From Pirellulales bacterium (GTDB lineage: Bacteria > Planctomycetota > Planctomycetia > Pirellulales > PALSA-1355): 64,000 nt of DNA. Shown here in pieces: positions 1-64,000 of this stretch. How positions within the stretch are numbered: the first letter of the stretch is position 1; each line of letters opens with the position of its first letter. The position numbers and the translations under genes were made by a program. The stretch is from NCBI GenBank assembly GCA_963733035.1, contig CAVTBU010000007.1, positions 160,001 through 224,000 on the forward strand, given 5' to 3'. The notes beneath the pieces are model-generated. The model had not been told where the DNA came from. It saw nothing but the letters and a program-made list of their open reading frames with translations, and made no database searches.

Positions 1-504
1 GTCCTCGCCCGAGAGCGTCGTCAGCACGGGAATGCCCAGCTTGCGAATCTCGTGGGCCACGCCGATCAGCATGGCATTCGACAGGTGTACCACGTCGGGC
101 CGGGCTTCCTGCTCGATCCACCGTACCAGCTTCCGCACTTCCTTCCGCTGCCGGCCATGTTCGCCTTCGAGCATCGAGACCGTCAGGTCTCCCAACCGCT
201 CCGGCTCAATGCTCGGTCCGCCCCGCGTCAGCCACGCGATCATCCGCGGGTTGTCGAGCAGGTGATCCAGAAACCAGGGCGTATGCCGAAAGATGGACGA
301 GTGCTGCTGCAGGAAGACGTTGACGCCGCCAAAGAAGAGGTGCGAATCGCTGACGCTATCTTCATCGGTGCGGAGCGGCGTGTAGGTGGGCACGAGCAGC
401 ACATCCTCACCCAGCGCCGAGAGCGCGGCCGCCAGCGTGTTGTCGTGCAGGCAACTGCCGCAATACATGCCGGCCGCCCCGGCCGCCAGATAGAGAATCT
501 TCAT
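1..504 (-). CDS. Glycosyltransferase family 4 (GT-B), N-terminal part; runs off the window start
   Basis: Manual translation from ATG at 504: MKILYLAAGAAGMYCGSCLHDNTLAAALSALGEDVLLVPTYTPLRTDE..., a typical GT4 N-terminus. No stop before position 1. Confidence 0.75.
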   Translation of the reverse strand, partial: MKILYLAAGAAGMYCGSCLHDNTLAAALSALGEDVLLVPTYTPLRTDEDSVSDSHLFFGGVNVFLQQHSSIFRHTPWFLDHLLDNPRMIAWLTRGGPSIEPERLGDLTVSMLEGEHGRQRKEVRKLVRWIEQEARPDVVHLSNAMLIGVAHEIRKLGIPVLTTLSGED

Positions 505-872
505 AAGCCCCCGCCACGCTCAACGCCAAACGCGAATGCCCATCTATTTCGTCGCTGCCAATTGTAGAGGTCTTTGAGCGGATGGGAAATCGTCGACGGA
601 AAACGATGTAGGGCAGATCGCAGGAGGCGGACGCGTCACGCAAGCAGCGTCACTGGCACGAACAGCGTCCGCTAAGACTACTAGACAAGACGTTACTTAA
701 AGGTGGGGATCAGCTTTGCCTTGGCCTCGCTCATGGCAGATCATTTTCTTCAACGTGATGGAGCTTGGCAAAATCCATGATGTACAGTTTGCAGGCCCAT
801 CGAGTGCTACAATCGACCTGTCGAACAGGCGGCTAATGTCGAGATTTTCTTTTGCCTGGTGGCCTGCAATGA

Positions 873-1895
873 ATGGCTTCTTGTACGTGCGCGTCGCGGG
901 AAATCTCCGTCGACCGACTGCCATCTCTAATCCGGGCCTACCAGCAAAAGAACGCGAAGAGCGAATTCGACGCCTTCGGGTCCGGGCTCCAGGAGTTCAG
1001 CTCGCATGGACTGCTGTTTCGACGAATTGAGTCCTTGGCAGCAATCGAACTGGACCAGGTAGTCGTTGGACGCGACTATGAAACGCCCGGCGACTCGGGC
1101 CCCCACCAGGACTTTATCGGCGAAATGGGGCCGCAGACCAAACAGATGTTCTGCAGTTGGCAGACGCTTGTTGATCTGGAATCGCCGGTGGAAAGCAAGT
1201 TCGAACTGGCCGTGCACGGCGGGTGGCTTGTCCACGCCTCCTGGAATGAAGGTCGATGGTTTGCTGGATTTCATATCGGTAGTGCGTCCAAAGGCTTCCA
1301 GGAAATTGAGTACCGACATTTCTTGGTGGAACGCATCCTGGTCGCTATGGGCCTCGACGGCGGGATCAAAACCGAGTTCAATCAGGGCCACTTTACCATT
1401 TCTTCCCAGGAGCCTTGGCAGTTGCGCTTTATCCACGCCGGGCTCGGTGGACAAGATGCCCTCGGCATATGGTTTGGTGGCTTTTCCGACTATGCCCACG
1501 TGCTACGGGCCGCGCGTGGGGCGTTGCAGCATGTTTCGACCAAGATCTACGAGTGCAAAATTGCCGCCAGGTGCGATGCCTCGCAGTTTGAGTCGATCCG
1601 TGGACCGCTGAACGCGCTCGCTCATGATTGGCGCGTCGAACCCCTTGGCGAGTATACACCACGGGCGGCCGCCATTCTGGCGGGCGAAAGCGCCGACTTT
1701 GGCGAAATCTCCGTCATTCCAGCCGCTGAGTGGATCGAAAAGCGAAAAGGTGCGAAGGAGATTTTTCAACTGAACGTCCGCCCGGCCGGCCGCGGTTGCG
1801 TGCTCGAAGTGATTAGCGACTGTGCCGATGTGGACCGGCTGATGGATCGTGCCCAGATTCCTGCGGATCTTGGCTTTACGCTGGTCGCCAAATGA
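873..1895 (+). CDS. Hypothetical protein (340 aa) in the accessory islet; true start may be ATG 869 with a 1-nt indel at the G-run near 898-900
   Basis: Long ORF with globular composition. MNGFLYVRVAG from ATG 869 joins naturally to EISVDRLPSL if one base is added. Confidence 0.6.
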   Translation: MASCTCASREISVDRLPSLIRAYQQKNAKSEFDAFGSGLQEFSSHGLLFRRIESLAAIELDQVVVGRDYETPGDSGPHQDFIGEMGPQTKQMFCSWQTLVDLESPVESKFELAVHGGWLVHASWNEGRWFAGFHIGSASKGFQEIEYRHFLVERILVAMGLDGGIKTEFNQGHFTISSQEPWQLRFIHAGLGGQDALGIWFGGFSDYAHVLRAARGALQHVSTKIYECKIAARCDASQFESIRGPLNALAHDWRVEPLGEYTPRAAAILAGESADFGEISVIPAAEWIEKRKGAKEIFQLNVRPAGRGCVLEVISDCADVDRLMDRAQIPADLGFTLVAK

Positions 1896-1930
1896 TCGAC
1901 AGATTCACAAACCTCCATGCGGAGTGTTGG

Positions 1931-2253
1931 ATGCTTGAGGACACTGACAGGATTGACATGATCGCTCGAACGCCACGTGGCGATCTCGAACTGATTATCA
2001 CTGACTGTGGGATCACAACGAACAATCGTGCGCGATTTGACCTATTGGTTTCCAAGCTGCGGACGTACGTCGGCTATATCGTCAGCGACGAGTTCACAAG
2101 AGAAAACGGGAATAGCGCCCTGGCGACATCGCCATTCGTGTCGTTGCGGCTTCTCCTCCAACAGCACAAATGAAGCGAATCACGCAGGTAAACCCGTCTG
2201 ATCGCCCGGACCTTGCAATTCCGGTGCGGTACGAAGTATTTCCTCGGCCCTGA
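1931..2253 (+). pseudogene. DUF6572-like small (putative immunity) protein, frameshifted near 2110-2120
   Basis: GGAG RBS at 1921, then MLEDTDRIDMIARTPRGDLELIITD...FDLLVSKLRTYVGYIVSDEF. It continues in another frame as PGDIAIRVVAASPPTAQMKRI...VRYEVFPRP*, which resembles the DUF6572 pattern. Confidence 0.55.
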
Positions 2254-2362
2254 TCCAATTGCGGGTGCCATATGGTAGGCCGCGTTTCAATGGGCCTTCC
2301 GATCTTCTGCCCGCTGAAAGATCTTTGCTATTCGGCTCTGGTCACGGCGTGCATCTCGACGA

Positions 2363-2627
2363 AACGCGTTTGAAATCTCCCGCTTGAAATCGGGCCAGCA
2401 CCTGCGGCATACTCACCCGCGGTCGGATGGCCTGCGACGTGTGGACGAGCAACAAGCCTGGGACCTTGGTTGTCTTGTCTTTGGAACCTGCCCATCCCCG
2501 CCGACACGTTTCGGCGGCACGAGGATTACGGGGTTCGCTTGCGTCCACATGTTCGCCGCTTGGCCGCGCAGATACGCGGCGCCGGGGATCCACGGCGCTG
2601 CAACTTGCGCGGCAGGTCTGGCTGTCT
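2363..2627 (+). repeat. Direct repeat copy 1 (~265 bp): promoter plus 5' half of a candidate structured RNA
   Basis: Near-identical to 4159-4419; the central ~120 nt are identical. Confidence 0.95.
2384..2413 (+). promoter_or_regulatory. Sigma70-type promoter, TTGAAA-N18-CATACT (copy 1)
   Basis: Both hexamers are conserved between the repeat copies while the spacer bases differ. Confidence 0.55.
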
Positions 2628-2629
2628 AT

Positions 2630-3166
2630 TTGGCCTCCCGTGCTCGCGGAATTCGCGGGCCACGCAACCGTCCCAATAAGCCCCGTACCGCTACGCCGAT
2701 CGGCCGTAAGAAGCCGCGGTTTCCACCGCCAGTTGATACGATCCGGCTTACAAATCGACGAGGTCGCACGACACCCCATCCAAATCACGTGGTGTCGGTT
2801 GTAACAGAAGAGGAAGCGGCGCGGTTCCTTCATTCACTGCCCGACACCGCGGTGATATTCTGGGGTCAAAAAATCGGAAAACATCGCGCGGACATAATCA
2901 CGTTTAACCTTCGCACAAAGGTCGTAACTTTTTGGGACGTCAAGTATCGCAGCAGTCCTGTTCGAATTCAGGCATCCAAGACATTTGCGAAGGGCAAGCA
3001 ATCGCTGGAAAATGTCATTGTGCAGGCATACGATGCCGTCCTACTGTCCAGTCTAACGCCAGCCGACAAGGCAAGTGCCACAAAAGCATTGGTCTTGCGT
3101 CGATTTCAAGTTCGTACGCTCGGCGCCGGTGCTGCCAAGAACTCGAGTCTAGGAGGGTCCCCATGA
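2630..3166 (+). CDS. Putative orphan polymorphic-toxin C-terminal domain with a PD-(D/E)XK (restriction endonuclease-like) nuclease fold
   Basis: Motif H-R-A-D-I-I...V-T-F-W-D-V-K-Y-R-S with an upstream helical Glu (EEEAARFL). Basic protein whose stop overlaps the next ATG (ATGA). Start uncertain: TTG 2630, though the frame is open from 2384. Confidence 0.55.
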   Translation: MASRARGIRGPRNRPNKPRTATPIGRKKPRFPPPVDTIRLTNRRGRTTPHPNHVVSVVTEEEAARFLHSLPDTAVIFWGQKIGKHRADIITFNLRTKVVTFWDVKYRSSPVRIQASKTFAKGKQSLENVIVQAYDAVLLSSLTPADKASATKALVLRRFQVRTLGAGAAKNSSLGGSP

Positions 3167-3900
3167 CCTTTGATCCCAAGCGATTACGCAAGGGTTTACA
3201 CGAGTATCTGATTGCCCTGGCCGAGAATGCGAGCCTTGACGAGGCTCGACGTGGGGAATGCATCGGTAGTGTCGGAAACCACCTGTTGCACATCGCCTTG
3301 CAATGCATTTTGGTCGGCGAGTTTGCCATTGCTAAAACTGTTCTGGCGAAAGTGCGTCGGTTTTTGCAGGAAGCAATCGAAAAAGGGGAGCACGATACGC
3401 CCGGATTGCGGTTCGTACTCGACAATTATTCGCTGACGTCTTGGTTGGTCGAAGGGCGTGATGACAAATCGAGTCTCCGCGAGTGCGTCGCACTCCGAGA
3501 GAAATGGTTTCAAGGAAAGGGCAATCTGAACCGAACCGAAATGCAACTCTCGCTGCTGCCGTATTTGCAATCGGGGCAACTCGACACGCTCATGGCGCGC
3601 TACGAAAGTGTCGGACTCACGAAACCCAAGAGCCTGCGACACATCAAGGGGGAGGGTACGATGTGCTACGTGCTCGCACGCCATCGGCTGGGACTTGATT
3701 ACACCGACGACGAAATCTCGCAGGCACTTCAGACCTTTCTGAAACGCTGCATGGAAGATTGGCTGTTCGGTCACTATTGCACCGTCGCCCGCTGGATGAA
3801 AATCGCGCATTGGAAACCCGGCGACGATCCGATCGCCACCGTGCTGCGCTGCTACGACTATCTGCCGGGCCGCAAGCCGCCGAAGTATCCCCCTGGGTAG
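3163..3900 (+). CDS. Putative cognate immunity protein (helical, 245 aa)
   Basis: AGGAGG RBS; ATG 3163 overlaps the toxin stop; MTFDPKRLRK...YDYLPGRKPPKYPPG. Confidence 0.6.
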   Translation: MTFDPKRLRKGLHEYLIALAENASLDEARRGECIGSVGNHLLHIALQCILVGEFAIAKTVLAKVRRFLQEAIEKGEHDTPGLRFVLDNYSLTSWLVEGRDDKSSLRECVALREKWFQGKGNLNRTEMQLSLLPYLQSGQLDTLMARYESVGLTKPKSLRHIKGEGTMCYVLARHRLGLDYTDDEISQALQTFLKRCMEDWLFGHYCTVARWMKIAHWKPGDDPIATVLRCYDYLPGRKPPKYPPG

Positions 3901-4031
3901 ATTCGATCGTCTGGCCCGTCGAATCGCAAAGCGACCTCCTCAAGTGAGAACAAGGAAGCTTGTCACAGGCCGCCAACCAAACCAAATCTTCAGGCGGTCG
4001 GCGATGAGCGTTGTCGACGACGTCTGCCAAT

Positions 4032-4106
4032 CATACCAACCCGAAGCGCGAGCAAGGAAGGACACAGCATACGGAAAAGCCCTCGCTTGCGCTTCGGGTG
4101 AGTATG
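4032..4106. repeat. Planctomycete-type REP-like palindrome pair
   Basis: CATACCAACCCGAAGCGCGAGCAAGG ... CCTCGCTTGCGCTTCGGGTGAGTATG are inverted arms; the minus strand translates as TRSASEG. Confidence 0.75.
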
Positions 4107-4158
4107 GCCGTGGACGCTTTCACCGCGTCTCTGTCGCCGTCGCGATTTCTCCCACAAG

Positions 4159-4419
4159 AACGCGTTTGAAATCTCCGGCTTGAAATCGGGCCAGCACTTG
4201 CCGCATACTCACCCGCGGTCGGATGGCCTGCGATGTGTGGACGAGCAACAAGCCTGGGACCTTGGTTGTCTTGTCTTTGGAACCTGCCCATCCCCGCCGA
4301 CACGTTTCGGCGGCACGAGGATTACGGGGTTCGCTTGCGTCCACATGTTCGCCGCTTGCCGCAATACGACGGCGCCGGGGATCCACGGCGCTGCTCTTGC
4401 GCGGCAGGTCTGGCTGTCT
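4159..4419 (+). repeat. Direct repeat copy 2 (~261 bp)
   Basis: Near-identical to 2363-2627. Confidence 0.95.
4180..4209 (+). promoter_or_regulatory. Sigma70-type promoter, TTGAAA-N18-CATACT (copy 2)
   Basis: Hexamers and spacing; sits directly before a multi-hairpin region that ends in a terminator. Confidence 0.55.
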
Positions 4420-4669
4420 TTGCCGCACGAAGGTTTTTTAGCCTGGCTTGGCGGTGGCGGAAGCCGCCGTCACTTGACGTACTGGTAAAACGAGTGCTTC
4501 GTGCTGCATGCCGCGTGTCGCGCCGCTCGGTCGATGGCCGAGGAGTGACCAACCATTAACCACTTTCAAAGTCCAATCCCGGCTCAACCGAGCACGACAC
4601 GCTTCTGTTTTTAAAAAGCGTCCAACCAAACGCCGCGCGCACCCTTGCGCGCTGGCGTTTGGTTTTTTT
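4215..4669 (+). ncRNA. Candidate ~450-nt multi-domain structured ncRNA of unknown family
   Basis: Promoter upstream and terminator downstream; long stems with G-U pairs; GGAA tetraloop hairpin at 4449-4472; no convincing ORF. Confidence 0.5.
4624..4669 (+). terminator. Intrinsic terminator
   Basis: AACCAAACGCC-GCGCGCA-CCCT-TGCGCGC-T-GGCGTTTGGTT followed by a T-run. Confidence 0.8.
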
Positions 4670-4973
4670 GTTTTCAATTCGTCCTTTGTGCCCTTGGTGG
4701 TTTTTTATCAACATCCTGTTTTTAATTGCTTACAGTTGCCCCTTCGCAGCCTTGGGTTCATTCGGAAGAATCGCGATTCGCGTCCACAGGACCAGGGGCC
4801 GACGCCCGCTGGCCATTCGGGGTCGCCGCTGTGTGGCTTTATTCGTACCTCCTCAGGCCCAGCCCTGACCGACTGGGGACACGCTACTCCCGCTGCGAGA
4901 TTCAGGCACGGCGTATACAATGGTCACCACCTCGATGCGAATCAAAAGAAGCCCTCGGACGTCACGCGCCTTG

Positions 4974-6036
4974 ATGCTCCCCACGCTGCGAATTGGACCA
5001 ATTGAACTCGACTTTCCCGTCGTGCAGGCGGCCCTGTCGGGCTACAGCGATTGGGCGATGCGCGTGATCGCGCGGCGGCTGGGGGCGCCGTATACGCTTT
5101 GCGAGGTGATGCTCGATCAGTTCATCAACGAAGTGACCAAGGGGCGCAAGGCGCGGCGCTATCCTGCGCACCAGCGACGAAGAACATCCGGTCGGCGGGC
5201 AGTTGATGGGGGCCAACCCCGAGGATTTTGCTCCGGCCGCTCGGCACCTGGTCGAGGCCGGCTTCGACGTCGTCGATATCAACTTCGGCTGCCCGGTCAA
5301 AAAGGTGCTCGGCCGACAACGCGGAGGGTTCCTGCTGGGGCAAGTCGACACGGCGCTGGAAATCGTCTCGCGGGTGCGCGAGGCCGTGCCCGACCGCGTG
5401 CCGGTGACCGTCAAGATGCGCCGCGGGATCGACGATTCGGCCGAGAGCCGCGACAAGTTCTTCGAGATCTTCGACGGCGCCTTCGAGCGGGGCGTGGCGG
5501 CCATCACCGTGCACGGCCGTACCGTCAAGCAGCGCTACGTCGGGCCGAGCCGGTGGCAGTTTCTACGCGAAGTGAAACAGCATGCCGGCCAGCGCGCGGT
5601 GTTGGGGAGCGGCGACTTGTTCACGCCGCAAGCATGCCTCGACATGATGCGCGAGACGGGCGTCGACGGCGTAACGGCCGCCCGCGGCGCGATCGGCAAT
5701 CCCTGGATCTTCGCCCAGGCCCGAGCGCTCGCCGCCGGCCAGCCGCTTCCCGCGCCGCCGACGGTCCGCGAGCAGCGCGACGTGATCGCCGAGCACTATC
5801 GACTGAGCGAGGAACTCTACGGCCCCGAAACGAGCGGGCGGCAGATGCGGAAGTTCGGCATCAAGTACTCACAGCTCCATCCCCAGGGCAAACAGGTCCG
5901 CGACGCGTTCGTGAAAGTCGCCCGGCCCGGCGAGTGGCTGACGGTATTGGAACGGTGGTACGCCGCAGACGCTCCCGGCGTGCATCCCTCGGCCGAGGAA
6001 GAGCAATTGATGAATTGCAGCGAGTCGGCGGCGTAG
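4974..6036 (+). CDS. dusB: tRNA-dihydrouridine synthase (DusB-like), split by a +1 indel near 5163
   Basis: QAALSGYSD at the N-terminus; DINFGCP, VTVKMRRG, VHGRT, GSGDL and ARGAIGNPWIF in the second frame. Confidence 0.85.
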
Positions 6037-6054
6037 CACGGGCCCTGTCAGCGT

Positions 6055-7209
6055 TTAGCCGGGAGGCATCGCCGACCGCGTGCCGCTCGCCGCGGAATGG
6101 AGCGCCGCCGCGATTTCGGTCAGGACCTCGGGATCGTCTTCCCGCGGCAAGCGGTGCTCAATCGCCGCACGAGTCGCATCAGAAGCGAATTGACCAAGCG
6201 CCCAGGCGCAAGCTCCGCGCACCAGCGGCTCGTTGTCGCTGAGTCCGCGGATAAGTGCGGGAATTGCTTCGGTCGCCCGCTGGTTGCCCAGCACGATGGC
6301 CGCATTGCGCAGGATGCCGCGCCGCTTGGGGCGCCACAGCGGCGTGCGACGGAACCGAGCCTTGAAGCTGGCGTCATCCAAATCGAACAGGGCAATCAAG
6401 TCGAGCGTGGTCGCTCCGTCGCGCGGCTCGAGCGACGGCTCGTCGGTCGTCACCGGCTTATGATTCCAAGGGCAAACATCTTGGCAAACGTCGCAGCCAA
6501 ACACCCAATCCTGCATACCCGCGCGCAGTTCCGGCGGGATGGATTCGCGCCGCTCGATCGTCAGGTAACTGATGCACTTGCGGGCATCGAGCACGTACGG
6601 CTGGACGAAAGCCTCGGTGGGGCAGGCGTCGAGACAGGCCGTGCACGTGCCGCAGTGATCGGATTCGCGTGCATCGTCCGGCGGAAGTTCCAAATCGGTG
6701 AGCAGCGCCGCCAGGAAAAACCAACTGCCGGATGGCTTGTTCAGCAAAAGCGTGTTCTTGCCGATCCAGCCCAGCCCGGCCAGTTGCGCAAACTCGCGTT
6801 CCAACAGCGGTGCCGTGTCGACCACCGTTCGCGCCGACGCGGTCGGAGCGCGAGCGAGCAGAAACAGTTCCAGGCGTCGCAAACGCTCGCGGATCAAATC
6901 GTGATAGTCGTCTCCCCAGGCATACCGGGCCACGCGGCCGTGGCCCGGTTGAGGAGGCGCCGGCTCACGGGTACGATAAGGAAACGCAAGCACGAGCAGG
7001 CTGCGAACGCCGTCGAGCACATGCCGCGGATGCGAGTAGGCCTCGGCCCGATTCGGCAGATAGTGCATCGTGCCCGCGTAACCGGCGGCCAGCCACTCGG
7101 CAAAGCGATCGATGCCTGCGGGCGTGACGGCCGCGCACACGCCGGAGAGCGAAAAGCCCAGCCGTCGGGCTTCGTCTTTTAATGCGGCGGTGAGTTGTCT
7201 GTTGTCCAT
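6055..7209 (-). CDS. queG: tRNA epoxyqueuosine(34) reductase QueG with C-terminal HEAT repeats
   Basis: ARYAWGDDYH, VDTAPLLERE, GWIGKN, CGTCTACLDACPT, GCDVCQDVCPWN. Confidence 0.93.
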   Translation of the reverse strand: MDNRQLTAALKDEARRLGFSLSGVCAAVTPAGIDRFAEWLAAGYAGTMHYLPNRAEAYSHPRHVLDGVRSLLVLAFPYRTREPAPPQPGHGRVARYAWGDDYHDLIRERLRRLELFLLARAPTASARTVVDTAPLLEREFAQLAGLGWIGKNTLLLNKPSGSWFFLAALLTDLELPPDDARESDHCGTCTACLDACPTEAFVQPYVLDARKCISYLTIERRESIPPELRAGMQDWVFGCDVCQDVCPWNHKPVTTDEPSLEPRDGATTLDLIALFDLDDASFKARFRRTPLWRPKRRGILRNAAIVLGNQRATEAIPALIRGLSDNEPLVRGACAWALGQFASDATRAAIEHRLPREDDPEVLTEIAAALHSAASGTRSAMPPG

Positions 7210-7261
7210 GTGGTCACAAACGAAAACCTGACTGGTCTCGCCCGAGCGATCGCCCCCTCTG

Positions 7262-7531
7262 ATGTTTACACCAAAATGCCTGCACCTGCTCGCCGCCGCC
7301 CTGCTGGGGAGCGTGCTGTTTGTCGGCTGCGAGAAGCCCTTGGACTCGCCGGAGTACGGCGAGCTGATCCAGAAGATACCGCCGGAGTTTGACCGGCCGT
7401 TTCCGCTGCCTGAACTGGACCAGCCGAGCCCCTCGCCGCTCGCCGGCCCCGCCGAAGCCCCAACCGACCCGGCTCCGCCCGAAGCCGGCCCCGCCCAGGC
7501 GGAGACGCAGGACAAGGAAAGCCATAAATAG
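7262..7531 (+). CDS. Small Pro-rich lipoprotein
   Basis: Lipobox LFVGC after a hydrophobic stretch. Confidence 0.6.
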   Translation: MFTPKCLHLLAAALLGSVLFVGCEKPLDSPEYGELIQKIPPEFDRPFPLPELDQPSPSPLAGPAEAPTDPAPPEAGPAQAETQDKESHK

Positions 7532-7631
7532 CGCCTATTTTCTCTATTTTGAGGATTGCACTACCCCAGCTTCCCAAATAGCCTCAAAGAGAGAGGCATC
7601 TTCTGAGCTCTTCCTACGCGAGGTTTGTGAC

Positions 7632-8063
7632 ATGTTCCGGCGAGTGAGCCTGTGGGCGGTGTGTGGTGTTCTGTTGGCGGCAAGCTTTGGTGCTTCGCGG
7701 GCTTCGGCTCAATTCGGTCCGGGCGGCTACGGCATCGGCTTCTTCAACTACGGTGGCAACTACTACGGTGGCAACTATCGGGTGCCGTACTATGCCCTGT
7801 TTCCGCCGGTGTACTACAGCTATCCCGTACCGCGGACCTATGGTTACAGCCCATTTGCTTATCCTCCCGGAACGATGACGCCCAATGCACCGCAAAAGGT
7901 CGCCGCGGTCGAATACGCAAACCCGTTCGTGGGCGGCGCTCGCCAGGATGGAGCGGTGCCGGCACCGGTGGGTAAGCAAGAGCCGGTCGATCCGACGGCC
8001 TCGTTGCCACGAATGTACTACAATCCGTTCGTACAGCCCCCGCAAACTGCCAGCACGAAGTAG
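7632..8063 (+). CDS. Secreted Gly/Tyr/Pro-rich planctomycete protein
   Basis: Signal peptide ending ASA-Q; YGGNYYGGNY and PVYYSYPVPRTYGYSPFAYPPG; two YxNPFV motifs. Confidence 0.7.
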   Translation: MFRRVSLWAVCGVLLAASFGASRASAQFGPGGYGIGFFNYGGNYYGGNYRVPYYALFPPVYYSYPVPRTYGYSPFAYPPGTMTPNAPQKVAAVEYANPFVGGARQDGAVPAPVGKQEPVDPTASLPRMYYNPFVQPPQTASTK

Positions 8064-8336
8064 CAAGCACCTGCCGCCACCGGCGTTGGCGCGATGCAAG
8101 GTCCCACGGCCGTCGTGCATGCAAAACCGGCCTGGACCGATCCGGCCAAGTCGCTATTCTTATGCCCCCTCAGCGTGTGCGCCTGCGCACGCCTCGAGGA
8201 TCCCATCTCGTCGTTTCGCACGTTGCTCATCGATCGTAGGATTTTCCATCGCCCGCGTCCCAATCGCTTCGTCGGGACGTAGATTTCAAGCGGTGAGAAT
8301 CGGACGCGCTATATGGCGTCGAAAGGAGTTTGTCCG

Positions 8337-9769
8337 ATGAAACGGGCCTGGGCGGTCATTCTCACGGTTGCCACGCTGGCCGGTTGCCGCACCGCGCAGC
8401 CGACGAATCCGTTCCTGCGCACGACGGTTCCGCCGCCGGCGACCACGCCCGGCGTTGTCGTTACGCCGGGGACGCCCTATGCCCAGGGTATCTCGCCACC
8501 CATGGTCACGACACCCGCCCCGGCTTTCACAACGCCGCCGCCCGTGACCACGCAGCCGGTTCCGGTCACTCCGGCGCCGGTTGCTCCGGTCGCGCCGATT
8601 ACCGCTCCGCCGCCAGTCGTACCTCAAGGTGACCGGTTTAATCCGCCGGGCGGCTCGTATCTCTATCACCAAAGCTCGCACGAATCGCCAGCGGCCAAGG
8701 TGAAGGCATCTGCAACGAAGCTCACCCGCAATATCCATTCTGACCGCGTGGTGGTACAAGCGTGCTACGCGCCGCCGGTCGACCGCCCCAACACCGAGAT
8801 GTCGCCAGACGGCTTCATCGAGAACCCCTACGTCGTACGGCCCCGCAAAGTCCAGAATCCGCAGGCGGCCTCGGAAGACGGCTACATCGAAAACCCGTAC
8901 GTGAAACAGAAATCCAAGCTGCCCTCGCGTCCGCCAGTCGCGCGGAGACAATCGAGCGTTTCGAAGCCACCGACCTCGAAGGTCCCCTCGCTCGTTAAAT
9001 CTCCTCGGTCTGCCAAACCACTGCCGACCAGCAAAGCAATGCCGCGCGTCGCCGGGCCACCCGTGGCCGCGCCGGCGCGACCCGTGGCGACGCTCAGCAT
9101 CGGCGACGCGCCGGACAGCAATCACAGCTGCCTGCCAAGGTGAGCGTGATGGGGCCGGCCGAGGGCAACGTCATTCGGATCCTGGGGGAGTCGTTGCCCA
9201 GTGCCGGTCGGGCGACAGTTGTTTCAACCTCACCGCACGCGCCCGTAAACAGGCAGGTATTGCGTGCCGGTGAGCCACAATCGCCCCAATCGCCAACCGT
9301 GCTTCGCATCACGGCCGGGGCGCCACAACCGTCGTTGCAATCGGTCGTCCAAGCGTCCGGCACTTCATCGGAATCGAAGGTTGCGGTCCTGATTCCCGGC
9401 GGCAACACGGGCACCGCGGCCACATTTGTCTCTCCCAACGGCCACGACGAGCCGGTCGTCCAGACGACCTTTCAACCCAGTACGAATGGCGCAACGCCCC
9501 CCTATGGCCATACCCCGGATTACCGCACGCTGCGTGGCCGGTTGGAATACTCGCAAAGTCAGCGGCAATGGAAACTCCGTTATATCCCGATCGATGGGCA
9601 AACCGACCGGTTCGGTGGCAGTGTCATGCTTCCAGACGAGGCTGTTCAGGGGCGATTTCAACCGGGTGACTTTGTTGTCATCGAGGGGGCGCTGATCGAT
9701 AAAAACGCCTCCTCCAGCGGCTTCGCCCCGCGCTACCAGCCGACCACGATCATGGCGGCCGGCCGCTGA
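8337..9769 (+). CDS. Pro-rich lipoprotein with a small C-terminal beta domain; probably one gene split by an indel near 9125-9140
   Basis: MKRAWAVILTVATLAGC lipobox and AGGAG RBS; DG(F/Y)IENPYV twice; C-terminal YGHTPDYRTLRGRLEY...WKLRYIP...FGGSV in the next frame (9140-9769). Confidence 0.6.
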
Positions 9770-9975
9770 ATCGGTGACTCTTGGCCCCGCTGCACCAACT
9801 TTCCACCCGCCCCGGGCCGGCTTTTCGGCAATAGACGCGTGGCTTAAGATAGAATAACCGTGCTAGAGGCCACGTCTTTTCGGTCCAGAGACCCAGTTCC
9901 CCGTCGTCCCCCAGGCGCCGACCGCGTAGCAGGTGGTCGGACCCGGAAGTGGCCGACGGAAGAGGTTCGTTGTCT

Positions 9976-11955
9976 ATGCAACCCGGCCCTTCGATCGCTT
10001 CCAGGTCCCTGGCCGACGGTTTGCGCACGCCGCTGCAGACGGTATCGAACGGTCTGGCCCGGCGCCAAATCGCCCGTTGGACGGCGCGGTTGCCCAAGAT
10101 CGCGTCCTATGAAGAAGAGCTGAAGCAACTTTCGGCCTTCGATATGCGGAAACGGAGCCTTTCGCTCCGCTATCGGTTGAAGAGTCACGAGCCGGTCGAC
10201 CAGCTCCTGCCCGAGGCATTTGCCTTGGTGCGCGAAGCCGGTCGTCGCACGCTCAACATGCGACACTTCGACGTGCAGATGCTCGGCGGCATGGCCATGC
10301 ATCATCGCTCAATCGCCGAAATGCAGACGGGCGAAGGCAAGACGCTTACCGCCACGCTGCCTCTCTACCTGGCGGCGCTCGAGGGTAAAGGGGCTCACCT
10401 GGCCACGGTCAACGACTATCTGGCCCGCCGCGACGCCGAATGGATGACGCCCATCTACGAAAGCCTGGGCATTACGGTCGGTGTCGTCGAAACGAAGATG
10501 AACCAGGCCCAGCGACGCAAGGCCTATGCCTGCGATATCACCTACGGCACGGCCAAGGAGTTCGGCTTCGACTTCCTCCGCGACCGTTTGCTGCTACGCC
10601 GCATTGGCGAGGGACAAACCGACTTCTTGGGCGGTATGCTCGGCATGAACGCCGACTCGGGCGGTGAGCGGCCGGTGCAGCGCACGCCGTACTTCGTACT
10701 GGTCGACGAAGCCGATAGCATCCTGATTGACGAAGCCCGCACGCCGCTGATCATCAGCGCGCTGCCGAGCGAAGCCCAAATTATCGCCGTGGAGTGCTAC
10801 AAGTGGGCCGCATCCGTGGCCAATCAGTTCGAGGAGGACGAACACTACGAATACGATCACGAGCGCAAAACCGTTGAGTTGACGGCCGAAGGCCGCCGGC
10901 TGGTACGCAATCTGCCCAAGCCGGACGAAATGCACGCCGTCGGCATGTTCAGCATCTACGAATACATCGAACGCTCGGTCAAGGTCGAGCGCGAGTTTGT
11001 CCGCGACCGGCAATACGTCGTCCGCGACGGCGAAGTGGTGATCGTCGACGAATTCACCGGCCGCGCCGCCGAGGGCCGCAAGTGGCGCGCCGGCCTGCAT
11101 CAGGCCGTCGAAGCCGCCGAAGCCGACGTGGAGGTGACTGCCGAGGCCGGCCAGGCCGCCCGTATTACGGTGCAGGATTACTTCCATCTCTATCCGCATC
11201 TGTCGGGCATGACCGGTACGGGCATCACATCGGCCGCCGAATTGCGCAAGATCTACAAAATCCGCGTGCTGCAGGTACCGACCAATCGTCCAGCGATTCG
11301 CGAGCGCTGGCCCGACCGCGTCTTTGGCACCGACGACGAAAAATGGAATGCGATCGTCGAGGAGGTCGACGAAGTGCACGCGACGGGTCGACCGATCCTG
11401 ATCGGTACCCGGTCGATTGACAAGTCCGAACACCTCTCGATGCTGCTCAAACGGAAACACATCGAGCACGAAATTCTGAATGCCAATCACATCGAGGAGG
11501 AGGCCGAAATCGTTGCCAAGGCTGGCGGCCGTGGACGCGTGACGGTTTCCACGAACATGGCCGGACGCGGCACCGACATCAAGCTGGGCGACGGCGTTTT
11601 TGAACTGGGCGGGTTGCACGTGATCATGACCGAGATGCACGACTCGGCCCGCATCGATCGCCAATTGGCCGGCCGTTGCGGCCGACAGGGCGACCCAGGT
11701 ACCTACCGCGTCTACCTCTCGTTGGAAGACGAATTGTTGTTGGGTCTGGGGCCGGAAAAGGCCAAGTACTACCACGAATTTGGCGCCGAGCGGCCCGGCC
11801 GCTACGACCATCTGGCACGCCTATTCCACAAGGCTCAGCGTTTGCTCGAGCGGCGTCACTTCCGCGATCGCAAGATCCTGATGTACCACGAAAAGGAGCG
11901 CAAGAAACTGCAGATTCAAATGGGCCAGGATCCCTATCTCGACACGCCCGGTTAA
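9976..11955 (+). CDS. secA: SecA paralog (~660 aa) truncated after NBD2 and the start of the helical scaffold
   Basis: MQTGEGKT, VNDYLARRD, VDEADSILIDEARTPL, TNMAGRGTDI, RIDRQLAGRCGRQGDPG; ends about 70 aa after SLEDELL. Confidence 0.9.
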   Translation: MQPGPSIASRSLADGLRTPLQTVSNGLARRQIARWTARLPKIASYEEELKQLSAFDMRKRSLSLRYRLKSHEPVDQLLPEAFALVREAGRRTLNMRHFDVQMLGGMAMHHRSIAEMQTGEGKTLTATLPLYLAALEGKGAHLATVNDYLARRDAEWMTPIYESLGITVGVVETKMNQAQRRKAYACDITYGTAKEFGFDFLRDRLLLRRIGEGQTDFLGGMLGMNADSGGERPVQRTPYFVLVDEADSILIDEARTPLIISALPSEAQIIAVECYKWAASVANQFEEDEHYEYDHERKTVELTAEGRRLVRNLPKPDEMHAVGMFSIYEYIERSVKVEREFVRDRQYVVRDGEVVIVDEFTGRAAEGRKWRAGLHQAVEAAEADVEVTAEAGQAARITVQDYFHLYPHLSGMTGTGITSAAELRKIYKIRVLQVPTNRPAIRERWPDRVFGTDDEKWNAIVEEVDEVHATGRPILIGTRSIDKSEHLSMLLKRKHIEHEILNANHIEEEAEIVAKAGGRGRVTVSTNMAGRGTDIKLGDGVFELGGLHVIMTEMHDSARIDRQLAGRCGRQGDPGTYRVYLSLEDELLLGLGPEKAKYYHEFGAERPGRYDHLARLFHKAQRLLERRHFRDRKILMYHEKERKKLQIQMGQDPYLDTPG

Positions 11956-12150
11956 ACAACTGTCTGGCGGCAGCGCTCGCAGCGCCAGGCATATGCCGCT
12001 CGACGCGCGGTTGTACGCGTGCTAGCTCTTCGCTAGACTTCGCCTGGGGCGGGGAACAAAAAGGCGAGCCATGACAAGACTTTCGGCACTCTGTTGTGCG
12101 CGCTGTTTTTACGCCGCGCCTGGGTCCACATTGCGAGGCTGCCGCGGCCG

Positions 12151-13641
12151 ATGGGCGTGATGCACTTTCTGGTTCCCCGTCGCGATCGCGTGGGGGCGGA
12201 TGCCGCCCAGCGGGCATATTTCGCCGGCATCGACGAAGTCCCGTGGCTCGCACGCATTCATTGGAATGACGAGGGACTCGTCGTCGAGCGAGCGGAGTGC
12301 GACTCGGGCAACTTTTTTGTTCCGTACGTGGTCGAAGGGCGTGGCGAATTGATGCTCGCGACCGCCAGCCTGATGGAGCGGCCGCGTCCCTACCACCTGC
12401 ACGTCGAACTTGCTCGCGGCACGCTCAATCGGCTGCGCAATCAACTGGCGTCGTTTACCGCCTCCGGCGTGCCGCTTCCCGCGTCGCTCCCTGACCTCAT
12501 GCGTCGGGCCCACGAACAACTGTCCGCGGCGGTCACCCGGCAAGATGATTCGATGGAAGCCGCCCGATTGTCGGATGCCGCCCTTGGCACCACACTCGAT
12601 GCGGTCGAGTTGCTCTCGGCGTCGTACGCCAAGAGCGTCGTTGCCGCGCGCCTCCGTGCCGCGGGCAAACTGACGACGCTGCTGGGCGTCAACTTGGGTA
12701 CCACGCAACCTTCCGGTGCGTTGGCCTCACAACTCAGCGCGACGTTCAACACCGCGCAAGTGCCGCTTGCGTGGCGCAGCATCGAAGCCCGCGAAGGGCA
12801 TCGCGACTTTTCGCTGGTCGACGCGCAGATCGACTGGGCTCGCTCGGCCGGTTTCAAAGTCTGCGGTGGGCCGCTGCTATCGATCGACAAATGGACGCTT
12901 CCCGATTGGATGTACCTATTCGGCGAGGACGATATCGACAGCTTTCGCTCTTGCGTCTCGGAACACATTCAATCCGTGGTGGCCCACTGCCAAGGCCGCG
13001 TGCACCTCTGGATTTGCTCGGCGGGGCTGAACCTGGAAAACGAGTTCGAGCACCCCGAGGAAGAACGCCTGCGGCTGGCGGTGTTGGCCATTGAAAGCAT
13101 CCGCCGGCAGGATCCACGGGCGCCGATCGTGCTCTGCGTCGATCAGCCGTGGGGAGCCTTCATGGGTCATGAGGAATACGATCTCTCGCCGCTGCATTTC
13201 GCCGATGCCCTGGTTCGGGCCGAGCTAGGGCTGGCTGGCATCGGCCTGCAACTGAATGTCGCCTACATGCCCGGTGGCAGCGAACCGAGAGACGCGCTCG
13301 AATTCGGCAGGCAAATGGATCGCTATAGTTCACTCGGCCTGCCGCTGTTGGTCTCGCTAACGGTTCCCAGCGGCAGCACGTCCGACCCGCATGCGCTGCG
13401 CAAGAGCCAGGTGATTCAGTACGCACCGGGCGACAGCCTCTCTCCCGCCACGCAACGCGATTGGGGCGGACAGATTTTGCCAATGCTGCTGGCCAAGCAG
13501 CCCGTGCAGGGCATCCTCTGGAACCAACTGCTCGACAGCCAGCCCCACGAACTTCCGCACGGCGGCCTGTACGACCAGCGCGATCACGCGAAGCCCATCG
13601 TCGAACAGTTGAAAAAGCTACGGCGGGAGAATCTGGCGTAG
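12151..13641 (+). CDS. GH10 (endo-xylanase)-like TIM-barrel protein with an extra N-terminal domain; catalytic glutamates apparently absent
   Basis: FNTAQVPLAWRSIE...DFSLVDAQIDWA...GFKVCGGPL...LPDWM matches the GH10 barrel. No signal peptide. Confidence 0.65.
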   Translation: MGVMHFLVPRRDRVGADAAQRAYFAGIDEVPWLARIHWNDEGLVVERAECDSGNFFVPYVVEGRGELMLATASLMERPRPYHLHVELARGTLNRLRNQLASFTASGVPLPASLPDLMRRAHEQLSAAVTRQDDSMEAARLSDAALGTTLDAVELLSASYAKSVVAARLRAAGKLTTLLGVNLGTTQPSGALASQLSATFNTAQVPLAWRSIEAREGHRDFSLVDAQIDWARSAGFKVCGGPLLSIDKWTLPDWMYLFGEDDIDSFRSCVSEHIQSVVAHCQGRVHLWICSAGLNLENEFEHPEEERLRLAVLAIESIRRQDPRAPIVLCVDQPWGAFMGHEEYDLSPLHFADALVRAELGLAGIGLQLNVAYMPGGSEPRDALEFGRQMDRYSSLGLPLLVSLTVPSGSTSDPHALRKSQVIQYAPGDSLSPATQRDWGGQILPMLLAKQPVQGILWNQLLDSQPHELPHGGLYDQRDHAKPIVEQLKKLRRENLA

Positions 13642-13735
13642 TGCGCGACGAATTACGCCAGTCTTCAGATTCGTATGCCTTTGGCCCTCGTTTAGCTCCT
13701 GTTCGGCGATCTTGCCTGGTGACTAGAATGCGGCA

Positions 13736-14107
13736 ATGAGCGGAGTCGATGGCAATCCTTTTGCGAGCCCGAGGGATTCACGTACGGGCGGAACACGCCT
13801 ATCGACCGTGCGGCCCAGCCGGCTGAGACGGATGGCTGCCGTTGGCGCATACCTTTCCGCTGCGATCTGTATGCTGATTTGTTTGACAGGAGTCATTGGT
13901 CTGACGATTAGGCTGTGGCGAGGGGTCGTTGTCACATTCGATTGGGTCGTCATGGCCGCGACGGGATGTGTCGGCCTTTGGGCCGCGGTTCTGGTTGCCG
14001 TAGGACTGCTCCTACAGAGTCGGCCGCGAGGCAAGGCCGAATGGGTCGTCCTGGTATTCTTCGCGATATTCAGCATCGCGATATCCGTGATCAAGACGAC
14101 TTTCTGA
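13736..14107 (+). CDS. Small membrane protein (3 TM) with an N-terminal NPFASP motif
   Basis: Three hydrophobic segments; NP(F/Y)xxP N-terminal motif common in planctomycete membrane proteins. Confidence 0.6.
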   Translation: MSGVDGNPFASPRDSRTGGTRLSTVRPSRLRRMAAVGAYLSAAICMLICLTGVIGLTIRLWRGVVVTFDWVVMAATGCVGLWAAVLVAVGLLLQSRPRGKAEWVVLVFFAIFSIAISVIKTTF

Positions 14108-14280
14108 GATTCAGTTGCGTGCTTGGAATGCATGGCGTCATTAATCCACCGCTCAAGGCCACTTTGCTATCGGTGGGCCGTGCCGTAATCCGTATCTCAT
14201 GGTGCCTTGCGACTCCGCGAGTTGGGCCCGATAATGACCGGCTTTCACCCCGCACTTACTCTTAGGGAGTCCTTTCGCTG

Positions 14281-15183
14281 ATGTCGCTTCTGGTCGTGGG
14301 TTCCGTGGCTTTGGATAGTGTCGAAACGCCTACCGAAAAGCGCGATAACGTGCTGGGGGGCTCGGCGGTCTTTTTCTCGTACGCCGCCAGCTACTTCACC
14401 GGCGTGCGGCTGGTGGGCGTCGTCGGCGAGGATTGGCCCGGCGAGCATACCGAGTTGCTTTCCAAGCAGGGAATCGACACCGCCGGCTTGCAGGTCGTGC
14501 CTGGCGCCAAGACGTTTCGCTGGCGGGGCAAGTATCAGCCGAACATGAACGACCGCGAGACGCTCGAGATTCACCTCAACGTCTTCGAGACGTTCGACCC
14601 GGTGATTCCCGAGAGCTATCAGGACTGCAAGTTCCTGTTCCTGGCCAACGGCGCGCCCACGCTGCAAATGAAGGTGCTCGAACAGATGCCCAATGCCCAG
14701 TTGGTCGTGGCCGATACGATGGACCTGTGGATCAACATTCAAAACGACGAACTCCGCGCGCTGCTCAAGCGGATCGACGGGCTGGTGCTCAACGACTCCG
14801 AGGCCAAGCTGCTGACCGACGATGAGAACCTGGTCCGCGCTGGCCACAAGGTCCGCGAGATGGGCCCCAAGTTCGTCGTTATTAAGAAGGGTGAGCACGG
14901 CGCGATGTTCTTCAGCAAGGACGAAACGTACGTGATGCCGGCCTATCCGACCCCCGACGTCATCGACCCCACCGGCGCCGGCGACAGCTTTGCCGGCGGC
15001 ATGATGGGCTACCTGACCGAGCAGAAGGACGCCAGCCCCCAAACCCTCAAACAAGCCTTGGCCTACGGCACCGTGGTGGCCAGCTTCAACGTCGAGGACT
15101 TCAGCCTGGAGCGGATGAAGAAGATCGCCCGGCCGCAACTCGAAGCGCGAATGCAGGAGTATCGGAGGATGTTGTCGTTCTAA
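14281..15183 (+). CDS. PfkB family carbohydrate/nucleoside kinase
   Basis: VVGSVALD, GGSA, IKKGEHG, DPTGAGDSFAGG. Confidence 0.92.
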   Translation: MSLLVVGSVALDSVETPTEKRDNVLGGSAVFFSYAASYFTGVRLVGVVGEDWPGEHTELLSKQGIDTAGLQVVPGAKTFRWRGKYQPNMNDRETLEIHLNVFETFDPVIPESYQDCKFLFLANGAPTLQMKVLEQMPNAQLVVADTMDLWINIQNDELRALLKRIDGLVLNDSEAKLLTDDENLVRAGHKVREMGPKFVVIKKGEHGAMFFSKDETYVMPAYPTPDVIDPTGAGDSFAGGMMGYLTEQKDASPQTLKQALAYGTVVASFNVEDFSLERMKKIARPQLEARMQEYRRMLSF

Positions 15184-15267
15184 TCATCGGTTCCATGATC
15201 TTGGTGGATCGCTTGCAGTCGCCTGCCCACATGGCACCGGCGAATCCAAGTCCGGGAACATCGACGT

Positions 15268-15738
15268 ATGATCACCGGCCTGTTTGAAACCCATATCAAC
15301 GTGACGAATCTCGAGCGCTCGCTGGCGTTCTATCGTGACGTGCTGGGGCTTGAAGTCGGGCGCGTCGAAGAGGACCGGCCCGTTGCGTTCCTGTGGATGG
15401 GCAGCCGCGGCGAGGCAATGTTGGGGCTGTGGGAAAAACCGCCGGAGCAGGTTTTGCCACAGCATTTTGCCTTTCGTTCAACGGTCGACGACGTGCTCGA
15501 GCGTTCGGTGGCGTGGCTGGCCGAACGGGGGCTCGACTGCCACAATTTTTTGAACGACGGTACACGGCGACCGATGGTGTTTGCCTGGATGCCGGCCGTG
15601 GCCCTTTACTTCGACGACCCGGATGGCCACTTGCTGGAGCTAATTGCCATGCTCCCCGGCCAGCCGCGCCCCGAGTTGGGTGTTGTCTCTTGGGAGTCGT
15701 GGCAAAACAAGGTCCAGCAACAGGCCCAGCAACAATAG
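15268..15738 (+). CDS. VOC/glyoxalase family protein
   Basis: ETHINVTNLERSLAFYRDVLGL, HFAF, YFDDPDGHLLELI. Confidence 0.9.
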   Translation: MITGLFETHINVTNLERSLAFYRDVLGLEVGRVEEDRPVAFLWMGSRGEAMLGLWEKPPEQVLPQHFAFRSTVDDVLERSVAWLAERGLDCHNFLNDGTRRPMVFAWMPAVALYFDDPDGHLLELIAMLPGQPRPELGVVSWESWQNKVQQQAQQQ

Positions 15739-15787
15739 ATCGCGCCCGGCCAACCGCCGCGTCCCCGAACGCATATAATGGACCGTC

Positions 15788-16366
15788 ATGTCGCAAATCA
15801 TTCGCACGTTTGTCGCCGTTGAGATACCACTGGAAACGAAGGACAAAGCCCGCCGGGTGATCTCGGAGCTCGCCGTCACGCCGGCCAAGGTCAAATGGGT
15901 GGAACCTCTGCATTTGCACTGGACGCTCAAGTTCCTGGGCGACGTCGACATTCTCGAAACGCCGGCCATTTGCGAGGCGGTCGCGCGCGCCGCCGAGCCG
16001 CTAGCCTGCTTTGAGGTCGAAACGCACGGCGTGGGAGCCTTTCCCGACTCGCGCCGGCCGCGGACGGTGTGGCTGGGAATGCGGCGGGGCTGCGAGCAGA
16101 TGATCGAATTGCACGATGCCATTGAGTTCGAGCTGGCGAAGCTGGGGTACCGCTCTGAAAACCGCCGCTTCCGACCGCACCTGACCATCGGCCGCGTGCG
16201 GCAAAGTCCCGCGGGCGTTGACGAGTTGGGCGGCCTGATCGACCAGCGCAACGACTTTGACGGCGGCGTTTCGCTGGTCGACGAGGTGGTCGTCTTTTCC
16301 AGTATCCTCAGCCGCGACGGGCCGACCCACGAACCGTTGTGCCACGTGGAGTTAAAGGGGCACTAG
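15788..16366 (+). CDS. thpR: RNA 2',3'-cyclic phosphodiesterase (2H phosphoesterase)
   Basis: RTFVAV and two HxT motifs (LHWTLKFLG, FRPHLTIGR). Confidence 0.92.
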   Translation: MSQIIRTFVAVEIPLETKDKARRVISELAVTPAKVKWVEPLHLHWTLKFLGDVDILETPAICEAVARAAEPLACFEVETHGVGAFPDSRRPRTVWLGMRRGCEQMIELHDAIEFELAKLGYRSENRRFRPHLTIGRVRQSPAGVDELGGLIDQRNDFDGGVSLVDEVVVFSSILSRDGPTHEPLCHVELKGH

Positions 16367-16530
16367 ATTCGCCGCCGTGTGGCGAGCGACACACCCGAAA
16401 ATCGGTCGCACAGAACGCCCCCTAGCGAGCACCTCCGGGGTTGCGCGATGTTCGGGTGACGGTGCGTTAGCGGAAAAACAAAGCGCTTTTCATGTCGGCT
16501 AGGCTATTTTGGAATTCCCCCATTATTTCT

Positions 16531-16582
16531 TGTCAGGAATATGTCAGCAGCGGCCAAAAGGATGTCAGGACACAGGGTGTCA
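16531..16582 (+). promoter_or_regulatory. TGTCA direct repeats (OmpR/PhoB-type box) upstream of the PEP-CTERM gene
   Basis: TGTCA at 16531, 16542, 16563 and 16578; the first pair is exactly 11 bp apart. Confidence 0.4.
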
Positions 16583-16647
16583 AACGTATGCCGCTCATCG
16601 TCGGTATGCAGGTACGAAAGCGCCAACCAAAAATGGGCGAGGAAGAC

Positions 16648-17508
16648 ATGACAACCGCCAGAAGGACAAGCCGAATCGCACTTCAAGTCGGCATTTCAAA
16701 ATGGGTTCTCGCTGCCCTTTGCGTCGCAACGACACTCTCCTTGGAAGCGCCTGCAGAAGCTGCCGTCTTCTTCAATGACTCGGTGCATGCCGGTAGTCCT
16801 GCCAACGCCACCAACTACAGCGGGTATATGGCCGACGGCGGTGGTTTCGAGACGCCGAGCGGTCTCTTGAGAGATTTCACCACCGGCGTCTACTCGTCAA
16901 TCACTGCCACTCTTTCGGGGACGAATATCAGCGGCAGCATTTCTGGCGCACCCAGCGTCGGCACCGATGCCTATGACGTCTTCAACGGCAAGGTTAACCT
17001 CGGCGATTGGAGCACTTCCTATAACAGCTCATCCAGCGGCTGGTCCTATCAGGTCACATTTACCGGACTTGACCCTAGCAAAACGTATGAGTTTGTAACG
17101 ACGGCCAACCGCAACAACGCATCATATGCCGGGAACGGCAGCACTTCGCGGTGGACCGAATTCTCGATCGTTGGTGCTGACACGTACACGAACGCCAGCA
17201 CGGCCGGCGTGACCGAAATCTCGCCCGATGTCGTGGAATTCAACACTGGCTATAACACGGTTAACGGCTATGTAGCTCGGTGGACTGGTATCACAGCGGC
17301 TGACGGCAGTTTTACGGTTATCTCACAGAACGTCGGTGCTGGTGGCCCAGGCGAGGCCAACAAGTCATACGGGATGGAAGGATTCATGCTGGCCGAGGCC
17401 GCTGTAGCGCCTGCAGTTCCCGAGCCAACGAGCATCGCCGTCTGGTCGCTGCTTGGAATCGCCGCTTGTTGCGCAGGATGGTGGAGACGACGAAAGCGAG
17501 CGGTGTAA
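16648..17508 (+). CDS. PEP-CTERM sorting-domain surface protein
   Basis: Signal peptide (AEA-A), Ser/Thr/Gly/Asn-rich beta domain, then VPEPTS + TM + RRRKR. Confidence 0.9.
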   Translation: MTTARRTSRIALQVGISKWVLAALCVATTLSLEAPAEAAVFFNDSVHAGSPANATNYSGYMADGGGFETPSGLLRDFTTGVYSSITATLSGTNISGSISGAPSVGTDAYDVFNGKVNLGDWSTSYNSSSSGWSYQVTFTGLDPSKTYEFVTTANRNNASYAGNGSTSRWTEFSIVGADTYTNASTAGVTEISPDVVEFNTGYNTVNGYVARWTGITAADGSFTVISQNVGAGGPGEANKSYGMEGFMLAEAAVAPAVPEPTSIAVWSLLGIAACCAGWWRRRKRAV

Positions 17509-17868
17509 ACAGCACTAGCTGACACTGCTCTGGCGGACCGATCGCACCATCGGGCGAAACGTGGTCGGTGCGAATGTCGGCGCTCATCCGAGGAATCCGC
17601 CGCGCCAAATCTTCGGCTTGTGGATCGGTGATCGCGCCCACGCTAGGCAACAGCTTTCGGGTAACAACAAGCCCGGTTGTTCCAAGTGCCACAGGTCTCG
17701 CTCGGCAGTTGTTTCGGGCGTCAGCTCTAGCTGCGGCGACGACGGACGTCTGCCGGTCTAAGGGGAATTGGCCCTCAATTTGGCTCGCCACCCGCTTGGG
17801 CCGTTTGCTAAGATGCTGGTGGCCGAGGGCGGAGTTGCCGGCCTCAGCAATTTCTGCGTACTTGGCTC

Positions 17869-17910
17869 TTGCAGAACCGGCCGAACGCCGATAGTATGTA
17901 CATGCGTTCA
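17869..17910 (+). promoter_or_regulatory. recA promoter TTGCAG-N17-TAGTAT with an overlapping candidate SOS (LexA) box TGTAC-N4-GTTCA
   Basis: -35 at 17869-17874, -10 at 17892-17897, GTAC-ATGC-GTTC at 17898-17909. Confidence 0.6.
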
Positions 17911-18001
17911 CTGGTGCGAACGGGCGGCAAAGGGGGCTTCCCAACTTGTCGCATGATTCGCACCTGCCGGCCGTTCTTCAAGCACAAGGAAGCCCGACAC
18001 G

Positions 18002-19117
18002 ATGGTCACCGCCACCAAATCGAACAATCGCATGGCTAAAGAATCCGCAAAAGCCGCCAAGAAGTCGAAAGAGCCCGCCGGGGTGTTCGACTCGAATCCC
18101 GACCTGAAGAATACGGTCGCCCAGATCGAAAAGCAGTTTGGCGAAGGGGCGATCATGCCGCTCGGCTCGGCCAAGGCCGTGCAGATCGCGGGCATTCCCA
18201 CCGGCAGCCTCTCGCTCGATTTGGCCCTGGGTGGGCAGGGGATTCCCAAGGGGCGGATCATCGAAGTATTTGGCCCCGAATCGAGCGGCAAAACCACGCT
18301 CGCGTTGCATGCCGTCGCGCAGGCCCAAAAGGCTGGCGGCATCGCCGCGTTCATCGACGCCGAACATGCCCTGGATCCCAGTTGGGCCAAAAAGCTGGGC
18401 GTTGATCTGGAAACCCTGCTGGTCAGCCAGCCCGGCTGTGGCGAAGAAGCCATGCATATTACCGAAATGCTGATCAAGTCGAACGCGGTCGACATCATCG
18501 TGATCGACTCGGTGGCCGCCTTGGTCCCCAAGAAGGAACTCGACGGCGAAATTGGCGACTCGCACGTCGGACTGCAGGCCCGGCTCATGAGCCAGTCGAT
18601 GCGCAAGCTCACCGGCACGATTAACAAGAGCAAGACCGCGGTGATTTTTATCAATCAGATTCGAGAAAAGATCGGCGTGATGTTCGGCAGCCCCGAAACG
18701 ACTCCTGGCGGCCGGGCCCTGAAGTTCTATAGTTCCTGCCGTATCGACGTTCGCCGGATCGGTCAGCTGAAAGAAGGGGAAGATGTGGTCGGCCAGCGGG
18801 TGCGGGCCAAAGTGGTCAAGAACAAAGTTGCCCCGCCGTTCCGCCTTGCCGAGTTTGATATGATGCACGCAGGCGGTATCAGCTACGAATCGGACGTGCT
18901 GGATCTGGCAATTGCTCAGAAATTAGTCGTCCGATCGGGGGCTTGGTTCCGCTACGGTGATGTACAATTGGGGCAGGGTCGGGAGAAGACCCGGGCTTAC
19001 CTGCAGGAAAATCCCGCTTTGGTCGAGGAGCTGAAGGCCAAGATTCTGGCCTCGGGCGAACCGGTCGAAAAGGTGGGTGATAGTGATGGTGACGACGGAA
19101 GCAGCGGCGACGAATAA
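18002..19117 (+). CDS. recA: Recombinase RecA
   Basis: [55 protein letters not shown]. Confidence 0.99.
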
Positions 19118-19194
19118 CCGTCCGCCGTTTTGCAGGCCGGCACCTCGCCTGCCGCGGTTCGCCACTTCAGCGAGTATGCTCACGAGGTGCTGAC

Positions 19195-20703
19195 ATGCGT
19201 CATGGGAACGGATCGCTCCGCTGGCTCGCTTCGACGGTCACTCTGTTGACCGTTGTCTATGGGCAGGTCGGCCTGATTTTGCCTGCGGTCGCTCAGGAGG
19301 AAGCCAAGCCGGATGTTCGTCAGGCAACAGGCCTGCAAGCGGCCATCGCGATCGAAGGTGCGATGGTTCAGGCCATCGCCAAAGCCGAACGGTCGGTCGT
19401 GGCCATCGCCCGCGTGCGCCGTCAGGACGAACAGCCGCTCGATCTGAGCATCAACCAGTTCGGTCGCATGCAGATTACCGAGCTGGCTTCGCCTGGCACG
19501 CCAGAGTTCATTCCGAACGAGTATGCCACCGGCGTCGTCGTCGGTGCCGATGGTCTGATCCTGACGGCCAATCATGTTCTGCAAGAGAACTGCGACTACT
19601 GGGTCACGACCCCGGATCGCCGCATCTTCAAAGTCCGGCGTATCAAGGGGGCCGATCCGCGCAGCGATTTGGCCGTTTTGCAAATCGACGCCACCGACCT
19701 GGTGCCCATTGCGTTTGGCGATGCGTCAAAGCTGAAAAAAGGCCAAATCGTCATCGCGCTGGGTAATCCGTATGCGATTGCTCGCGATGGTCAGGCCAGT
19801 GCGAGCTGGGGCATTGTGGCCAACATCACACGCAAAGATGGGCCGTCGCTTGATATTACGAACCCCAAGCCCGCGTTACATCAGTATGGCACGCTGATTC
19901 AAACGGATGCCAAGTTGAACCTCGGCACGAGTGGCGGGGCGCTGGTCAATCTGGCGGGAGAAATGGTGGGCCTGACCGTTTCGTTGGCTGCCGCCAGCGG
20001 CTACGAGCAGTCGGCCGGCTTCGCGCTGCCAGTCGACGAAACGTTCCTGCGAGCCGTCAGGACCCTCAAGCAGGGAAGCGAAGTTGAGTACGGGTTTCTC
20101 GGAGTGGCGGTTAATCCGCTGGCCGTCAATGACCGCCAAAAGGGACATTTCGGTGTGCTCGTCACCTCGATCGTTCCCGGCACGCCGGCCGAGCGGTTCG
20201 GGCTAATGGATCGCGACATCATCACGCACGTCGATGGCCAGGAGATTCACGATCAGGATCAGTTCATGCTGGCAATCGGACGTCTGCCGGCCGAGGGCCG
20301 GGCAACGCTTCGGGTTGAACGTGACGGCCGGCCGCGCGTCGTCGTCATTGGCGAGTTGGCCAAGTACTTTGTTCCGGCCGGCCAGATCGTTACCAACCCT
20401 CGTCCTGCCTGGAGGGGATTGCGGGTCGATCATGTCACGGCCTCACGCAACTTTCACAGCTGGTCGCTCCAGGGACTCATCGACCCGCAGGGTTCGGTGA
20501 TTGTCACTGAGGTCATGGAAAATAGCCCCGCCTGGAACGAAGGTTTGCGTCCCGACATGTTGATCAGTCACGTGGCCGGCAATCGCGTCGCCACGCCGCG
20601 GCAGTTTCTCGACCTGGTGGTCGGCCAAGACGGTCCCGTTAAGCTTCGCATCGACGACCGTAGCGGCAAGCCCGATGAGCGCGTGATTCCGCCTGCCAGT
20701 TAA
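19195..20703 (+). CDS. HtrA/DegP-like trypsin serine protease with two PDZ domains
   Basis: Signal peptide; catalytic triad LTANHV / SDLAV / NLGTSGG; GFLGV PDZ start. Confidence 0.9.
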   Translation: MRHGNGSLRWLASTVTLLTVVYGQVGLILPAVAQEEAKPDVRQATGLQAAIAIEGAMVQAIAKAERSVVAIARVRRQDEQPLDLSINQFGRMQITELASPGTPEFIPNEYATGVVVGADGLILTANHVLQENCDYWVTTPDRRIFKVRRIKGADPRSDLAVLQIDATDLVPIAFGDASKLKKGQIVIALGNPYAIARDGQASASWGIVANITRKDGPSLDITNPKPALHQYGTLIQTDAKLNLGTSGGALVNLAGEMVGLTVSLAAASGYEQSAGFALPVDETFLRAVRTLKQGSEVEYGFLGVAVNPLAVNDRQKGHFGVLVTSIVPGTPAERFGLMDRDIITHVDGQEIHDQDQFMLAIGRLPAEGRATLRVERDGRPRVVVIGELAKYFVPAGQIVTNPRPAWRGLRVDHVTASRNFHSWSLQGLIDPQGSVIVTEVMENSPAWNEGLRPDMLISHVAGNRVATPRQFLDLVVGQDGPVKLRIDDRSGKPDERVIPPAS

Positions 20704-20946
20704 TGGCCGAACGATTCGGCCGGCGCCGCCCTGCAAGCGTTGCCTTCCAACGTTCGCCGTTCGTTCGCGGACCCGCGTCCCTGGCCGTAAATCCCGATTA
20801 CGGCTATCATTACTCGCTTCGCGGGGGTGACGTTGCGCGGGAACTTGGCGGCTGCCGGGATTGTCCAGCCTGCATGTCAGCCGGCCGGTTTGACCGGGCG
20901 CCAGCCTCGCGGCTTTATGGATTGTCTCGCACCCAATAGCGACCTC

Positions 20947-23562
20947 ATGAATACTGACGAACTCCGCGAAAAGTATCTCGCCTTTTTTGAGACCAAGGGC
21001 TGTGTGCGCCGGCCGAGCGATGTGCTGGTGCCCCGCTGGGATCCCTCGGTGTTGTTCACGCCGGCCGGCATGAACCAGTTCAAGGATCATTTCCTGGGCA
21101 AGGTGAAGCTCGATTTCACGCGGGCCACCACCTGCCAGAAATGTTTGCGAACCGGTGACATCGAGAACGTAGGTCGCACGGCCTATCACCATACGTTTTT
21201 CGAGATGCTGGGCAATTTCAGCTTTGGCGACTACTTCAAGCGCGACGCGATCAACTGGGCCTGGGAGTTTTTGACCCAGAAACAATGGCTAGGGCTCGAT
21301 CCGAACCGACTGTTTGTCTCGGTCTATCAGGACGACGACGAGGCAGCCGAGATCTGGGCCAAGGACATCAAACTCACGCCCGATCGCATCAAGCGAATGG
21401 GCGAGGATGACAACTTCTGGCCGGCGGGCGCACCGAGCCAGGGTCCCGATGGCGTATGCGGCCCGTGCAGCGAAATCTTTTATATGCCCGACGCCAACAG
21501 CGAGGTGGAGATCTGGAACCTCGTGTTCACACAGTTCAACCGCGTTGGCAATCCGCCCGACAACCTGCGACCCCTGCCGAGCAAGAACATCGACACGGGT
21601 ATGGGTCTGGAACGCACGGCCTCGGTACTCCAGGGTGTGTCGACAAATTTCCACATCGACATCCTTCGCCCGCTGGTCGAAGCCGCCGGTGACGTGTGCG
21701 GGATCAAGTACGATCCTCAAAACGAATCCGGTCGCCGGTTGCGCCGCATTGCGGATCACGTGCGGGCCTGTACGTTTGCAATCCACGAAAATGTCTACCC
21801 GGGACCGAACAAGGAAAAGTACGTAGTCAAACGGCTATTGCGCCGTGCGGTGCTCGACGGTCGGCAGATGGGCGTGCATGGTCCGTTCCTCAATAAACTG
21901 GTCACCAAGGTGGCCGAAGTGATGCGCAACCCGTATCCCGAACTCGGCGAAACGACGACCCGCGTGGCTGGCGTCATCGAGCAGGAGGAGAGTAACTTCT
22001 TCGGCACGATCGACGCCGGTCTCGACCGCATCGAGCGTTTGTTCCAGCAGATGAAGGCCGATGGCCGCGAGATGGTAACCGGTGTTGACGCGGCCGAAAT
22101 GTATACCACGCACGGCTTCCCGCCCGAACTGTTCGAAACGCTGGCCGCCGAGCACAACCTCGGCTTCGATTGGGCCGGCTTCAAACAGGAAATGGAGCAG
22201 CACGGCATTGAGTCGGGAGCAGGCCATCGCGTCGAGCTGTTTCAGTCGAGCCCGCTTGATGCGCTCAAGAAAACCATGCCCGGCACGCAGTTTGTCGGGT
22301 ACGAAACCACCACCGCCGAAGCCAAAGTCGTGGGCGTCATCGCCCGCGATGAGCTCGTCGAACAAATTGACGAAGTGGGCCATGACAAGCCGGTTGTCTT
22401 GGTACTCGATAAGACACCGTTTTATGGCGAATCGGGCGGACAGGTGGGCGATAGCGGCGAGATCTCGGGACGCGACTTCCGCTTTGACGTCGTCGACACG
22501 CAGAAGGAGGGCAACTTCACGCTGCACGTCGGTCACTTGCGCACGGGCAGAATCACGCAGGGCGACACGGTGACCGCGCGCGTCGAGGGCCCCCGCCGCA
22601 TGGGCATTCGCCGCGCTCATTCGGCGACGCACCTGCTGCATCATGCACTGCAAAAGCATCTGGGCAAACACGCACAGCAGCAAGGCTCGAAGGTCGACCG
22701 CGATTGGCTGCGTTTCGATTTCACGAATCCCACCGCGGTTTCGCCGGAGCAGTTGGCCGCGATCGAAGCCGAGGTGAATCTCCTCGCGTCCTCGGCGGTC
22801 CGAATCCAATGGCGCACGATGCCGTTGGCTCAGGCCCGCGAAACCGGAGCGATGATGCTGTTCGGCGAGAAGTATCCCGATATCGTGCGGATGGTCTCAA
22901 TCGGAGAATTTAGCAAGGAACTCTGTGGGGGCACGCACCTGGACAACAGCGGCCAGGTCGGACTGTTCAAGATCACCGGCGAAGAGAGCGTTTCGGCCGG
23001 CACGCGGCGGATCACGGCGCTCACGGGCCCCGCCGCGCTGGATTACGTTCGCGGGCACGAGGCTGCCCTGCAGGAGACCGCCACGCTGCTTCGGATTCCC
23101 CTCGGCGAAGTGCCAAATCGCGTTGCGGCATTGGCCAAGGAACTGCGCGAACTGAAGAAGCAACTTTCGGCGGCGCCGAAGGCAGGTGGCGCAACGCCCG
23201 ACAAGTTGCTGGCCGATGCGGCGGAGCAGGGGGGCGTCAAAATCGTCGTGGCCGAGGCGCCCGACGCCGATGCGAACCAGATGCGGCAACTGATCGATCA
23301 GTTGCGCAAAACGGCCGGACCGGTGGCCGTGCTTTTGGGCTCAACTGGCGAGGGGAAGGTGACGCTCGTGGCCGGCATCACGCGCGACCTGCAGGAGCGC
23401 GGCGTCCATGCCGGCAACTGGATCAAAGGTCCCGCGGAAGTTGTCGGCGGCCGCGGCGGTGGCAAACCCGATATGGCCCAAGCCGGCGGCAAGCACACCG
23501 AAAAGTTGGCCGAGGCGCTCGAAGCAGCCCGGCAAGAAATCAAGAAGCTCTTGGCCAAATAG
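20947..23562 (+). CDS. alaS: Alanine--tRNA ligase
   Basis: AGMNQFK, HHTFFEMLGNFSFGDYFK, DTGMGLER, HSATHLLH, ELCGGTH, GGRGGGKPDMAQAGG. Confidence 0.99.
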   Translation: MNTDELREKYLAFFETKGCVRRPSDVLVPRWDPSVLFTPAGMNQFKDHFLGKVKLDFTRATTCQKCLRTGDIENVGRTAYHHTFFEMLGNFSFGDYFKRDAINWAWEFLTQKQWLGLDPNRLFVSVYQDDDEAAEIWAKDIKLTPDRIKRMGEDDNFWPAGAPSQGPDGVCGPCSEIFYMPDANSEVEIWNLVFTQFNRVGNPPDNLRPLPSKNIDTGMGLERTASVLQGVSTNFHIDILRPLVEAAGDVCGIKYDPQNESGRRLRRIADHVRACTFAIHENVYPGPNKEKYVVKRLLRRAVLDGRQMGVHGPFLNKLVTKVAEVMRNPYPELGETTTRVAGVIEQEESNFFGTIDAGLDRIERLFQQMKADGREMVTGVDAAEMYTTHGFPPELFETLAAEHNLGFDWAGFKQEMEQHGIESGAGHRVELFQSSPLDALKKTMPGTQFVGYETTTAEAKVVGVIARDELVEQIDEVGHDKPVVLVLDKTPFYGESGGQVGDSGEISGRDFRFDVVDTQKEGNFTLHVGHLRTGRITQGDTVTARVEGPRRMGIRRAHSATHLLHHALQKHLGKHAQQQGSKVDRDWLRFDFTNPTAVSPEQLAAIEAEVNLLASSAVRIQWRTMPLAQARETGAMMLFGEKYPDIVRMVSIGEFSKELCGGTHLDNSGQVGLFKITGEESVSAGTRRITALTGPAALDYVRGHEAALQETATLLRIPLGEVPNRVAALAKELRELKKQLSAAPKAGGATPDKLLADAAEQGGVKIVVAEAPDADANQMRQLIDQLRKTAGPVAVLLGSTGEGKVTLVAGITRDLQERGVHAGNWIKGPAEVVGGRGGGKPDMAQAGGKHTEKLAEALEAARQEIKKLLAK

Positions 23563-23594
23563 AAAAAGGCCGGAAGCCGCTTCGACTTCCGGCC
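23563..23594. terminator. Terminator hairpin between convergent alaS and tpx
   Basis: AAAAA-GGCCGGAAG-N9-CTTCCGGCC; the U-tract is on the minus strand. Confidence 0.7.
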
Positions 23595-23651
23595 CAATTC
23601 GTGTTCCCCAGCGCGGAACGTTTGCCCATCTGACTCTTGCATGCGGCCGAG

Positions 23652-24170
23652 CTACAAGGCGCCCTTGAGGGCGGCCAGGGCCGCGGCGTAGTCTGGTTCC
23701 TCAGCCACTTCCTTAACGGTCTCGGCGTAAATCACTTTGCCGTCCTTGTCGAGCACGAACACGCCGCGGGCCAGAATCTTGAGTTCCTCGATCAGCATGC
23801 CCCAGTTTTGGCCGAAGCTGCGATCCTGGTAGTCGCTCAACGAGCGCATGTTCTTGATGTCCTCCGCGCCGCAGAAGCGGTTCATCGCGAACGGCAGGTC
23901 GAGGCTCACCGTAACGGCGTTGATCTTATCCCCCAACGACGCCAGCTCGTCATTGAACTTCTTGGTCTGCTTTTGGCAAACGGGGGTATCTAGCGAGGGC
24001 ACGACGCTGATGAACGTCGGCTTTCCCTTCCAGTCGGCGGGGGTGACGGCCTTCATGCCCCCTTCGAAAGTATGCAGCTTGCAATCTGGTGCCGTCTGCC
24101 CGACGCTGACTGCGTTGCCAGCTAGCGTCATTGGGTTGCCTTTGAACGTGATCGCTCCGGGACGAGACAT
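23652..24170 (-). CDS. tpx: Thiol peroxidase (atypical 2-Cys peroxiredoxin)
   Basis: ITFKGNP, VPSLDTPVC, SLDLPFAMNRFC. Confidence 0.95.
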   Translation of the reverse strand: MSRPGAITFKGNPMTLAGNAVSVGQTAPDCKLHTFEGGMKAVTPADWKGKPTFISVVPSLDTPVCQKQTKKFNDELASLGDKINAVTVSLDLPFAMNRFCGAEDIKNMRSLSDYQDRSFGQNWGMLIEELKILARGVFVLDKDGKVIYAETVKEVAEEPDYAAALAALKGAL

Positions 24171-24419
24171 AAATCCTTATCCTTTCCGAGTGATAGCATG
24201 GGTCCGAATCGAGTGCGTAGTATCGCGCGATTTCGGGGACCCATCAAGGGGCCGGCTCGACTGAAAAACGACACCAAACATTGCCAGTTTTTTCAGAAGG
24301 AGTAAGATGCAAGGCGCGCGTTGGTTGTTGGGGCGTTCCTTCCGCCCACCCGCCAACTCCCCTCCGGCCTTAGGCGGCCCTTCTGGTAAACATTCGAACG
24401 TTGACGGAGCGACACACAA

Positions 24420-24809
24420 ATGGCCCAGGCAACCATTGTTGGCAGCGGTTGGGATTTTGAAGTCGAGCGCGGACCGGATTGGTTGTTCGTGCGCCCTCGA
24501 AGATTGCCGGCTGGCAACAATCGCGCGGCAGCGCTAGCCGAGCAAATCTGGACACTGCTCGAGCGACAATTCACCAATCGGCTCGTTTTAGACATGGGCG
24601 ACGTCGATCACCTCGATAGCGAACTGGTTTCCCAGTTCGTCTGGCTGCGTAAGCAAATTCACACGCACGACGGACTGATGCGCGTCTGTGGACTGTCCGA
24701 CGACCACGAAGACGTGTTGCAAGCGTGTGGTTTGTGCGGTTCCTTCCCGCGCTACCGCACCCGTGAAGACGCCGTGATGGGGCACACCCATCCGCGGCAG
24801 CCCCGGTAG
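24420..24809 (+). CDS. STAS domain protein (anti-sigma antagonist-like)
   Basis: LVLDMGDVDHLDS...LMRVCGLS...VLQACGL. Confidence 0.8.
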   Translation: MAQATIVGSGWDFEVERGPDWLFVRPRRLPAGNNRAAALAEQIWTLLERQFTNRLVLDMGDVDHLDSELVSQFVWLRKQIHTHDGLMRVCGLSDDHEDVLQACGLCGSFPRYRTREDAVMGHTHPRQPR

Positions 24810-24936
24810 CATCGCGCCAGCGAATTGGCAATGGATCGCGACGCCGCGAAAGTCGCGGGAGTGGTGGTGCGTGCTAAATGCGCTTCCGCCTCGCGAATCG
24901 CTCTTTTGAGCAGCTCAACTCGCGCGGCCCATCGCG

Positions 24937-25164
24937 CTACGACCAACTCACTTCGAGTTGATTCTCAATTTGCTGGACTCCTTCCAACCGCCGCAATGCT
25001 TCCTGCGCCATCTGTTTGTGGTAGTACGACTTGACCGTCCCCCGCAACACGACACGCCCCTCCTGGGCTTCAAAATGCAGGTTCCGGCGGGTCAGGTGAG
25101 GGTGGTGTTCAATGGCCGACGAAATCCGCTTCGTCAGAGAGCATTCCGCGGTGGACATAGGCAT
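24937..25164 (-). CDS. Single BON domain protein
   Basis: GRVVLRGTVKSYYHKQMAQEALRRLEGVQQIENQLEV. Confidence 0.88.
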   Translation of the reverse strand: MPMSTAECSLTKRISSAIEHHPHLTRRNLHFEAQEGRVVLRGTVKSYYHKQMAQEALRRLEGVQQIENQLEVSWS

Positions 25165-25463
25165 GATTCCGAATTCGGTGGGCTAATTATCGCAAAATAC
25201 GGCGATGCGTCGGGTGTGGTTCGCGCGACTCGTAACCTGTTCATCGGAAGTATGGGTCAAGTAAGTAACTGATTTTGAATTTGGAACTTGGGTTTTTCTG
25301 AAAAGCTGTTCCGGAAATGCCGGTTGTGCCGACAGCAGCTAGCATCCCGGTAGGTTGGACCGGGGCATTGCGTCCGTTCGCGGGTATGTTTCCGACTGGC
25401 GCGACGATCTTTTCCAGCCCGGTTCACTGAGTAACCGGTGCAAGATGCGACCTAGCCTTTGGT

Positions 25464-26637
25464 ATGCTTTCCCAACTGCGCCCACGTCGAACCATCAGAT
25501 GCCGACGGCCAGAGCCAATTCACGCGCGCGTGAGCGATGACCTCGACGCCCTGGAGCAAGCTTGGCCGATAACGGACTGCTGTCCATCGGCCGGGTTCGC
25601 CTGGTTGCGGGCGGCCCGCACGGCTTTTGCCGAATCGGAAGAGGCACAGGTCTTCACCGCCGCCGCGCGTGCACGGGTGCAGGCCGGCACGGCAATGGTA
25701 CGTGTGCGGCATCATGGCATTTGGCATTTGGCGCCGCCTGGACACGAGTTGAAGCTTCCGACGGAGTTGGCGGCCACTGACTCGCGATCGTTGCAATGCC
25801 TGGCGACTGCGTTGGCCCGCTGCGGTCAGCCCATCGCGTTAGATCGAGTCGTGGCGTCGTCGCCGAGCGTGCGTGCATTGGGGCGTGCCTGCCGGGGCCA
25901 CGCGATATCCGTCGTGCGACCGGCAGCACCGTATCTTTTCGTGCCACTCGATGAGAGTTGGGCCGAGCCTGAACGGCACTTGCTCGCGGTCGAGCGGCGA
26001 CGACTAGCCTTGAAACGGCGCCGTGCCGAACGCCTGGGCCCAGTCCATGCGGAAATCCACGCGCCTGATTTGGACGAACTACCGCATCTGCTCGACTTGG
26101 TGTTCGACCTTGCGACTACCGGTGGGCGTCCGGTGACTAACAGCAAGTCCGCTTTGCCACTCAGCGAGGCAATCTTCTTTCGTCAATACGCGGAAGCAGC
26201 CTGTATCGATGGAACGTTACGAGTTTGTGTGCTGCGAATTGGCGACCGCCCAGCCGCCGTGCAGATGGGCGTCGAAACCGGCACGGCACTCTGGCTACTG
26301 CGCCGGCGAGGATCCGCGTTTTACCCGCTGCCGATCGTCGCAGTTATTAACTTGCGAAACGTTGCGCTACGCGGCGCAAGCCAATCTTCAATCGTGCGAA
26401 TTCTGGGCCGAGCAACAACCCTGGATGCAAACCTGGACCGCCCACCAGCGGCGCTGCGTTTCGCTGCGGACCTATCCATTGGGAGTGCGGGGTCTGGCTG
26501 CTGGTACCGCGGCCGGCGGTGTTGCCGTTTTTCGACAATTGCGACAATTGGTTCAGCGACGCCAGGCGTACGCGATGTGCCAGCGCCTCGCCGCGCGATG
26601 CCACACGCACGCCGCTTGGTCGTTTCTAACACGGTGA
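25464..26637 (+). CDS. GNAT (CelD/BcsL, Acetyltransf_6)-like protein, frameshifted near 26300
   Basis: RRRAERLGPV, FFRQYAEAA...LRVCVLRIGDRPAAVQMG, continuing in another frame as AGEDPRFTRCRSSQLLTCETLRYA...CEFW. Confidence 0.65.
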
Positions 26638-26700
26638 GAATCGCGGTCAGCGCAATCGCTTGCCGCGATCACGGCACTTCTCAAGCGTCACGCCGCGCTG

Positions 26701-28320
26701 TTATCCTGCCAACCACGCCGGCCGCTCGCCGGCCGCGGGCAGCTTGATGATGTAGGCGCTATTGATGGCCGGATGAGAGCGCACTTCGTCGAGGGCAGCC
26801 TGGGTGGGAGCCTGATCGAGATTTAACACGCCAATCGCTTCGCCGCCCTTGGTCTCGCGGCCCACGGCCATTTGGGCAATGTTGATATCGTGCTTGCCGA
26901 AGATCGTGCCCACGGCGCCAACGATGCCCGGCACATCCTTGTGCTTGAAGACCATCAGCACGCCGTCCAGGTATGCGTCGAGCCGGAAGTCGTCGAGCTG
27001 CACAAGCCGGAGCATCTCGGTGCCGAACACGGTGCCGGCCGCCTTGTGCGAACCTTTCTCCGTGTCCACTTCGGCAAGAATCACCGAGGAGAAAGCACCC
27101 GTTTCACTTTTTCGCTGCTCAATCAGCTCGATGCCACGCTCGCGCAACAGCACCTCGGCGTTGACGATGTTGATTTCCTCTTCCAGCGCATGGACTAACA
27201 GGCCGGCCGCGAAGCTTGCTGTAATGAGCTTGGTGTTTTTGGTGGCCACGTCGCCACGGTATTCGACCAGGCAACGACTGACCGGGTCTGTTTCGCATTG
27301 CGCGAGGAGTAACCCCAAACGGTAGGCCATGTCGAGATAGCCCCGCAATTCGGCAAGCGTCTTGGCATCGAGCGGCGTCATGTTCACGGCATGGCGAATT
27401 GCACCAGTTGTCAGGTAATCGACGAGCAACCCCACGCCTTCGACGGCCACCTGAGCCTGAGCCTCCTCGGTGCTGGCTCCCAAATGCGGCGTCGCCAGCA
27501 CCCCGGGCATGCCAAACAGAGGGCTGTCGGTGCAGGGTTCGTTCACATACACGTCGAGCGCCACACCCGCCAGCTTGCCGCTCTTGAGGCCTTCAACCAG
27601 AGCGGCCTCGTTGTAAATGCCACCGCGGGCGCAATTGATCAGCCGCACACCAGACTTGAGCTGATCGAGTTGCGGCATGTCGATCAGATTGCGAGTTTCG
27701 TCGGTCAGCGGGGTGTGCACCGTCAGGTAATCAACCTGCGGCAGCATTTCGGCAACATTGGCCGGTTCGAAGCCCAGCTCCGAGATCCGTTCCTTCGATA
27801 GAAACGGGTCAAAACCGAGCACATGCATTTGCATCGCCTTGGCACGGCTTCCGACAGCCTGGCCGATGCGGCCGAGACCAACGATGCCCAGAGTCTTGTC
27901 GGCCAGTTGCGTGCCCATGTATTGGCTGCGGTCCCATTTGCCAGCGCACAGGCTCTGATAGGCCGGCGCGATATTGCGAGACAGTGCCAACATCATCGCC
28001 AGCGTATGTTCGGCCGTGCTGAGCGTGTTGCCGGCCGGAGTGTTCATCACGACGATGCCCAGCCGCGTGGCTGCCTTGGAATCGATGTTATCGGTGCCGA
28101 CGCCGGCCCGCACGATCGCTTTCAGGCGGTGATTTCCCTCGAGCACGTCGGCCGTTATTTTCACGCCACTACGACAGATCGCGCCGTCGAATTCAGTCAA
28201 GGCCGTGCGCAGCTCGTCGCCCTTGAGGCCAGTGCGGACTTCGAATGCGATGTCCGGTGCGGCCTGTAGCAGGTCGAGGCCTTCTTGCGCCAGCTTGTCC
28301 AACACGATCACTTTCGGCAT
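26701..28320 (-). CDS. serA: D-3-phosphoglycerate dehydrogenase (type I, with ASB and ACT domains)
   Basis: RAGVGTDNID, GLGRIG, INCARGG, TPHLGASTEEAQ; C-terminal ACT domain HKDVPGIVG. Confidence 0.97.
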   Translation of the reverse strand: MPKVIVLDKLAQEGLDLLQAAPDIAFEVRTGLKGDELRTALTEFDGAICRSGVKITADVLEGNHRLKAIVRAGVGTDNIDSKAATRLGIVVMNTPAGNTLSTAEHTLAMMLALSRNIAPAYQSLCAGKWDRSQYMGTQLADKTLGIVGLGRIGQAVGSRAKAMQMHVLGFDPFLSKERISELGFEPANVAEMLPQVDYLTVHTPLTDETRNLIDMPQLDQLKSGVRLINCARGGIYNEAALVEGLKSGKLAGVALDVYVNEPCTDSPLFGMPGVLATPHLGASTEEAQAQVAVEGVGLLVDYLTTGAIRHAVNMTPLDAKTLAELRGYLDMAYRLGLLLAQCETDPVSRCLVEYRGDVATKNTKLITASFAAGLLVHALEEEINIVNAEVLLRERGIELIEQRKSETGAFSSVILAEVDTEKGSHKAAGTVFGTEMLRLVQLDDFRLDAYLDGVLMVFKHKDVPGIVGAVGTIFGKHDINIAQMAVGRETKGGEAIGVLNLDQAPTQAALDEVRSHPAINSAYIIKLPAAGERPAWLAG

Positions 28321-28362
28321 GATTACTCCCAGTCGATTCACTCTCAGGCAAACATGGATGGT

Positions 28363-29532
28363 TCAGGACAAAGGGGTCAGTGGGCGCTCGCTGGCAGCAC
28401 GAATCACTTCGCAGGCAGCGGCTGCCGCCCCGCCCAGCGTCACGGCCTGCCCCATTTCATCGAGCACGAGCTCGATCGCGGCCAAGGTGGCGATGATATC
28501 TAATTCGTCGAGCAGGCCAAAATGTGCCAGTCGAAAGATCTTCCCTTTGAGCTCCAGCTGACCGCTCGCCAGCTTGACTCCAAACCGAGTTTCGAGCCGC
28601 CGGAGCAACTCGCCGGCATCAACTCCGGCGGGAACGCGCACCGCGGTCATGCCGGCGGCTGGTCGCTTTGCGAAGATTTCCAGGTGCATGGCCTGCATAC
28701 CCGCGATCGTCATGCGACTGAGCAATTCGCAGCGCTGCCAGACGGCTTCGATGCCCTCGGCGCGGATCGATTTGAGCGACTCGGCCAAGCCAGCCACCAA
28801 CGTGTGGGCCGGCGTCCAGGGCGTATCGGGGGACGCGCCGTGCAGCTTTGCGCGGTGCCATTTCAGGTCGAAATAGAACGCCTGCGGTTCGACGCCTTCC
28901 ATCTGCGTCCATGCGGCCGGGCTGACCGCCAGCATTGCCAGGCCCGGTGGAATCATCAGAGCCTTTTGCGAACCGACCACCAGAACGTCGATCTTCCAGG
29001 CGTCCGTCAGGCAGCGCATTGCGCCGGTGCCGCTAATGCCGTCAACGACCCACAGGGCATTTGTCGGAGCAACGACCCGGCCGATCGCCTCGACGTCGTG
29101 CCCCACGCCCGTACTGCTTTCCATGAGCGTGCCAAACACGGCCACGGTGTCCGGGTGCTTGGCCAAGGCTTCGGCAACCGTCTCCGGATCGATTGCCTCT
29201 CCCCACGGGACGGCGACCCGCACGACCTTGATTCCATAGCGGGCACAAATATCGGCCCAGCGTCGAGAGAATACACCCGACTCAAGCACAATCGCCTTGC
29301 TGCCGCGTGGCGCCAGGTTTACGACGGCCGCTTCCATGCCGCCGGTGCCAGAACTAGCCAGCACGACCACGTCGTGCGTCGTTTGAAAGACCTCCTGCAG
29401 GCCGGACAAGACTTCGGCAAACAGTGCACGAAATTCGGGCGTACGGTGGTGAATTACCTCGCGTGACATCGCCTGCCGGGCCGCTTCGGGCACCTGCGTT
29501 GGTCCGGGAGTCATGAGGCGTTTGCGAGGCAT
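28363..29532 (-). CDS. Class V PLP aminotransferase (serine/alanine-glyoxylate family), probably supplying the SerC step
   Basis: LMTPGPT, SSGTGGMEA, VDGIS, GSQKALMIPPGL; directly upstream of serA. Confidence 0.9.
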   Translation of the reverse strand: MPRKRLMTPGPTQVPEAARQAMSREVIHHRTPEFRALFAEVLSGLQEVFQTTHDVVVLASSGTGGMEAAVVNLAPRGSKAIVLESGVFSRRWADICARYGIKVVRVAVPWGEAIDPETVAEALAKHPDTVAVFGTLMESSTGVGHDVEAIGRVVAPTNALWVVDGISGTGAMRCLTDAWKIDVLVVGSQKALMIPPGLAMLAVSPAAWTQMEGVEPQAFYFDLKWHRAKLHGASPDTPWTPAHTLVAGLAESLKSIRAEGIEAVWQRCELLSRMTIAGMQAMHLEIFAKRPAAGMTAVRVPAGVDAGELLRRLETRFGVKLASGQLELKGKIFRLAHFGLLDELDIIATLAAIELVLDEMGQAVTLGGAAAAACEVIRAASERPLTPLS

Positions 29533-29776
29533 GCAAGGAAGGCATTAAGCTAGGGTTGCGTTGAGGGGAAAGCGAGCCATTGTAGAACCCCATCGCGGGT
29601 TTGACCATCGGCTCGGACACCCGTCGAATAGCGGGGGTTCGCCCCGGCGAGTCGCGCCCTGAAGCACGCTGGGCGCGACAATTCCGCCCAGTTGGCGGTC
29701 GATCGCGGACGCGTTTGGCACGCCCGCCATAAAAAATTGAGGGAGTCATGCCCGCGGACGACGGGCTATGAGCAAT

Positions 29777-29791
29777 TGGCACGGCAAATGC
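29777..29791 (+). promoter_or_regulatory. Sigma54 -24/-12 promoter
   Basis: TGGCACGGCAAATGC (GG-N10-GC), about 78 nt upstream of ATG 29869. Confidence 0.65.
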
Positions 29792-29868
29792 CACCTGTTT
29801 CAAGTGTTACGGTTTTGGTTTTTAGAAAATGCATTCGGTAACTCCAGCACGGAGCGAAGGGTAAAGCC

Positions 29869-30891
29869 ATGACAATCGATCTCACCACCAACTACCTTGG
29901 TCTGAAACTTGCGAACCCAGTGGTCGTGTCGGCCTGCCCGCTCACCGGTGAATTGGACGTGCTGAAGCGTCTTGAGGAGCACGGCGCGGCGGCGGCGGTG
30001 CTGCCGTCGTTGTTCGAGGAACAGCTCGAAGAACATATTCTGCCGCCGGGTGGCGGCGGCCGGGCTGCAGCGGCGCTGATGGAAAGCGCCTCGTACTTTC
30101 ATGAGTTGAAGGAATACAATCGCGGCCCCGAGGCATATCTGAAACACGTAACCGCCGCGAAGCAGGCGTTGTCGATGCCAATTATCGGCAGCATGAATGT
30201 TATCGCAGTGGGTGACTGGGTCCGCTATGCCAAGCGGATCGAAGATGCCGGCGCCGACGCGCTGGAACTAAACGTGTACTTTCTGGTGACCGATTTTGAC
30301 ACCACCAGCCGCGAGGTCGAGGCCCGCTATGTGGAACTCGTGACTGCGGTGCGGAACGAAATCTCGATTCCGCTGGCGGTGAAGCTATCCCCGCAGTTTA
30401 CGGCCTTGCCCAACCTAGCGCGACGGCTTGCCGAGGCCGGCGCTGACGGCCTGGTGTTGTTCAATCGCTTCCTGCAGCCCGACATCGATCTGGACGCGAT
30501 GCGTGTGGTGCCTCGATTGACGCTGAGCACCTCGGAGGAAATGCGCAACACGCTCCGCTGGATGGCCCTGTTGCATGGGAGGCTGAATGCATCGCTCGCC
30601 GCCACGACGGACGCGCACTTCGCCGACGATGTGGTCCGCTTGTTGTTAGCCGGAGCGGACGTGGTGATGGTTGCATCAACGCTCTATCGCCATGGCGTCG
30701 ATATCTTGCAGAACCTGGTCGAAGGACTCACCTATTGGCTCGAAACGCGCGAGTTCCATTCGGTCGAACAGATTCGCGGCATGCTCAGCCAGCGGCGTTG
30801 TCCCGATCCGGCCGCGTTTGCGCGGGCGAACTACACAAAGGCGATCTCGTCGTTTGCCACCGGCGAGGATACCGGCGCCATGGCGCCGTAA
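29869..30891 (+). CDS. Dihydroorotate dehydrogenase-like FMN protein (DHOD_like family)
   Basis: DLTTNYLGLKLANP, VLPSLFEEQ, ADALELNVY, AVKLSP, GLVLFNRF. Confidence 0.88.
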   Translation: MTIDLTTNYLGLKLANPVVVSACPLTGELDVLKRLEEHGAAAAVLPSLFEEQLEEHILPPGGGGRAAAALMESASYFHELKEYNRGPEAYLKHVTAAKQALSMPIIGSMNVIAVGDWVRYAKRIEDAGADALELNVYFLVTDFDTTSREVEARYVELVTAVRNEISIPLAVKLSPQFTALPNLARRLAEAGADGLVLFNRFLQPDIDLDAMRVVPRLTLSTSEEMRNTLRWMALLHGRLNASLAATTDAHFADDVVRLLLAGADVVMVASTLYRHGVDILQNLVEGLTYWLETREFHSVEQIRGMLSQRRCPDPAAFARANYTKAISSFATGEDTGAMAP

Positions 30892-30929
30892 TGCGCACTG
30901 CATTGCCACTGGCCGGTTGGGAGAAGCGC

Positions 30930-31679
30930 CTAGCGCACCGGCGCGGTTTGCGTGGTGGGCGTCGTCACGACGCGAGTGCCACCGGGTGGTGTCGCGGGCA
31001 CGCCGAGCGACATCTGTGGCATGCTGAGGGCCGCGACCCGCGAGGCCAGCTGTGGCTGATTGGGATCGAGTTGCAATGAGCGCTGGTAGTTGGCCAAAGC
31101 TTGTTGCGTTTCGCCGCCGTCTTCGCGAAGTTTGCCTAGTGCCGCCAGGGCGCGGGAATTGGTCGGTTCCACGGTCACCGCATCGATCAATTGGTGCTTG
31201 GCCGCGTCTTTGTTCCCGGCTTCTTCATACAGACGGGCCAATTCCACCTTGGGTGCCGCGATCGACGGATTGCGAGCCGCCCAGCCTTCCATCAGTCGGA
31301 AAGCATCGGCCGAGCGGCCTCGCTCGTTGAGGAGCACGGCGAGTGCTCGGTAGCAATCGGTACGGTTTTGGTCGCGGTCGAGACACAGGTTGTAGTTGCG
31401 TTCGGCCTGGTCGAAGTCCGCCGGCTGATTGTGCAGCTTGCCAAGTTGGTGATACGTGCGAGCAAGATTGTAGTATCCGTCCGGATTGTTGGGGTCCGTT
31501 TGGATGGCCTGCAAAAACCGCTGTTGGGCCCCTTGGTAGTAAGCCTGGTCGAACATCCGCACGCCTTCGGCGTTCTGCGAGTTCGATACCATCGAGCAAC
31601 CGCATGCCGCGGCAAAGATGGCGCAGCAGCAAAGCATGCGGGGCAGGGCACGGCGGTTTTGACGAACTGCGTCAGTCAC
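30930..31679 (-). CDS. TPR-repeat lipoprotein
   Basis: Lipobox AACGC, multiple TPR helix pairs, Pro/Thr-rich tail. Confidence 0.85.
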   Translation of the reverse strand: MTDAVRQNRRALPRMLCCCAIFAAACGCSMVSNSQNAEGVRMFDQAYYQGAQQRFLQAIQTDPNNPDGYYNLARTYHQLGKLHNQPADFDQAERNYNLCLDRDQNRTDCYRALAVLLNERGRSADAFRLMEGWAARNPSIAAPKVELARLYEEAGNKDAAKHQLIDAVTVEPTNSRALAALGKLREDGGETQQALANYQRSLQLDPNQPQLASRVAALSMPQMSLGVPATPPGGTRVVTTPTTQTAPVR

Positions 31680-31886
31680 GGCTGCGAGCGAGCCTCGAAG
31701 GGAATTCGACCCGGCCGTTCCAGATTCTCAAGGCCGGAAAAATGCGAAGCGCGGCGGACGATACCGACCCCCGACGCCAGCCGCAAGGCCAGTTTTTCCG
31801 CCGGGCAACAAAAAATCGGGCCGCGCGCCGCCTCATGGCTGCGCGCGGCCCTAATTCTTATTGAACGGGCGATTCGAATCGGCCAG

Positions 31887-32264
31887 CTAGCACTCCGCGG
31901 CATGGCACTTTGCCATCGGGCTGACGCCGCCCCCGGCCGGTCGGCCGTTCTTCTTTTCATAACCCAAGGCGAGGAGCACTTCGAGCACTTCGCTGCACGT
32001 TGGGAACATTCGCCCGCTGGCCCGCTTATATTGGTCCAGGGCATGCATGAACTCGATTTCCGCGTCCGTGTAATCCCGTTCACAGGTTGTCGGATCGATC
32101 TGACGTCGCCGATTCACTTTCTCGCGGCGTTCGCCAACGCGGCGTTCCTTGGCAACCGCCACAGCCTGCGCCTTGCGGCGGTCGGCCGTACGTCGTTCGC
32201 CTCCCTTGCGGTTATCGATCGTGGCGACAGCGGAAACACGTTTCTTTGTGGTCGTCTTGGCCAA
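31887..32264 (-). CDS. Small Arg-rich protein with tandem (D/E)RR motifs and a conserved C-terminal helical domain (paralog A)
   Basis: GGAGG RBS + [63 protein letters not shown]. Confidence 0.8.
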
Positions 32265-32586
32265 GGCAAAACCCTCCGGGTTCGGTAGTCTGGTGAATCT
32301 TTGCCGATCCGATAAGAAAGGCAATCGGCATGCGGCAAGAAAAGAGTTCACGGCTACAGAAAAATGAAGGGATGTACCGGTTGTAGCGGTTAGCCAAGGA
32401 TTGCCATCTTGCGGGTGAAAATGATGGCGTGCAGCGTCGGGCTGCGGGCGCGAAGACGCGGCCGGTCGCCCAGTCGGCGTTTTGCCGTGCCGACGGTATC
32501 GTCCGTGTTAGCCGACAGGCCGCAGCCTTGGCAGAAGTGAATGCCTGTGGAGATCGCTGCCAGCGGAAGATCTGGCCCGCGCTATT

Positions 32587-33287
32587 TTACGACGCGTGGG
32601 GTTGGGACTGTGCTGTAAACGTGATCGGCAAGGCTTTGAGCAACAGGTTCAACGTCTCGTTTACAGACTCTCGAACAGGGCGCAACCCTTCGCTAACTTG
32701 CAGCGGCCAGAGCCCCGTCCCATCCAATGTAGGCGGTCCGGGCGGGCGAACTCCCCGCGGACCAGCCACACCAGGCATTCTTAAAACCACCGAGGCCAGG
32801 CCTTGCCCGGTTTCCTTGGCCAACTCCTCATAACGGTCCGCGTTTTGGTCCAAATCGTTCATCGTCAGCAATAAAGGACCGACGACGGGAATGTCGTCCA
32901 GCTTGGTCCACTGGACCGGCAGTTCGGGCGCGTTAACGGCGGGGGCGGGGCCCTGGGCCAGCTCCTGGGCCTGATGACCGCCTCGCGTGAGGAATACTGC
33001 CACCAGAACTGCCGCCGCGGTACTGAACGCCGCACCGGCAAATGCCAACCGTCGACGTGAGACGAGCGGTTTGATTTGGATTTCGTCAAGCACACGAGCT
33101 GCGAGATCGACCGGCGTCTGGGCGCGGCTAGCGCGAAAAAACCCTCGAACAACACGCCGTAGGCGGCTGCCAACTCGCGACATCCTCGGCAACGCTCTCC
33201 GTGACGTCGCAACTGTTCGTCCCACTCAGGACGCCGGCGCTCATCGAGGATTTCGTTCAGATGGGCTTCAAACTCTTCGCACTTCAT
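32587..33287 (-). CDS. Zinc-finger (HxxxCxxC) transmembrane anti-sigma factor, frameshifted at the A-run 33136-33141
   Basis: MKCEEF...RHGERCRGCRE; continues in the next frame as TPVDLAARVLDEI followed by a TM segment; overlaps the sigma factor stop. Confidence 0.8.
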
Positions 33288-33834
33288 TCCGCAACTCCTG
33301 TACGACTCCGCGTTGTGCTAATCGCGCGATCAACTCACGCCGCGCACGGTGTACCCAGGTCTTCACCGTTCCCAGCGGGCAATTCATCGCCTCACTGATT
33401 TCCGCGTAACTTAGTTCGTGTTGATGAAACAGCAGAAACGCCTGCCGGTACTCGACTCGTAGGGTTCCCAGCGCCAATTCCACTTCCTCGGCCAAATTCT
33501 TGGCTTCCGCCTGTTCAATCGCATTGTCACTTAACTGCTCAACCAGCGAACTGGTAGGCGGTTGCCGCATCCGTGACGACAATAATGTCCGGCAACGGTT
33601 TCCCGCGATTGCCATTAGCCACGGCAAAAACTCACGCTCCGGATCCCAGCGGTGCAGGCTGCGCAAAGCCCGCACAAACGTCTCTTGAGCCACATCCTCG
33701 GCGTCTTGACGATGCCGCAACATCCGGAAGCAAAGACCGAACACCTGACCGCGGTAGTAGTCGACCAGTTTCAGCATTGCCGCTTGGTCGCCGCGCAGGC
33801 TACGATCCACCAACTCACGTACGTCGTCCGACAA
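33268..33834 (-). CDS. ECF RNA polymerase sigma factor (SigW/RpoE-like)
   Basis: DAEDVAQETFVRA, FLPWLMAIAGN, SYAEISEAMNCPLGTVKTWVHRAR. Confidence 0.95.
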   Translation of the reverse strand: MSDDVRELVDRSLRGDQAAMLKLVDYYRGQVFGLCFRMLRHRQDAEDVAQETFVRALRSLHRWDPEREFLPWLMAIAGNRCRTLLSSRMRQPPTSSLVEQLSDNAIEQAEAKNLAEEVELALGTLRVEYRQAFLLFHQHELSYAEISEAMNCPLGTVKTWVHRARRELIARLAQRGVVQELRNEVRRV

Positions 33835-34038
33835 ACCGCTTCCTCTGGCTAGTGTTGGCGGTCAAAGGTGAATACCACGCCGACGGGGCCCAGGTTTCAG
33901 ACCCCGGGGTATCAGAAAGCGCTTCTGGCCGGCTATTTTACGGCAAACCGATCGGAAACGCTACAAAATCCACCCGGCGACGTGCCAGAATGCACTGCGG
34001 GCACGGGAATCGTCAGCAAGATACGTGAAGAATTGGCC

Positions 34039-34281
34039 CTAGCGGCGGACCGATTCGCAGATGTCGCGAAGTTCGCCCACCGACACGTCCTCGAGCCGCC
34101 GACCACGTTTATCCAGCTGTTCGTTGATCTTTGTGGCAGTTTCTTGCATGACTTCATGCGTTTCGCAGGATCCGCCGCACAGCACAAAGTTTTTGCCTCG
34201 CGTCAGGCGCGTCTGCCCGTCTTCGGCATCAAACGCCATTCCCACTAGCGTTGCTTTTGGTTTCTTTCCGGCAGCCCGCAT
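34039..34281 (-). CDS. Conserved-looking small hypothetical protein (80 aa)
   Basis: Globular pattern LVGMAFDAEDGQTRLTRGKNFVLCGGSCETHEVMQE. Confidence 0.7.
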   Translation of the reverse strand: MRAAGKKPKATLVGMAFDAEDGQTRLTRGKNFVLCGGSCETHEVMQETATKINEQLDKRGRRLEDVSVGELRDICESVRR

Positions 34282-34475
34282 CAGCTAGTCTCGCCTTAGA
34301 CGGATCGAAAAATCTTTGAACTTCGCCACATCATCCAGCTTACCAAGTATAAGGTGGCCGAATTTCAAGGGTCAAGGGCACCGTAAGCCCGCTTCCCCTT
34401 AAGGATTATCGGCCATCGAGGTGCCGTCAACCAGCGGCAAAACGCGGCGCGAGGATCGCGGGAGACGACCTGGCG

Positions 34476-34521
34476 AAAAAAAAAGGGTCCGGCTGGCACC
34501 CATCCTGCCAGCCGGACCCTT
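34476..34521 (-). terminator. Strong intrinsic terminator
   Basis: Minus strand AAGGGTCCGGCTGGCA-GGATGGG-TGCCAGCCGGACCCTT followed by a T-run. Confidence 0.9.
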
Positions 34522-34686
34522 CAACCGTGAAAAACTGGTGCGTCCCGAGGTGGGAAATCGTCGCCATACCCGGGCGACAACCGCTAAGGTTCACGGCTCG
34601 TCAATTTTCGTCAAACATGTCTTTGGCCCGCCAGGCGCGATGGATTTCAAGCGACCTCGCGGGCCAAACTGGGTCGAACATGTATG
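34476..34686 (-). ncRNA. Candidate sigma54-dependent sRNA (~210 nt)
   Basis: GG-N10-GC motif upstream, two structured domains and a terminator; no credible ORF. Confidence 0.45.
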
Positions 34687-34697
34687 CCACCTGAAAA

Positions 34698-34713
34698 AGC
34701 ACGCGGCGTGCCG
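34698..34713 (-). promoter_or_regulatory. Sigma54-like promoter CGGCACGCCGCGTGCT
   Basis: GGCACG-N4-GTGCT with GG-N10-GC spacing. Confidence 0.5.
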
Positions 34714-34860
34714 AAGCGGCCCGTGCCGCAGCCAAGTTTCGCCGATGCCGCAGCAACTTGCTTCTAATTCACAGCTTACCGCCCAAATAAATTCAAGAAT
34801 TCGAGTAAGGCCGAACACGGGTCATTGTAAAAATTGCACCGGTGCCCGGGAACGAGCGAT

Positions 34861-35298
34861 CTAGGTGGTCGGTGAATCGGAGAGCAGGCTGGTCGTGATG
34901 GCACGAAAGACAGGCCCAGCCGTTTCCATTTCGCGATCCTCGGCCTGACATAGCACCAGGCAGGTCACACCCGGCAGGCAAACGCCGCGAATCAGGGCCG
35001 TGTTGGTCAAATCGAGATAGAAGAAGTACACGTTATAGCCCTTGAGCGAGTACTCGCCAACTTCGTCTGCGGCGGGTTCCGCCTCGGCCCCCTCGTATTC
35101 AGTCTTCAACGACTGCATTGCCTCGATTGTGAGGGCATTGAGGTCAACCTGCGGCTCATAGAGCGCGATCGACCAGAACGCACCACCGGGGCTATAGACC
35201 GTCACCGACCGATTGCCCGCAATCGCATCCTGCTCGTCCAGCACCCAGTTGTCGGGATACATGAACCGTATCCCCATCTTGTCATAAACAGCAGGCAT
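34861..35298 (-). CDS. Hypothetical protein, PsbP/DcrB-like fold
   Basis: YDKMGIRFMYPDNW at the N-terminus and a C-terminal FRAITTSL helix. Confidence 0.7.
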   Translation of the reverse strand: MPAVYDKMGIRFMYPDNWVLDEQDAIAGNRSVTVYSPGGAFWSIALYEPQVDLNALTIEAMQSLKTEYEGAEAEPAADEVGEYSLKGYNVYFFYLDLTNTALIRGVCLPGVTCLVLCQAEDREMETAGPVFRAITTSLLSDSPTT

Positions 35299-35506
35299 TG
35301 CGGTATTCGTGGCAGAAGGTTCGGGAATGGAACGCTAGCAGTATTCTAAGAAAGCGAGCGCGATCGAGCCAGAACCGCCGGAGTGTACGGCGCAGAGTGC
35401 CGTCATCTTGCCCCTTGCATGTCATTTTGCTACCGTTCCGAACCGCGCAACCGTCGAGCAGCAACTGCGGCGACCGACGAACCGCCGTTCTCATTTCTGT
35501 CTCGTT

Positions 35507-36403
35507 ATGACTCGCTCTCACCGCAGCACGCATTCCACTTTTGGCTGGATCGTCGTATGCGCATTCCTGGCGAGTTGTCGCTCACTCGACAAATCCCCCG
35601 TTTCGCAGTCGGTCGTGCACGGTCGCCAACTGACGCAACAGGGGGTCAATGCGATGGAGCGAGGTGACTGGCGGCGCGCAGAGTCCCTGCTCGAGAGGGC
35701 CGTGGTGACCAGCACTGCCGATGCCGACGCGCGCCGCAATTACGCTGAAACGCTCTGGCATCGTGGTGCCAGACAGGAAGCCCTCGAGCAACTTGAAGAG
35801 GCTCGCAAATTGGTCGGGTGTGACCCAGGCCTAACGATCCGAACCGGTGAAGCGTATTTGGAACTCGGCCAGGTGAACCTTGCCACTCAGATGGTCGACG
35901 AAGCCTTGCGCGTGGATCCGAAATACGCACCTGGTTGGTCCTTGCGTGGACGTGTAGCCCGCGCGACGGGACATCCTCGGGAGGCTCTGGTCGACTTCCA
36001 ACGTTCGCTCGGCTACGCCCCAGGCGACGAAAATGTGACCCTCTTGATTGCCGAAACCTATCGGCAGTTGAATCAGCCGGAACAGGCTCTGGTGGCGCTA
36101 CAGACTTTGGTCGACCGCTATCCGCCCGGCGAAGCGCCCCAACAAGTCCTGCATTTTGAGGGACTCGCGTTTGCGGCCCTGGGACGCCATGATGCCGCGG
36201 CCCGAATCCTGTCACAGGCCACGCAAAGACAGCGTCCAACGGCCGATTTATTATGCGATCTGGCCCAGGCCGAACTGTCCGCTGGTCATCTTCCGAGAGC
36301 ACAGTACGCCTTGCAGCAAGCGCTAACGCTGGACCCAAATCACGCCGGCAGTCAAGCACTGTCGGCGCGCATCGCCACGGCCGGAAAACCAATTGTGCGA
36401 TGA
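35507..36403 (+). CDS. TPR-repeat lipoprotein
   Basis: Lipobox FLASC and about 7 TPR units. Confidence 0.85.
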   Translation: MTRSHRSTHSTFGWIVVCAFLASCRSLDKSPVSQSVVHGRQLTQQGVNAMERGDWRRAESLLERAVVTSTADADARRNYAETLWHRGARQEALEQLEEARKLVGCDPGLTIRTGEAYLELGQVNLATQMVDEALRVDPKYAPGWSLRGRVARATGHPREALVDFQRSLGYAPGDENVTLLIAETYRQLNQPEQALVALQTLVDRYPPGEAPQQVLHFEGLAFAALGRHDAAARILSQATQRQRPTADLLCDLAQAELSAGHLPRAQYALQQALTLDPNHAGSQALSARIATAGKPIVR

Positions 36404-36630
36404 CGGGCCGTTCTCGGTCTGTTGCAATCGCTACGACCGGCCTCTGGCGCGGTTTGAATCCCGCGAGCCGGCCAATACCCCCCGAAACATTTGTCCTCGC
36501 AAACTTCGCGACCTAGGGTTTCTGTGTTCACTTTCGATGGGTGGCGGTGTGCGCTGCCCACAACGATCACGCCCGCCGCCGACCCTGCCTGCCCGTCGGC
36601 GATCCGAAAGTCCTACAAAAGGAACCCCGC

Positions 36631-36864
36631 ATGCCGACCGTAAGTCCGCCCGATGCGCCGTTTGTCGATCGCCGCAGTTACGACCCAGGCGTAGGATCGC
36701 CTGCCCGCGAGCGGCGTCAATTCGCCAACAGCCATGACGAGCTCTCGCCGGAAGCCCGCGAGTTGGCGCAGGCCATCGATCAATACAAGCTTGCGCATCG
36801 CCGCCGTTTCATCACCTACGAGGAGATGCTCGGCGTGGTGAAATCGCTTGGGTATCACAAATAA
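36631..36864 (+). CDS. Small protein with DRR/ERR motifs and the same C-terminal domain as 31887-32264 (paralog B)
   Basis: AAGGA RBS; FVDRR...RERRQF; ELAQAIDQYKLAHRRRFITYEEMLGVVKSLGYHK. Confidence 0.85.
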   Translation: MPTVSPPDAPFVDRRSYDPGVGSPARERRQFANSHDELSPEARELAQAIDQYKLAHRRRFITYEEMLGVVKSLGYHK

Positions 36865-36912
36865 CGGGGGAAGCTGACGGCCATGGCGCGCCGTCGGCGA
36901 CCTTGCTGCCTG

Positions 36913-38715
36913 CTACTCTTCGCCGCCGGCCGTCCGAGCCTTGGCGACGTCGAATTCCGAGATTGCCGGCACGAGCATGGCGGTTGTGGCGAAACCGTAG
37001 GTGAAGACCGTCACCAGGAACACGCTCAACGTGTATTGCAGGAGAAAGCTCGTGATCGCCCAAAACGTGGCAATGGGGGCAAGCACCGATGCAATGCCGA
37101 TGGCCAGTGACGGGTTCCGCGAACCCAGTGCCGCGTAGAGCCCCACGCCGCCACCGAGCATGAACGCCAGGAACGGTTGAATTTGCACGTGGAACGATCC
37201 GCTGAAGGCGATCATCATCCGCATGCACGTGGCAATCCCCACGAACAGGAAAAAAACTGTGCCCAGGCTCACGCCAATGGCCACGCGCGAATTTCCATAA
37301 CTCATACCCGAGTGGACGCCCAGCATGGCCACGAAGGCATCCATCACAAGCAGTCCCACCAGCAGATAAACGAGGTTTTCGGTGCCAAGCGCGCCGGCGG
37401 TCCAAAGATAGATGCAGAGCGCAGGCGGCAGCAAAACCATTTCCTTGGTGTTGTAGAACACACCCCCAAGTTTGCCGAACACAAATTCCCGCGCCGACAA
37501 GTCCGTCACTAGCAGAAGGTCGAGCGCCCGGATGTCGCGTTCGGTCGTCACGGCTGTCACGGCCTGTGCGTTAATCAGCACCAGGCTGAGTACAAACAAG
37601 GGGACGAGCAGTAGGACGGCATTGATCGTGGTCAGGCCTTCTTCGCTGCGCATCGACAAATGCAAGGCGGCGGCTGCCAGTCCGATCAACGCCATGTAGC
37701 CCAGTCGTATTACGAGTACTTTGCGCCCGTAGGCCCAGGTTGTCATCTCTCGCCAGATGATCGGATTGTCCCAGACTTGGCGCGTTTTGCCTCCGGCTGA
37801 GTGCACATTGCGGGCGGTAAGTTTTCTGGCGGCCGCCGCGGATTCCTCGGTCAGCCCCCAAATGCTTTCCGGCTCTTCGGCTTCGGCCAAACGAGGGCGT
37901 ATTTCGCGCGACGGGTTCCAGACGCGCACCATCGCAACGGCGATCCCATTGAGCGCGAGCGTGACTACTCCGGCCAACAGCAAAAATCCGTTGATCGCAT
38001 TGCCGACATAGGGCAGGGTGTTCTGCTCGGCGACCAGCGGCCTCGTGGCCAACAGAATCGCTTGCCAGGGGCTGATCACGGCTCCCCAAACTTCGGTCGA
38101 GATGCCGCACCACGAATCGCCGAGCACGGCGCGGACGACCACCTCTCCCAAGGCCAGCCAAAACACTAGCGTCAGCACCGTCAGGGCAAGCGTTTGAAAT
38201 GTCTTCTCGCGCCACAGTGCCAATAGCGAACCGATGCTTCCCGAAACGACGGCCGTCGCCAACGTGACACCGAACACTCGCGCGATCTGCTCGAATGAAA
38301 CGCCTCCGAAGAGGGCCGAGAGCATGAATAGGGGCAACGCGGCCGCCAACAGCACGAGCCCCCCGAGCAAACTGGCTAGCAGCTTCCCCAGCACGAGTTC
38401 GCTGTTGGTGAGGCTCGTCAAGAGCAGCAGCACGAGCGTGCGGCGATCCTTTTCCTGGGTCACGGCACTGGCCGCCAGCAGCGCGGAAAAAAAGATCGTT
38501 AGCGCCATTTGCAGCGGCGCCAGGATTTGAAACAACATAGCGCCGAACCGCGCCATGTCGCCGACATTTCGTACGACTTGGGTACCGGCCAACAGCAACC
38601 AGGCGGTGCACATCAGCACCAGCAGTGCGGCCACGTACGCGGCCCTGGAAACATAAAGTCGGCCGCGACGGGGTGCGGTCACGACCTCGCGCGTAAAGAC
38701 GGGCCCGATGAGCAA
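36913..38715 (-). CDS. ABC-2 type transporter permease with two repeated membrane domains
   Basis: GPVFTRE, VTQEKDRRTLVLLLLT...GKL; NPIIWRE, VTTERDIRALDLLLVT...GKL. Confidence 0.88.
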   Translation of the reverse strand: MLIGPVFTREVVTAPRRGRLYVSRAAYVAALLVLMCTAWLLLAGTQVVRNVGDMARFGAMLFQILAPLQMALTIFFSALLAASAVTQEKDRRTLVLLLLTSLTNSELVLGKLLASLLGGLVLLAAALPLFMLSALFGGVSFEQIARVFGVTLATAVVSGSIGSLLALWREKTFQTLALTVLTLVFWLALGEVVVRAVLGDSWCGISTEVWGAVISPWQAILLATRPLVAEQNTLPYVGNAINGFLLLAGVVTLALNGIAVAMVRVWNPSREIRPRLAEAEEPESIWGLTEESAAAARKLTARNVHSAGGKTRQVWDNPIIWREMTTWAYGRKVLVIRLGYMALIGLAAAALHLSMRSEEGLTTINAVLLLVPLFVLSLVLINAQAVTAVTTERDIRALDLLLVTDLSAREFVFGKLGGVFYNTKEMVLLPPALCIYLWTAGALGTENLVYLLVGLLVMDAFVAMLGVHSGMSYGNSRVAIGVSLGTVFFLFVGIATCMRMMIAFSGSFHVQIQPFLAFMLGGGVGLYAALGSRNPSLAIGIASVLAPIATFWAITSFLLQYTLSVFLVTVFTYGFATTAMLVPAISEFDVAKARTAGGEE

Positions 38716-38884
38716 GTCCGCGGTCCTTAGAGAATTCGACGCTGACGAGGCCGTCCCTCGCCCTCAAACCGTTCATTATAGCCGGCAAACGGGGCAGGGC
38801 CGAGACCTGAAACGTCTCGGCCCTGCCGAAGCGGAAAAGCACGGATGGGAAAATGCTGGTGAGGCATTTTCCAACCGCCGAACG

Positions 38885-39301
38885 TCACGCTGCCTTCTTG
38901 GCTTTGACGTTGGATTTCTTCGCATCGCTCTTGGCTTCGCTAGGGCCATCCGTCGCAGTCTTTTCGCCGCTGCGCCGGGCAGCCGCGTCGGCACGCAGCT
39001 TCTCAACTTCCTGGCGCTGTTTGGCGGTCAGAACTTTTTCGATCGCCCCGTCCCGCTTTTCAATGAGCGTCTTGAGTTGCTGGCGAAGCTTTGTGATCTG
39101 CGGTGTATATTCATCCTGAATCGTGTAGATTTCCTCGCGTTGCTCGTCGGTCACCACCTGTGCATAGTAGTTCGGCAGTCGCTGCCGACGCGCTTTGTCC
39201 GCGGCTTTCTGCGCCGCGGCGCTCGATACGTAGCAGGCGGCCATGGCCAGCGGTGCCAAGGCCAACAGAGTCCAAAGCTTAACGCTTCCTACACGATTCA
39301 T
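38885..39301 (-). CDS. Secreted helical protein, Spy/CpxP-like (LTxxQ)
   Basis: Signal peptide; VTDEQREEI and VLTAKQRQEV; Lys-rich tail. Confidence 0.65.
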   Translation of the reverse strand: MNRVGSVKLWTLLALAPLAMAACYVSSAAAQKAADKARRQRLPNYYAQVVTDEQREEIYTIQDEYTPQITKLRQQLKTLIEKRDGAIEKVLTAKQRQEVEKLRADAAARRSGEKTATDGPSEAKSDAKKSNVKAKKAA

Positions 39302-39523
39302 GATGGTGCTCCTTTCAGTGAGCTCGGTCTAATGGAAATATGTACACCCATACCAATGGGTAAGATAGTACCATGCATAGGGGGCATCCGCAAACCGGCC
39401 CCAAAATTTCCAAAACTCCAGGCGGCGACTTTAGATTTGGTATGAATTGCGGTCCTCCAGCAGACTCGGACTAAACTACCGATACGCGGAACCGTGGCCC
39501 TTGAAATCAACGGGAGTGGAAGA

Positions 39524-40927
39524 ATGGCAAGAATGATTCGGTGGATGATTGGCTTGGGCGGCTCCGTCCTTCTGGTAGCCTGCCAAAATGCCGTGGCCGA
39601 TCCGTTGAGTGCCGCCAACCTGACCGGACCAGCCGTTTCGGCAACCGCGCCCAACTATCAGGACGTGAATCAGGGAGCACAATTGTTTTCCCGGGGCGAC
39701 TTCGCCGGGGCGCTCGCTCGCCTGCAAGCAGCCAAGAAGGCCTCGCCCGAACTTCCGCCGGCCGACGCCATGATGGCCCAACTCCACTTTTCCGCAGGTC
39801 AGAATGCGGCAGGCTATGCGAGTCTGGAAAAAGCCATGCGGGACGCTCCCGACGATCCCGAGCCCTACGTGATGCTCATTGAGCGGGCAGCCGCCGAGGG
39901 CCGCTTGACCGAGGCCGACCTGCTCTATCCAGAAGCTCAAAAAAGACTAAAGGCATTCGCCGAGGACGAGCGACGCAAAAAGAATCTCGAGAGCCGCGTC
40001 TATCTGGTCGGGGCAGCCATCGACGAGTCGCAGCAAAAGTTCGCGCAAGCACAAGCCAAACTGGAAGCCCTGATCAAACTCGATGAGAACAACGCCGCCG
40101 CCCATCAGCGCCTGGGTCGCGTGCTCAACGCCGAAAGTGGCGCGGACTCTCAAAGACGTGCCTTTGCCGAGTTCGAACGCGCGGCGGAACTTGATCCGAA
40201 GGCCCTGCCCGCCGATTTGATGATGGCCATGTTGGCGAAGGAGCCATCCAGGGCGGAGCAGTGGATCAATCGCGCCGTACAGCAAAAACCCAACGACCTT
40301 CGTACGCAGTTGGGTGCCGCTGATTTCTGGCTGAAGCAGGGCAAGCTCGATACGAGTCGCGAGCACGTTGCCGCGGCATTGAAGCTCGACCCGACAGGAT
40401 TTGACGCCAACTTATTGGCGGGGCTGGAGGCAAATCTGTCGGGCGACTACACGCGCGCGATCGAGTACCTGTCGCTCGCGCACCTGTTGCAACCGTCGAA
40501 CCCCGCGGTCGTGAACCAACTCACATTTGCACTGCTGGAGTCGCCGAATGAGGCCGATCGGACGCGAGCGGTGCAGTTCGCGGAAATGAATGCCCGGATG
40601 CAGCCCGACAACATTGAACAACAGGCGGCGCTGGCCTGGGTTTACTTCCGGCAACAACGCATGGCCGATGCCGAACGGGCCTTCAAAGCGGTTTTCAATC
40701 GTCCGGCTGGCGCGCCGCTGAACGTAAGTGGCGACGCAAGCTTCATTCTCGCCACCATTGCCGCGGCGCAAGGGAATACGAAAGACGCGCTGCGGTTGCT
40801 TAAGCCAGTGCTCGACAGCAAACAGCTGTTTGTGTATCGCGCCAGGGCCGAAGAGTTGCAGGCGAAGCTCGCGAAAGACGCTCCGCCCTCGGCCGCAACG
40901 CCAAGCGGCACCGGTACGACGCCGTAA
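39524..40927 (+). CDS. Secreted TPR-repeat protein
   Basis: Signal peptide and many TPR helix pairs. Confidence 0.85.
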   Translation: MARMIRWMIGLGGSVLLVACQNAVADPLSAANLTGPAVSATAPNYQDVNQGAQLFSRGDFAGALARLQAAKKASPELPPADAMMAQLHFSAGQNAAGYASLEKAMRDAPDDPEPYVMLIERAAAEGRLTEADLLYPEAQKRLKAFAEDERRKKNLESRVYLVGAAIDESQQKFAQAQAKLEALIKLDENNAAAHQRLGRVLNAESGADSQRRAFAEFERAAELDPKALPADLMMAMLAKEPSRAEQWINRAVQQKPNDLRTQLGAADFWLKQGKLDTSREHVAAALKLDPTGFDANLLAGLEANLSGDYTRAIEYLSLAHLLQPSNPAVVNQLTFALLESPNEADRTRAVQFAEMNARMQPDNIEQQAALAWVYFRQQRMADAERAFKAVFNRPAGAPLNVSGDASFILATIAAAQGNTKDALRLLKPVLDSKQLFVYRARAEELQAKLAKDAPPSAATPSGTGTTP

Positions 40928-40934
40928 GAGGCGC

Positions 40935-40980
40935 AAAAAAAGGTCATGGCAAGTCGATCCGTCGTCTTGCCATGACCTTT
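40935..40980. terminator. Bidirectional terminator
   Basis: AAAGGTCATGGCAAG-N12-CTTGCCATGACCTTT with an A-run on the left. Confidence 0.8.
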
Positions 40981-41121
40981 ATCCTGAAGCGGGGCGTGTC
41001 GCGCGTGCCCCGCCCTCCCGACGGGCTTCTACGGATTCTATCGACCGCCGCTCGAGGTCCTCTTGAATCGGTTTTTTGGCGCGTGCTAGCTACCGAGACT
41101 CTGCCGGCTGTTGTCGACGAT

Positions 41122-41154
41122 AAAAACAAAGGGCGGACCTTGCGGCCCGCCCTT
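41122..41154 (-). terminator. Terminator downstream of the Cys-rich gene
   Basis: AAGGGCGG...CCGCCCTT hairpin with a minus-strand T-rich tail. Confidence 0.6.
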
Positions 41155-41252
41155 GCGTTGGCTTGGCAATCGCCCCGTCTTGTCGCCTCTCCCGAAGGAC
41201 TCCAAGACGTGTCGCCCTACCACCTTCCGTTCTGTCGTCGTTGCACAGGAAC

Positions 41253-41633
41253 TTACTTGCAGTTGCAATCGGGACAACTTGTGTTGCTCACCGCTGCACA
41301 GCAATTCTTGCGGCCGCAGCCGTGATGATCCGACCAGTGGCTGTACCAGCCGACCTGCTTCCAATCGATGCAGGGCCCGCGCCAACAGGGGTCGCAGGGG
41401 GGTGGCGCCACGCCATAACAGTTCTGGCAGCCGCCGTATCCGACTTCGATCACGCCGCCGACTTGGCGTGCGTCGCCAAACCGCATGCCTGGCGGAGAGT
41501 TGCCCCCGTAGGGGTCGGCTTCAACATACAGCGCGCCGCTCCCTTGGTTGTACACCGGATATTCATCGGCCGCGTAACTTACCGCGGCCAGGCACAACAC
41601 AAGGCCACAGACGGCAAGTATCCATTTGCTCAT
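41253..41633 (-). CDS. Secreted Cys-rich small protein
   Basis: AGGAG RBS, signal peptide, 11 Cys in the C-terminal half (CxxC, CC, CxxCxC). Confidence 0.75.
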   Translation of the reverse strand: MSKWILAVCGLVLCLAAVSYAADEYPVYNQGSGALYVEADPYGGNSPPGMRFGDARQVGGVIEVGYGGCQNCYGVAPPPCDPCWRGPCIDWKQVGWYSHWSDHHGCGRKNCCAAVSNTSCPDCNCK

Positions 41634-41875
41634 CGTGCGCTCCTAAAAAAACTCGTTGCTAGGGTGACTCCAAGGTGAAACATTCCCTACGCCGGTCGGA
41701 GTGCAAATCGCGGCACCGCGGAATCGGTTCGCGAGGGCCGTTTTTCGCGGCGATTCGCGGCGTCTATCCCGTCGCGGACCAACGGCTTAGCATCTAAAAT
41801 GGATGGCCGCCAAGGGGAGAACATTTTTTTCGCGGCCGGCATGCCGGGAGATTGAGGATCGTAAGGCCCGTAACG

Positions 41876-42799
41876 ATGAGTCAAAAGGCAAGCACTCTCG
41901 TCGTGACTTTCACGCCCACGATTGACATGCTCGCGTTGTTGGCGTGCGCTGTCACATTCGGTTTCGTGTTTCGATGGCGCAGGGGCAACATCAGCGGCAC
42001 CACGCTGGTGGGTCCTTGGATCTGGGCGTCGGCCTCGTTCGCTTCGCTCGTGGCCGTCGAACTAGGGATCGCGTTCGTCGGCGAGCCCGTACCTGACTGG
42101 GCCCCCGGTTTGCGGTATGCGGCGGCTATGAGCACGTTTTGCCCGATCGTGGCCTTGCTCGGGGCCAAGCGGCCGCAGGACCGTGGGTGGCAGTGGATTG
42201 TGCTGACGCTGTGGGCGATTCTTTGCCAACCGGCCGGCGAATGGATACTGTTTGGCGGTGTGGCCGAAATTCACGCAGCGCGATTTTGGTTTCTGGCGAT
42301 TCTGATGCTTGTCGGAGCTACCAACGGACTGGGCACGCGCGTTTGGCTTGCGAGTCTTCTTTACGGGGGCGCACAAATTATCTTGCTGGTGCCGTACCTC
42401 GCATCCGAAACGCCGTTCGATGGCGGTGAGGCCGCGGTTTTGGGAATCATTGGAATTGTGACTAGTTGGGCTCTCGTAGCCGCGGATGTGCTGCCAGGTC
42501 GCACGGCAAAACTCCCTTTGGACCGGGTTTGGCTCGACTTTCGCGACGCATTTGGCGTGGTATGGGCACTTCGCATTCTCGAGCGGATGAACGCGTCGGC
42601 GAACAGGTACGATTGGCCGGTCTCGCTGACCTGGCAGGGTTTCTGTCCGCGCGAATCGGCAACCTTCGAGGAGTCGCCGGCCGCGGTCGAGGAGAGCTTT
42701 CGCACACTGTTGCGGCGATTCGTTTCGCCTGAATGGGTTGACCTGCGAATCGGCTCAAGCCAACCAGAAGCGGCGCGAAATGCATCGCCGGTGTCGTGA
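41876..42799 (+). CDS. Polytopic membrane protein of unknown function
   Basis: About 8 hydrophobic segments; LGAKRP; WLDFRDAFGVVWALR C-terminal domain. Confidence 0.75.
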   Translation: MSQKASTLVVTFTPTIDMLALLACAVTFGFVFRWRRGNISGTTLVGPWIWASASFASLVAVELGIAFVGEPVPDWAPGLRYAAAMSTFCPIVALLGAKRPQDRGWQWIVLTLWAILCQPAGEWILFGGVAEIHAARFWFLAILMLVGATNGLGTRVWLASLLYGGAQIILLVPYLASETPFDGGEAAVLGIIGIVTSWALVAADVLPGRTAKLPLDRVWLDFRDAFGVVWALRILERMNASANRYDWPVSLTWQGFCPRESATFEESPAAVEESFRTLLRRFVSPEWVDLRIGSSQPEAARNASPVS

Positions 42800-42835
42800 G
42801 GTAACCGCAAGCCAGCGGGCAAACGCCGCCAAAAA

Positions 42836-43666
42836 CTACAACTTCAGCTCGGTAAACTCACGCACTCGACTTTCAATCGCCGGCTCAACCGGGAGTCGCT
42901 CCATCGAACTGGCGCCGTAGAACCCCACGATTCCTTCCGTGTGATCGAGGACGAATTGGGCGTCGGCCGGTTCAGCAATCGGCCCGCCGTGGCAGAGCAC
43001 GAGGATGGCGCGGTTGATGCGCTTGGCGGCGTCATGCATGTCTTGCACCAAACGTGCGGCGTCTTCCAATGAGAGTGCCGTGGTCGCGCCGATCGTACCT
43101 TTGGTGGTGAGGCCCATGTGCGGAATCAGGATATCGGCGCCGGCCTGGGCCATCGCTTCGGCCTCGTCGATGTTGAACGCGTAGGGGGTCGTGAGCAGGT
43201 CCATCTCGTGAGCCAGGCGGATCATGTCGACTTCGAGTCCAAAACCCATGCCGGTCTCTTCCAGACCCTGGCGGAACTGTCCGTCGATGAGTCCGACGGT
43301 CGGAAAATTTTGCACGCCCGAGAAGCCCGCCGCCGCCGCGTCGCGCAAGAACAGCTTCATCACGCGAAACGGGTCGGTGCCACAGACACCGGCCAACACC
43401 GGAGTCCGATCGACGACCGGAATCACTTCCCGTGCCATGTCCATCACAATCGCGTTGGCATCTCCGTAGGGCATCATGCCCGAAAGTGAACCGCGCCCGC
43501 CCATGCGAAAGCGTCCGGAGTTGTAGATGACCAACAGGTCGATGCCGCCGGCTTCCGACATCTTGGCCGAGAGCCCTGTGCCGGCGCCGCCTCCGATGAT
43601 GGGCCGACCCGCCGCAACCTTGGCGCGCAGACGAGCCAGAATTTCTTCACGTTTGAACAGGGACAT
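42836..43666 (-). CDS. Phosphoenolpyruvate hydrolase family / TIM-barrel signal transduction protein (Tm-1 C-terminal-like)
   Basis: [55 protein letters not shown]. Confidence 0.92.
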
Positions 43667-43718
43667 CGGTTCGACCGCCGTCGAAAAATGGTGGAATAAA
43701 CTCGATCGACAAGGTAGC

Positions 43719-44516
43719 TCAATACTTCACAAGCTCTTTGCGGTCGCCTCCCTGACCGAGGGCTTGGAGCGTTTCGGTGGCCTTGGCGGTCATCATCCGC
43801 AGTTCGCTTCCTACGGCGATGAACTGCATTCCTTGCTCGGCCCGCTGCAGGGCCGTCTGGGGATCCATGACGTGCATGCCGGTCGGCGTGCCGACTTTCT
43901 TGCCGACCTCGATCACGCGCTGCAGCATTGCTTCGAACTCCTCGTCGGTCGCCTCGCTGCCATCGGGTTTTCTCATCTGCGCCCGCAGATCGACCGGTCC
44001 GACGAAAATGGCGTCGACGCCAGGCAAGCTGTAAATCTCCTCCGCGTTCGCCACGCCAGTTGGGCTTTCGGTTTGCAACACGACTAGAATCTCGTCGTTG
44101 GCCCGCTTGAAATATTCGGCGCCCGTGGCGTCGAAATTCAAGGAGTGCATGCCGCCGCCAAGGCTGCGATTGCCGACGGGGGGATACTTGGCTGCCCGAA
44201 TTGCGATTTGTGCTTGCTCAACCGTGTCGACCATCGGCACGACGATTCCCCAGGCGCCGGCATCGAGCACGCGCTTGATGTAGTCGTGGTTTCCCTTGGG
44301 TACCCGCGCTAACGGCACGCCGCCGGCGTCGGCGATCGAGGCGAAGATCATCGCGGCCTGCGACCAGTCGATTGCCGAATGCTCGATGTCGAGTGTCATC
44401 CAGGCGAAGTTCAGCCGGGCGAGAATCCGCGTGGCGAACAAATCACCTAGCGACAACCAGGTGCCAAACGACGGTTTGCCCTCGCGCAGCGTGCGCTTCA
44501 CGGGATTGGTTTTCAT
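43719..44516 (-). CDS. HpcH/HpaI aldolase family protein
   Basis: [33 protein letters not shown]. Confidence 0.92.
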
Positions 44517-44790
44517 ACGAGTTGGTTCCTCGATCGAGTGGGGGAGCGGGGCCACCTAGCCCAGCAGTGTTCCAGACCATCCGCTTGCTCGCAAGTCCCC
44601 TGGCGGTGGATGTGAGGTGGACGAAAACCAGACCGTTCTGCTCCGACGACTCCGTAAAATCGGAACGGTTCCTGGCCGTTCTGGCCGCGGCAAGCGGCTT
44701 CGGCGTTGCCGCTCGGGCGGCAATTGACGAAAATCAATCATAGGGTTGAACGATCGTGCCACTGCCGCATTCACCTGAGTTCCGCGATTA

Positions 44791-46212
44791 ATGGACATTC
44801 CCACCAGCCATCGAGTTATGGTCCATTTGGGGCTCGCGCTGTCGATGTTGGTCGCCGCGGGCTGTAGTCGGGCAGGTGGCGCGACCGATTCTCAGTCGCG
44901 CGCTCGTGCGATCCGTTCGGCCGCAGAAACGCCGGAGGGTACCGCGTTGTCCAACGATCCGGCCAGCCGACTGGAGCGATTTCGCACCGCAGGTCAATTC
45001 GAAGAACTCATCGAGGCGTCGCTGGACGCGGTTAACAAAAACCCCGACAACCTCGTGTTGCAGATTCTTCGTATCGACGCGCTCTTGGCGGCCGGGCGAA
45101 ACAACGAGGCCGAGCATGCGGCCACCGGCGCCGCGTTATTGGCTACCGAGCAGGCAGCGCCGGCCTTTGCCGCCCAGGCCATCCAGCTATGGACAATTGC
45201 CCGGCTTCGACAGGCAGCGCCACTCGATTCATCTAAATTGGCCTCTGTCGTCCGGCGGCAACCAGGTGACGAACCAACTGCCCGGATGCTCTGCTTTTGG
45301 CAGCAGGCGCTGGCCGGACGGAGCCCCTACCGGTTTGCGGAACCGGCCTCGCCGATCGCCGAACTACCGCTCGCATCGGCGGCAGCTCAATCACTGCCGT
45401 ACGAGTTAGCGGCCGTGCAAGCCACGGTTAACGGCAATATGCTGCCCCTGGTGTTCATCGACACTGGCGGTCAACACACGCTGATGACCACCGCGGCGGC
45501 TCGTGCATCCGGCGTCCGGCTTGGCGACACGTCAACGCAGCTCACGGGCTTTGTCGGACTATCGGCCCAGCCGGGACTGATTCAAACGCTAGAACTGGGG
45601 TCGCTCGTTCTGCACGACGTTCCCGTGTTGGTGGGAGACTCGCCACCGCTGGTGGCGGCCCGGGGGCAGATGTCGTTGGGCACCGATCTCATGCATCACG
45701 TTCGGTTTACAATCGACTATCCGTCTCGACGAGTGGTTGCTCAATCGGCCAATACGCCGCGCGACGACGATTCGCCGGCCGTGTGGTCGATTCCCATTTG
45801 GACTTTTTCGCAGGTTTGCCTGGCCCGCGGACTGATGCGCAACGGCAGGGCCGCCCGCTTGCTCGTCGATACGGGCGATCGGGCCGGCGCATATATTTCC
45901 TATCGCTGGGGGCGGCGCAATCTGCCGCAACTTGAGGGTCCAAGCGCGTCGATGGTATTTCGTTACAAGAAGCGAAACCTGGTGATCGATTCGCTCGAAT
46001 TGGGCACCGGATCGCTAACCAATTGGCCGGTCGTCGATACAATTCCCCCGGAACTCGATCGACTAAACCTGGTCGACATCATGCTGGGGCGCGATTTGCT
46101 CGCGCCCTACCAATTGACGGTCGACCTGCCCGGCCGCGAGCTAGCGTTGCGCCCCGGCGCGGCGGCGTCCACGGCGACTCAAGACGAAGGAGAGAGGCGT
46201 GACCTACCATAG
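44791..46212 (+). CDS. Lipoprotein with a helical N-terminus and two retropepsin-like aspartyl protease domains
   Basis: Lipobox AAGC; FIDTGG...SLGTD and LVDTGD...MLGRD. Confidence 0.8.
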   Translation: MDIPTSHRVMVHLGLALSMLVAAGCSRAGGATDSQSRARAIRSAAETPEGTALSNDPASRLERFRTAGQFEELIEASLDAVNKNPDNLVLQILRIDALLAAGRNNEAEHAATGAALLATEQAAPAFAAQAIQLWTIARLRQAAPLDSSKLASVVRRQPGDEPTARMLCFWQQALAGRSPYRFAEPASPIAELPLASAAAQSLPYELAAVQATVNGNMLPLVFIDTGGQHTLMTTAAARASGVRLGDTSTQLTGFVGLSAQPGLIQTLELGSLVLHDVPVLVGDSPPLVAARGQMSLGTDLMHHVRFTIDYPSRRVVAQSANTPRDDDSPAVWSIPIWTFSQVCLARGLMRNGRAARLLVDTGDRAGAYISYRWGRRNLPQLEGPSASMVFRYKKRNLVIDSLELGTGSLTNWPVVDTIPPELDRLNLVDIMLGRDLLAPYQLTVDLPGRELALRPGAAASTATQDEGERRDLP

Positions 46213-47455
46213 CATTTCTCGCGCGCCACAGTCCTTCGCCCTCGCCGGTCTGTTGCAAGTTGTTTGTCTGGTTCTTTGCGGCACGGCGGCGGCGAACGAC
46301 TTTGAGTTGCAGCGCAATCGCATGGTCGACGAGGAGATTGTCGCGGCCGGCATAAAAGATCCCCGTGTCATCGCATCGATGCGCACGACCCCGCGGCACG
46401 AATTTGTGACGGCCAACTTGCGCCCGCAAGCCTACTACGACATGGCGATGGCCATTGGGCATGGCCAAACGATTTCGCCACCGTTCGTCGTGGCCTACAT
46501 GACCGAACAGCTCCAACCCAAACCGACGGACAAGGTGCTCGAAATCGGTACCGGCAGCGGCTATCAGGCGGCCGTGCTCAGCCCGTTGGTCAAAGACGTC
46601 TATACGATCGAAATCGTCAAGCCGCTCGGCGAGCGTGCGGCACGCACCCTCAAGCGTCTCGACTACGAGAACGTGCACCCCAAAGTCGGCGACGGTTTCC
46701 AGGGATGGCCGGAGCATGCGCCGTTCGACAAGATCATCGTCACCTGCTCACCAGAGAAAGTGCCGCAGCCCCTGGTCGACCAGTTGCGCGAAGGCGGGCG
46801 TATCATTGTTCCGGTTGGCGAGCGCTATCAGCAAATGCTGTATCTGTTCGAAAAGAAGAATGGCAAGCTGGAAAAGCTGGCCTCGCTGCCAACGCTTTTC
46901 GTGCCCATGACCGGTGCGGCGGAACAGGGACGCATTGTGCGGCCCGACCCGCAACACCCGCAGATTGCCAACGGCGGCTTTGAAGAGGTCCTGCAGCAGT
47001 CAGACGACGACTCGGCTCCCAAGACGAAACCGGCCGGCTGGCACTACCAGCGTCAGATGCAGCTGAAAAGTGATGCCACGTCGCCCGAGGGCAAGCACTA
47101 TGTTACGTTCCGCAATCAGGAGCTCGGGCGTGGAGCGCAGGCCCTGCAGGGTTTTGCGGTCGATGGACGCGAGGTACGAGGGATTGAGGTTTCTGCCTGG
47201 GTCAAAGGCGACAGCCTTCGGCCAGGTGCGCTTCCCTACCAACAGCCCACGCTGGGCGTCACGTTTTATGACGAAAATCGCTCGGAAATTGCCAATCGCT
47301 ACATGCGTCCGTGGCAAGGCACCTTCGACTGGCGGCGTGATACCGATGTATTTCGCGTTCCGGCCAGGGCTCGTGAAGCCATTATTCGAATCGGGCTGTT
47401 TGGTGGCACGGGCGAACTATCGCTCGACAGTGTGCACGTTGAAGCGGTGAAGTGA
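46199..47455 (+). CDS. pcm: Protein-L-isoaspartate O-methyltransferase with an N-terminal signal peptide and a C-terminal CBM-like jelly-roll domain
   Basis: GQTISPP, VLEIGTGSGYQAA, GDGFQGWPEHAPFDKIIVT, FVPM; NGGFE...LDSVHV C-terminal domain. Confidence 0.92.
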   Translation: MTYHSISRAPQSFALAGLLQVVCLVLCGTAAANDFELQRNRMVDEEIVAAGIKDPRVIASMRTTPRHEFVTANLRPQAYYDMAMAIGHGQTISPPFVVAYMTEQLQPKPTDKVLEIGTGSGYQAAVLSPLVKDVYTIEIVKPLGERAARTLKRLDYENVHPKVGDGFQGWPEHAPFDKIIVTCSPEKVPQPLVDQLREGGRIIVPVGERYQQMLYLFEKKNGKLEKLASLPTLFVPMTGAAEQGRIVRPDPQHPQIANGGFEEVLQQSDDDSAPKTKPAGWHYQRQMQLKSDATSPEGKHYVTFRNQELGRGAQALQGFAVDGREVRGIEVSAWVKGDSLRPGALPYQQPTLGVTFYDENRSEIANRYMRPWQGTFDWRRDTDVFRVPARAREAIIRIGLFGGTGELSLDSVHVEAVK

Positions 47456-47471
47456 CAGACGCCGCGCGAGT

Positions 47472-48601
47472 TCAGTCGGTAAAGCGAAACGGTTCGTTGG
47501 TCACTTCGTAGCCGGGACGCAGTCCGATGTTGAGCACCAGTCCCAGCGCCAGCGCGTTGGCAAGCAAACTGGAACCCCCGTAGCTCAACAGTGGCAGGGC
47601 CAGGCCGGTAATCGGCAGCAGACCCACGAGCATCGCGGTGTTGACCAGCACCTGGGTGCCAATGAGTGCCGCAATTCCCACTGCCACCAGCCGTCCAAAT
47701 GGCTCGCGCGTCTGAGCGGCAATCGCCAACGTGCGCCAGGCCAGCAGCGCGAAAAGGCCCAGCATTACGGCCCAGCCAAGCAAACCGAATCGCTCGCCGA
47801 GCACCACGGCGATGGAATCCGTATGCGCTTCGGGTACGAAAAACGCACCGTCGTCGTTCGTTACCGGGCCAGCAAATAGGCTGCCCGTCCAGCCACCCAG
47901 GGCCAATTGTTGTTTGGCCTGATGCAGATGGTAGCCGTCGTCAGTCGGGCGTTCGCCTGGAGCGGTTTGTTCGGCGAGCGCCGTGATGCGAGACTTCTGC
48001 TCTCGGCTCATCTGCGACCATAGCAACGGCAAAATCGCCACGGCCATTGCCAACAGCAGCGCCAGATGTCGCTTCCGTGCGCCGGCGGCGAAGAGCATGG
48101 TGAATAAAACCGGCATGAAGACCAGCGAAGTTCCAAGGTCCGGTTCCTTGAGAATCAACAGGACCGGCACCATGACCAAAGCCAACGGCACACAAAGACC
48201 CCATAGCCGCCGGTAGCTGTCGCGATAGAGCAAATACCGGGCGAGACCCAATACGAACGCCAGTTTGGCGAATTCCGACGGCTGTAGACCCACCGGCCCG
48301 ATGCGGATCCAGCGCCTGCGCCGTTGATCGGCGGAAACCAGAAGACGGCAACCAGCAGCCCTAAACAAGCCAGGAAGGCCGGATAACTCCACCTCATAAG
48401 AAGGCGGTAACTCGGCACGCTCGTCGCGAACATGGACGCCCCACAGAACACCGCCCAACAGAGTTGCCGCAGCAAGTGACGACCGAGTCCGCCGGCAAGT
48501 GTTTCGCTGCGCGCGATCCCCGCGAGCCCGAGCGCAACGAGCGCCGCGCCGACGAGCACGATTTCCCAAGGCATCCGGCGCGTCCAGGCCTGCAGTTGCA
48601 T
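47472..48601 (-). CDS. rodA: SEDS family RodA/FtsW, frameshifted near 48318
   Basis: PINGA/RRWIRIGPVGLQPSEFAK, EPDLGT, PEAHTD, GLLPITGLALPLLSYGGSS. Confidence 0.85.
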
Positions 48602-48913
48602 CTTGGCGGCAGTCTCCTTCGACGCGGATTATAGAGGGCCAGCCGGTAGACGGCCGAGGCCGAAAGGTCCGTACATCCGCGCCAAAACGACCAATGGGCC
48701 GCTATCATTTGTCTGCCTGCAGCGCACGTTAAGAATTCTTAATTCATCCCATATTCGCCACTTGTCTCATTGGCGGCAATCGGAAAAAACTACGCATCTT
48801 TCTTGTATTCCATGCTAGGGTTGGTATGTTTTTGAAGGCTTGAGCCGTGTTAGCCCCCGTTTGGAGGGTAGGGCAAGCCGGTAAGACCCAAGTATTGAGG
48901 GGAGCCAGATATT

Positions 48914-49864
48914 ATGTTTCGCACAGGTTTGAAGACCTTGGCGGTCCTGGTGGCCGTCGGTGTTCTCACTCAGACGGCGCAAGCCGGATGGCGTCATCAC
49001 CACCGCTACGGAAGCAGCGGCGGATCGTGGGGAAGTTGGGGATCCAGCGGCGGCAGTTGGGGTTCCAGCGGTGGTTACTACGGCAGCAGCGGTGGTAGCT
49101 GGGGTTCGAGCGGTGGCTACTACTACGGCTCGAGCGGCGGCAGCTGGGGATCGAGTGGCGGCTATTACTACGGTTCGAGTGGTGGCTCGAGCGGTGGTTC
49201 CAGCGGTGGCTATCACCAGGCCCCCGCGGCTCCTGCCACACCGGCTCCGACCACGCCTCCGACGCCTCCGTCTCCGTCGGATGCCGCCCCCGCTTCGACG
49301 ATGTATCACCCGACCTACGGTCCGCTCCGCAACAGCGCTCTGTTGAGCGTCAAGGTGCCGGCCGATGCCAAGGTGTTCGTCAACGATCGGCCGACCACCA
49401 GCACGGGCGAAGACCGCGATTACATCTCGCGCGATTTGCAGCCGGGAGCTCAGTACAGCTACAAAGTGCGTGCTGAGTTCGTCCGCGACGGCAAGCCCGT
49501 CACCGAGGAGAAGTCGGTGCAGTTGACCGCTGGTCAGACCAGCACGCTCAACTTCAACGGCCAAGCGCAGGTGCAAACCGCCAACAGCGGCGATACGCGC
49601 ACCACGCTTATTATTCGTTTGCCTGCCGATGCCAAGCTGTTCTTGGCCGGCAAGGAAATGAAGGCCACCGGCCCGGTTCGCGAGTTCTCGACGACCAAGT
49701 TGGCCCCGGGTGCCCAGTGGCAGACCTACGCCATTCGCGCCGTGGTCAATCGTAATGGTCATGACGAGGTTCGCGAGCAGAACGTGTCGTTGAAGGCCGG
49801 CCAGTCGCGCGAGCTGTCGATTAATTTCGATGTCCCGCAGGTTGCCGACGCCAGCGCCCGCTAA
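48914..49864 (+). CDS. Secreted protein with a GSSGG-W/Y repeat N-terminus, Pro-rich linker and two TIGR03000-like domains
   Basis: Signal peptide AQA-G; VPADAKVFVNDRPTTSTG...L.PG..YSYKVRAE and LPADAKLFLAG...TGPVREFST..L.PG..W..Y.IRA. Confidence 0.85.
   Translation: MFRTGLKTLAVLVAVGVLTQTAQAGWRHHHRYGSSGGSWGSWGSSGGSWGSSGGYYGSSGGSWGSSGGYYYGSSGGSWGSSGGYYYGSSGGSSGGSSGGYHQAPAAPATPAPTTPPTPPSPSDAAPASTMYHPTYGPLRNSALLSVKVPADAKVFVNDRPTTSTGEDRDYISRDLQPGAQYSYKVRAEFVRDGKPVTEEKSVQLTAGQTSTLNFNGQAQVQTANSGDTRTTLIIRLPADAKLFLAGKEMKATGPVREFSTTKLAPGAQWQTYAIRAVVNRNGHDEVREQNVSLKAGQSRELSINFDVPQVADASAR
49010..49210 (+). repeat. Coding tandem repeat encoding GSSGG(SW/YY) units
   Basis: About 9 units with synonymous codon variation between them. 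Confidence 0.85.
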
Positions 49865-49894
49865 AGCGGTCGACACGTTGCGATCGATTGTTTC

Positions 49895-49936
49895 AGAGCC
49901 TTCTCGCCGGAGTACTCGGCGAGAAGGCTCTTTTTT
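49895..49936 (+). terminator. Strong intrinsic terminator
   Basis: AGAGCCTTCTCGCCG-N7-CGGCGAGAAGGCTCT followed by a T-run. Confidence 0.9.
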
Positions 49937-50141
49937 GTTGTCGCTACCGGAGTGCCATACCTGGGGCTAACGAGCCAGCGTGCTCCACCGCTCTTTGGCG
50001 GCACTCCAAGTGTGCCGCTCCTGCACGAGTTGGCCCGTCCGGGCACACTCGCGTTTCGCATTGTGCGGGGCGTGCCGCTCGTGCGGCGAACTGGCAGCAG
50101 GCTTTTCCCAACAGCTACAATCGACCGATAATCTTCCTATC

Positions 50142-50708
50142 ATGGCCACCGTTCCACCATCCGCCGTGTCCACGCCAATGCCGCGGCCCGCGATACGCGC
50201 CGTGGTGAGCCTGCTGGTCGTATTGCATGTAGCCGCGGTATTTGTCGGCCCCTGGGCGATGCCGCAAACGTCGCGGTTGGCTCTCGGCGTGGGCCGCATT
50301 CTGCAGCCCTATCTCGACGTCCTCTCGCTTGGCAACGGATACCGCTTCTTCGCTCCCGAGCCCGGGCCCAGTCACCTGGTGCGATACGAGATTACGCTCG
50401 ACGACGGTACGTTGAAGCAGGGCTACTTTCCCAACCGTCAAGAGCAATGGCCGCGGCTCTTATACCATCGCTACTTCATGCTCAGCGAATTTGCCAACAC
50501 GCTGGAAAACAGCCCGGCGCGTGATCGCGCCCAAGCGTATGCCACGGCCTATGCGCGGCATCTGGCCGAAAAGAACGACGCTCGCACGGTTAAACTTTTT
50601 CTTCGCCGCCACTATGTGCCGCGTCCCGAGGAAGTGCAGCAGGGCCGCAAATTGACGGACAAGGTGTTGTACGAGGAACGCCCGCTCATTACGTATCAGC
50701 GAGACTGA
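50142..50708 (+). CDS. DUF5819/SdpA-like membrane-anchored protein
   Basis: N-terminal TM with His (LLVVLHVAAV), YLDVLSLGNGYRFFAPEP; 3 nt upstream of the HTTM gene. Confidence 0.6.
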   Translation: MATVPPSAVSTPMPRPAIRAVVSLLVVLHVAAVFVGPWAMPQTSRLALGVGRILQPYLDVLSLGNGYRFFAPEPGPSHLVRYEITLDDGTLKQGYFPNRQEQWPRLLYHRYFMLSEFANTLENSPARDRAQAYATAYARHLAEKNDARTVKLFLRRHYVPRPEEVQQGRKLTDKVLYEERPLITYQRD

Positions 50709-50711
50709 CCG

Positions 50712-51806
50712 GTGACGACCACTGCGATCAACGTCGTGCGCGATTGGGCAGCCGAAGTGCTTGCCAGTTGGAACCGCTTCTGGTTCCAGGCGGTCGACCC
50801 GGCAACGCTGGGAATGATCCGCATCCTGGCCGGGGCCATGTTGTTTTACACGCATCTCGTGTGGAGCATCGATTTGACGGAGTTCGTCGGCCCCGATGGC
50901 TGGCTGCCGGCCGGCGCCGTCGGACTGATTCAGGAAGGCACATATTCCTGGAGCTACTTGTGGTGGATTGAAGACTCGCCGGTGCTGCTGTGGTCTGCGC
51001 ACATCGCCGGACTGGTGATCTTCGCCATGCTCACCGTGGGGCTGTTGACACGCGTGGCATCGATCTTGGCGCTGTTTGTCGCACTGGCGTACGTCCAGCG
51101 GCTCCCCGGTGCACTGTTTGGCCTCGATCAAATCAACGTGATGCTGGCCTTGTATCTGGCCATCGGTCCCTCGGGCGATGCGTTTTCGCTCGATCGCTGG
51201 CTGCGAAGCCGTCGGGCAGGGCACGTGCTGCCCATACGTCATTCGTGGACAGCCAACCTGGCGATCCGGCTGATCCAGATTCACATGTGCGTGATCTATT
51301 TGTTTGCCGGCATGGCCAAGCTGACCGGCGCCGCCTGGTGGGATGGAACGGCCCTGTGGATGGCGTTCGGCAATATGGAATACCAGTCGATGGACATGAC
51401 CTGGATGGCCAGCTATCCGCTCTTGATCGACGTGATGACCCACGTCACGGTCTTCTGGGAGCTGTCGTACGCGGCCCTCGTTTGGCCGCGACTCACGCGA
51501 CCAATTGTCATTTTGCTGGCGATTCCGCTGCATATGGGCATCGCCATCTGCCTCGGCATGATCACCTTCGGACTGGCGATGCTGATCGGTAACCTGGCAT
51601 TCGTCTCGCCGACAATCGTGCGCGCCGTCTGCTTGCGATTGGTTCCGCGACAAGCTCACACGTCGTCCGAGCGTAGTTCCTCTGCGGTGGGCTCCACTGC
51701 CAAGCCGTCTCGAACGGACCTTCGCACGAGCAGCTCACGGCGCGTAGGTTTGCGCGGATTGCCCCGAGCCACTCTGACAGCCAACCGCCTGGGCTGGCGC
51801 CGCTGA
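50712..51806 (+). CDS. HTTM domain membrane protein (SdpB / vitamin K-dependent carboxylase-like)
   Basis: WNRFWF..VDPATLGMIRI, FSLDRW, RLIQIHMCVIYLFAGMAK...WWDG, WEL, LHMGI. Confidence 0.85.
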   Translation: MTTTAINVVRDWAAEVLASWNRFWFQAVDPATLGMIRILAGAMLFYTHLVWSIDLTEFVGPDGWLPAGAVGLIQEGTYSWSYLWWIEDSPVLLWSAHIAGLVIFAMLTVGLLTRVASILALFVALAYVQRLPGALFGLDQINVMLALYLAIGPSGDAFSLDRWLRSRRAGHVLPIRHSWTANLAIRLIQIHMCVIYLFAGMAKLTGAAWWDGTALWMAFGNMEYQSMDMTWMASYPLLIDVMTHVTVFWELSYAALVWPRLTRPIVILLAIPLHMGIAICLGMITFGLAMLIGNLAFVSPTIVRAVCLRLVPRQAHTSSERSSSAVGSTAKPSRTDLRTSSSRRVGLRGLPRATLTANRLGWRR

Positions 51807-51894
51807 CGCCGATACCGTTCTCAATGGTTGAGCACCGGGCAATTCTTACGCTCTGCTCGTTCATCCTGTCAAATTGCTAGTTCATTTATGCAAA

Positions 51895-51926
51895 ATACCC
51901 GTTGGGGGTATGACACCTAGTTGTCA
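51895..51926. promoter_or_regulatory. Two adjacent operator-like palindromes: ATACCC-N5-GGGTAT (CsoR/RcnR-like) and TGACA-N6-TGTCA
   Basis: Perfect inverted repeats at 51895-51911 and 51911-51926, upstream of the Nudix-like gene. Confidence 0.45.
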
Positions 51927-52011
51927 CTACCTTTCGCGACCGAATTGCAAGTCTTCCAACCTGCGTCGATAACTCACAGACCGCTGCTGAATTTCGACTT
52001 TCAGGCAATTT

Positions 52012-52688
52012 ATGAGGTCGCACATCATGTACTCGATGCCACATCGTTACTCCGAGCACGACTTGGAACACTTCGTTGGTCTCCATGCCGATCATCCCTT
52101 ATCCACGACGCAACAACACGTGGCATGGGAAAACAATCTGCTGCGAGTCGAGTGCAATTTGGTGCACCACCTGCAAACGCTCGAGGATCGCCAGGCGGTG
52201 CGAATCATGCCGGCCGCGGAGTCCTACTATGCGGCGGTGGTTGTGCCCGTGGCGTCGGACGACCGATTTCATTTGGTCGGCCGCTATCGCTACGCGGTCG
52301 ATGGCTGGTCGCTTGAGTTTCCGCGGTTCGACCTGGAAACCGGCGACGACGGCTGGAAAGATGCGGCCGGGGTGGATCTGCTTCGCATCGCTGGACTGAA
52401 AGCCGAGCGGTTGGTGCTGCTCGGCGCCCTGCAAATTGACCCCGCGCTGCTTTCGACCTCGGCGGTGGTCGTATTGGCCGAAGGTTGCCGCCCCGCCGCC
52501 TCGACGAAACTCGCAACCGCGACCGGCACCGCGCAAGGCGCTACGCGGAGGAGAATGAGCCCGACGACCTGATTGCCGGGACGCTATCCGCCTCGCCGGC
52601 CGAACTGGCACAGCTCATCCGTGGCGGGCATGTGAGCTGCGGCGTGACGCTCGGGGCGTTATCACTTTATCGGTCGATAGCTCCATAG
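52012..52688 (+). CDS. Nudix-fold (ADP-ribose pyrophosphatase-like) protein with a degenerate Nudix box; frameshift near 52540
   Basis: AWENNLLRV, AAVVVPV, LVGRYRYAVDGWSLEFP; C-terminal ELAQLIRGGHV.CGVTLGAL in the next frame. Confidence 0.65.
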
Positions 52689-53012
52689 CAAAAGCGCGTC
52701 GAAGAAGTGCACCTCGACCGTCTCCTCAGAGTGTTGCTAGCCCCCCAATCGCCAGATTCTAGTCGCCCGCCGCCAATTCGCTAAAATAACTTCTATCGCC
52801 GGACAAAGCGGTCGCCCCGCGAATGGATCTGAGGCGTGGCTTGCGGCACCTCCTAGATCTCCGCGTGAATGCCAGCACACGCAGCTAGGAGACTGCCGCG
52901 CCGCACGCTGCTGCGGGCGTGCTTTGACCGCGACGGGTCGAGGATCCCAGCTGGGCAAGGACCGAAGTGGCAGCTGGTTTATGCGAGCCATTCCAACGAC
53001 ACGGAGGTCGAC

Positions 53013-54233
53013 TTGACAAAAGCACCAACCAGACGATTGCGCTTCGAGTTTCTCGAGCAACGGGAAGTGCTTTCGTCCTACGGCCTTATTGCGCCGATTG
53101 GACCGCAGCCGGGCGTCGCTGCTCCCGCGGGCGCGATCGTGCTGTCGGCATCATCCGGTCGCTCGACGAACCAGGCCATCCTCGACGGCGCACCGGCCAA
53201 CAGTACGTTTTACTTTCAGGCGGGTACCTATACCGACCTTACAATCGACGCTCTGCCCGGAGATCGCTTCATCGGGCAGTATGGCGCCATTCTCACGAGC
53301 ACTTGGCAAACTCACGCCTTTGTCGGAATTAACGGAACTTCCAGCCAGCGCATCACGGTCGAAAACCTGACCATCGACGGGTATCGCCCGCCGTACCAGC
53401 AGTCGGCAATTGCGGCCGATGACTACTGGCGAATCGATCACGTCGAGGTCCGCAATTCGGCGACCGGCGGCGTGCAGATCGGCTCGCATAGCGCGCTCAC
53501 CAACAGCTACGTTCACGACAATGGCCAGCTGGGGGTCGAGGCCTACTCGACCGACGACGGCTGCGAGTCCGTTTTGTTCTTCAATGATCGAGTCAGCCAC
53601 AACAATCCTGCGAATGCCTACGACTTCCAGGTCGAGGCCGGCGGCAGCAAGTTTTGGAACGTGACGGGTTTGACAGTCACCTACTGCGAATTCGACAACA
53701 ACGTCGGCGATGGGATCTGGATGGATGGCAATCTGGCCGGTGGAGGAAACACCGGCGCGATCATCAAAAACAACTGGACCCACGACAATGGCAGATATGG
53801 AATTTTCCAAGAGATCGGCGGCTCGGCCTGCATCACGAATAATCTCGTCGAGAATAACGGCATTACCGGACTCCGAAACCGTGACGGCACCGACGCCCTG
53901 GGCGCTGGCATCGCACTCGATAACTCCGAGTCCGTCTGGATTTACCAGAATGTCATTACCGGCAACTACAACGGCATCTTGCTCGAATCGTACATGCGAT
54001 CCGACACGACTCATCGCATCCGTAACGAGATCATCACGAGGAATGTGGTCACGATGAGCCAGGGTATTACCGGAGTCGTCGGTGACATGAGCCTTCTGGG
54101 TTCCCTTGTGTTCGACTACAACGCCTACGACTTTTCCGGCTCGGCGGCGTTCGCCTGGGCCGAGTCCTGGGGCTACACCTGGCAGCAGTGGCGGACCGCG
54201 GGTTTTGATCTACACGGAACGATAGCAACCTGA
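53013..54233 (+). CDS. Right-handed parallel beta-helix protein with a planctomycete extracellular leader
   Basis: GGAGG + TTG; RRLRFEFLEQREVLS leader; repeated HDN/DGIWMD/GIFQEI beta-helix coils. Confidence 0.85.
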   Translation: MTKAPTRRLRFEFLEQREVLSSYGLIAPIGPQPGVAAPAGAIVLSASSGRSTNQAILDGAPANSTFYFQAGTYTDLTIDALPGDRFIGQYGAILTSTWQTHAFVGINGTSSQRITVENLTIDGYRPPYQQSAIAADDYWRIDHVEVRNSATGGVQIGSHSALTNSYVHDNGQLGVEAYSTDDGCESVLFFNDRVSHNNPANAYDFQVEAGGSKFWNVTGLTVTYCEFDNNVGDGIWMDGNLAGGGNTGAIIKNNWTHDNGRYGIFQEIGGSACITNNLVENNGITGLRNRDGTDALGAGIALDNSESVWIYQNVITGNYNGILLESYMRSDTTHRIRNEIITRNVVTMSQGITGVVGDMSLLGSLVFDYNAYDFSGSAAFAWAESWGYTWQQWRTAGFDLHGTIAT

Positions 54234-54253
54234 CCGTTGAACCTTCTCACGCG

Positions 54254-54281
54254 TTGAATTGTCCTGCGCTCGGCGTATACT
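54254..54281 (+). promoter_or_regulatory. Sigma70 promoter of asd, TTGAAT-N16-TATACT
   Basis: Near-consensus hexamers about 100 nt upstream of asd. Confidence 0.55.
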
Positions 54282-54379
54282 AGCGTTTTGGCCCGGTCCG
54301 AGTGCGGCGGGGCAGGGCTTTCTTGCTTGTTTTGGGGAACTTCCGCCGCGGAAGCGTGCCCCGCTAGGAGACGATTGGC

Positions 54380-55420
54380 GTGTTGGATTCAGTGGCAGTT
54401 GTGGGCGCGACCGGCGCCGTCGGAACCATCATCCTGCAATTGCTTGAAGAGCGGGACTTTCCCTTCAAGCAGATCAAGTTTCTTTCGTCGAGCCGCTCGG
54501 CCGGGAAGAAACTGTGGTTTGCCGGCAAGGAACACACCGTCGAACAGCTAACGCCCGATTCGTTTGTCGGCGTCGATCTGGCCATCGGCAGCACGCCGGA
54601 TGAAACGGCCCGCGACTTCGCCCCCTGGGCCGTCGAGCGCGGCTGCCTCGTCGTCGACGAAAGCGGCTATTGGCGGATGGATCCCAAGGTTCCGCTGGTC
54701 GTCCCTGAGGTGAATCCCGACGCCATCGATACGCACCAGGGCATCATCGCCAGCCCGAACTGCTCGACCACGCAAATGGTTGTCGCGATGAAGCCGCTGC
54801 ACGATGCCGCGCGCATCCGCCGCGTGATCGTCAGTACCTATCAGGCCACAAGCGGAATGGGTCTGGCCGGCAGCAGCGAACTCAACGAGGCAACTCGTGC
54901 CGCGGTGAGCAAGGAGCCGTTTCAGCCGAGCGCCTTCGCCCACAACATTGCCTTCAACCTGATTCCGCAGATTGGCTCGCACAAAGAGCAGGGCTATACT
55001 TCCGAAGAAATGAAGATGGTCTACGAGACCCGCAAGATCTTCAGTGACGAATCGATCCAGGTCTGCCCGACCTGCGTCCGCGTGCCGGTGGCGAACTGCC
55101 ATAGCGAAAGCATCCTGGTCGAAACCGACAAGAAGCTCACGGTGGAGGAAGCGCATAAGCTGTTCGCCGCCACGCCGGGGATTGTCGTCGTCGATGATTT
55201 GGCGGCCAAGAGCTACCCGATGCCCGCCACCTGTGACGGCCGCGACGAAGTCTTCATCGGCCGTATTCGCGAGGATCTCTCCAGCCCCAACGGATTGGCG
55301 TTCTGGTGCGTGAGCGACAACCTCCGCAAGGGAGCCGCAACCAACGCCGTGCAAATTGCGGAGCTGTTGATCCGCCGGGGCGGCAAACTCCGTAAGCCAA
55401 CCGCCGTCGCAAGCAGGTAA
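54380..55420 (+). CDS. asd: Aspartate-semialdehyde dehydrogenase
   Basis: VVGATGAVG, VVPEVNP, SPNCST, TYQATSG, CVRVPV, DNLRKGAATNAVQIAE. Confidence 0.97.
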   Translation: MLDSVAVVGATGAVGTIILQLLEERDFPFKQIKFLSSSRSAGKKLWFAGKEHTVEQLTPDSFVGVDLAIGSTPDETARDFAPWAVERGCLVVDESGYWRMDPKVPLVVPEVNPDAIDTHQGIIASPNCSTTQMVVAMKPLHDAARIRRVIVSTYQATSGMGLAGSSELNEATRAAVSKEPFQPSAFAHNIAFNLIPQIGSHKEQGYTSEEMKMVYETRKIFSDESIQVCPTCVRVPVANCHSESILVETDKKLTVEEAHKLFAATPGIVVVDDLAAKSYPMPATCDGRDEVFIGRIREDLSSPNGLAFWCVSDNLRKGAATNAVQIAELLIRRGGKLRKPTAVASR

Positions 55421-55504
55421 ACGGACGGATGACATGTCCACCGGTGACATCCGCTCTTTCTTTTTCTTTGGGTTGGATCCTGCCTTCAGTTTAGGTCAGT
55501 GGCC

Positions 55505-56281
55505 ATGCGGACGTTTCGGTTGACGCTGGCCTATGACGGCACGCTGTATTCGGGATGGCAGGTGCAGCCCGGACGGGTGACGCTGCAAGGGACGCTGGAA
55601 GCGGCCTTGGCCAAGGTCACGCAAGAGGACATTCGCGCCACGGCTAGCGGTCGGACCGACGCCGGGGTGCACGCCCTGGGCCAGGTAGTGAGTTTTCGCG
55701 GCGAAACGGCGCTGGATCCGGACGTCCTGCAAAAGGCGCTGAACGCCGAGCTTCCGCAAGACATGGTCGTACTCGACGCGGCCGTGGCCCAAGACGACTT
55801 TCATGCCATTGCCAGCGCCGTCCGCAAGCGCTATCGCTACTTACTATTCGACGGGCCGGTGCGCGACGTCTTCGCCCGGCACTACTCCTGGTATATGCAC
55901 ACCAGGCTCGACGTCGCGGCGATGCACCGAGCTGCCCAGACGCTGGTTGGCAAGCACGACTTTTCCAGCTTCGAAACCTCGGGGTCCGAGCGCGAGTCAA
56001 GCGTTCGGACCGTTTTCGAGGTGACGCTCCGGCGAGGGCAGGGTGGCTCCACGCCGGTTTTCCCAGCGACCAGGGCTGCTGGTGACTTCGTAACCCTGGA
56101 AATCGAAGCCGACGGGTTCCTCTACAACATGGTCCGCGCCATCGTTGGTACGCTGGTAGAAGTGGGGCAGCAAAAGCGCGACGAGGCTTGGCTGGCCGAG
56201 GTGTTGTCGGCCTGCGATCGTCGTGCCGGCGGACGCACCGCGCCGCCCCAAGGCTTGTTTCTTGTCCGCGTCGATTACTGA
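55505..56281 (+). CDS. truA: tRNA pseudouridine(38-40) synthase
   Basis: YDGT.YSGWQ, SGRTDAGVHA, GKHDFSSF, FLYNMVR, TAPPQGL. Confidence 0.97.
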   Translation: MRTFRLTLAYDGTLYSGWQVQPGRVTLQGTLEAALAKVTQEDIRATASGRTDAGVHALGQVVSFRGETALDPDVLQKALNAELPQDMVVLDAAVAQDDFHAIASAVRKRYRYLLFDGPVRDVFARHYSWYMHTRLDVAAMHRAAQTLVGKHDFSSFETSGSERESSVRTVFEVTLRRGQGGSTPVFPATRAAGDFVTLEIEADGFLYNMVRAIVGTLVEVGQQKRDEAWLAEVLSACDRRAGGRTAPPQGLFLVRVDY

Positions 56282-56315
56282 CGCCATCGCTCGCTCGGCT
56301 CGCAACCAATCATCG

Positions 56316-57473
56316 ATGCGGATTGTTCATATCATTACCCGTATGATCCTGGGGGGCGCTCAGGAGAACACGCTCCTGACGTGCGAGGACCTCGTCCACG
56401 TCTACGGCGACGAAGTGCTGCTGCTTACCGGACCACCGCTTGGCCCGGAGGGAAGCTTGCTGGAACGCGCTGCGCACAACGTGCCTGTCGAAGTGTTGTC
56501 GGCACTGCGGAGGGAGATTCATCCCTGGCGCGATCCGCAGAGTTATTTTTCCATTAAGCAGGCTTTGGCCCGCTATCGTCCCGAAGTCGTGCACACGCAC
56601 AGCGGTAAGGCCGGCTTGCTCGGCCGAAAGGCCGCCTACGCGCTGGGTGTTCCGGCAATCGTGCACACCGTGCATGGAGCGCCATTTCATCCATACCAGC
56701 GAGGTTCCGCCCGCGCTCTCTTCCGGGCATGCGAGCGCTATGCCGCGACGCAATGCGACGCACTGGTGAGCGTGGCCGATGCCATGACCGACTTAATGGT
56801 CTCGGCTGGCGTCGCCCCGCGCGAGAAGTTCACGACCGTCTACAGTGGCATGGAAGTTGAACCCCTTCTTGCCGCCAACCGGCTTCGATCGGAAACCCGC
56901 CGACGGCTGGGATATTCGGACGAACATGTTGTCGTCGGCAAGATTGCCCGGCTGTTTCACCTTAAGGGGCATGAGGATGTTCTGGCCGCGGCCACACAAG
57001 CCGTGAAGACGCATCCCAACCTGCGTTTCCTGTTCGTCGGCGAAGGCCTTCTCCGTGAAAATCTGCGCAGGCAGATTCATCAGGCAGGACTGGACAAGTA
57101 CTTTCAATTCACTGGCCTCGTTCCGCCCAATGAGATTCCCGAACTAATCGGCGCGATGGACATCGTCGTGCATGCCAGCTTGCGCGAAGGTCTTGCCCGG
57201 GTGCTGCCGCAGGGGCTGATTGCCGGCAAGCCGGTCGTCAGCTACGACATCGATGGCGCAAGTGAAGTGGTCATCAACGACGAAACCGGCGTTCTCTTGC
57301 CCCCGCGCAATGTTGCGGGGCTAACTGCCGCCTTGACCCGCTTGGCCGACGACCCGGCCTTGCGAGAACGACTGGGCGCGACCGGCCGCACCAAGTTCAC
57401 GGAGCAATTCCGCCACGAGCATATGACGGCACAATTGCGGGCGTTGTACGAGCGGATTCTGGCCAACAAGTGA
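56316..57473 (+). CDS. Glycosyltransferase family 4
   Basis: HIITRMILGGAQ, VHTHSGKAG, KGH, SLREGLARV, E..TG.L. Confidence 0.92.
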   Translation: MRIVHIITRMILGGAQENTLLTCEDLVHVYGDEVLLLTGPPLGPEGSLLERAAHNVPVEVLSALRREIHPWRDPQSYFSIKQALARYRPEVVHTHSGKAGLLGRKAAYALGVPAIVHTVHGAPFHPYQRGSARALFRACERYAATQCDALVSVADAMTDLMVSAGVAPREKFTTVYSGMEVEPLLAANRLRSETRRRLGYSDEHVVVGKIARLFHLKGHEDVLAAATQAVKTHPNLRFLFVGEGLLRENLRRQIHQAGLDKYFQFTGLVPPNEIPELIGAMDIVVHASLREGLARVLPQGLIAGKPVVSYDIDGASEVVINDETGVLLPPRNVAGLTAALTRLADDPALRERLGATGRTKFTEQFRHEHMTAQLRALYERILANK

Positions 57474-57505
57474 GTTGGCAAACCGGCAACTCTGGCGATT
57501 GCCTC

Positions 57506-58921
57506 TCACTTGGTCAAGGCTTTCGCGTCCTCGACGACGCGCTGCGCGGGAACGTCGGCGCCGTTCTGATGAATCACCAGCCTGGCAATCTTGCCGTCAT
57601 CGCCAGGCTCGAAGTCGATGGTGGCATCCACCGGTCGGCAAAAGAAATGAGTCGCCGACGTGGGGCAGATTTGAATCTTCGGCTGCCCGGTCATTTGCAG
57701 AAACAGCCGCCTTCCGTCGCGCGTCACTTTGGCCGCCAGCAGTTTCGTCGCCTGGTACTTGCCAACGAGCGGATCAAGTTCCTTCTCACTCAACTCGATT
57801 GGTTTCGGCAATTCGAAACCCGCGGGCTCACTGCCCGACAGGAGTGTGAGCAACCGATTGCCAATCTGATCCACATAGGTTGACGAAGTATTGCCCAGCA
57901 CGACAACTCCGATCCGTTTTTCCGGATTGAATCCAGCAAACGCGCTATAGCCGCCGGTGCCACCATTGTGCCAAATGACGCCGTCCTTGCGACGCAGCAT
58001 CCACCCCAGGCCAACATCGTTATCCGCCTGGTCCGGGTTCTTGTAGTGCACGGCGTGTGTATTGGCGATGGCGGAGTCGAGCGTCGTACTACGAAGCCCG
58101 AGGTTGGCCGCCAGAAACTTGAGCATATCGTCCGTGGTCGAGCGCAACGCTCCGGCGCCGGCCAACGTGGGAATGTCCCAGTTGGCTACTGGATTGCCAT
58201 CGAAGTCGTGGCCCGTGGCGAGCCGCCGGCGGTCATCGTCATCGAGCGTAATCCGTGTTTCGGTCATCTCGAGCGGCTCCAGAATCGTCTTTTCGACGAG
58301 AGATTCGTAGTCGTAGCCGCTCTTGAGCACCAGCGCGTGTCCCAGCAGTCCCACGCCCAAGTTGCTATATACCGATTTTTCACCGGGCTCACGCGTTAAT
58401 TTGAGTCCACCCAGGAAAGTGCCCATTTGTTCGACGGTATAGTCGGCGTAGGGATTGTTCACGTCCCGGGGGCTGAAATTCGTCGGCATGCGAGGCAGAC
58501 CCGAGCTGTGCGTCGAAAGGTCCAGGAGCGTGATCTCGCGTTCTCCTTTCGGCACGATAATCGTGTGGGCCAGGAGCTGCTGCACCGGCTCGTCGAGAGA
58601 CACAGTGCCGTCCTCGACCATCTGTGCCAGGATCGTGCCGGTGAATACCTTCGTGATCGAGCCGATTTCAAACAGCGTATGCGGAGAGGGAGAATGCTCG
58701 TTCGACTCGGAAACGCGGCCGTAGCCGAGCTGCTGCGTTCCGTGCTCGTCGATCAAGCCGATGGCCAGCCCGTAGATCCAGTCCCCATCGATCAGCGGTG
58801 CAACCAATTTGTCGACTTTCTTGTGGTCGACGACCTCGGCAGCGCGAAGCTGGTGCCTTGCAAAAGTAGTCAGAACCAATACACCACATAGCAACGTCCC
58901 GAAACGACGCGAAGCGGACAT
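57506..58921 (-). CDS. Serine hydrolase (class C beta-lactamase-like) with a C-terminal DUF3471-like domain
   Basis: Signal peptide; FEIGSITK (SxxK), YSN, HNGGTGG. Confidence 0.9.
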   Translation of the reverse strand: MSASRRFGTLLCGVLVLTTFARHQLRAAEVVDHKKVDKLVAPLIDGDWIYGLAIGLIDEHGTQQLGYGRVSESNEHSPSPHTLFEIGSITKVFTGTILAQMVEDGTVSLDEPVQQLLAHTIIVPKGEREITLLDLSTHSSGLPRMPTNFSPRDVNNPYADYTVEQMGTFLGGLKLTREPGEKSVYSNLGVGLLGHALVLKSGYDYESLVEKTILEPLEMTETRITLDDDDRRRLATGHDFDGNPVANWDIPTLAGAGALRSTTDDMLKFLAANLGLRSTTLDSAIANTHAVHYKNPDQADNDVGLGWMLRRKDGVIWHNGGTGGYSAFAGFNPEKRIGVVVLGNTSSTYVDQIGNRLLTLLSGSEPAGFELPKPIELSEKELDPLVGKYQATKLLAAKVTRDGRRLFLQMTGQPKIQICPTSATHFFCRPVDATIDFEPGDDGKIARLVIHQNGADVPAQRVVEDAKALTK

Positions 58922-58962
58922 GTTTCACTCCTCGTGTGGAATTGATTCGATCCTGGCGATGC

Positions 58963-59766
58963 TCAGGTCATTTTTCGAACGATCCAATCTCCCAGGCTCG
59001 GAGAAAGTTGCGAAATGGCGAACACCAGTCGGGCTTTGCCGGGCACGACCAACTCCAGCTGTCGTCGCTCGCAGGCTCGCAGAATCCGCTGCGCGAGCCA
59101 GTCGGGCTGGATTAGTTTCACCTTGGCACCACCACCAGGTTTTCGGGCGCTGGCCGGCAGCGACGCAACTCTCTCCTCTGAGTAAATTCGCGGCTGACTG
59201 CGGGCTATTGGCCCGGGCGACACCAACAGCACGTGCAAGCCCTGTGGGCCCAATTCGAGCCGCAACTGCTGCGAGTACGCGCTGACGGCATACTTCGTGG
59301 CCGAGTAGGCACCCATATAGCGGGCCGCCGTCTTGCCGGCCAGCGAGCCGATATTTACCAGGTGCCCCTGCGCTTTGAGCAGTTCGGGCATTGCGGCCCG
59401 CGTGCACCGGACCAGGGCCGTGAAATTCAGGTCCATCAGCGCGGCAAACTTTTCGGCCGTCGTTTCGATGGCGGCGCCTCGGTCGGAGCTTCCGGCATTG
59501 TTGACCAGCACGTCGAGGCGCCCAAATTGCTCCAGTGTTTTCGCCAGTAGCGCGTCAACGTCGGCCTGCTGCCGAACGTCCGTCGCAACCGCGAGTACCT
59601 GTCCACCGTCAGCCCGCAAATCGGACGCGGCTTGTTCCAGTTTCTCGGCCGTGCGGGCAGCAATCACAACGCGCGCTCCGGCGCCGCAGAAGGCGCGCGC
59701 AATGGCGAGCCCCAGGCCGCTCGAGCCGCCGGTGACGACGACCGTTTTTTCGCTCCAAGTGCTCAT
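58963..59766 (-). CDS. Short-chain dehydrogenase/reductase
   Basis: TGGSSGLG, NNAG, YSATK. Confidence 0.93.
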   Translation of the reverse strand: MSTWSEKTVVVTGGSSGLGLAIARAFCGAGARVVIAARTAEKLEQAASDLRADGGQVLAVATDVRQQADVDALLAKTLEQFGRLDVLVNNAGSSDRGAAIETTAEKFAALMDLNFTALVRCTRAAMPELLKAQGHLVNIGSLAGKTAARYMGAYSATKYAVSAYSQQLRLELGPQGLHVLLVSPGPIARSQPRIYSEERVASLPASARKPGGGAKVKLIQPDWLAQRILRACERRQLELVVPGKARLVFAISQLSPSLGDWIVRKMT

Positions 59767-59771
59767 CGAAG

Positions 59772-59801
59772 AAAAAACCCAGGGAGGCCTTCCCTGGGCT
59801 T
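59772..59801 (-). terminator. Palindrome/terminator between the Gfo oxidoreductase and SDR genes
   Basis: Minus strand CCCAGGGA-AGGCC-TCCCTGGG-TTTTTT. Confidence 0.55.
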
Positions 59802-59848
59802 GGTGGGTTGGACAATCGTCTGTTTATACCGCGCCGGGCATGAGAGCG

Positions 59849-61165
59849 TTAGCTCACGCGCGGGATAGTATAGGGCTCTCGCTGTTTGCGACTCAACATG
59901 CTGTTGGCTTCGCTGTCGCCGACGAACTCCTCTTTCTGCGGATCCCAAGTCAACTTGCGGCCGAGCCGGATTGAGAGATTGCCCAAATGGCAAGCGCTCA
60001 CCGAGCGGTGCTGACTCTGTACATCGGAAATCGGCCACTTGCCATGCATCCAGGCTTCGAAGAAGTTGCCCATGTGGCTGCCCATCTTCGCCGTGTTGCC
60101 TTTGTACAGTTCGACGATGGCGGCCATGACTTTTTCTTTCAGTGCCGGGTCGGCATCCTGCTCTTCAATCGGCTTGCCGGTGATCCTCCCGCGGTTCACG
60201 TAGATCCGCCCCTTGTCGCCTTCGATCAACACGCCTTCATCGCCGGGCGGCTGAGCTCGCAGCAGGACAGTGACGCCGTTGGGATACTCGTAGTCGACCG
60301 ATACCAGCTTCGGCGTATTGAACCCGCCGGGAATACTAGGCAGTGTTGTCTTGGTGCCGTCGATCGTGGTGGGACCGGAATCCTCGATATCCATTACCCA
60401 GTGCGCGATGTCCATGTGATGCGCGCCCCAGTCGGTGGCAATGCCGCCAGAGTATTCGTACCACCAGCGGAAGTTGTGATGGCAGCGTTCGGGGCAGTAA
60501 TCAACCTGCGGTGCCTGTCCCAGCCAGTAATCCCAGTTCAAACCCTCGGGAACACTTTGTGGCTGGAAAGGGCCGCCTTCGGCCGTCGAGAGTGGAAGGT
60601 TGACCGTGATGGTCTTTAGCTTGCCCAAGCTGCCGCTACGAGCGGTGGCCACGGCCCGGCCGAAGAGTTCGAACTGATCGCCGCGCTGCTGCGTGCCGAC
60701 CTGCAAGACCTTGCCGGTTCGCTTCACGGCGGCCACCAACTGCTTACCTTCGTCAATCGTGAGCGTCAGCGGCTTTTCGCAGTAGACGTGTTTGCCCGAT
60801 TCGAGTGCGGCGATGGCAATCGCCGTGTGCCAGTGGTCGGGCGTACCGATGGTTACCGCCTCGATATCATGGCGGTCGAGTAGCTTGCGATAATCTTCGA
60901 ACACTTCCGCCTTTTGAAAATTCTCGTTCTTGATCCGCTCGGCATGTTGACGCTGCACATCGCAAACCGCCACCATATCGCCGAAGTTGCTCGCGGCGCG
61001 GGCGATGTGGCTGCCCTGGCCACCGGTGCCAATGGCACCCAGCAACGGGCGATTGTTCTTCGACTCGTCGGCCGTGGCACGAAAACTCCAAAACGGATTG
61101 GCCGCGAGCGCCATTGCGCCGGTCGAGGTTTGCACAAACTGACGCCGGGTCCATTGCTTGCTCAT
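59849..61165 (-). CDS. Tat-exported Gfo/Idh/MocA oxidoreductase
   Basis: TRRQFV Tat motif, GTGGQG, TPDHWH, CEKP, WGAHH.D. Confidence 0.93.
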   Translation of the reverse strand: MSKQWTRRQFVQTSTGAMALAANPFWSFRATADESKNNRPLLGAIGTGGQGSHIARAASNFGDMVAVCDVQRQHAERIKNENFQKAEVFEDYRKLLDRHDIEAVTIGTPDHWHTAIAIAALESGKHVYCEKPLTLTIDEGKQLVAAVKRTGKVLQVGTQQRGDQFELFGRAVATARSGSLGKLKTITVNLPLSTAEGGPFQPQSVPEGLNWDYWLGQAPQVDYCPERCHHNFRWWYEYSGGIATDWGAHHMDIAHWVMDIEDSGPTTIDGTKTTLPSIPGGFNTPKLVSVDYEYPNGVTVLLRAQPPGDEGVLIEGDKGRIYVNRGRITGKPIEEQDADPALKEKVMAAIVELYKGNTAKMGSHMGNFFEAWMHGKWPISDVQSQHRSVSACHLGNLSIRLGRKLTWDPQKEEFVGDSEANSMLSRKQREPYTIPRVS

Positions 61166-61246
61166 CAGATCTGCTCCAGGGTCACACATTCGACTACCAC
61201 GTAGCGGAAAGTTTAACGACGGCCGAATCGGCTCGCCACCAGACCG

Positions 61247-61864
61247 CTAGCTTTTGCCAGAATCGCCTACTTTTTCCTCGGAGTCGCCCGCCGTCACGAC
61301 CTCGAAATTCGTTACGGTCCAGTGAATTTCGAAGTCGGCTCCCAGGACCACGCGGTCGTATCGGCGCGGATAGCCATATTCGGGATCAAACTCCGCCCGA
61401 ATCACCACTTGCGTGGCTTTCGGCGAGTCAAACGAAGCCGCCGGATTCTCGGCCATGTCGAGCTCCTCGGCAATCATGTCCATCTGTCCCGGTACGGTCC
61501 AGTAGTACCAGGTGCGCTGCTGTTTGGGCTCGACGCCGTCACGAATCATGTGCACCGGCCGGCCATCACGCACCTCAACGTGAATCTTGCCCGGACGGTT
61601 CCCTGTCAATTCCAGGTCGAGGTTGTAGCTGGCCGGACCGTGCGTGTCCCAGCGCTCGGCCGCCTCTTCGTACGCCGCGCGGGTCAACAGTGGCGTATGA
61701 CTGCGATTGAGAATTGTGCCGACCAGCAGCCCGGCCACGACCGTGAGCGCGCCGAGCGATAGGCCCAACACGAACCGTGCGGCACGCAAGCGGCGCCGCT
61801 GCTTCGGTTCGCTGGATGTCTTATCAGATTCAGACTTCCGCGTCGGCGGATCGAGTTCAGTCAT
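61247..61864 (-). CDS. Membrane-anchored protein, DUF6174-like
   Basis: TM anchor; AAERW...SYNL; VEVRDG; FDPEYGYP. Confidence 0.6.
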   Translation of the reverse strand: MTELDPPTRKSESDKTSSEPKQRRRLRAARFVLGLSLGALTVVAGLLVGTILNRSHTPLLTRAAYEEAAERWDTHGPASYNLDLELTGNRPGKIHVEVRDGRPVHMIRDGVEPKQQRTWYYWTVPGQMDMIAEELDMAENPAASFDSPKATQVVIRAEFDPEYGYPRRYDRVVLGADFEIHWTVTNFEVVTAGDSEEKVGDSGKS

Positions 61865-62026
61865 CGGAATTCTTAATTCGAGCTATCAAACTGGTGAATT
61901 CTTGCTGGCGCGGCAATTTGATGTCCGCTGGTCAAATCTTATCGCCTGCGGTAGGCTGAGGCCAAGCGTTGCTCCAGGCGGACCGCTTCGTGATTCAACG
62001 CGACTGACACCTGGCAGAAACAACGC

Positions 62027-63472
62027 ATGGCAAACGCCGCACGACTGAATAAACGTTCGCGTACCAAAATCATTGCCACCATCGGCCCGGCCTGCCAGTC
62101 ACCCGAAAAGTTGACGGAACTGGTTCTCGCAGGCGCCGATGTCTTTCGGCTCAATATGGCCCATGCCAGCCGGGAGCAACACCTGGAAACGCTGGCGATG
62201 ATTCGCCAAATCAGCCGCGAGTTGAAACAGCCGATTGCGGTGCTCGCCGATTTGGCCGGGCCGAAGATCAGGCTGGGGGTACTGCCTGGCGATATGCTCG
62301 AATGCGAAACCGGTGCCGAGTTCCGCTTCGTACGCGGCCAGCAATCCGACGATTCGCACGACTTGGTAACAACGTATGAGCCCCTGGTCGACGAACTCGA
62401 GGTCGGTAATACGGTGATGCTGGCCGATGGCACGGTTGGCATGAAGGTCGTGAAAAAGGGCGCCAACTTCGCCTGCTGCCACGTGACGCAGCCCGGAGTG
62501 ATTCGTAGTCGCCAGGGGCTGAACCTGCCTGGCGTAAAGCTCAGCGCGCCGGCGATGGATGACGAGGACCGGCAAAATGCCATTTGGGCCGCTGAGAATC
62601 AAATCGACTTTGTCGGCCTGAGCTTCGTTCGCCAGGCGAGCGACGTTCACGGCTTGAAGGAGCTCTTGCGCTCTCGTGGTTCGGCGGCGCGGGTGATCGC
62701 CAAGATCGAAAAACCCGAGGCGATCGAACAGCTTGACGCGATTGTCAACGAGGCCGACGCCATCATGGTGGCCCGCGGCGATTTGGGAGTTGAAATCAAC
62801 GTCGCCCAAATGCCGGTTGTCCAAAAACAGATCGTAGCCGTTTGCACCGAACATCAGAAACCGGTGATCATCGCCACCCAGATGCTCGATAGCATGCAGC
62901 ACTCGCGGCGGCCCACGCGGGCCGAAGTCACCGACGTGGCCAATGCCATTCTCGACGGCGGCGATGCCTGCATGCTCTCGGGTGAGACCGCCATTGGCGA
63001 GTACCCCCGCGAGGCGGTGCAAATGATGAACGAAGTGGCGCAGGCCACTGAAGAGCTGTTTCGCGACAATGTGCCTCGCGAGTCCGGCGAGTTCCGAGCC
63101 GAGGGATTGCATCCGGTCACGTCGGCCGTCGTCTACGGCGCCGGACACATGGCGGCCGAGCTCGACGCCAAACTCGTCATCGTCGTCAGCCACTCAGGCG
63201 CCACGGCCCTTGCGATTTCGAAGCAACGCAACTATGTGCCCACGGTTGGCATCAGCGACAGCCCGCGAACACTGCGGCAAATGTGTCTTTACTGGGGCGT
63301 GATTCCGCTGGGCGAGGTCACTCCCGACGACAACAATACGACGCTCGCCGCAGCCACCGAGTGGGGCCGAGACGCCGGGGTCCTCGGCCCGGGTGACTAC
63401 GTAGTGCTGGTGGGCGGATTAGGGCTGCACGTCGGTTCGCACAATCAGGTTATCGTGCACCGCGTGGAATAG
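62027..63472 (+). CDS. pyk: Pyruvate kinase
   Basis: RTKIIATIGP, RLNMAH, DLAGPKIR, AKIEKPEA, MVARGDLG, ATQMLDSM, MLSGETA. Confidence 0.98.
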   Translation: MANAARLNKRSRTKIIATIGPACQSPEKLTELVLAGADVFRLNMAHASREQHLETLAMIRQISRELKQPIAVLADLAGPKIRLGVLPGDMLECETGAEFRFVRGQQSDDSHDLVTTYEPLVDELEVGNTVMLADGTVGMKVVKKGANFACCHVTQPGVIRSRQGLNLPGVKLSAPAMDDEDRQNAIWAAENQIDFVGLSFVRQASDVHGLKELLRSRGSAARVIAKIEKPEAIEQLDAIVNEADAIMVARGDLGVEINVAQMPVVQKQIVAVCTEHQKPVIIATQMLDSMQHSRRPTRAEVTDVANAILDGGDACMLSGETAIGEYPREAVQMMNEVAQATEELFRDNVPRESGEFRAEGLHPVTSAVVYGAGHMAAELDAKLVIVVSHSGATALAISKQRNYVPTVGISDSPRTLRQMCLYWGVIPLGEVTPDDNNTTLAAATEWGRDAGVLGPGDYVVLVGGLGLHVGSHNQVIVHRVE

Positions 63473-63566
63473 CGGCAAATCTCGCGGGGGGAACTTTTTG
63501 CCAGCGGCCAGCGTCCAATTTGGTGCGTTGGTTCCCAGGAACTCGTTCTCCCTTCCGGTGCTGATC

Positions 63567-64000
63567 ATGATGTGCTCGTTGTTTGCTCGGCGAATTCGTG
63601 TCGTCTCCCTTATACTGTCGCTGGTCATGAGCTTTTGGGGGGTAGTTTCCACGCCGCTCATCGCAGCCCAGTTCGTCAAGAAATCTCGCAAGATGTCCAT
63701 CCACGGTCGACAGCCCGATGCCCCACTCGATCCCTTTGCCAGGTCGTTGTATGAGCAGCTGTCGCGGCGTCCTGGCAACCTGACATTCTCGCCGCCCAGC
63801 ATCGAAGCCTGCGTGCTGTTGGCGCTTGCAGGCGCTGGCGGAACGACGGCCGATGAAATCGCCGAGGCGCTCAAGCTCGACCGTCGCGATCGGGCCGACT
63901 TGCCGCGACTGCTGGATCGCTTTCGAGGTGCCGTGTCAAGCGAGAAATCAGGCACGTCCTACACCATCGCCAACTCAGTCTGGGTGCAAAAAGGGTATCC
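63567..64000 (+). CDS. Serpin family protein (secreted), N-terminal part; runs off the window end
   Basis: Manual translation: signal peptide, then FARSLYEQL...GNLTFSPPSI...LALAGAGGTTADEI...IANSVWVQKGY. Confidence 0.85.
   Translation, partial: MMCSLFARRIRVVSLILSLVMSFWGVVSTPLIAAQFVKKSRKMSIHGRQPDAPLDPFARSLYEQLSRRPGNLTFSPPSIEACVLLALAGAGGTTADEIAEALKLDRRDRADLPRLLDRFRGAVSSEKSGTSYTIANSVWVQKGY

Follow-up and report, generated by a model that had tools for sequence, protein, structure and literature searches.

The window, a stretch of 64,000 nt, opens with the 5' part of a glycosyltransferase gene (1..504, minus strand), whose orthologues in three congeners (G013, G014 and G015) match it at 84-86% by tblastx; the G015 orthologue matches Glycos_transf_1. 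This gene and dus, which encodes a tRNA-dihydrouridine synthase (4920..6036, plus strand; PF01207 at 1.5e-54; orthologues in the congeners), form the left and right borders of what reads as a hot spot. Within these borders lies a 340-aa ORF (873..1895, plus strand) that has no match in Pfam/NCBIfam and no tblastx match at the congener locus; a look-up in the Atlas returned scores of 0.82 or less and gave no lead. The 93-aa ORF that follows (1892..2173, plus strand) overlaps the preceding stop codon (ATGA) and weakly resembles DUF6572 (PF20212, 26.3 bits versus a cut-off of 27). These two ORFs and a fragment of an RNA gene lie upstream of a toxin remnant (2630..3166, plus strand). Beyond it come a candidate immunity gene (3163..3900, plus strand) and a full-length copy of the same RNA gene (4216..4669, plus strand).

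The fragment and the full-length gene, each with its upstream sequence, constitute the ~265-bp direct repeat described in the initial annotation: positions 2363-2627 recur at 4159-4419 with ~95% identity. BLAST of the two copies gives 95% over 266 columns, and in a pairwise alignment the identity begins at 2363/4159 and ends at 2627/4419, where it had been said to end. A repeat search resolves three blocks, 2363-2562 = 4159-4358 (200 nt, 98%, spacing 1796), 2577-2601 = 4370-4394 (100%, spacing 1793) and 2604-2627 = 4396-4419 (100%, spacing 1792). Chance is ruled out because the unit recurs seven more times in the genome at 97-100% identity. The differences between the copies are distributed as previously noted. 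One base differs in a 21-nt flank 5' of the -35 box and two differ in the promoter spacer; the others are one C/T at GCGA[C/T]G and those of a hairpin at 2563-2603, which is rich in indels. The C/T sits in the long stem, where the change from C-G to U-G preserves pairing, as had been claimed; all three long-stem substitutions among eight family-A copies are compatible with pairing. When the copies are aligned with their flanks, the 21-nt flank (2363..2383 and 4159..4179, both plus strand) is common only to the two copies of this locus, and the other six copies differ.

Each copy carries the promoter sequence TTGAAA-N18-CATACT at the place reported earlier, 2384..2413 for the truncated gene and 4180..4209 for the full-length gene (both plus strand). 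The promoter scan finds three promoter-like sites in the region versus 1.1 expected. An extended form of the motif precedes all 15 copies of the RNA gene and many other loci, among them a gene that ARAGORN identifies as tRNA-Arg and ORFs whose products were read as ribosomal protein S15 and acetolactate synthase. By its sequence, the promoter is a credible one of the housekeeping type. The proposed 5' half of a structured RNA proves to be this promoter plus a 5' domain, ~208 of ~455 nt; alignments and the consensus fold place the truncated gene, which has the 5' domain only, at 2420..2627 (plus strand). The full-length gene, a family-A copy of ~455 nt whose ends are predicted from fold, alignment and covariance model, contains a 3' core (4524..4594, plus strand) that is common to all subfamilies and to the congeners and scores 85-96 bits with covariance models R1 and R2. 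It closes with an intrinsic terminator (4625..4669, plus strand), which folds as a GC-rich hairpin followed by T7. Homology between copies begins 1-2 nt 5' of the -35 box and stops just past this terminator. The downstream flank (4673..4838, plus strand) is 100% identical to the flank of a copy on contig C8, and its first 72-74 nt are also present at two further copies. Positions 4180-4669 are best read as one more regular family member. Upstream of this copy, after the immunity gene, there is a strong inverted repeat with 26-nt arms (4032..4106; the fold of 4025-4115 has -42.6 kcal/mol), which is unique in the genome and is not followed by a T-run; it is a possible transcript end or insulator.

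BLASTN and covariance-model searches assign the repeat unit to a multicopy family. Model R1 finds 15 copies in this genome, comprising seven full copies at 97-100% identity (subfamily A) and the diverged subfamilies B (four) and C (four), and two of the three congeners contain several copies each. The genes flanking different copies are unrelated to each other. The RNA folds with an MFE z-score of -4.6, and of the 77 pairs in the RNAalifold prediction 25 show compensatory changes. Covariation analysis likewise supports the pairing: the core model has 96.8% paired cells, and its covariation score is reached by none of 500 shuffles. The helix that closes the 3' domain occurs in four sequences (types A, B, C and a congener type), all of which pair into a long helix that encloses the core. 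Taken together, these features indicate an independent structured RNA gene with its own promoter, terminator and compensatory base pairs. Traces of rearrangement are found elsewhere in the family. At ~70 nt upstream of copy C_2649 there is a second 5' remnant, in degenerate form (C5:2649360-2649412), which hints that 5' partial duplications recur; one congener copy contains a palindromic-repeat insertion; and the alleles of the family are mosaic, with 100% identical flanks at some copies.

Searches for relatives of the RNA beyond the genus were negative. Rfam gives no match at gathering score in the whole window, none in 2200-4950 at the permissive E<=10, and only a chance miRNA match, far below cut-off, on the relatives' loci (E<=1). 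BLASTN finds no match in 32 genomes of the same family, and there is none in phage and plasmid collections. An order-level search with the covariance model gave no convincing match; three weak ones (30-33 bits) were set aside as chance, being GC-rich stretches with the promoter absent. A first sequence-pattern search of genome contigs found nothing and a second found ten loci, four of which score 68-70 bits with R2 and the other six 28 or less; the four belong to two records labelled Pirellulales bacterium, which are not counted as genomes beyond the congeners. In metagenomes a pattern returned at least 120 stretches, and among the 80 that were scored the best reached 27.6 bits and none was convincing; two matches were rejected for their resemblance to histidine-kinase coding sequence. 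A literature search on noncoding, structured or multicopy RNA in Planctomycetes found nothing on such an RNA. The family thus appears to be unannotated and, in the genomes searched, limited to one Pirellulales genus.

Several more specific identities were also considered. An ARAGORN scan of positions 1-10000 of the window finds no tRNA or tmRNA. RNase P RNA (C5:577748-578166), tmRNA (C3:1-347) and SRP RNA (C5:806302-806400) are located elsewhere in the genome, each above cut-off, and derivation of the family from any of them was rejected, its similarity to them being not significant. Model RF00013 finds no 6S RNA anywhere in the genome, which does not make the present family 6S. A conserved small ORF inside the RNA was rejected; the frames vary among subfamilies, and indels that distinguish the copies disrupt them. 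GGA motifs, counted by eye, are not clearly above the expectation from composition, and the idea of a CsrA sponge was dropped. So was that of a larger mobile element around the copies, where only 72-166 nt downstream are common to four A copies. Exact insertion ends were sought by synteny at two other copies, where the intergenic DNA proved unalignable between species.

The ORF that follows the breakpoint consists of a basic, proline-rich linker and a C-terminal toxin domain with a PD-(D/E)xK-like predicted fold; the N-terminal ~290 aa of the toxin are missing. Homologues of the domain number 186 proteins. In all 13 of those with E<=1e-30, which are up to 7649 aa long, no more than 10 residues separate the end of the match from the C-terminus, and Pfam on 16 homologues finds RHS repeats in two, TPS plus haemagglutinin repeats in three, and Fil_haemagg_2 plus PT-HINT in one. 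Judged by these homologues, the ORF corresponds to a polymorphic toxin reduced to its C-terminal domain. G015 encodes, at the corresponding locus, a 474-aa toxin, to residues 350-473 of which the window ORF aligns at 55%. The N-terminal part for delivery or secretion is absent from the window ORF, and RNA-gene sequence stands upstream instead. This genome contains neither a second copy of the toxin domain nor a full-length toxin.

An alignment of 50 sequences shows D88 and K105 to be invariant and D103, W102 and R107 nearly invariant, and all are present in the window protein; the catalytic motif D...(D/E)-x-K is conserved in the domain. The structure model has a pLDDT of 91.7. Its best Foldseek match reaches only E 0.12, in a list made up mostly of HincII, Hjc, RecU, SfsA and Cas4. 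With VIA-align the model matches HamA at Z 7.0 (rmsd 4.8, 137 aligned), Hjc (1ob8) at Z 6.0 and CdiA-CT (4g6v) at Z 3.9, every match falling below the safe range of Z>=8. The nuclease toxin-immunity pair of the initial annotation stands as an ORF with a toxin domain and, after it, a gene of immunity type, and its nuclease character as a predicted PD-(D/E)xK-like fold. The suggested TTG start at 2630 shares the frame of the ORF ending at 3166. As read from the sequence, the only start candidates are this TTG and the GTG codons at 2786/2789, and none has a GGAGG-like site nearby; no stop codon interrupts the frame over the 82 codons upstream, which reach into the RNA sequence. Some translation of the remnant may occur.

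The next gene encodes a 245-aa protein, the candidate for the cognate immunity protein, directly downstream of the toxin domain. Its ATG overlaps the toxin stop codon (ATGA), and AGGAGGG lies 6 nt upstream. It has 60 homologues of ~245-260 aa, and the intact toxin gene of G015 is followed by five tandem paralogues of it. Since both terminator-like elements of the RNA gene sit in the missing 3' half, there is no intrinsic RNA terminator before the immunity gene.

The congeners present other states of the locus. In G015 a promoter-like site is followed by a 225-aa ORF, the full toxin gene and the five immunity paralogues. G013 has the promoter-like site of G015, and then the start of the 225-aa ORF runs, in a different frame, into what is left of the toxin gene, its final ~17 codons; two immunity genes follow the junction. 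In G014 the locus is empty (~160 bp). Toxin loss with retention of immunity therefore arose independently. None of the three congeners has the RNA gene between the glycosyltransferase gene and dus, a site that is, on this comparison of gene content, a toxin/immunity hot spot of the genus.

The reading that we prefer, with modest confidence, is that a one-off rearrangement swapped the promoter and 5' part of the toxin gene for a truncated RNA gene, whose promoter drives the orphan toxin remnant and the immunity gene. The ancestral state would have been a polymorphic toxin/immunity island between the glycosyltransferase gene and dus. A partial copy of the RNA gene (21-nt flank, promoter and first ~208 nt) would then have been fused to the final third of the toxin gene, probably by microhomology-mediated illegitimate recombination; the junction has patchy microhomology (TCT/ATTTGGCC versus TCT/TTGCC). 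The native toxin promoter, the upstream ORF and the N-terminal ~290 aa would have been lost in the process. Thereafter the strong housekeeping-type promoter would transcribe the 5' domain of the RNA, the toxin remnant and the immunity gene in turn, from 2413 through 3900. The remnant would have poor translation signals and no delivery part, and the immunity gene a good ribosome-binding site. The likely pay-off is that the immunity protein would still be made and would shield the cell against kin that retain the toxin, the 5' domain of the RNA being presumably a passenger. Homologous recombination between the 265-bp repeats could remove the cassette; excision by this route, as first proposed, would delete 1796 bp. 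A simple deletion model requires a prior duplication of the RNA gene at the locus.

The topology of the locus, in which direct repeats with one and the same 21-nt flank enclose the cassette and an intact gene stands at one side, is also what the single-crossover insertion of a circle would leave. The RNA gene could accordingly be pictured as a landing pad, at which a cassette with its own flank, promoter and 5' domain entered by a single crossover and from which it leaves as a 1.8-kb circle, the multicopy genes serving as portable homology for cassette exchange. The cassette would consist of the toxin remnant, the immunity gene and a 258-bp spacer, lying between 265-bp direct repeats with an intact gene restored at the right. 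The hairpin allele of the truncated copy is that of the copy on contig C4 and not that of its full-length neighbour, as if it came from elsewhere, and the mosaic alleles and 100% identical flanks point to active recombination, although gene conversion explains the mosaic alleles equally well. The second 5' remnant upstream of copy C_2649 and the palindromic-repeat element within a congener copy are weak hints in the same direction and likewise lend something to the integration target suggested at the outset. However, the cassette contains no integrase or recombinase gene, none turned up among the ORFs scanned beside the other copies, and the exclusiveness of the 21-nt upstream flank to the two local copies argues for a local origin. 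Moreover, the cargo island is native to the locus in congeners without an RNA gene there, and a single cargo-bearing case is known. This origin of the locus is doubtful.

A bolder proposal is that the RNA gene represents a new, self-amplifying kind of element, extending from promoter to terminator and expanding in bursts of subfamilies, the copies of which would act as homology-plus-promoter modules that capture, express and excise cassettes, foreign ones or orphans like the present toxin-immunity pair, by recombination in the 5' domain. The seven copies at 97-100% identity in this genome and the repeats that break the assemblies of the congeners are pointers to such bursts; we consider the proposal as a whole rather improbable.

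Still less credence is given to a functional chimera, in which the 5' domain would be a regulatory leader or the full-length RNA would act in trans through the common 208 nt; the locus would then be a toxin-immunity module under RNA control. The retained piece is a self-contained domain, with a breakpoint that coincides with where the 5' domain stops when eight copies are folded to a consensus, and the long 5' hairpin is predicted still to form when the chimeric transcript is folded. The truncated copy also holds the family consensus at three sites where its full-length neighbour has private changes, but gene conversion predicts a kept consensus as well. Against such a function, the congener islands do without the RNA, the sense-sense identity of the two transcripts allows no base-pairing between them, and none of the 14 other RNA copies adjoins a recognisable toxin or immunity gene. 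The last result also weighs on two options raised in the initial annotation, the RNA as a portable leader for orphan toxins in general and the RNA as a partner of the toxin. Among the 40 ORFs beside these 14 copies, the 16 with Pfam matches are all housekeeping or IS200-like and none belongs to an integrase family; the other 24 have no Pfam match, and the absence of toxin and immunity genes holds for recognisable genes only. A general partnership between RNA and toxins is not supported, and the leader option is retained in its narrow form, local promoter capture, which is the best reading. Finally, an assembly artefact as the source of the duplication is very unlikely: as a repeat, the RNA gene does interrupt congener assemblies, and six of seven extra matching stretches from G013 and G014 end at contig ends, but here the two copies are distinguished by substitutions and indels, neither the left junction (2627/2628) nor the 1.5 kb separating the copies recurs elsewhere in the genome, the toxin and immunity genes also occur natively at this site in congeners, and the genome is in 10 contigs, this one of 752 kb, with all 15 RNA copies inside contigs.

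If promoter capture is correct, the locus provides a concrete, datable case in which an orphan immunity gene would be kept expressed from the promoter of an unrelated stable RNA after its toxin gene was wrecked, and three congeners display intact, toxin-deleted and empty states of the same locus. Such a case bears on the origin of immunity repertoires and of "cheater" genotypes in contact-dependent competition. The more valuable outcome is the RNA itself, an unannotated family of large structured RNAs with covarying helices, housekeeping-type promoters and 15 copies.

Known orphan cdiA-CT/cdiI and rhs-CT/rhsI modules follow a full-length toxin gene, share its transcript and retain a stretch of its conserved coding sequence; their toxin fragments are mostly without translation initiation signals, the immunity gene is expressible, and the modules are thought to be retained as an immunity repertoire (Poole et al. 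2011, PMC3150448). The present locus resembles the orphans so described in having a detached toxin C-terminus without a delivery part, followed by an immunity gene, and RHS and CdiA-like proteins terminate in the same toxin domain. Unlike those orphans, it has no full-length toxin in the genome, and the sequence upstream comes from a non-coding RNA gene, of which it holds the promoter and 5' domain.

Islands at tRNA and tmRNA genes encode an integrase, and the partial gene copy that flanks them is usually some tens of bases from the 3' part. As there, partial repeats of a stable-RNA gene bracket the cargo, one gene is intact and recombination removes the cargo; in contrast, the duplicated part here is 265 bp of the 5' end with the promoter, an integrase is absent and the cargo is native in relatives. 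The multicopy sRNA families LhrC, Qrr and RsmX/Y/Z, of ~100-150 nt and with known regulators and targets, are likewise dispersed, near-identical paralogous genes, each with a promoter and terminator, whereas the present family is ~455 nt long and longer in congeners, has variable inserted hairpins and numbers 15 copies. OLE, GOLLD, ROOL, HEARO and raiA are large structured bacterial RNAs, all of them Rfam families. The present RNA is like these in size class, in its extensive covarying structure and in having no coding potential conserved between subfamilies, and differs from them in having no Rfam match, in being confined, among the genomes searched, to a single genus and in its far higher copy number.

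The initial annotation's direct repeat of about 265 bp is borne out, with BLAST aligning its two copies at 95% identity over 266 columns. The copies are offset by ~1796 bp. A repeat search finds 2363-2562 to be 98% identical to 4159-4358, and blocks of 100% identity pair 2577-2601 with 4370-4394 and 2604-2627 with 4396-4419. Identity begins 21 nt 5' of the -35 box and ends, as claimed, at 2627/4419. Both copies contain the TTGAAA-N18-CATACT sequence (2384-2413 and 4180-4209). In the downstream copy this promoter begins a full RNA unit, 4180 to ~4669, which extends to a GC-rich hairpin and T7 terminator, the presumed end of the transcript. In the upstream copy the RNA is truncated, and its junction with the linker of the toxin ORF shows patchy microhomology. 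The TTG at 2630 does share the frame of the toxin ORF, which ends at 3166; the next ORF begins at 3163, with an ATGA overlap.

The toxin ORF in the window is missing everything N-terminal of the linker, and there is no second toxin copy in the genome carrying the window (G000). It matches a 474-aa protein of the congener G015 at 55% over residues 350-473. A phmmer search of 1.84 billion representatives returns 186 matches (97 at E<=1e-10); in all 13 with E<=1e-30 the match ends no more than 10 residues from the C-terminus, the host proteins being as long as 7649 aa. Among 16 homologues, Pfam detects RHS repeats in two, TPS plus haemagglutinin repeats in three, haemagglutinin repeats plus PT-HINT in one, LysM in one and nothing in nine; neither Pfam nor NCBIfam has a family for the toxin domain itself. 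Alignment of 50 sequences shows D88 and K105 to be invariant and D103 nearly invariant. The AlphaFold model of the domain is confident (pLDDT 91.7). Foldseek gives no significant match to it, but the list consists mostly of PD-(D/E)xK nucleases, and VIA-align scores HamA at Z 7.0, Hjc at Z 6.0 and Burkholderia CdiA-CT at Z 3.9, all below the tool's safe Z of 8. Thus, of the nuclease toxin originally proposed, a "nuclease-like toxin domain" is a reasonable label but not a proven one.

The immunity candidate (3163-3900, 245 aa) matches no Pfam family and has 60 homologues of comparable length; AGGAGGG lies 6 nt ahead of its ATG. The locus is bordered by glycosyltransferase and dus genes, which are neighbours in all three congeners, and in none of the three does the RNA gene lie between them. 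In G014 they are separated by ~160 bp. The G015 locus contains a promoter-like site, followed by a 225-aa ORF, the toxin at its full 474 aa and a tandem array of five immunity paralogues. The promoter-like site recurs in G013, which keeps two immunity genes behind a toxin remnant (L070 reverse strand, G013:C12, ~7102-7220 in the reversed locus); only the final ~17 toxin codons survive there, fused out of frame to the opening codons of the 225-aa ORF. There the toxin has been lost, independently, with immunity genes retained. The G000 locus is without the native promoter, the 225-aa ORF and the N-terminal part of the toxin, and instead holds an unrelated 340-aa ORF, a 93-aa ORF with a sub-threshold match to DUF6572, and the truncated RNA gene. 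It is a chimera, in which a truncated toxin follows a truncated RNA. The 340-aa and 93-aa ORFs (873-2173), missing from the congeners' locus, have an ATGA overlap of the kind seen in a toxin-immunity pair. In the G015 array (L069, G015:C27, 4942-8829), three of the five paralogues end with the toxin's last residues (...GNAKNSAIGD), as if the duplications had each carried the toxin 3' end along.

The repeat, when searched by BLAST in G000, yields seven full copies of the RNA unit (97-100% identity, five contigs) besides the truncated one. Diverged subfamilies B and C, of four copies each, have in common the promoter along with a 5' motif and a 3' core of ~70 nt; a covariance model of this core, R1, finds 15 copies. 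Aligned with their flanks, A copies are homologous from 1-2 nt before the -35 box to just past the terminator, and in four of them identity of ~99-100% continues for another 72-166 nt downstream. No reading frame is conserved: copies differ by 1-, 3- and 4-nt indels, and ORFs differ across subfamilies. Folding and covariation support a structured RNA. Region 4210-4690 has a minimum free energy of -215.9 kcal/mol (z = -4.6 vs shuffles), and RNAalifold on 14 full copies predicts 77 pairs, 25 with compensatory changes. The core model has 96.8% of its cells paired vs 26-56% in slid controls, both sides change in four pairs, and the covariation score is reached by none of 500 shuffles. The helix closing the 3' domain differs in sequence among types A, B, C and that of the congeners, and in all four a long helix encloses the core. 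The main-stem substitution does preserve pairing, and so does every one of the three changes found in the family-A long 5' stem (C-G/U-G, G-U/G-C); other family-A differences are confined to one variable hairpin with at least two allele forms.

No Rfam family matches the RNA in the window or at relatives' loci. RNase P RNA, tmRNA and SRP RNA were rejected as identities, as all three are found elsewhere in G000 and are unrelated in sequence. RF00013 finds no 6S RNA in the whole of G000, weak evidence of absence because this control is positive in only 5 of 14 known genomes. BLASTN against 32 genomes of the same bacterial family finds no match outside G000. Of 33 family genomes, three contain the R1 core, namely G000 and two of three congeners (none of 29 others). 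In a search of 151 genomes from the order, R2, a model including the congeners, matches convincingly only in G000 and G013. Scanning one genome per species with a pattern gives 10 loci, of which only four, from two records titled Pirellulales bacterium, score high with R2. Neither the 80 stretches scored, of at least 120 from a metagenome scan, nor the phage and plasmid collections contain a convincing match. The congeners' RNA is longer, with variable insertions, and is also repeated, with a fourth full copy in G014 (50.9 bits); G015 has none by either method. Since the gene is a repeat and six of seven extra matching stretches fetched end at contig ends, R1 copy numbers in congeners are minima. 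About 240 nt upstream of the promoter, including a CGCGCACGATCCGCGCGC hairpin, are conserved among congener paralogues and between two species (L041, L045, L047, L042, L044, L048); G000 copies are without this stretch.

The hairpin allele of the truncated copy is that of the copy on contig C4, and its 21-nt upstream flank is common only to the neighbouring full copy; thus, the family is mosaic, which fits gene conversion. The main rival explanation, a single-crossover insertion using the RNA gene as homology, accounts for the direct-repeat topology and for the foreign hairpin allele, but leaves unexplained both the private 21-nt flank common to the two copies and a cargo that is native to the locus. 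In the proposed rearrangement, RNA position ~208 would have been fused to the toxin linker, and the remnant and immunity gene would now be transcribed from the RNA promoter. Both terminator-like elements of the RNA lie in the missing 3' half. Selection would keep immunity expression, and a strong hairpin at 4032-4106 (-42.6 kcal/mol) may end or insulate the transcript.

Neither a general leader for orphan toxins nor a general partner of toxin modules, two roles suggested earlier, is supported by the tabulated neighbours. Genes adjoining different copies are mutually unrelated. Pfam was run on 40 ORFs (of 42 chosen) beside the 14 other copies; 24 have no match, and the 16 that do (Rrf2, PAPS reductase, FadL-type, P450, DUF1559, HD, TfoX, polyphosphate kinase, PTS EIIA, LRR, FAD enzyme, ABC permease, AAA, DksA-type zinc finger, beta-helix and one IS200-like transposase) include no toxin or immunity family. 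For the third suggestion, the RNA gene as an integration target, there are only weak hints of an insertion-prone gene, in a 5' fragment upstream of copy C_2649 and an element inserted in a congener copy. The former comprises a degenerate promoter and the initial ~25 nt of an RNA of subfamily C (G000:C5:2649360-2649412, 75-79% identity). It is separated by ~70 nt from the full C_2649 downstream, making this the second tandem of a 5' fragment and a complete gene. The latter is a ~150-nt palindromic repeat with both-strand matches (L045, G013:C8, ~1165-1320), missing from the corresponding G014 copy and common in the G013, G014 and G015 genomes. The species, at ~75-85% identity in their genes, are too divergent for the insertion ends of the other copies to be defined. 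Copies C_1082 and C_2649 on G000:C5 are both preceded by a 1988-bp sequence, shared at 98% identity and possibly an insertion sequence, at a distance of 116 nt in one case and ~980 nt in the other. An IS200-like Y1 transposase gene (PF01797, 2.7e-24; G000:C8:11396-11854(-)) is 160 nt upstream of copy A_C8 on the opposite strand. A ~95-130-nt motif (...CTTTGTGCC...TTGGTGG...) follows B_215 and B_666 (G000:C8:~215660-216200; C7:~665100-665680), with three repeats behind one B copy; A copies and those of the congeners are likewise followed by a related motif.

The extended promoter motif consists of an A-rich upstream element, a CTTGAAATCGGGCCAGC spacer and a -10-like hexamer, and is found at more than 40 further sites in G000 (for example, C5:1448560(-), C6:346978(+) and C5:1872646(-)); thus, promoter conservation among the subfamilies is not specific to the RNA. 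One site precedes a tRNA-Arg gene (ARAGORN), and others precede ORFs that we take to encode ribosomal protein S15, acetolactate synthase and xylose isomerase. The motif also stands before a multicopy gene that starts MVKRG, and a weaker match occurs in the window near 34369(-). These sequences suggest strong, housekeeping-type transcription from CTTGAAATCGGGCCAGC-type promoters, whose conserved spacer is unusual among sigma-70-type promoters.

Follow-up and report, generated by a model that had tools for sequence, protein, structure and literature searches.

The interval from 4180 to 4669 on the + strand of the 64,000-nucleotide stretch of Pirellulales DNA analysed here (the window) is probably one gene of a dispersed, multicopy family of large structured noncoding RNAs (ncRNAs) which, measured against Rfam, would be undescribed. 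An earlier note on this DNA had proposed at this place a + strand ncRNA gene of about 450 nt, with its own promoter and terminator and perhaps undescribed. The proposal is supported: a scan of the whole window gave no Rfam match at gathering thresholds, and a search for homologs found them to covary in the 3′ domain. At the level of sequence comparison, the unit displays the conserved structure and the covariation among homologs that are expected of a structured ncRNA.

Copies and relatives of the unit

Seven full copies, 97–100% identical, and one 5′ fragment make up subfamily 1 in the genome (G000). Three diverged subfamilies, with 4, 3 and 1 copies, have the promoter type, the 5′ segment and the 3′ domain in common with it, and differ in the interior. 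The total is about 15 dispersed copies in four subfamilies, and a covariance model of the 3′ domain (R1) returns 15 matches in the genome. Every copy is self-contained, with the conserved promoter at its left edge and stem plus T-run terminators at its right edge; the RNA would be about 400–460 nt long in this genome and 600–630 nt in sister species. The left border falls on the identical base in all eight subfamily-1 copies, the right border lies at three positions among the seven full ones, and near-identical copies differ by 1-, 2- and 4-nt indels. Contigs in three of four soil metagenome DNA runs break exactly at 4178, which is the left repeat border. A search of sequencing runs found the sequence in 13 DNA runs, from soil, wetland, marsh and aquaculture, at shares of 0.36 or less, and in no RNA run.

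The repeat nature of the unit is absent from the earlier note, and a partial second copy lies within the same window. This truncated copy (2363–2627, + strand) comprises the promoter, placed at 2384–2413 by a promoter scan, and the first ~220 nt of the RNA (domains A and B and helix P1, see below), with 95–98% identity. It is fused to unrelated sequence leading into two ORFs, at about 2768–3166 and 3160–3900, for which no Pfam or NCBIfam match was found. Since the family is dispersed and multicopy, a mobile element and a cis-acting cassette have to be weighed as rival readings.

A BLAST-level search of 40 relatives gave no match outside G000; sister species were reached by covariance models only. 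Model R1 has members in the sister species G002 (5) and G003 (3), and model R2 adds G211, G005 and G023, which represent another genus of the same Pirellulales family and have the same layout. Across the two genera the promoter, the 5′ segment and the 3′ domain are kept and the interior diverges. The covariance-model search found no member in 138 genomes from other families of the order, and a strict 3′-domain pattern, which recovers 15 of 15 copies, is without a match in 400 other genomes of the order. When genome contigs were scanned with the pattern, 18 loci were obtained, seven in two Pirellulales MAGs and 11 in unrelated GC-rich taxa; the latter are taken as chance. Among 11 metagenome loci, five are family members and six have no match to model R2. 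Phage and plasmid collections gave no matches. Its range is thereby confined to a single lineage within the Pirellulales, a small group of planctomycetes from soil and wetland.

One copy in G002 (L056) has the same flanking genes, in the same orientation, as the subfamily-2 copy at C7:665690–666130 of G000, and the two are of different sequence types. A syntenic locus occupied by different sequence types is the pattern expected from concerted evolution, and it may be that gene conversion keeps the copies alike.

Signals, domains and conserved structure

The promoter claimed for the unit is borne out by a promoter scan. At 4180–4209 (+ strand), a −35 TTGAAA (4180–4185) and a −10 CATACT (4204–4209) flank an 18-nt spacer with a conserved TCGGGCCAGCAC, and 9 of the 12 consensus positions match. 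Directly upstream, at 4166–4179 (+ strand), the alignment of eight copies with their flanks has a promoter-proximal, A/T-rich, GAAWTCTC-like segment, weakly conserved between copies, inside which a second TTGAAA begins at 4166. In another repeat family, too, the same promoter motif has a GAATTC-like segment in front of it. An 18-mer of the promoter is common to the start of every copy of subfamilies 1–3, and the 18-nt motif has 30 genome matches at two or fewer mismatches, against 0–2 for 11 permuted or reversed controls. The motif, TTGAAATCGGGCCAGCAC, occurs at roughly 30 sites in the genome. This promoter type also heads unrelated units, and Rfam has nothing at 19 other motif-bearing loci. 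The idea of a tRNA or stable-RNA promoter was rejected, a tRNA being found within 600 nt at only one locus (2 of 57 motif hits). The shared motif points to an undescribed class of promoter or regulator site in these bacteria.

At the other end, the claimed T-tailed terminator is present as an 18-bp hairpin (4624–4664) and then T7 (4663–4669), and it is absent from the output of a simple terminator scan. It closes a segment (4603–4669, + strand; copy alignment and inverted repeat I4) that contains a T-run, a small hairpin and the terminator hairpin, and on this side the shortest repeat unit ends at 4669. A downstream extension (4670–4838, + strand) reaches to about 4750 in four of seven copies and as far as about 4838 in the present copy and the C8 copy. 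A REP-like TTTGTGCCCTTGGTGG motif lies in it, a comparable palindrome is found after the subfamily-2 copies, and the extension is probably outside the RNA.

Judging by the promoter, the RNA would start near 4215. In the minimum-energy fold its 5′ strand at 4215–4228 (+ strand; GCGGU, GGAUGGCC) forms a long-range helix, P1, with a 3′ strand at 4412–4426 (+ strand; GGCUGUCU, GCCGC), and all subfamilies, as well as genus g3, have kept a 5′ segment GUCnGGUGGCC. The pairing register of P1 across subfamilies, like the homology of domains A to C, is tentative and follows our reading of the alignments. Domain A (4230–4352, + strand) is in the minimum-energy fold a rod of about 120 nt, made of GCGA/UCGC, UGUGUGGACG/CGUCCACAUG, GGACCUUG/CGGGGUUC and an apical CCGCCGA/UCGGCGG. 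The rod had been described from TGTGGACG at 4236 with CGTCCACA at 4338, GAACC at 4280 with GGTTC at 4328, and an apical CCGCCGA at 4294 with TCGGCGG at 4307, all of which occur at these positions or within a few bases of them. It is specific to subfamily 1, and the other subfamilies have a different, branched sequence at this place.

Domain B (4354–4409, + strand; copy alignment and minimum-energy fold) is a stem GCUUGCCGC/GCGGCAGGU around a hairpin CGGCGCCG/CGGCGCUG (4370–4393), to which the previously noticed GCGCCG (4372) and CGGCGC (4386), found there or within a few bases, correspond in position. It is the segment with the indel differences among near-identical copies, and its position matches that of a module in other subfamilies and in the sister species, in which CUCC and GGGAG enclose a hairpin. 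The GCGGCA (4401) and TGCCGC (4421) of another proposed hairpin do exist, but the hairpin is not in the minimum-energy fold, in which GCGGCAGGU pairs upstream with GCUUGCCGC. Domain C (4425–4504, + strand; folds and inverted repeat I3) has a closing stem GCACGAAG/CUUCGUGC around a 10-bp hairpin with a GGAA cap. The capped hairpin lies where it had been reported (4449–4472). The motifs of the proposed stem GCACGAAG (4425)/CTTCGTGC (4497) are likewise there, but the stem forms in only one of two near-equal folds. In other subfamilies, domain C-like stems of other sequence were read by eye (GUCUGAG/CUCAGAC and GUUUGAG/CUCAAAU), as was a further equivalent, CUCAGGCG/CGCCUGAG around a GAAA-capped hairpin.

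The conserved 3′ domain (4513–4602, + strand), as given by models R1 and R2, has an outer stem GCGUGUCG/CGACACGC, an inner GCUCGGU/ACCGAGC, then GA/UC and CCG-n-GGA/UCC-CGG, and an A/C-rich apex that contains YUAAC. Stems proposed here before, GCGTGTCG (4513) with CGACACGC (4595) and GCTCGGT (4525) with ACCGAGC (4587), are present at or near these positions, and most of the stems in the earlier note are contained in the minimum-energy fold.

The 3′ domain is the only well-supported domain. In an alignment of 19 sequences, which come from few related genomes and are non-independent, which leave out the sources L049, L052 and L053, and which were fitted to the model's own structure so that the result leans towards that structure, 91.2% of cells are paired, against 79.5 ± 1.0 in shuffled alignments (0 of 500 as high) and 33–46% in slid ones. 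In the same alignment, both partners have changed in 13 of 25 pairs (1 of 500 shuffles), and in helix 2 this holds for 10 of 12. The shape of the domain recurs in eight independent minimum-energy folds. A full-length alignment of seven sister-type sequences has 133 predicted pairs, 13 of them with compensatory change. The cross-subfamily alignment was made by plain MAFFT. Full-length RNAalifold on another, mixed alignment, in which subfamily 1 predominated, produced a confused consensus. Within subfamily 1, all five substitutions at paired positions outside the indel segment are C/U opposite G and keep the pairing; such changes occur in domain A at 4234, 4341 and 4346 and in the terminator at 4636.

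The + strand was claimed from the start, and we retain it because of the fold z-scores, the U–G pairs, the C/U-opposite-G substitutions, and a promoter and terminator orientation kept in every copy. The + strand fold of 4215–4672 has −212.6 kcal/mol, against −179.9 ± 5.6 for shuffled sequences (n = 100; z −5.83, 0 of 100 as good), and for the − strand z is −2.88, with 1 of 100 shuffles as good. The U–G pairs in the covariation table are pairs that exist only in the + strand RNA.

Mobility, cis action and other explanations

The most serious rival takes the unit for non-autonomous mobile DNA, or for a selfish RNA gene, that a host enzyme such as a Y1 transposase (IS200/RAYT-type) moves in trans; the folds, as hairpins of single-strand DNA or RNA, would then serve mobility and no function of the cell. 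We consider this unlikely. Several points speak for it. Seven copies of 97–100% identity lie in unrelated places with a left border that is the same to the base. Presence differs between species: four of five sister-genome sites are empty in G000, and G001 and G003 lack the unit at the site of the present copy; for all four G000 copies examined for it, the matching flank in sister genomes carries no RNA, and synteny breaks at two of three further ones. Y1_Tnp has nine matches in the genome, including one at 160 nt from the C8 copy, and REP-like motifs adjoin several copies. Elements of the IS200/IS605 type have neither inverted repeats nor target duplications but possess subterminal hairpins, and a strong hairpin lies 5 nt from the right end of the unit. 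The common left border in eight copies and the empty matching flanks of sister genomes are points that would also fit active mobility. A check against the IS200/IS605 type (PATE) gave a mixed picture, with Y1_Tnp genes in the genome, a strong hairpin at the right end and no clear one at the left, where the flanks share a loose GAAWTCTC-like motif that is also of the promoter type.

Against mobility, the three different right borders among seven copies are unlike precise transposition, and the left border falls together with the upstream limit of a promoter type that heads unrelated units too. Compensatory change, and G–U pairs possible in the + strand RNA only, extend over four subfamilies, two species and a second genus, and one locus is syntenic across species. 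An IS200-like gene is nearby in one of 14 copies, and 13 of 14 have no transposase within 1.5 kb. No contig joins across an empty site in four metagenome DNA runs, and the lack of phage or plasmid matches also counts against mobility. No constant neighbouring gene was found among the copies. In an alignment of filled and empty sites (G003 with G000), the intergenic sequence is too diverged to show borders. A MITE or classical IS-derived element was rejected, as no inverted repeat joins the ends 4178 and 4669 and eight aligned copies have no flank duplication. Inverted repeat I2 (4140–4152/4764–4776) is taken as chance because its left arm lies outside the region in common with the C8 copy.

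An improbable alternative is a cis-acting cassette, that is, a portable strong promoter with a long structured leader, in which the 3′ domain and T-runs are a conditional terminator and unrelated downstream genes receive a common signal. For 13 of 15 copies (one is opposite, one unclear), the unit and the next long downstream ORF share a strand by a crude ORF calling (stop-to-stop frames of at least 110 codons), a crudeness that itself weakens the point. The same holds for all eight downstream genes with Pfam support (Dus, P450, class I aaRS, esterase, PTS_EIIA/HTH, Laminin_G_3, DNA methylase, AAA), and the co-orientation would also fit a cis-acting role. The truncated copy at 2363–2627 is fused directly to a two-ORF cassette, and CUCGG at 4526–4530 can, as read from the sequence, pair either with a nearby CCGAG (4538–4542) or with a distal one (4588–4592), which resembles a choice between antiterminator and terminator. 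Against this, two successive terminators end the unit, the second being the 18-bp hairpin with T7, and 100–300 nt separate the unit from the next start codon. The dus gene keeps its own −10-like box (TACAAT), as it does in sister genomes without the unit. Many copies sit between divergent genes, so that a co-oriented gene follows whichever way the unit points, and this explains part of the bias. The downstream genes have no common function, and no riboswitch or leader family is matched. A riboswitch or attenuating leader was rejected on the unrelated functions of these genes and on the two terminators 100–300 nt before the next gene, although the co-orientation in 13 of 15 copies may still reflect some role in cis.

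A very improbable reading makes the unit repeated intergenic DNA that has no function as RNA, whose folds are by-products of GC-rich palindromes and whose promoter- and terminator-like ends are fortuitous. GC-rich genomes do give many stable predicted folds, the − strand also has z −2.88, and the range is narrow (none of 138 genomes from the order's other families). However, the + strand z of −5.83, the compensatory changes in 13 of 25 pairs with strand-specific U–G pairs, the retention of pairing by five of five stem substitutions, and the persistence of promoter, 5′ segment and 3′ domain across two genera despite a diverging interior all argue against this reading. That the unit encodes a small protein is hardly credible: open + strand frames of 102 and 108 codons exist (4180–4488 and 4233–4559), but near-identical copies have 1-, 2- and 4-nt indels inside them, subfamilies 2–4 and the sister copies, with great differences in sequence and length, do not have them, no ORF of the element has a Pfam match, and one frame would begin at the −35 box itself. 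A small ORF in the 3′ domain was also rejected, the frames, in our reading, not being conserved between subfamilies.

Proposed role and comparison with known RNAs

If the unit is an RNA gene, as we favour, its RNA would be made at a high level from a strong promoter type used genome-wide, and it would act in trans as a folded molecule, most likely with a protein partner. It is tempting to propose that the constant 3′ domain, with its CCG-n-GGA/UCC-CGG core and YUAAC loop, is a common handle, and that the variable 5′ two-thirds give each subfamily its own specificity. The near-identity within subfamilies could be due to gene conversion together with occasional duplication to new intergenic sites, and we do not ascribe it to a dedicated transposase. 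More tentatively, with somewhat less than even confidence, we propose a new class of large ornate RNA that is a gene family: about 15 chromosomal copies in which a 3′ handle and a 5′ anchor stay constant around an interior that evolves fast. Gene conversion would homogenise the copies, and new intergenic sites would receive them as whole promoter-to-terminator units.

To our knowledge, very few classes of large bacterial ncRNA are known, and those studied so far are ribozymes, parts of ribonucleoproteins or self-assembling particles. The present family would add an RNA of 400–630 nt with a conserved long-range architecture, from a poorly studied phylum. Many copies and diverged subfamilies in one cell offer natural variation for structure modelling and hint at a modular function. 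They also raise the question of how a complete promoter-to-terminator gene spreads and stays 97–100% identical without recognisable transposon ends. Were the variable interior to set the specificity for a target or partner, free-living planctomycetes would possess a modular RNA system, with a constant protein-binding and an exchangeable specificity module, for which the described large ncRNAs have no counterpart.

The earlier note saw no hallmark of tmRNA, RNase P, SRP, canonical 6S or a group II intron, and no match at gathering thresholds was obtained with Rfam 15, whose 4227 models include RNase P, tmRNA, SRP, 6S, group I and II introns, riboswitches and OLE, ROOL, GOLLD and HEARO. At E ≤ 10 only five sub-threshold chance matches to eukaryotic miRNA or snRNA families were obtained; the best in 3900–4950 scores 18.6 bits against a cut-off of 70, for a eukaryotic miRNA family. 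Eight homologous loci gave no match at E ≤ 1. The entries listed by a full-text literature search include none on an RNA of this kind in Planctomycetes. A motif table (PMC2864571) has 'Rhodopirellula-1', to which it assigns no Rfam accession, among motifs that may be cis-regulatory. A CsrA sponge was rejected as well, the eight GGA motifs counted by eye in 458 nt being about the chance number.

RNase P RNA is normally a single essential copy per genome. Its canonical gene is found elsewhere (C5:577748–578166, 267 bits), the unit has no RF00010 match, and this identity was rejected. 6S RNA is a rod of about 180 nt with a central bubble, conserved among relatives, which the imperfect ~120-nt rod of subfamily 1 (4230–4352) resembles. 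It was set aside since the unit has no RF00013 match and the rod is not conserved in subfamilies 2–4; no RF00013 match occurs anywhere in the genome either, but little weight attaches to this, since the model matched in no more than 5 of 14 control genomes. HEARO RNA, the ω-RNA of IscB, is likewise a large structured ncRNA that came to notice as a repeat and has many copies scattered over a genome. It was rejected, as there is no Rfam match and no HNH, RuvC or OrfB domain (Pfam) among 53 flanking frames of 14 copies. Moreover, with its own promoter inside and a constant 5′ end of the RNA, the unit would not derive a guide from its flank, unlike HEARO.

With REP/BIME, MITE and PATE elements, the unit has in common dispersed, near-identical intergenic copies, adjoining REP-like motifs and Y1 transposase genes in the genome. 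It differs from them in its 490-nt length, the lack of terminal inverted repeats, the variable right border, its own promoter and terminators, and a structure kept by compensatory and G–U-specific changes across subfamilies and genera. Qrr, Yfr2 and LhrC are multicopy families of bacterial sRNA genes, and they too are paralogous intergenic RNA genes, each with its own promoter and terminator and with a common conserved module. The unit, however, is 3–5 times larger and far more structured, its copies within a subfamily are 97–100% identical, and no seed-like single-stranded stretch proved to be conserved in all homologs.

OLE, ROOL, GOLLD and raiA are large 'ornate' bacterial ncRNAs, mostly single-copy or phage-borne. 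The present family differs from them in having about 15 chromosomal copies in four subfamilies, no Rfam 15 match and no phage or plasmid relative among those searched. It is nevertheless these RNAs that it resembles in its size of 400–630 nt, its several domains, its GNRA-type caps and long-range helices, its narrow range of taxa and its lack of an obvious function.

Fold and strand of the window unit

The earlier note described the candidate RNA gene at 4180-4669 as a folded unit with its own promoter and terminator, and apart from two small corrections on stems this observation is confirmed: all the stems it named are present, within a few bases at most of where they had been placed. A promoter scan finds the claimed promoter as a sigma-70-like TTGAAA-18 nt-CATACT (4180-4209), and the T-tailed terminator is an 18-bp hairpin (4624-4664) followed by seven T at the unit end. 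The sequences of the hairpin GCGGCA/TGCCGC exist, but GCGGCA (4401) takes an upstream partner rather than TGCCGC (4421) in the minimum-energy fold; those of the stem GCACGAAG/CTTCGTGC are present too, with the stem formed in one of two near-equal folds. As + strand RNA, 4215-4672 folds at -212.6 kcal/mol versus -179.9 ± 5.6 for shuffles (z -5.83), and 0 of 100 dinucleotide shuffles reach the native energy; the - strand of the same interval gives a z of -2.88. The + strand frames of the unit have no Pfam match and are disrupted among copies, in the flanked alignment, by indels of 1, 2 and 4 nt.

Covariation bears on the 3′ domain (4513-4602), on which two covariance models, R1 and R2, were built. 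Pairs were counted in 19 sequences of this domain aligned to R2, leaving out three sources with reverse-strand artefacts. In this alignment, which was fitted to the R2 structure and is hence biased towards it, 13 of 25 pairs are altered on both sides, a count reached by 1 of 500 shuffles, and standard pairs occupy 91.2% of cells versus 79.5 ± 1.0 for 500 shuffles, none of which attains the native value, falling to 33-46% when the partners are slid. Ten of the 12 pairs of the long inner helix are altered on both sides. The choice of the + strand stands as well, since several pairs switch between U-G and U-A or C-G, a pattern compatible with + strand RNA alone. All eight representatives, each folded independently, take the same 3′-domain shape. 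Among seven full-length sequences of the sister-genome type, 13 of 133 predicted pairs show compensatory change, and the predicted pairs include long-range helices linking the 3′ tail to the middle of the RNA. Within subfamily 1 (the window unit and its near-identical copies), five single-base differences fall at paired positions outside the indel-rich segment, and all are C/U opposite G.

Copies, subfamilies and relatives

Near-identical translations at 2384 and 4180 in the ORF list, together with a repeat search, reveal two copies in the window. The source genome (G000; 6.6 Mb, 10 contigs) holds seven full copies that are 97-100% identical, three on contig C5 and one each on C4, C7, C8 and C9, and one 5′ fragment (window 2363-2627). 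Weaker matches lead to three diverged subfamilies of 4, 3 and 1 copies. All four subfamilies share the promoter type (TTGAAATCGGGCCAGCAC, then a yAnAnT -10 box), a 5′ segment GUCnGGUGGCC and the 3′ domain of about 90 nt, and mostly differ in the interior. By eye, domains B (4354-4409) and C (4425-4504) appear to have position-equivalent counterparts of unrelated sequence in the other subfamilies: for B a stem enclosing a hairpin, for C a closing stem around a hairpin with a GNRA-type cap.

The 18-mer TTGAAATCGGGCCAGCAC (window 4180-4197 and 2384-2401) has 30 matches in the source genome at up to 2 mismatches, versus 0-2 for eleven permuted or reversed controls. Fifteen of these head the RNA family and the rest head other units; a tRNA follows the motif at one locus only, and 19 other motif-bearing loci have no Rfam match. 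Every occurrence is placed as in a promoter: a yAnAnT box follows after 6-7 nt and an A-rich stretch comes before. The conserved spacer suggests an unusual class of promoter or the site of a regulator. Among the other units headed by the motif is a second repeat family, likewise dispersed, of at least 8 copies of about 250 nt, which has the variant TATCAATCGGGCCAGCAC...TAGCCT at its head (examples, from loci L099-L105: C5:1448856, C5:1048689, C3:10472, C6:874900, C10:162835). About 297 nt downstream another motif copy precedes variable sequence, once a tRNA-Arg; this family has no Rfam match.

BLAST gives no match in 40 relatives. R1 detects copies in two members of the same genus, G002 (5) and G003 (3), and none in their sister G001 or in 57 further genomes. 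The sister copies, 600-630 nt long, have a promoter of the same kind (TTGAAATCTTGCCACCC...CAGACT) at the start and the same 3′ domain, with a conserved tail, at the end. One of them, L052 (G003:C8), carries a palindromic insertion of about 150 nt mid-RNA that is absent from its ortholog L053 (G002:C290). R2 adds one clear copy in G211, from another genus of the family, in the usual order (promoter, AGUCGGUGGGCCAG, 3′ domain, CCAAAUUUUUAU), and weak matches in G005 and G023 of that same genus; with stricter filters it finds none in 138 genomes from other families of the order. A strict 3′-domain pattern has 15 sites in the source genome, none across 400 further genomes of the order and, in public records, matches in two 'Pirellulales bacterium' MAGs and 11 in unrelated GC-rich taxa, the latter taken as chance. 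Of 11 metagenome loci, five belong to the family.

Sites, borders and neighbours

The likeness of all eight subfamily 1 copies begins, in the flanked alignment, at one common base immediately before the -35 box, upstream of which lies a loosely similar GAAWTCTC-like stretch. The right border varies: three copies stop at the T-run (4669), two extend to about 4750 and the remaining two, in the window and on C8, to about 4838. REP-like motifs (TTTGTGCCCTTGGTGG; gtgccttggtgg...ccaccaaggcac) lie just 3′ of several copies (window 4670-4750, and downstream of C8:215583 and C7:665726). Soil metagenome contigs stop exactly at the left repeat border (4178) in three of four runs, one loose end there matches the flank of the C8 copy, and no contig in the four runs spans the unit.

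New copies do arise at new sites. The window site holds no unit in G001 or G003, and the source genome is empty at four of the five sister sites examined. The unit ends carry no terminal inverted repeats, and no target duplication is seen in the flanked alignment of the eight copies; a Y1 transposase gene (IS200-like) lies by the C8 copy only among 14, 160 nt upstream and divergent, out of 9 Y1_Tnp matches (IS200/RAYT-like) in the genome. The G002 copy L056 has the same flanking genes and orientation as the subfamily 2 copy at C7:665690-666130, and therefore at least one locus is older than the species split. At three further copies of the source genome the matching flank in sister genomes carries no such RNA, and two of the three show broken synteny. 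The C7 copy is nearly identical to three other copies of its own genome, unlike its positional ortholog L056; an old locus with such genome-specific sequence reads as a signature of concerted evolution, and the copies would be kept alike by gene conversion. In a separate locus (L065, C5:2208265-2211385), segments of about 115 nt (1739-1853, 2666-2783, 3011-3121) downstream of the subfamily 4 copy are 84-89% identical to many stretches of G003, several of them at the ends of contigs, and are probably another repeat or an IS end.

That the unit is a mobile element seems unlikely, and a cis-acting promoter or leader cassette is less probable still. In favour of the cassette, the next long downstream frame is co-oriented in 13 of 15 copies, and in all 8 whose downstream gene has Pfam support, a bias due in part to many copies sitting in divergent intergenic regions. 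The flanking genes of 14 copies are mutually unrelated (among them P450, class I aminoacyl-tRNA synthetase, esterase, Mur ligase, polyphosphate kinase, DNA methylase, AAA ATPase).

Around the window unit, two overlapping ORFs (2768-3166 and 3160-3900, ATGA junction) lie 3′ of the truncated copy; neither Pfam nor NCBIfam matches them. Paralogs of the second stand in tandem directly upstream of dus, the tRNA-dihydrouridine synthase gene, in sister genomes (five in G001, period about 790 bp); at the window site of G001 and G003 this array abuts dus with 110-130 nt between. A resemblance of the two ORFs to a toxin C-terminal module with an immunity-gene array is a guess only. In the window, dus (4975-6036; true start ATG at 4975, MLPTLRIG, as in sister genomes) falls into two frames because of a 1-nt insertion near 5162 that its G003 ortholog lacks; this is an indel of the assembly or else a frameshift specific to the strain. 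Because otherwise identical metagenome contigs lack this insertion, single-base indels in the source genome, including some among the RNA copies, may be errors. An epoxyqueuosine reductase gene (QueG-type, HEAT-repeat tail; 6055-7515, - strand) adjoins dus, which places two tRNA-modification genes side by side.

The family among known RNAs

We propose that transcription would start from a strong, shared promoter type and yield an RNA with a constant 3′ module and 5′ anchor around a variable interior. Such an RNA may act in trans, its 3′ domain probably bound by a protein partner. The suggestion that it might be undescribed is supported by Rfam 15, which has no match in the window at gathering thresholds; at E ≤ 10 the unit region draws only five, far sub-threshold and from eukaryotic families, and at E ≤ 1 eight homologous loci draw none. 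Phage and plasmid collections give no blastn match to the unit, and the parts of the literature consulted hold no relevant account of such an RNA. The canonical RNase P RNA gene sits elsewhere in the genome; the 6S model matches nowhere in it, but is insensitive. Set beside these known families, the unit and its relatives are best supported as undescribed large structured ncRNA genes.
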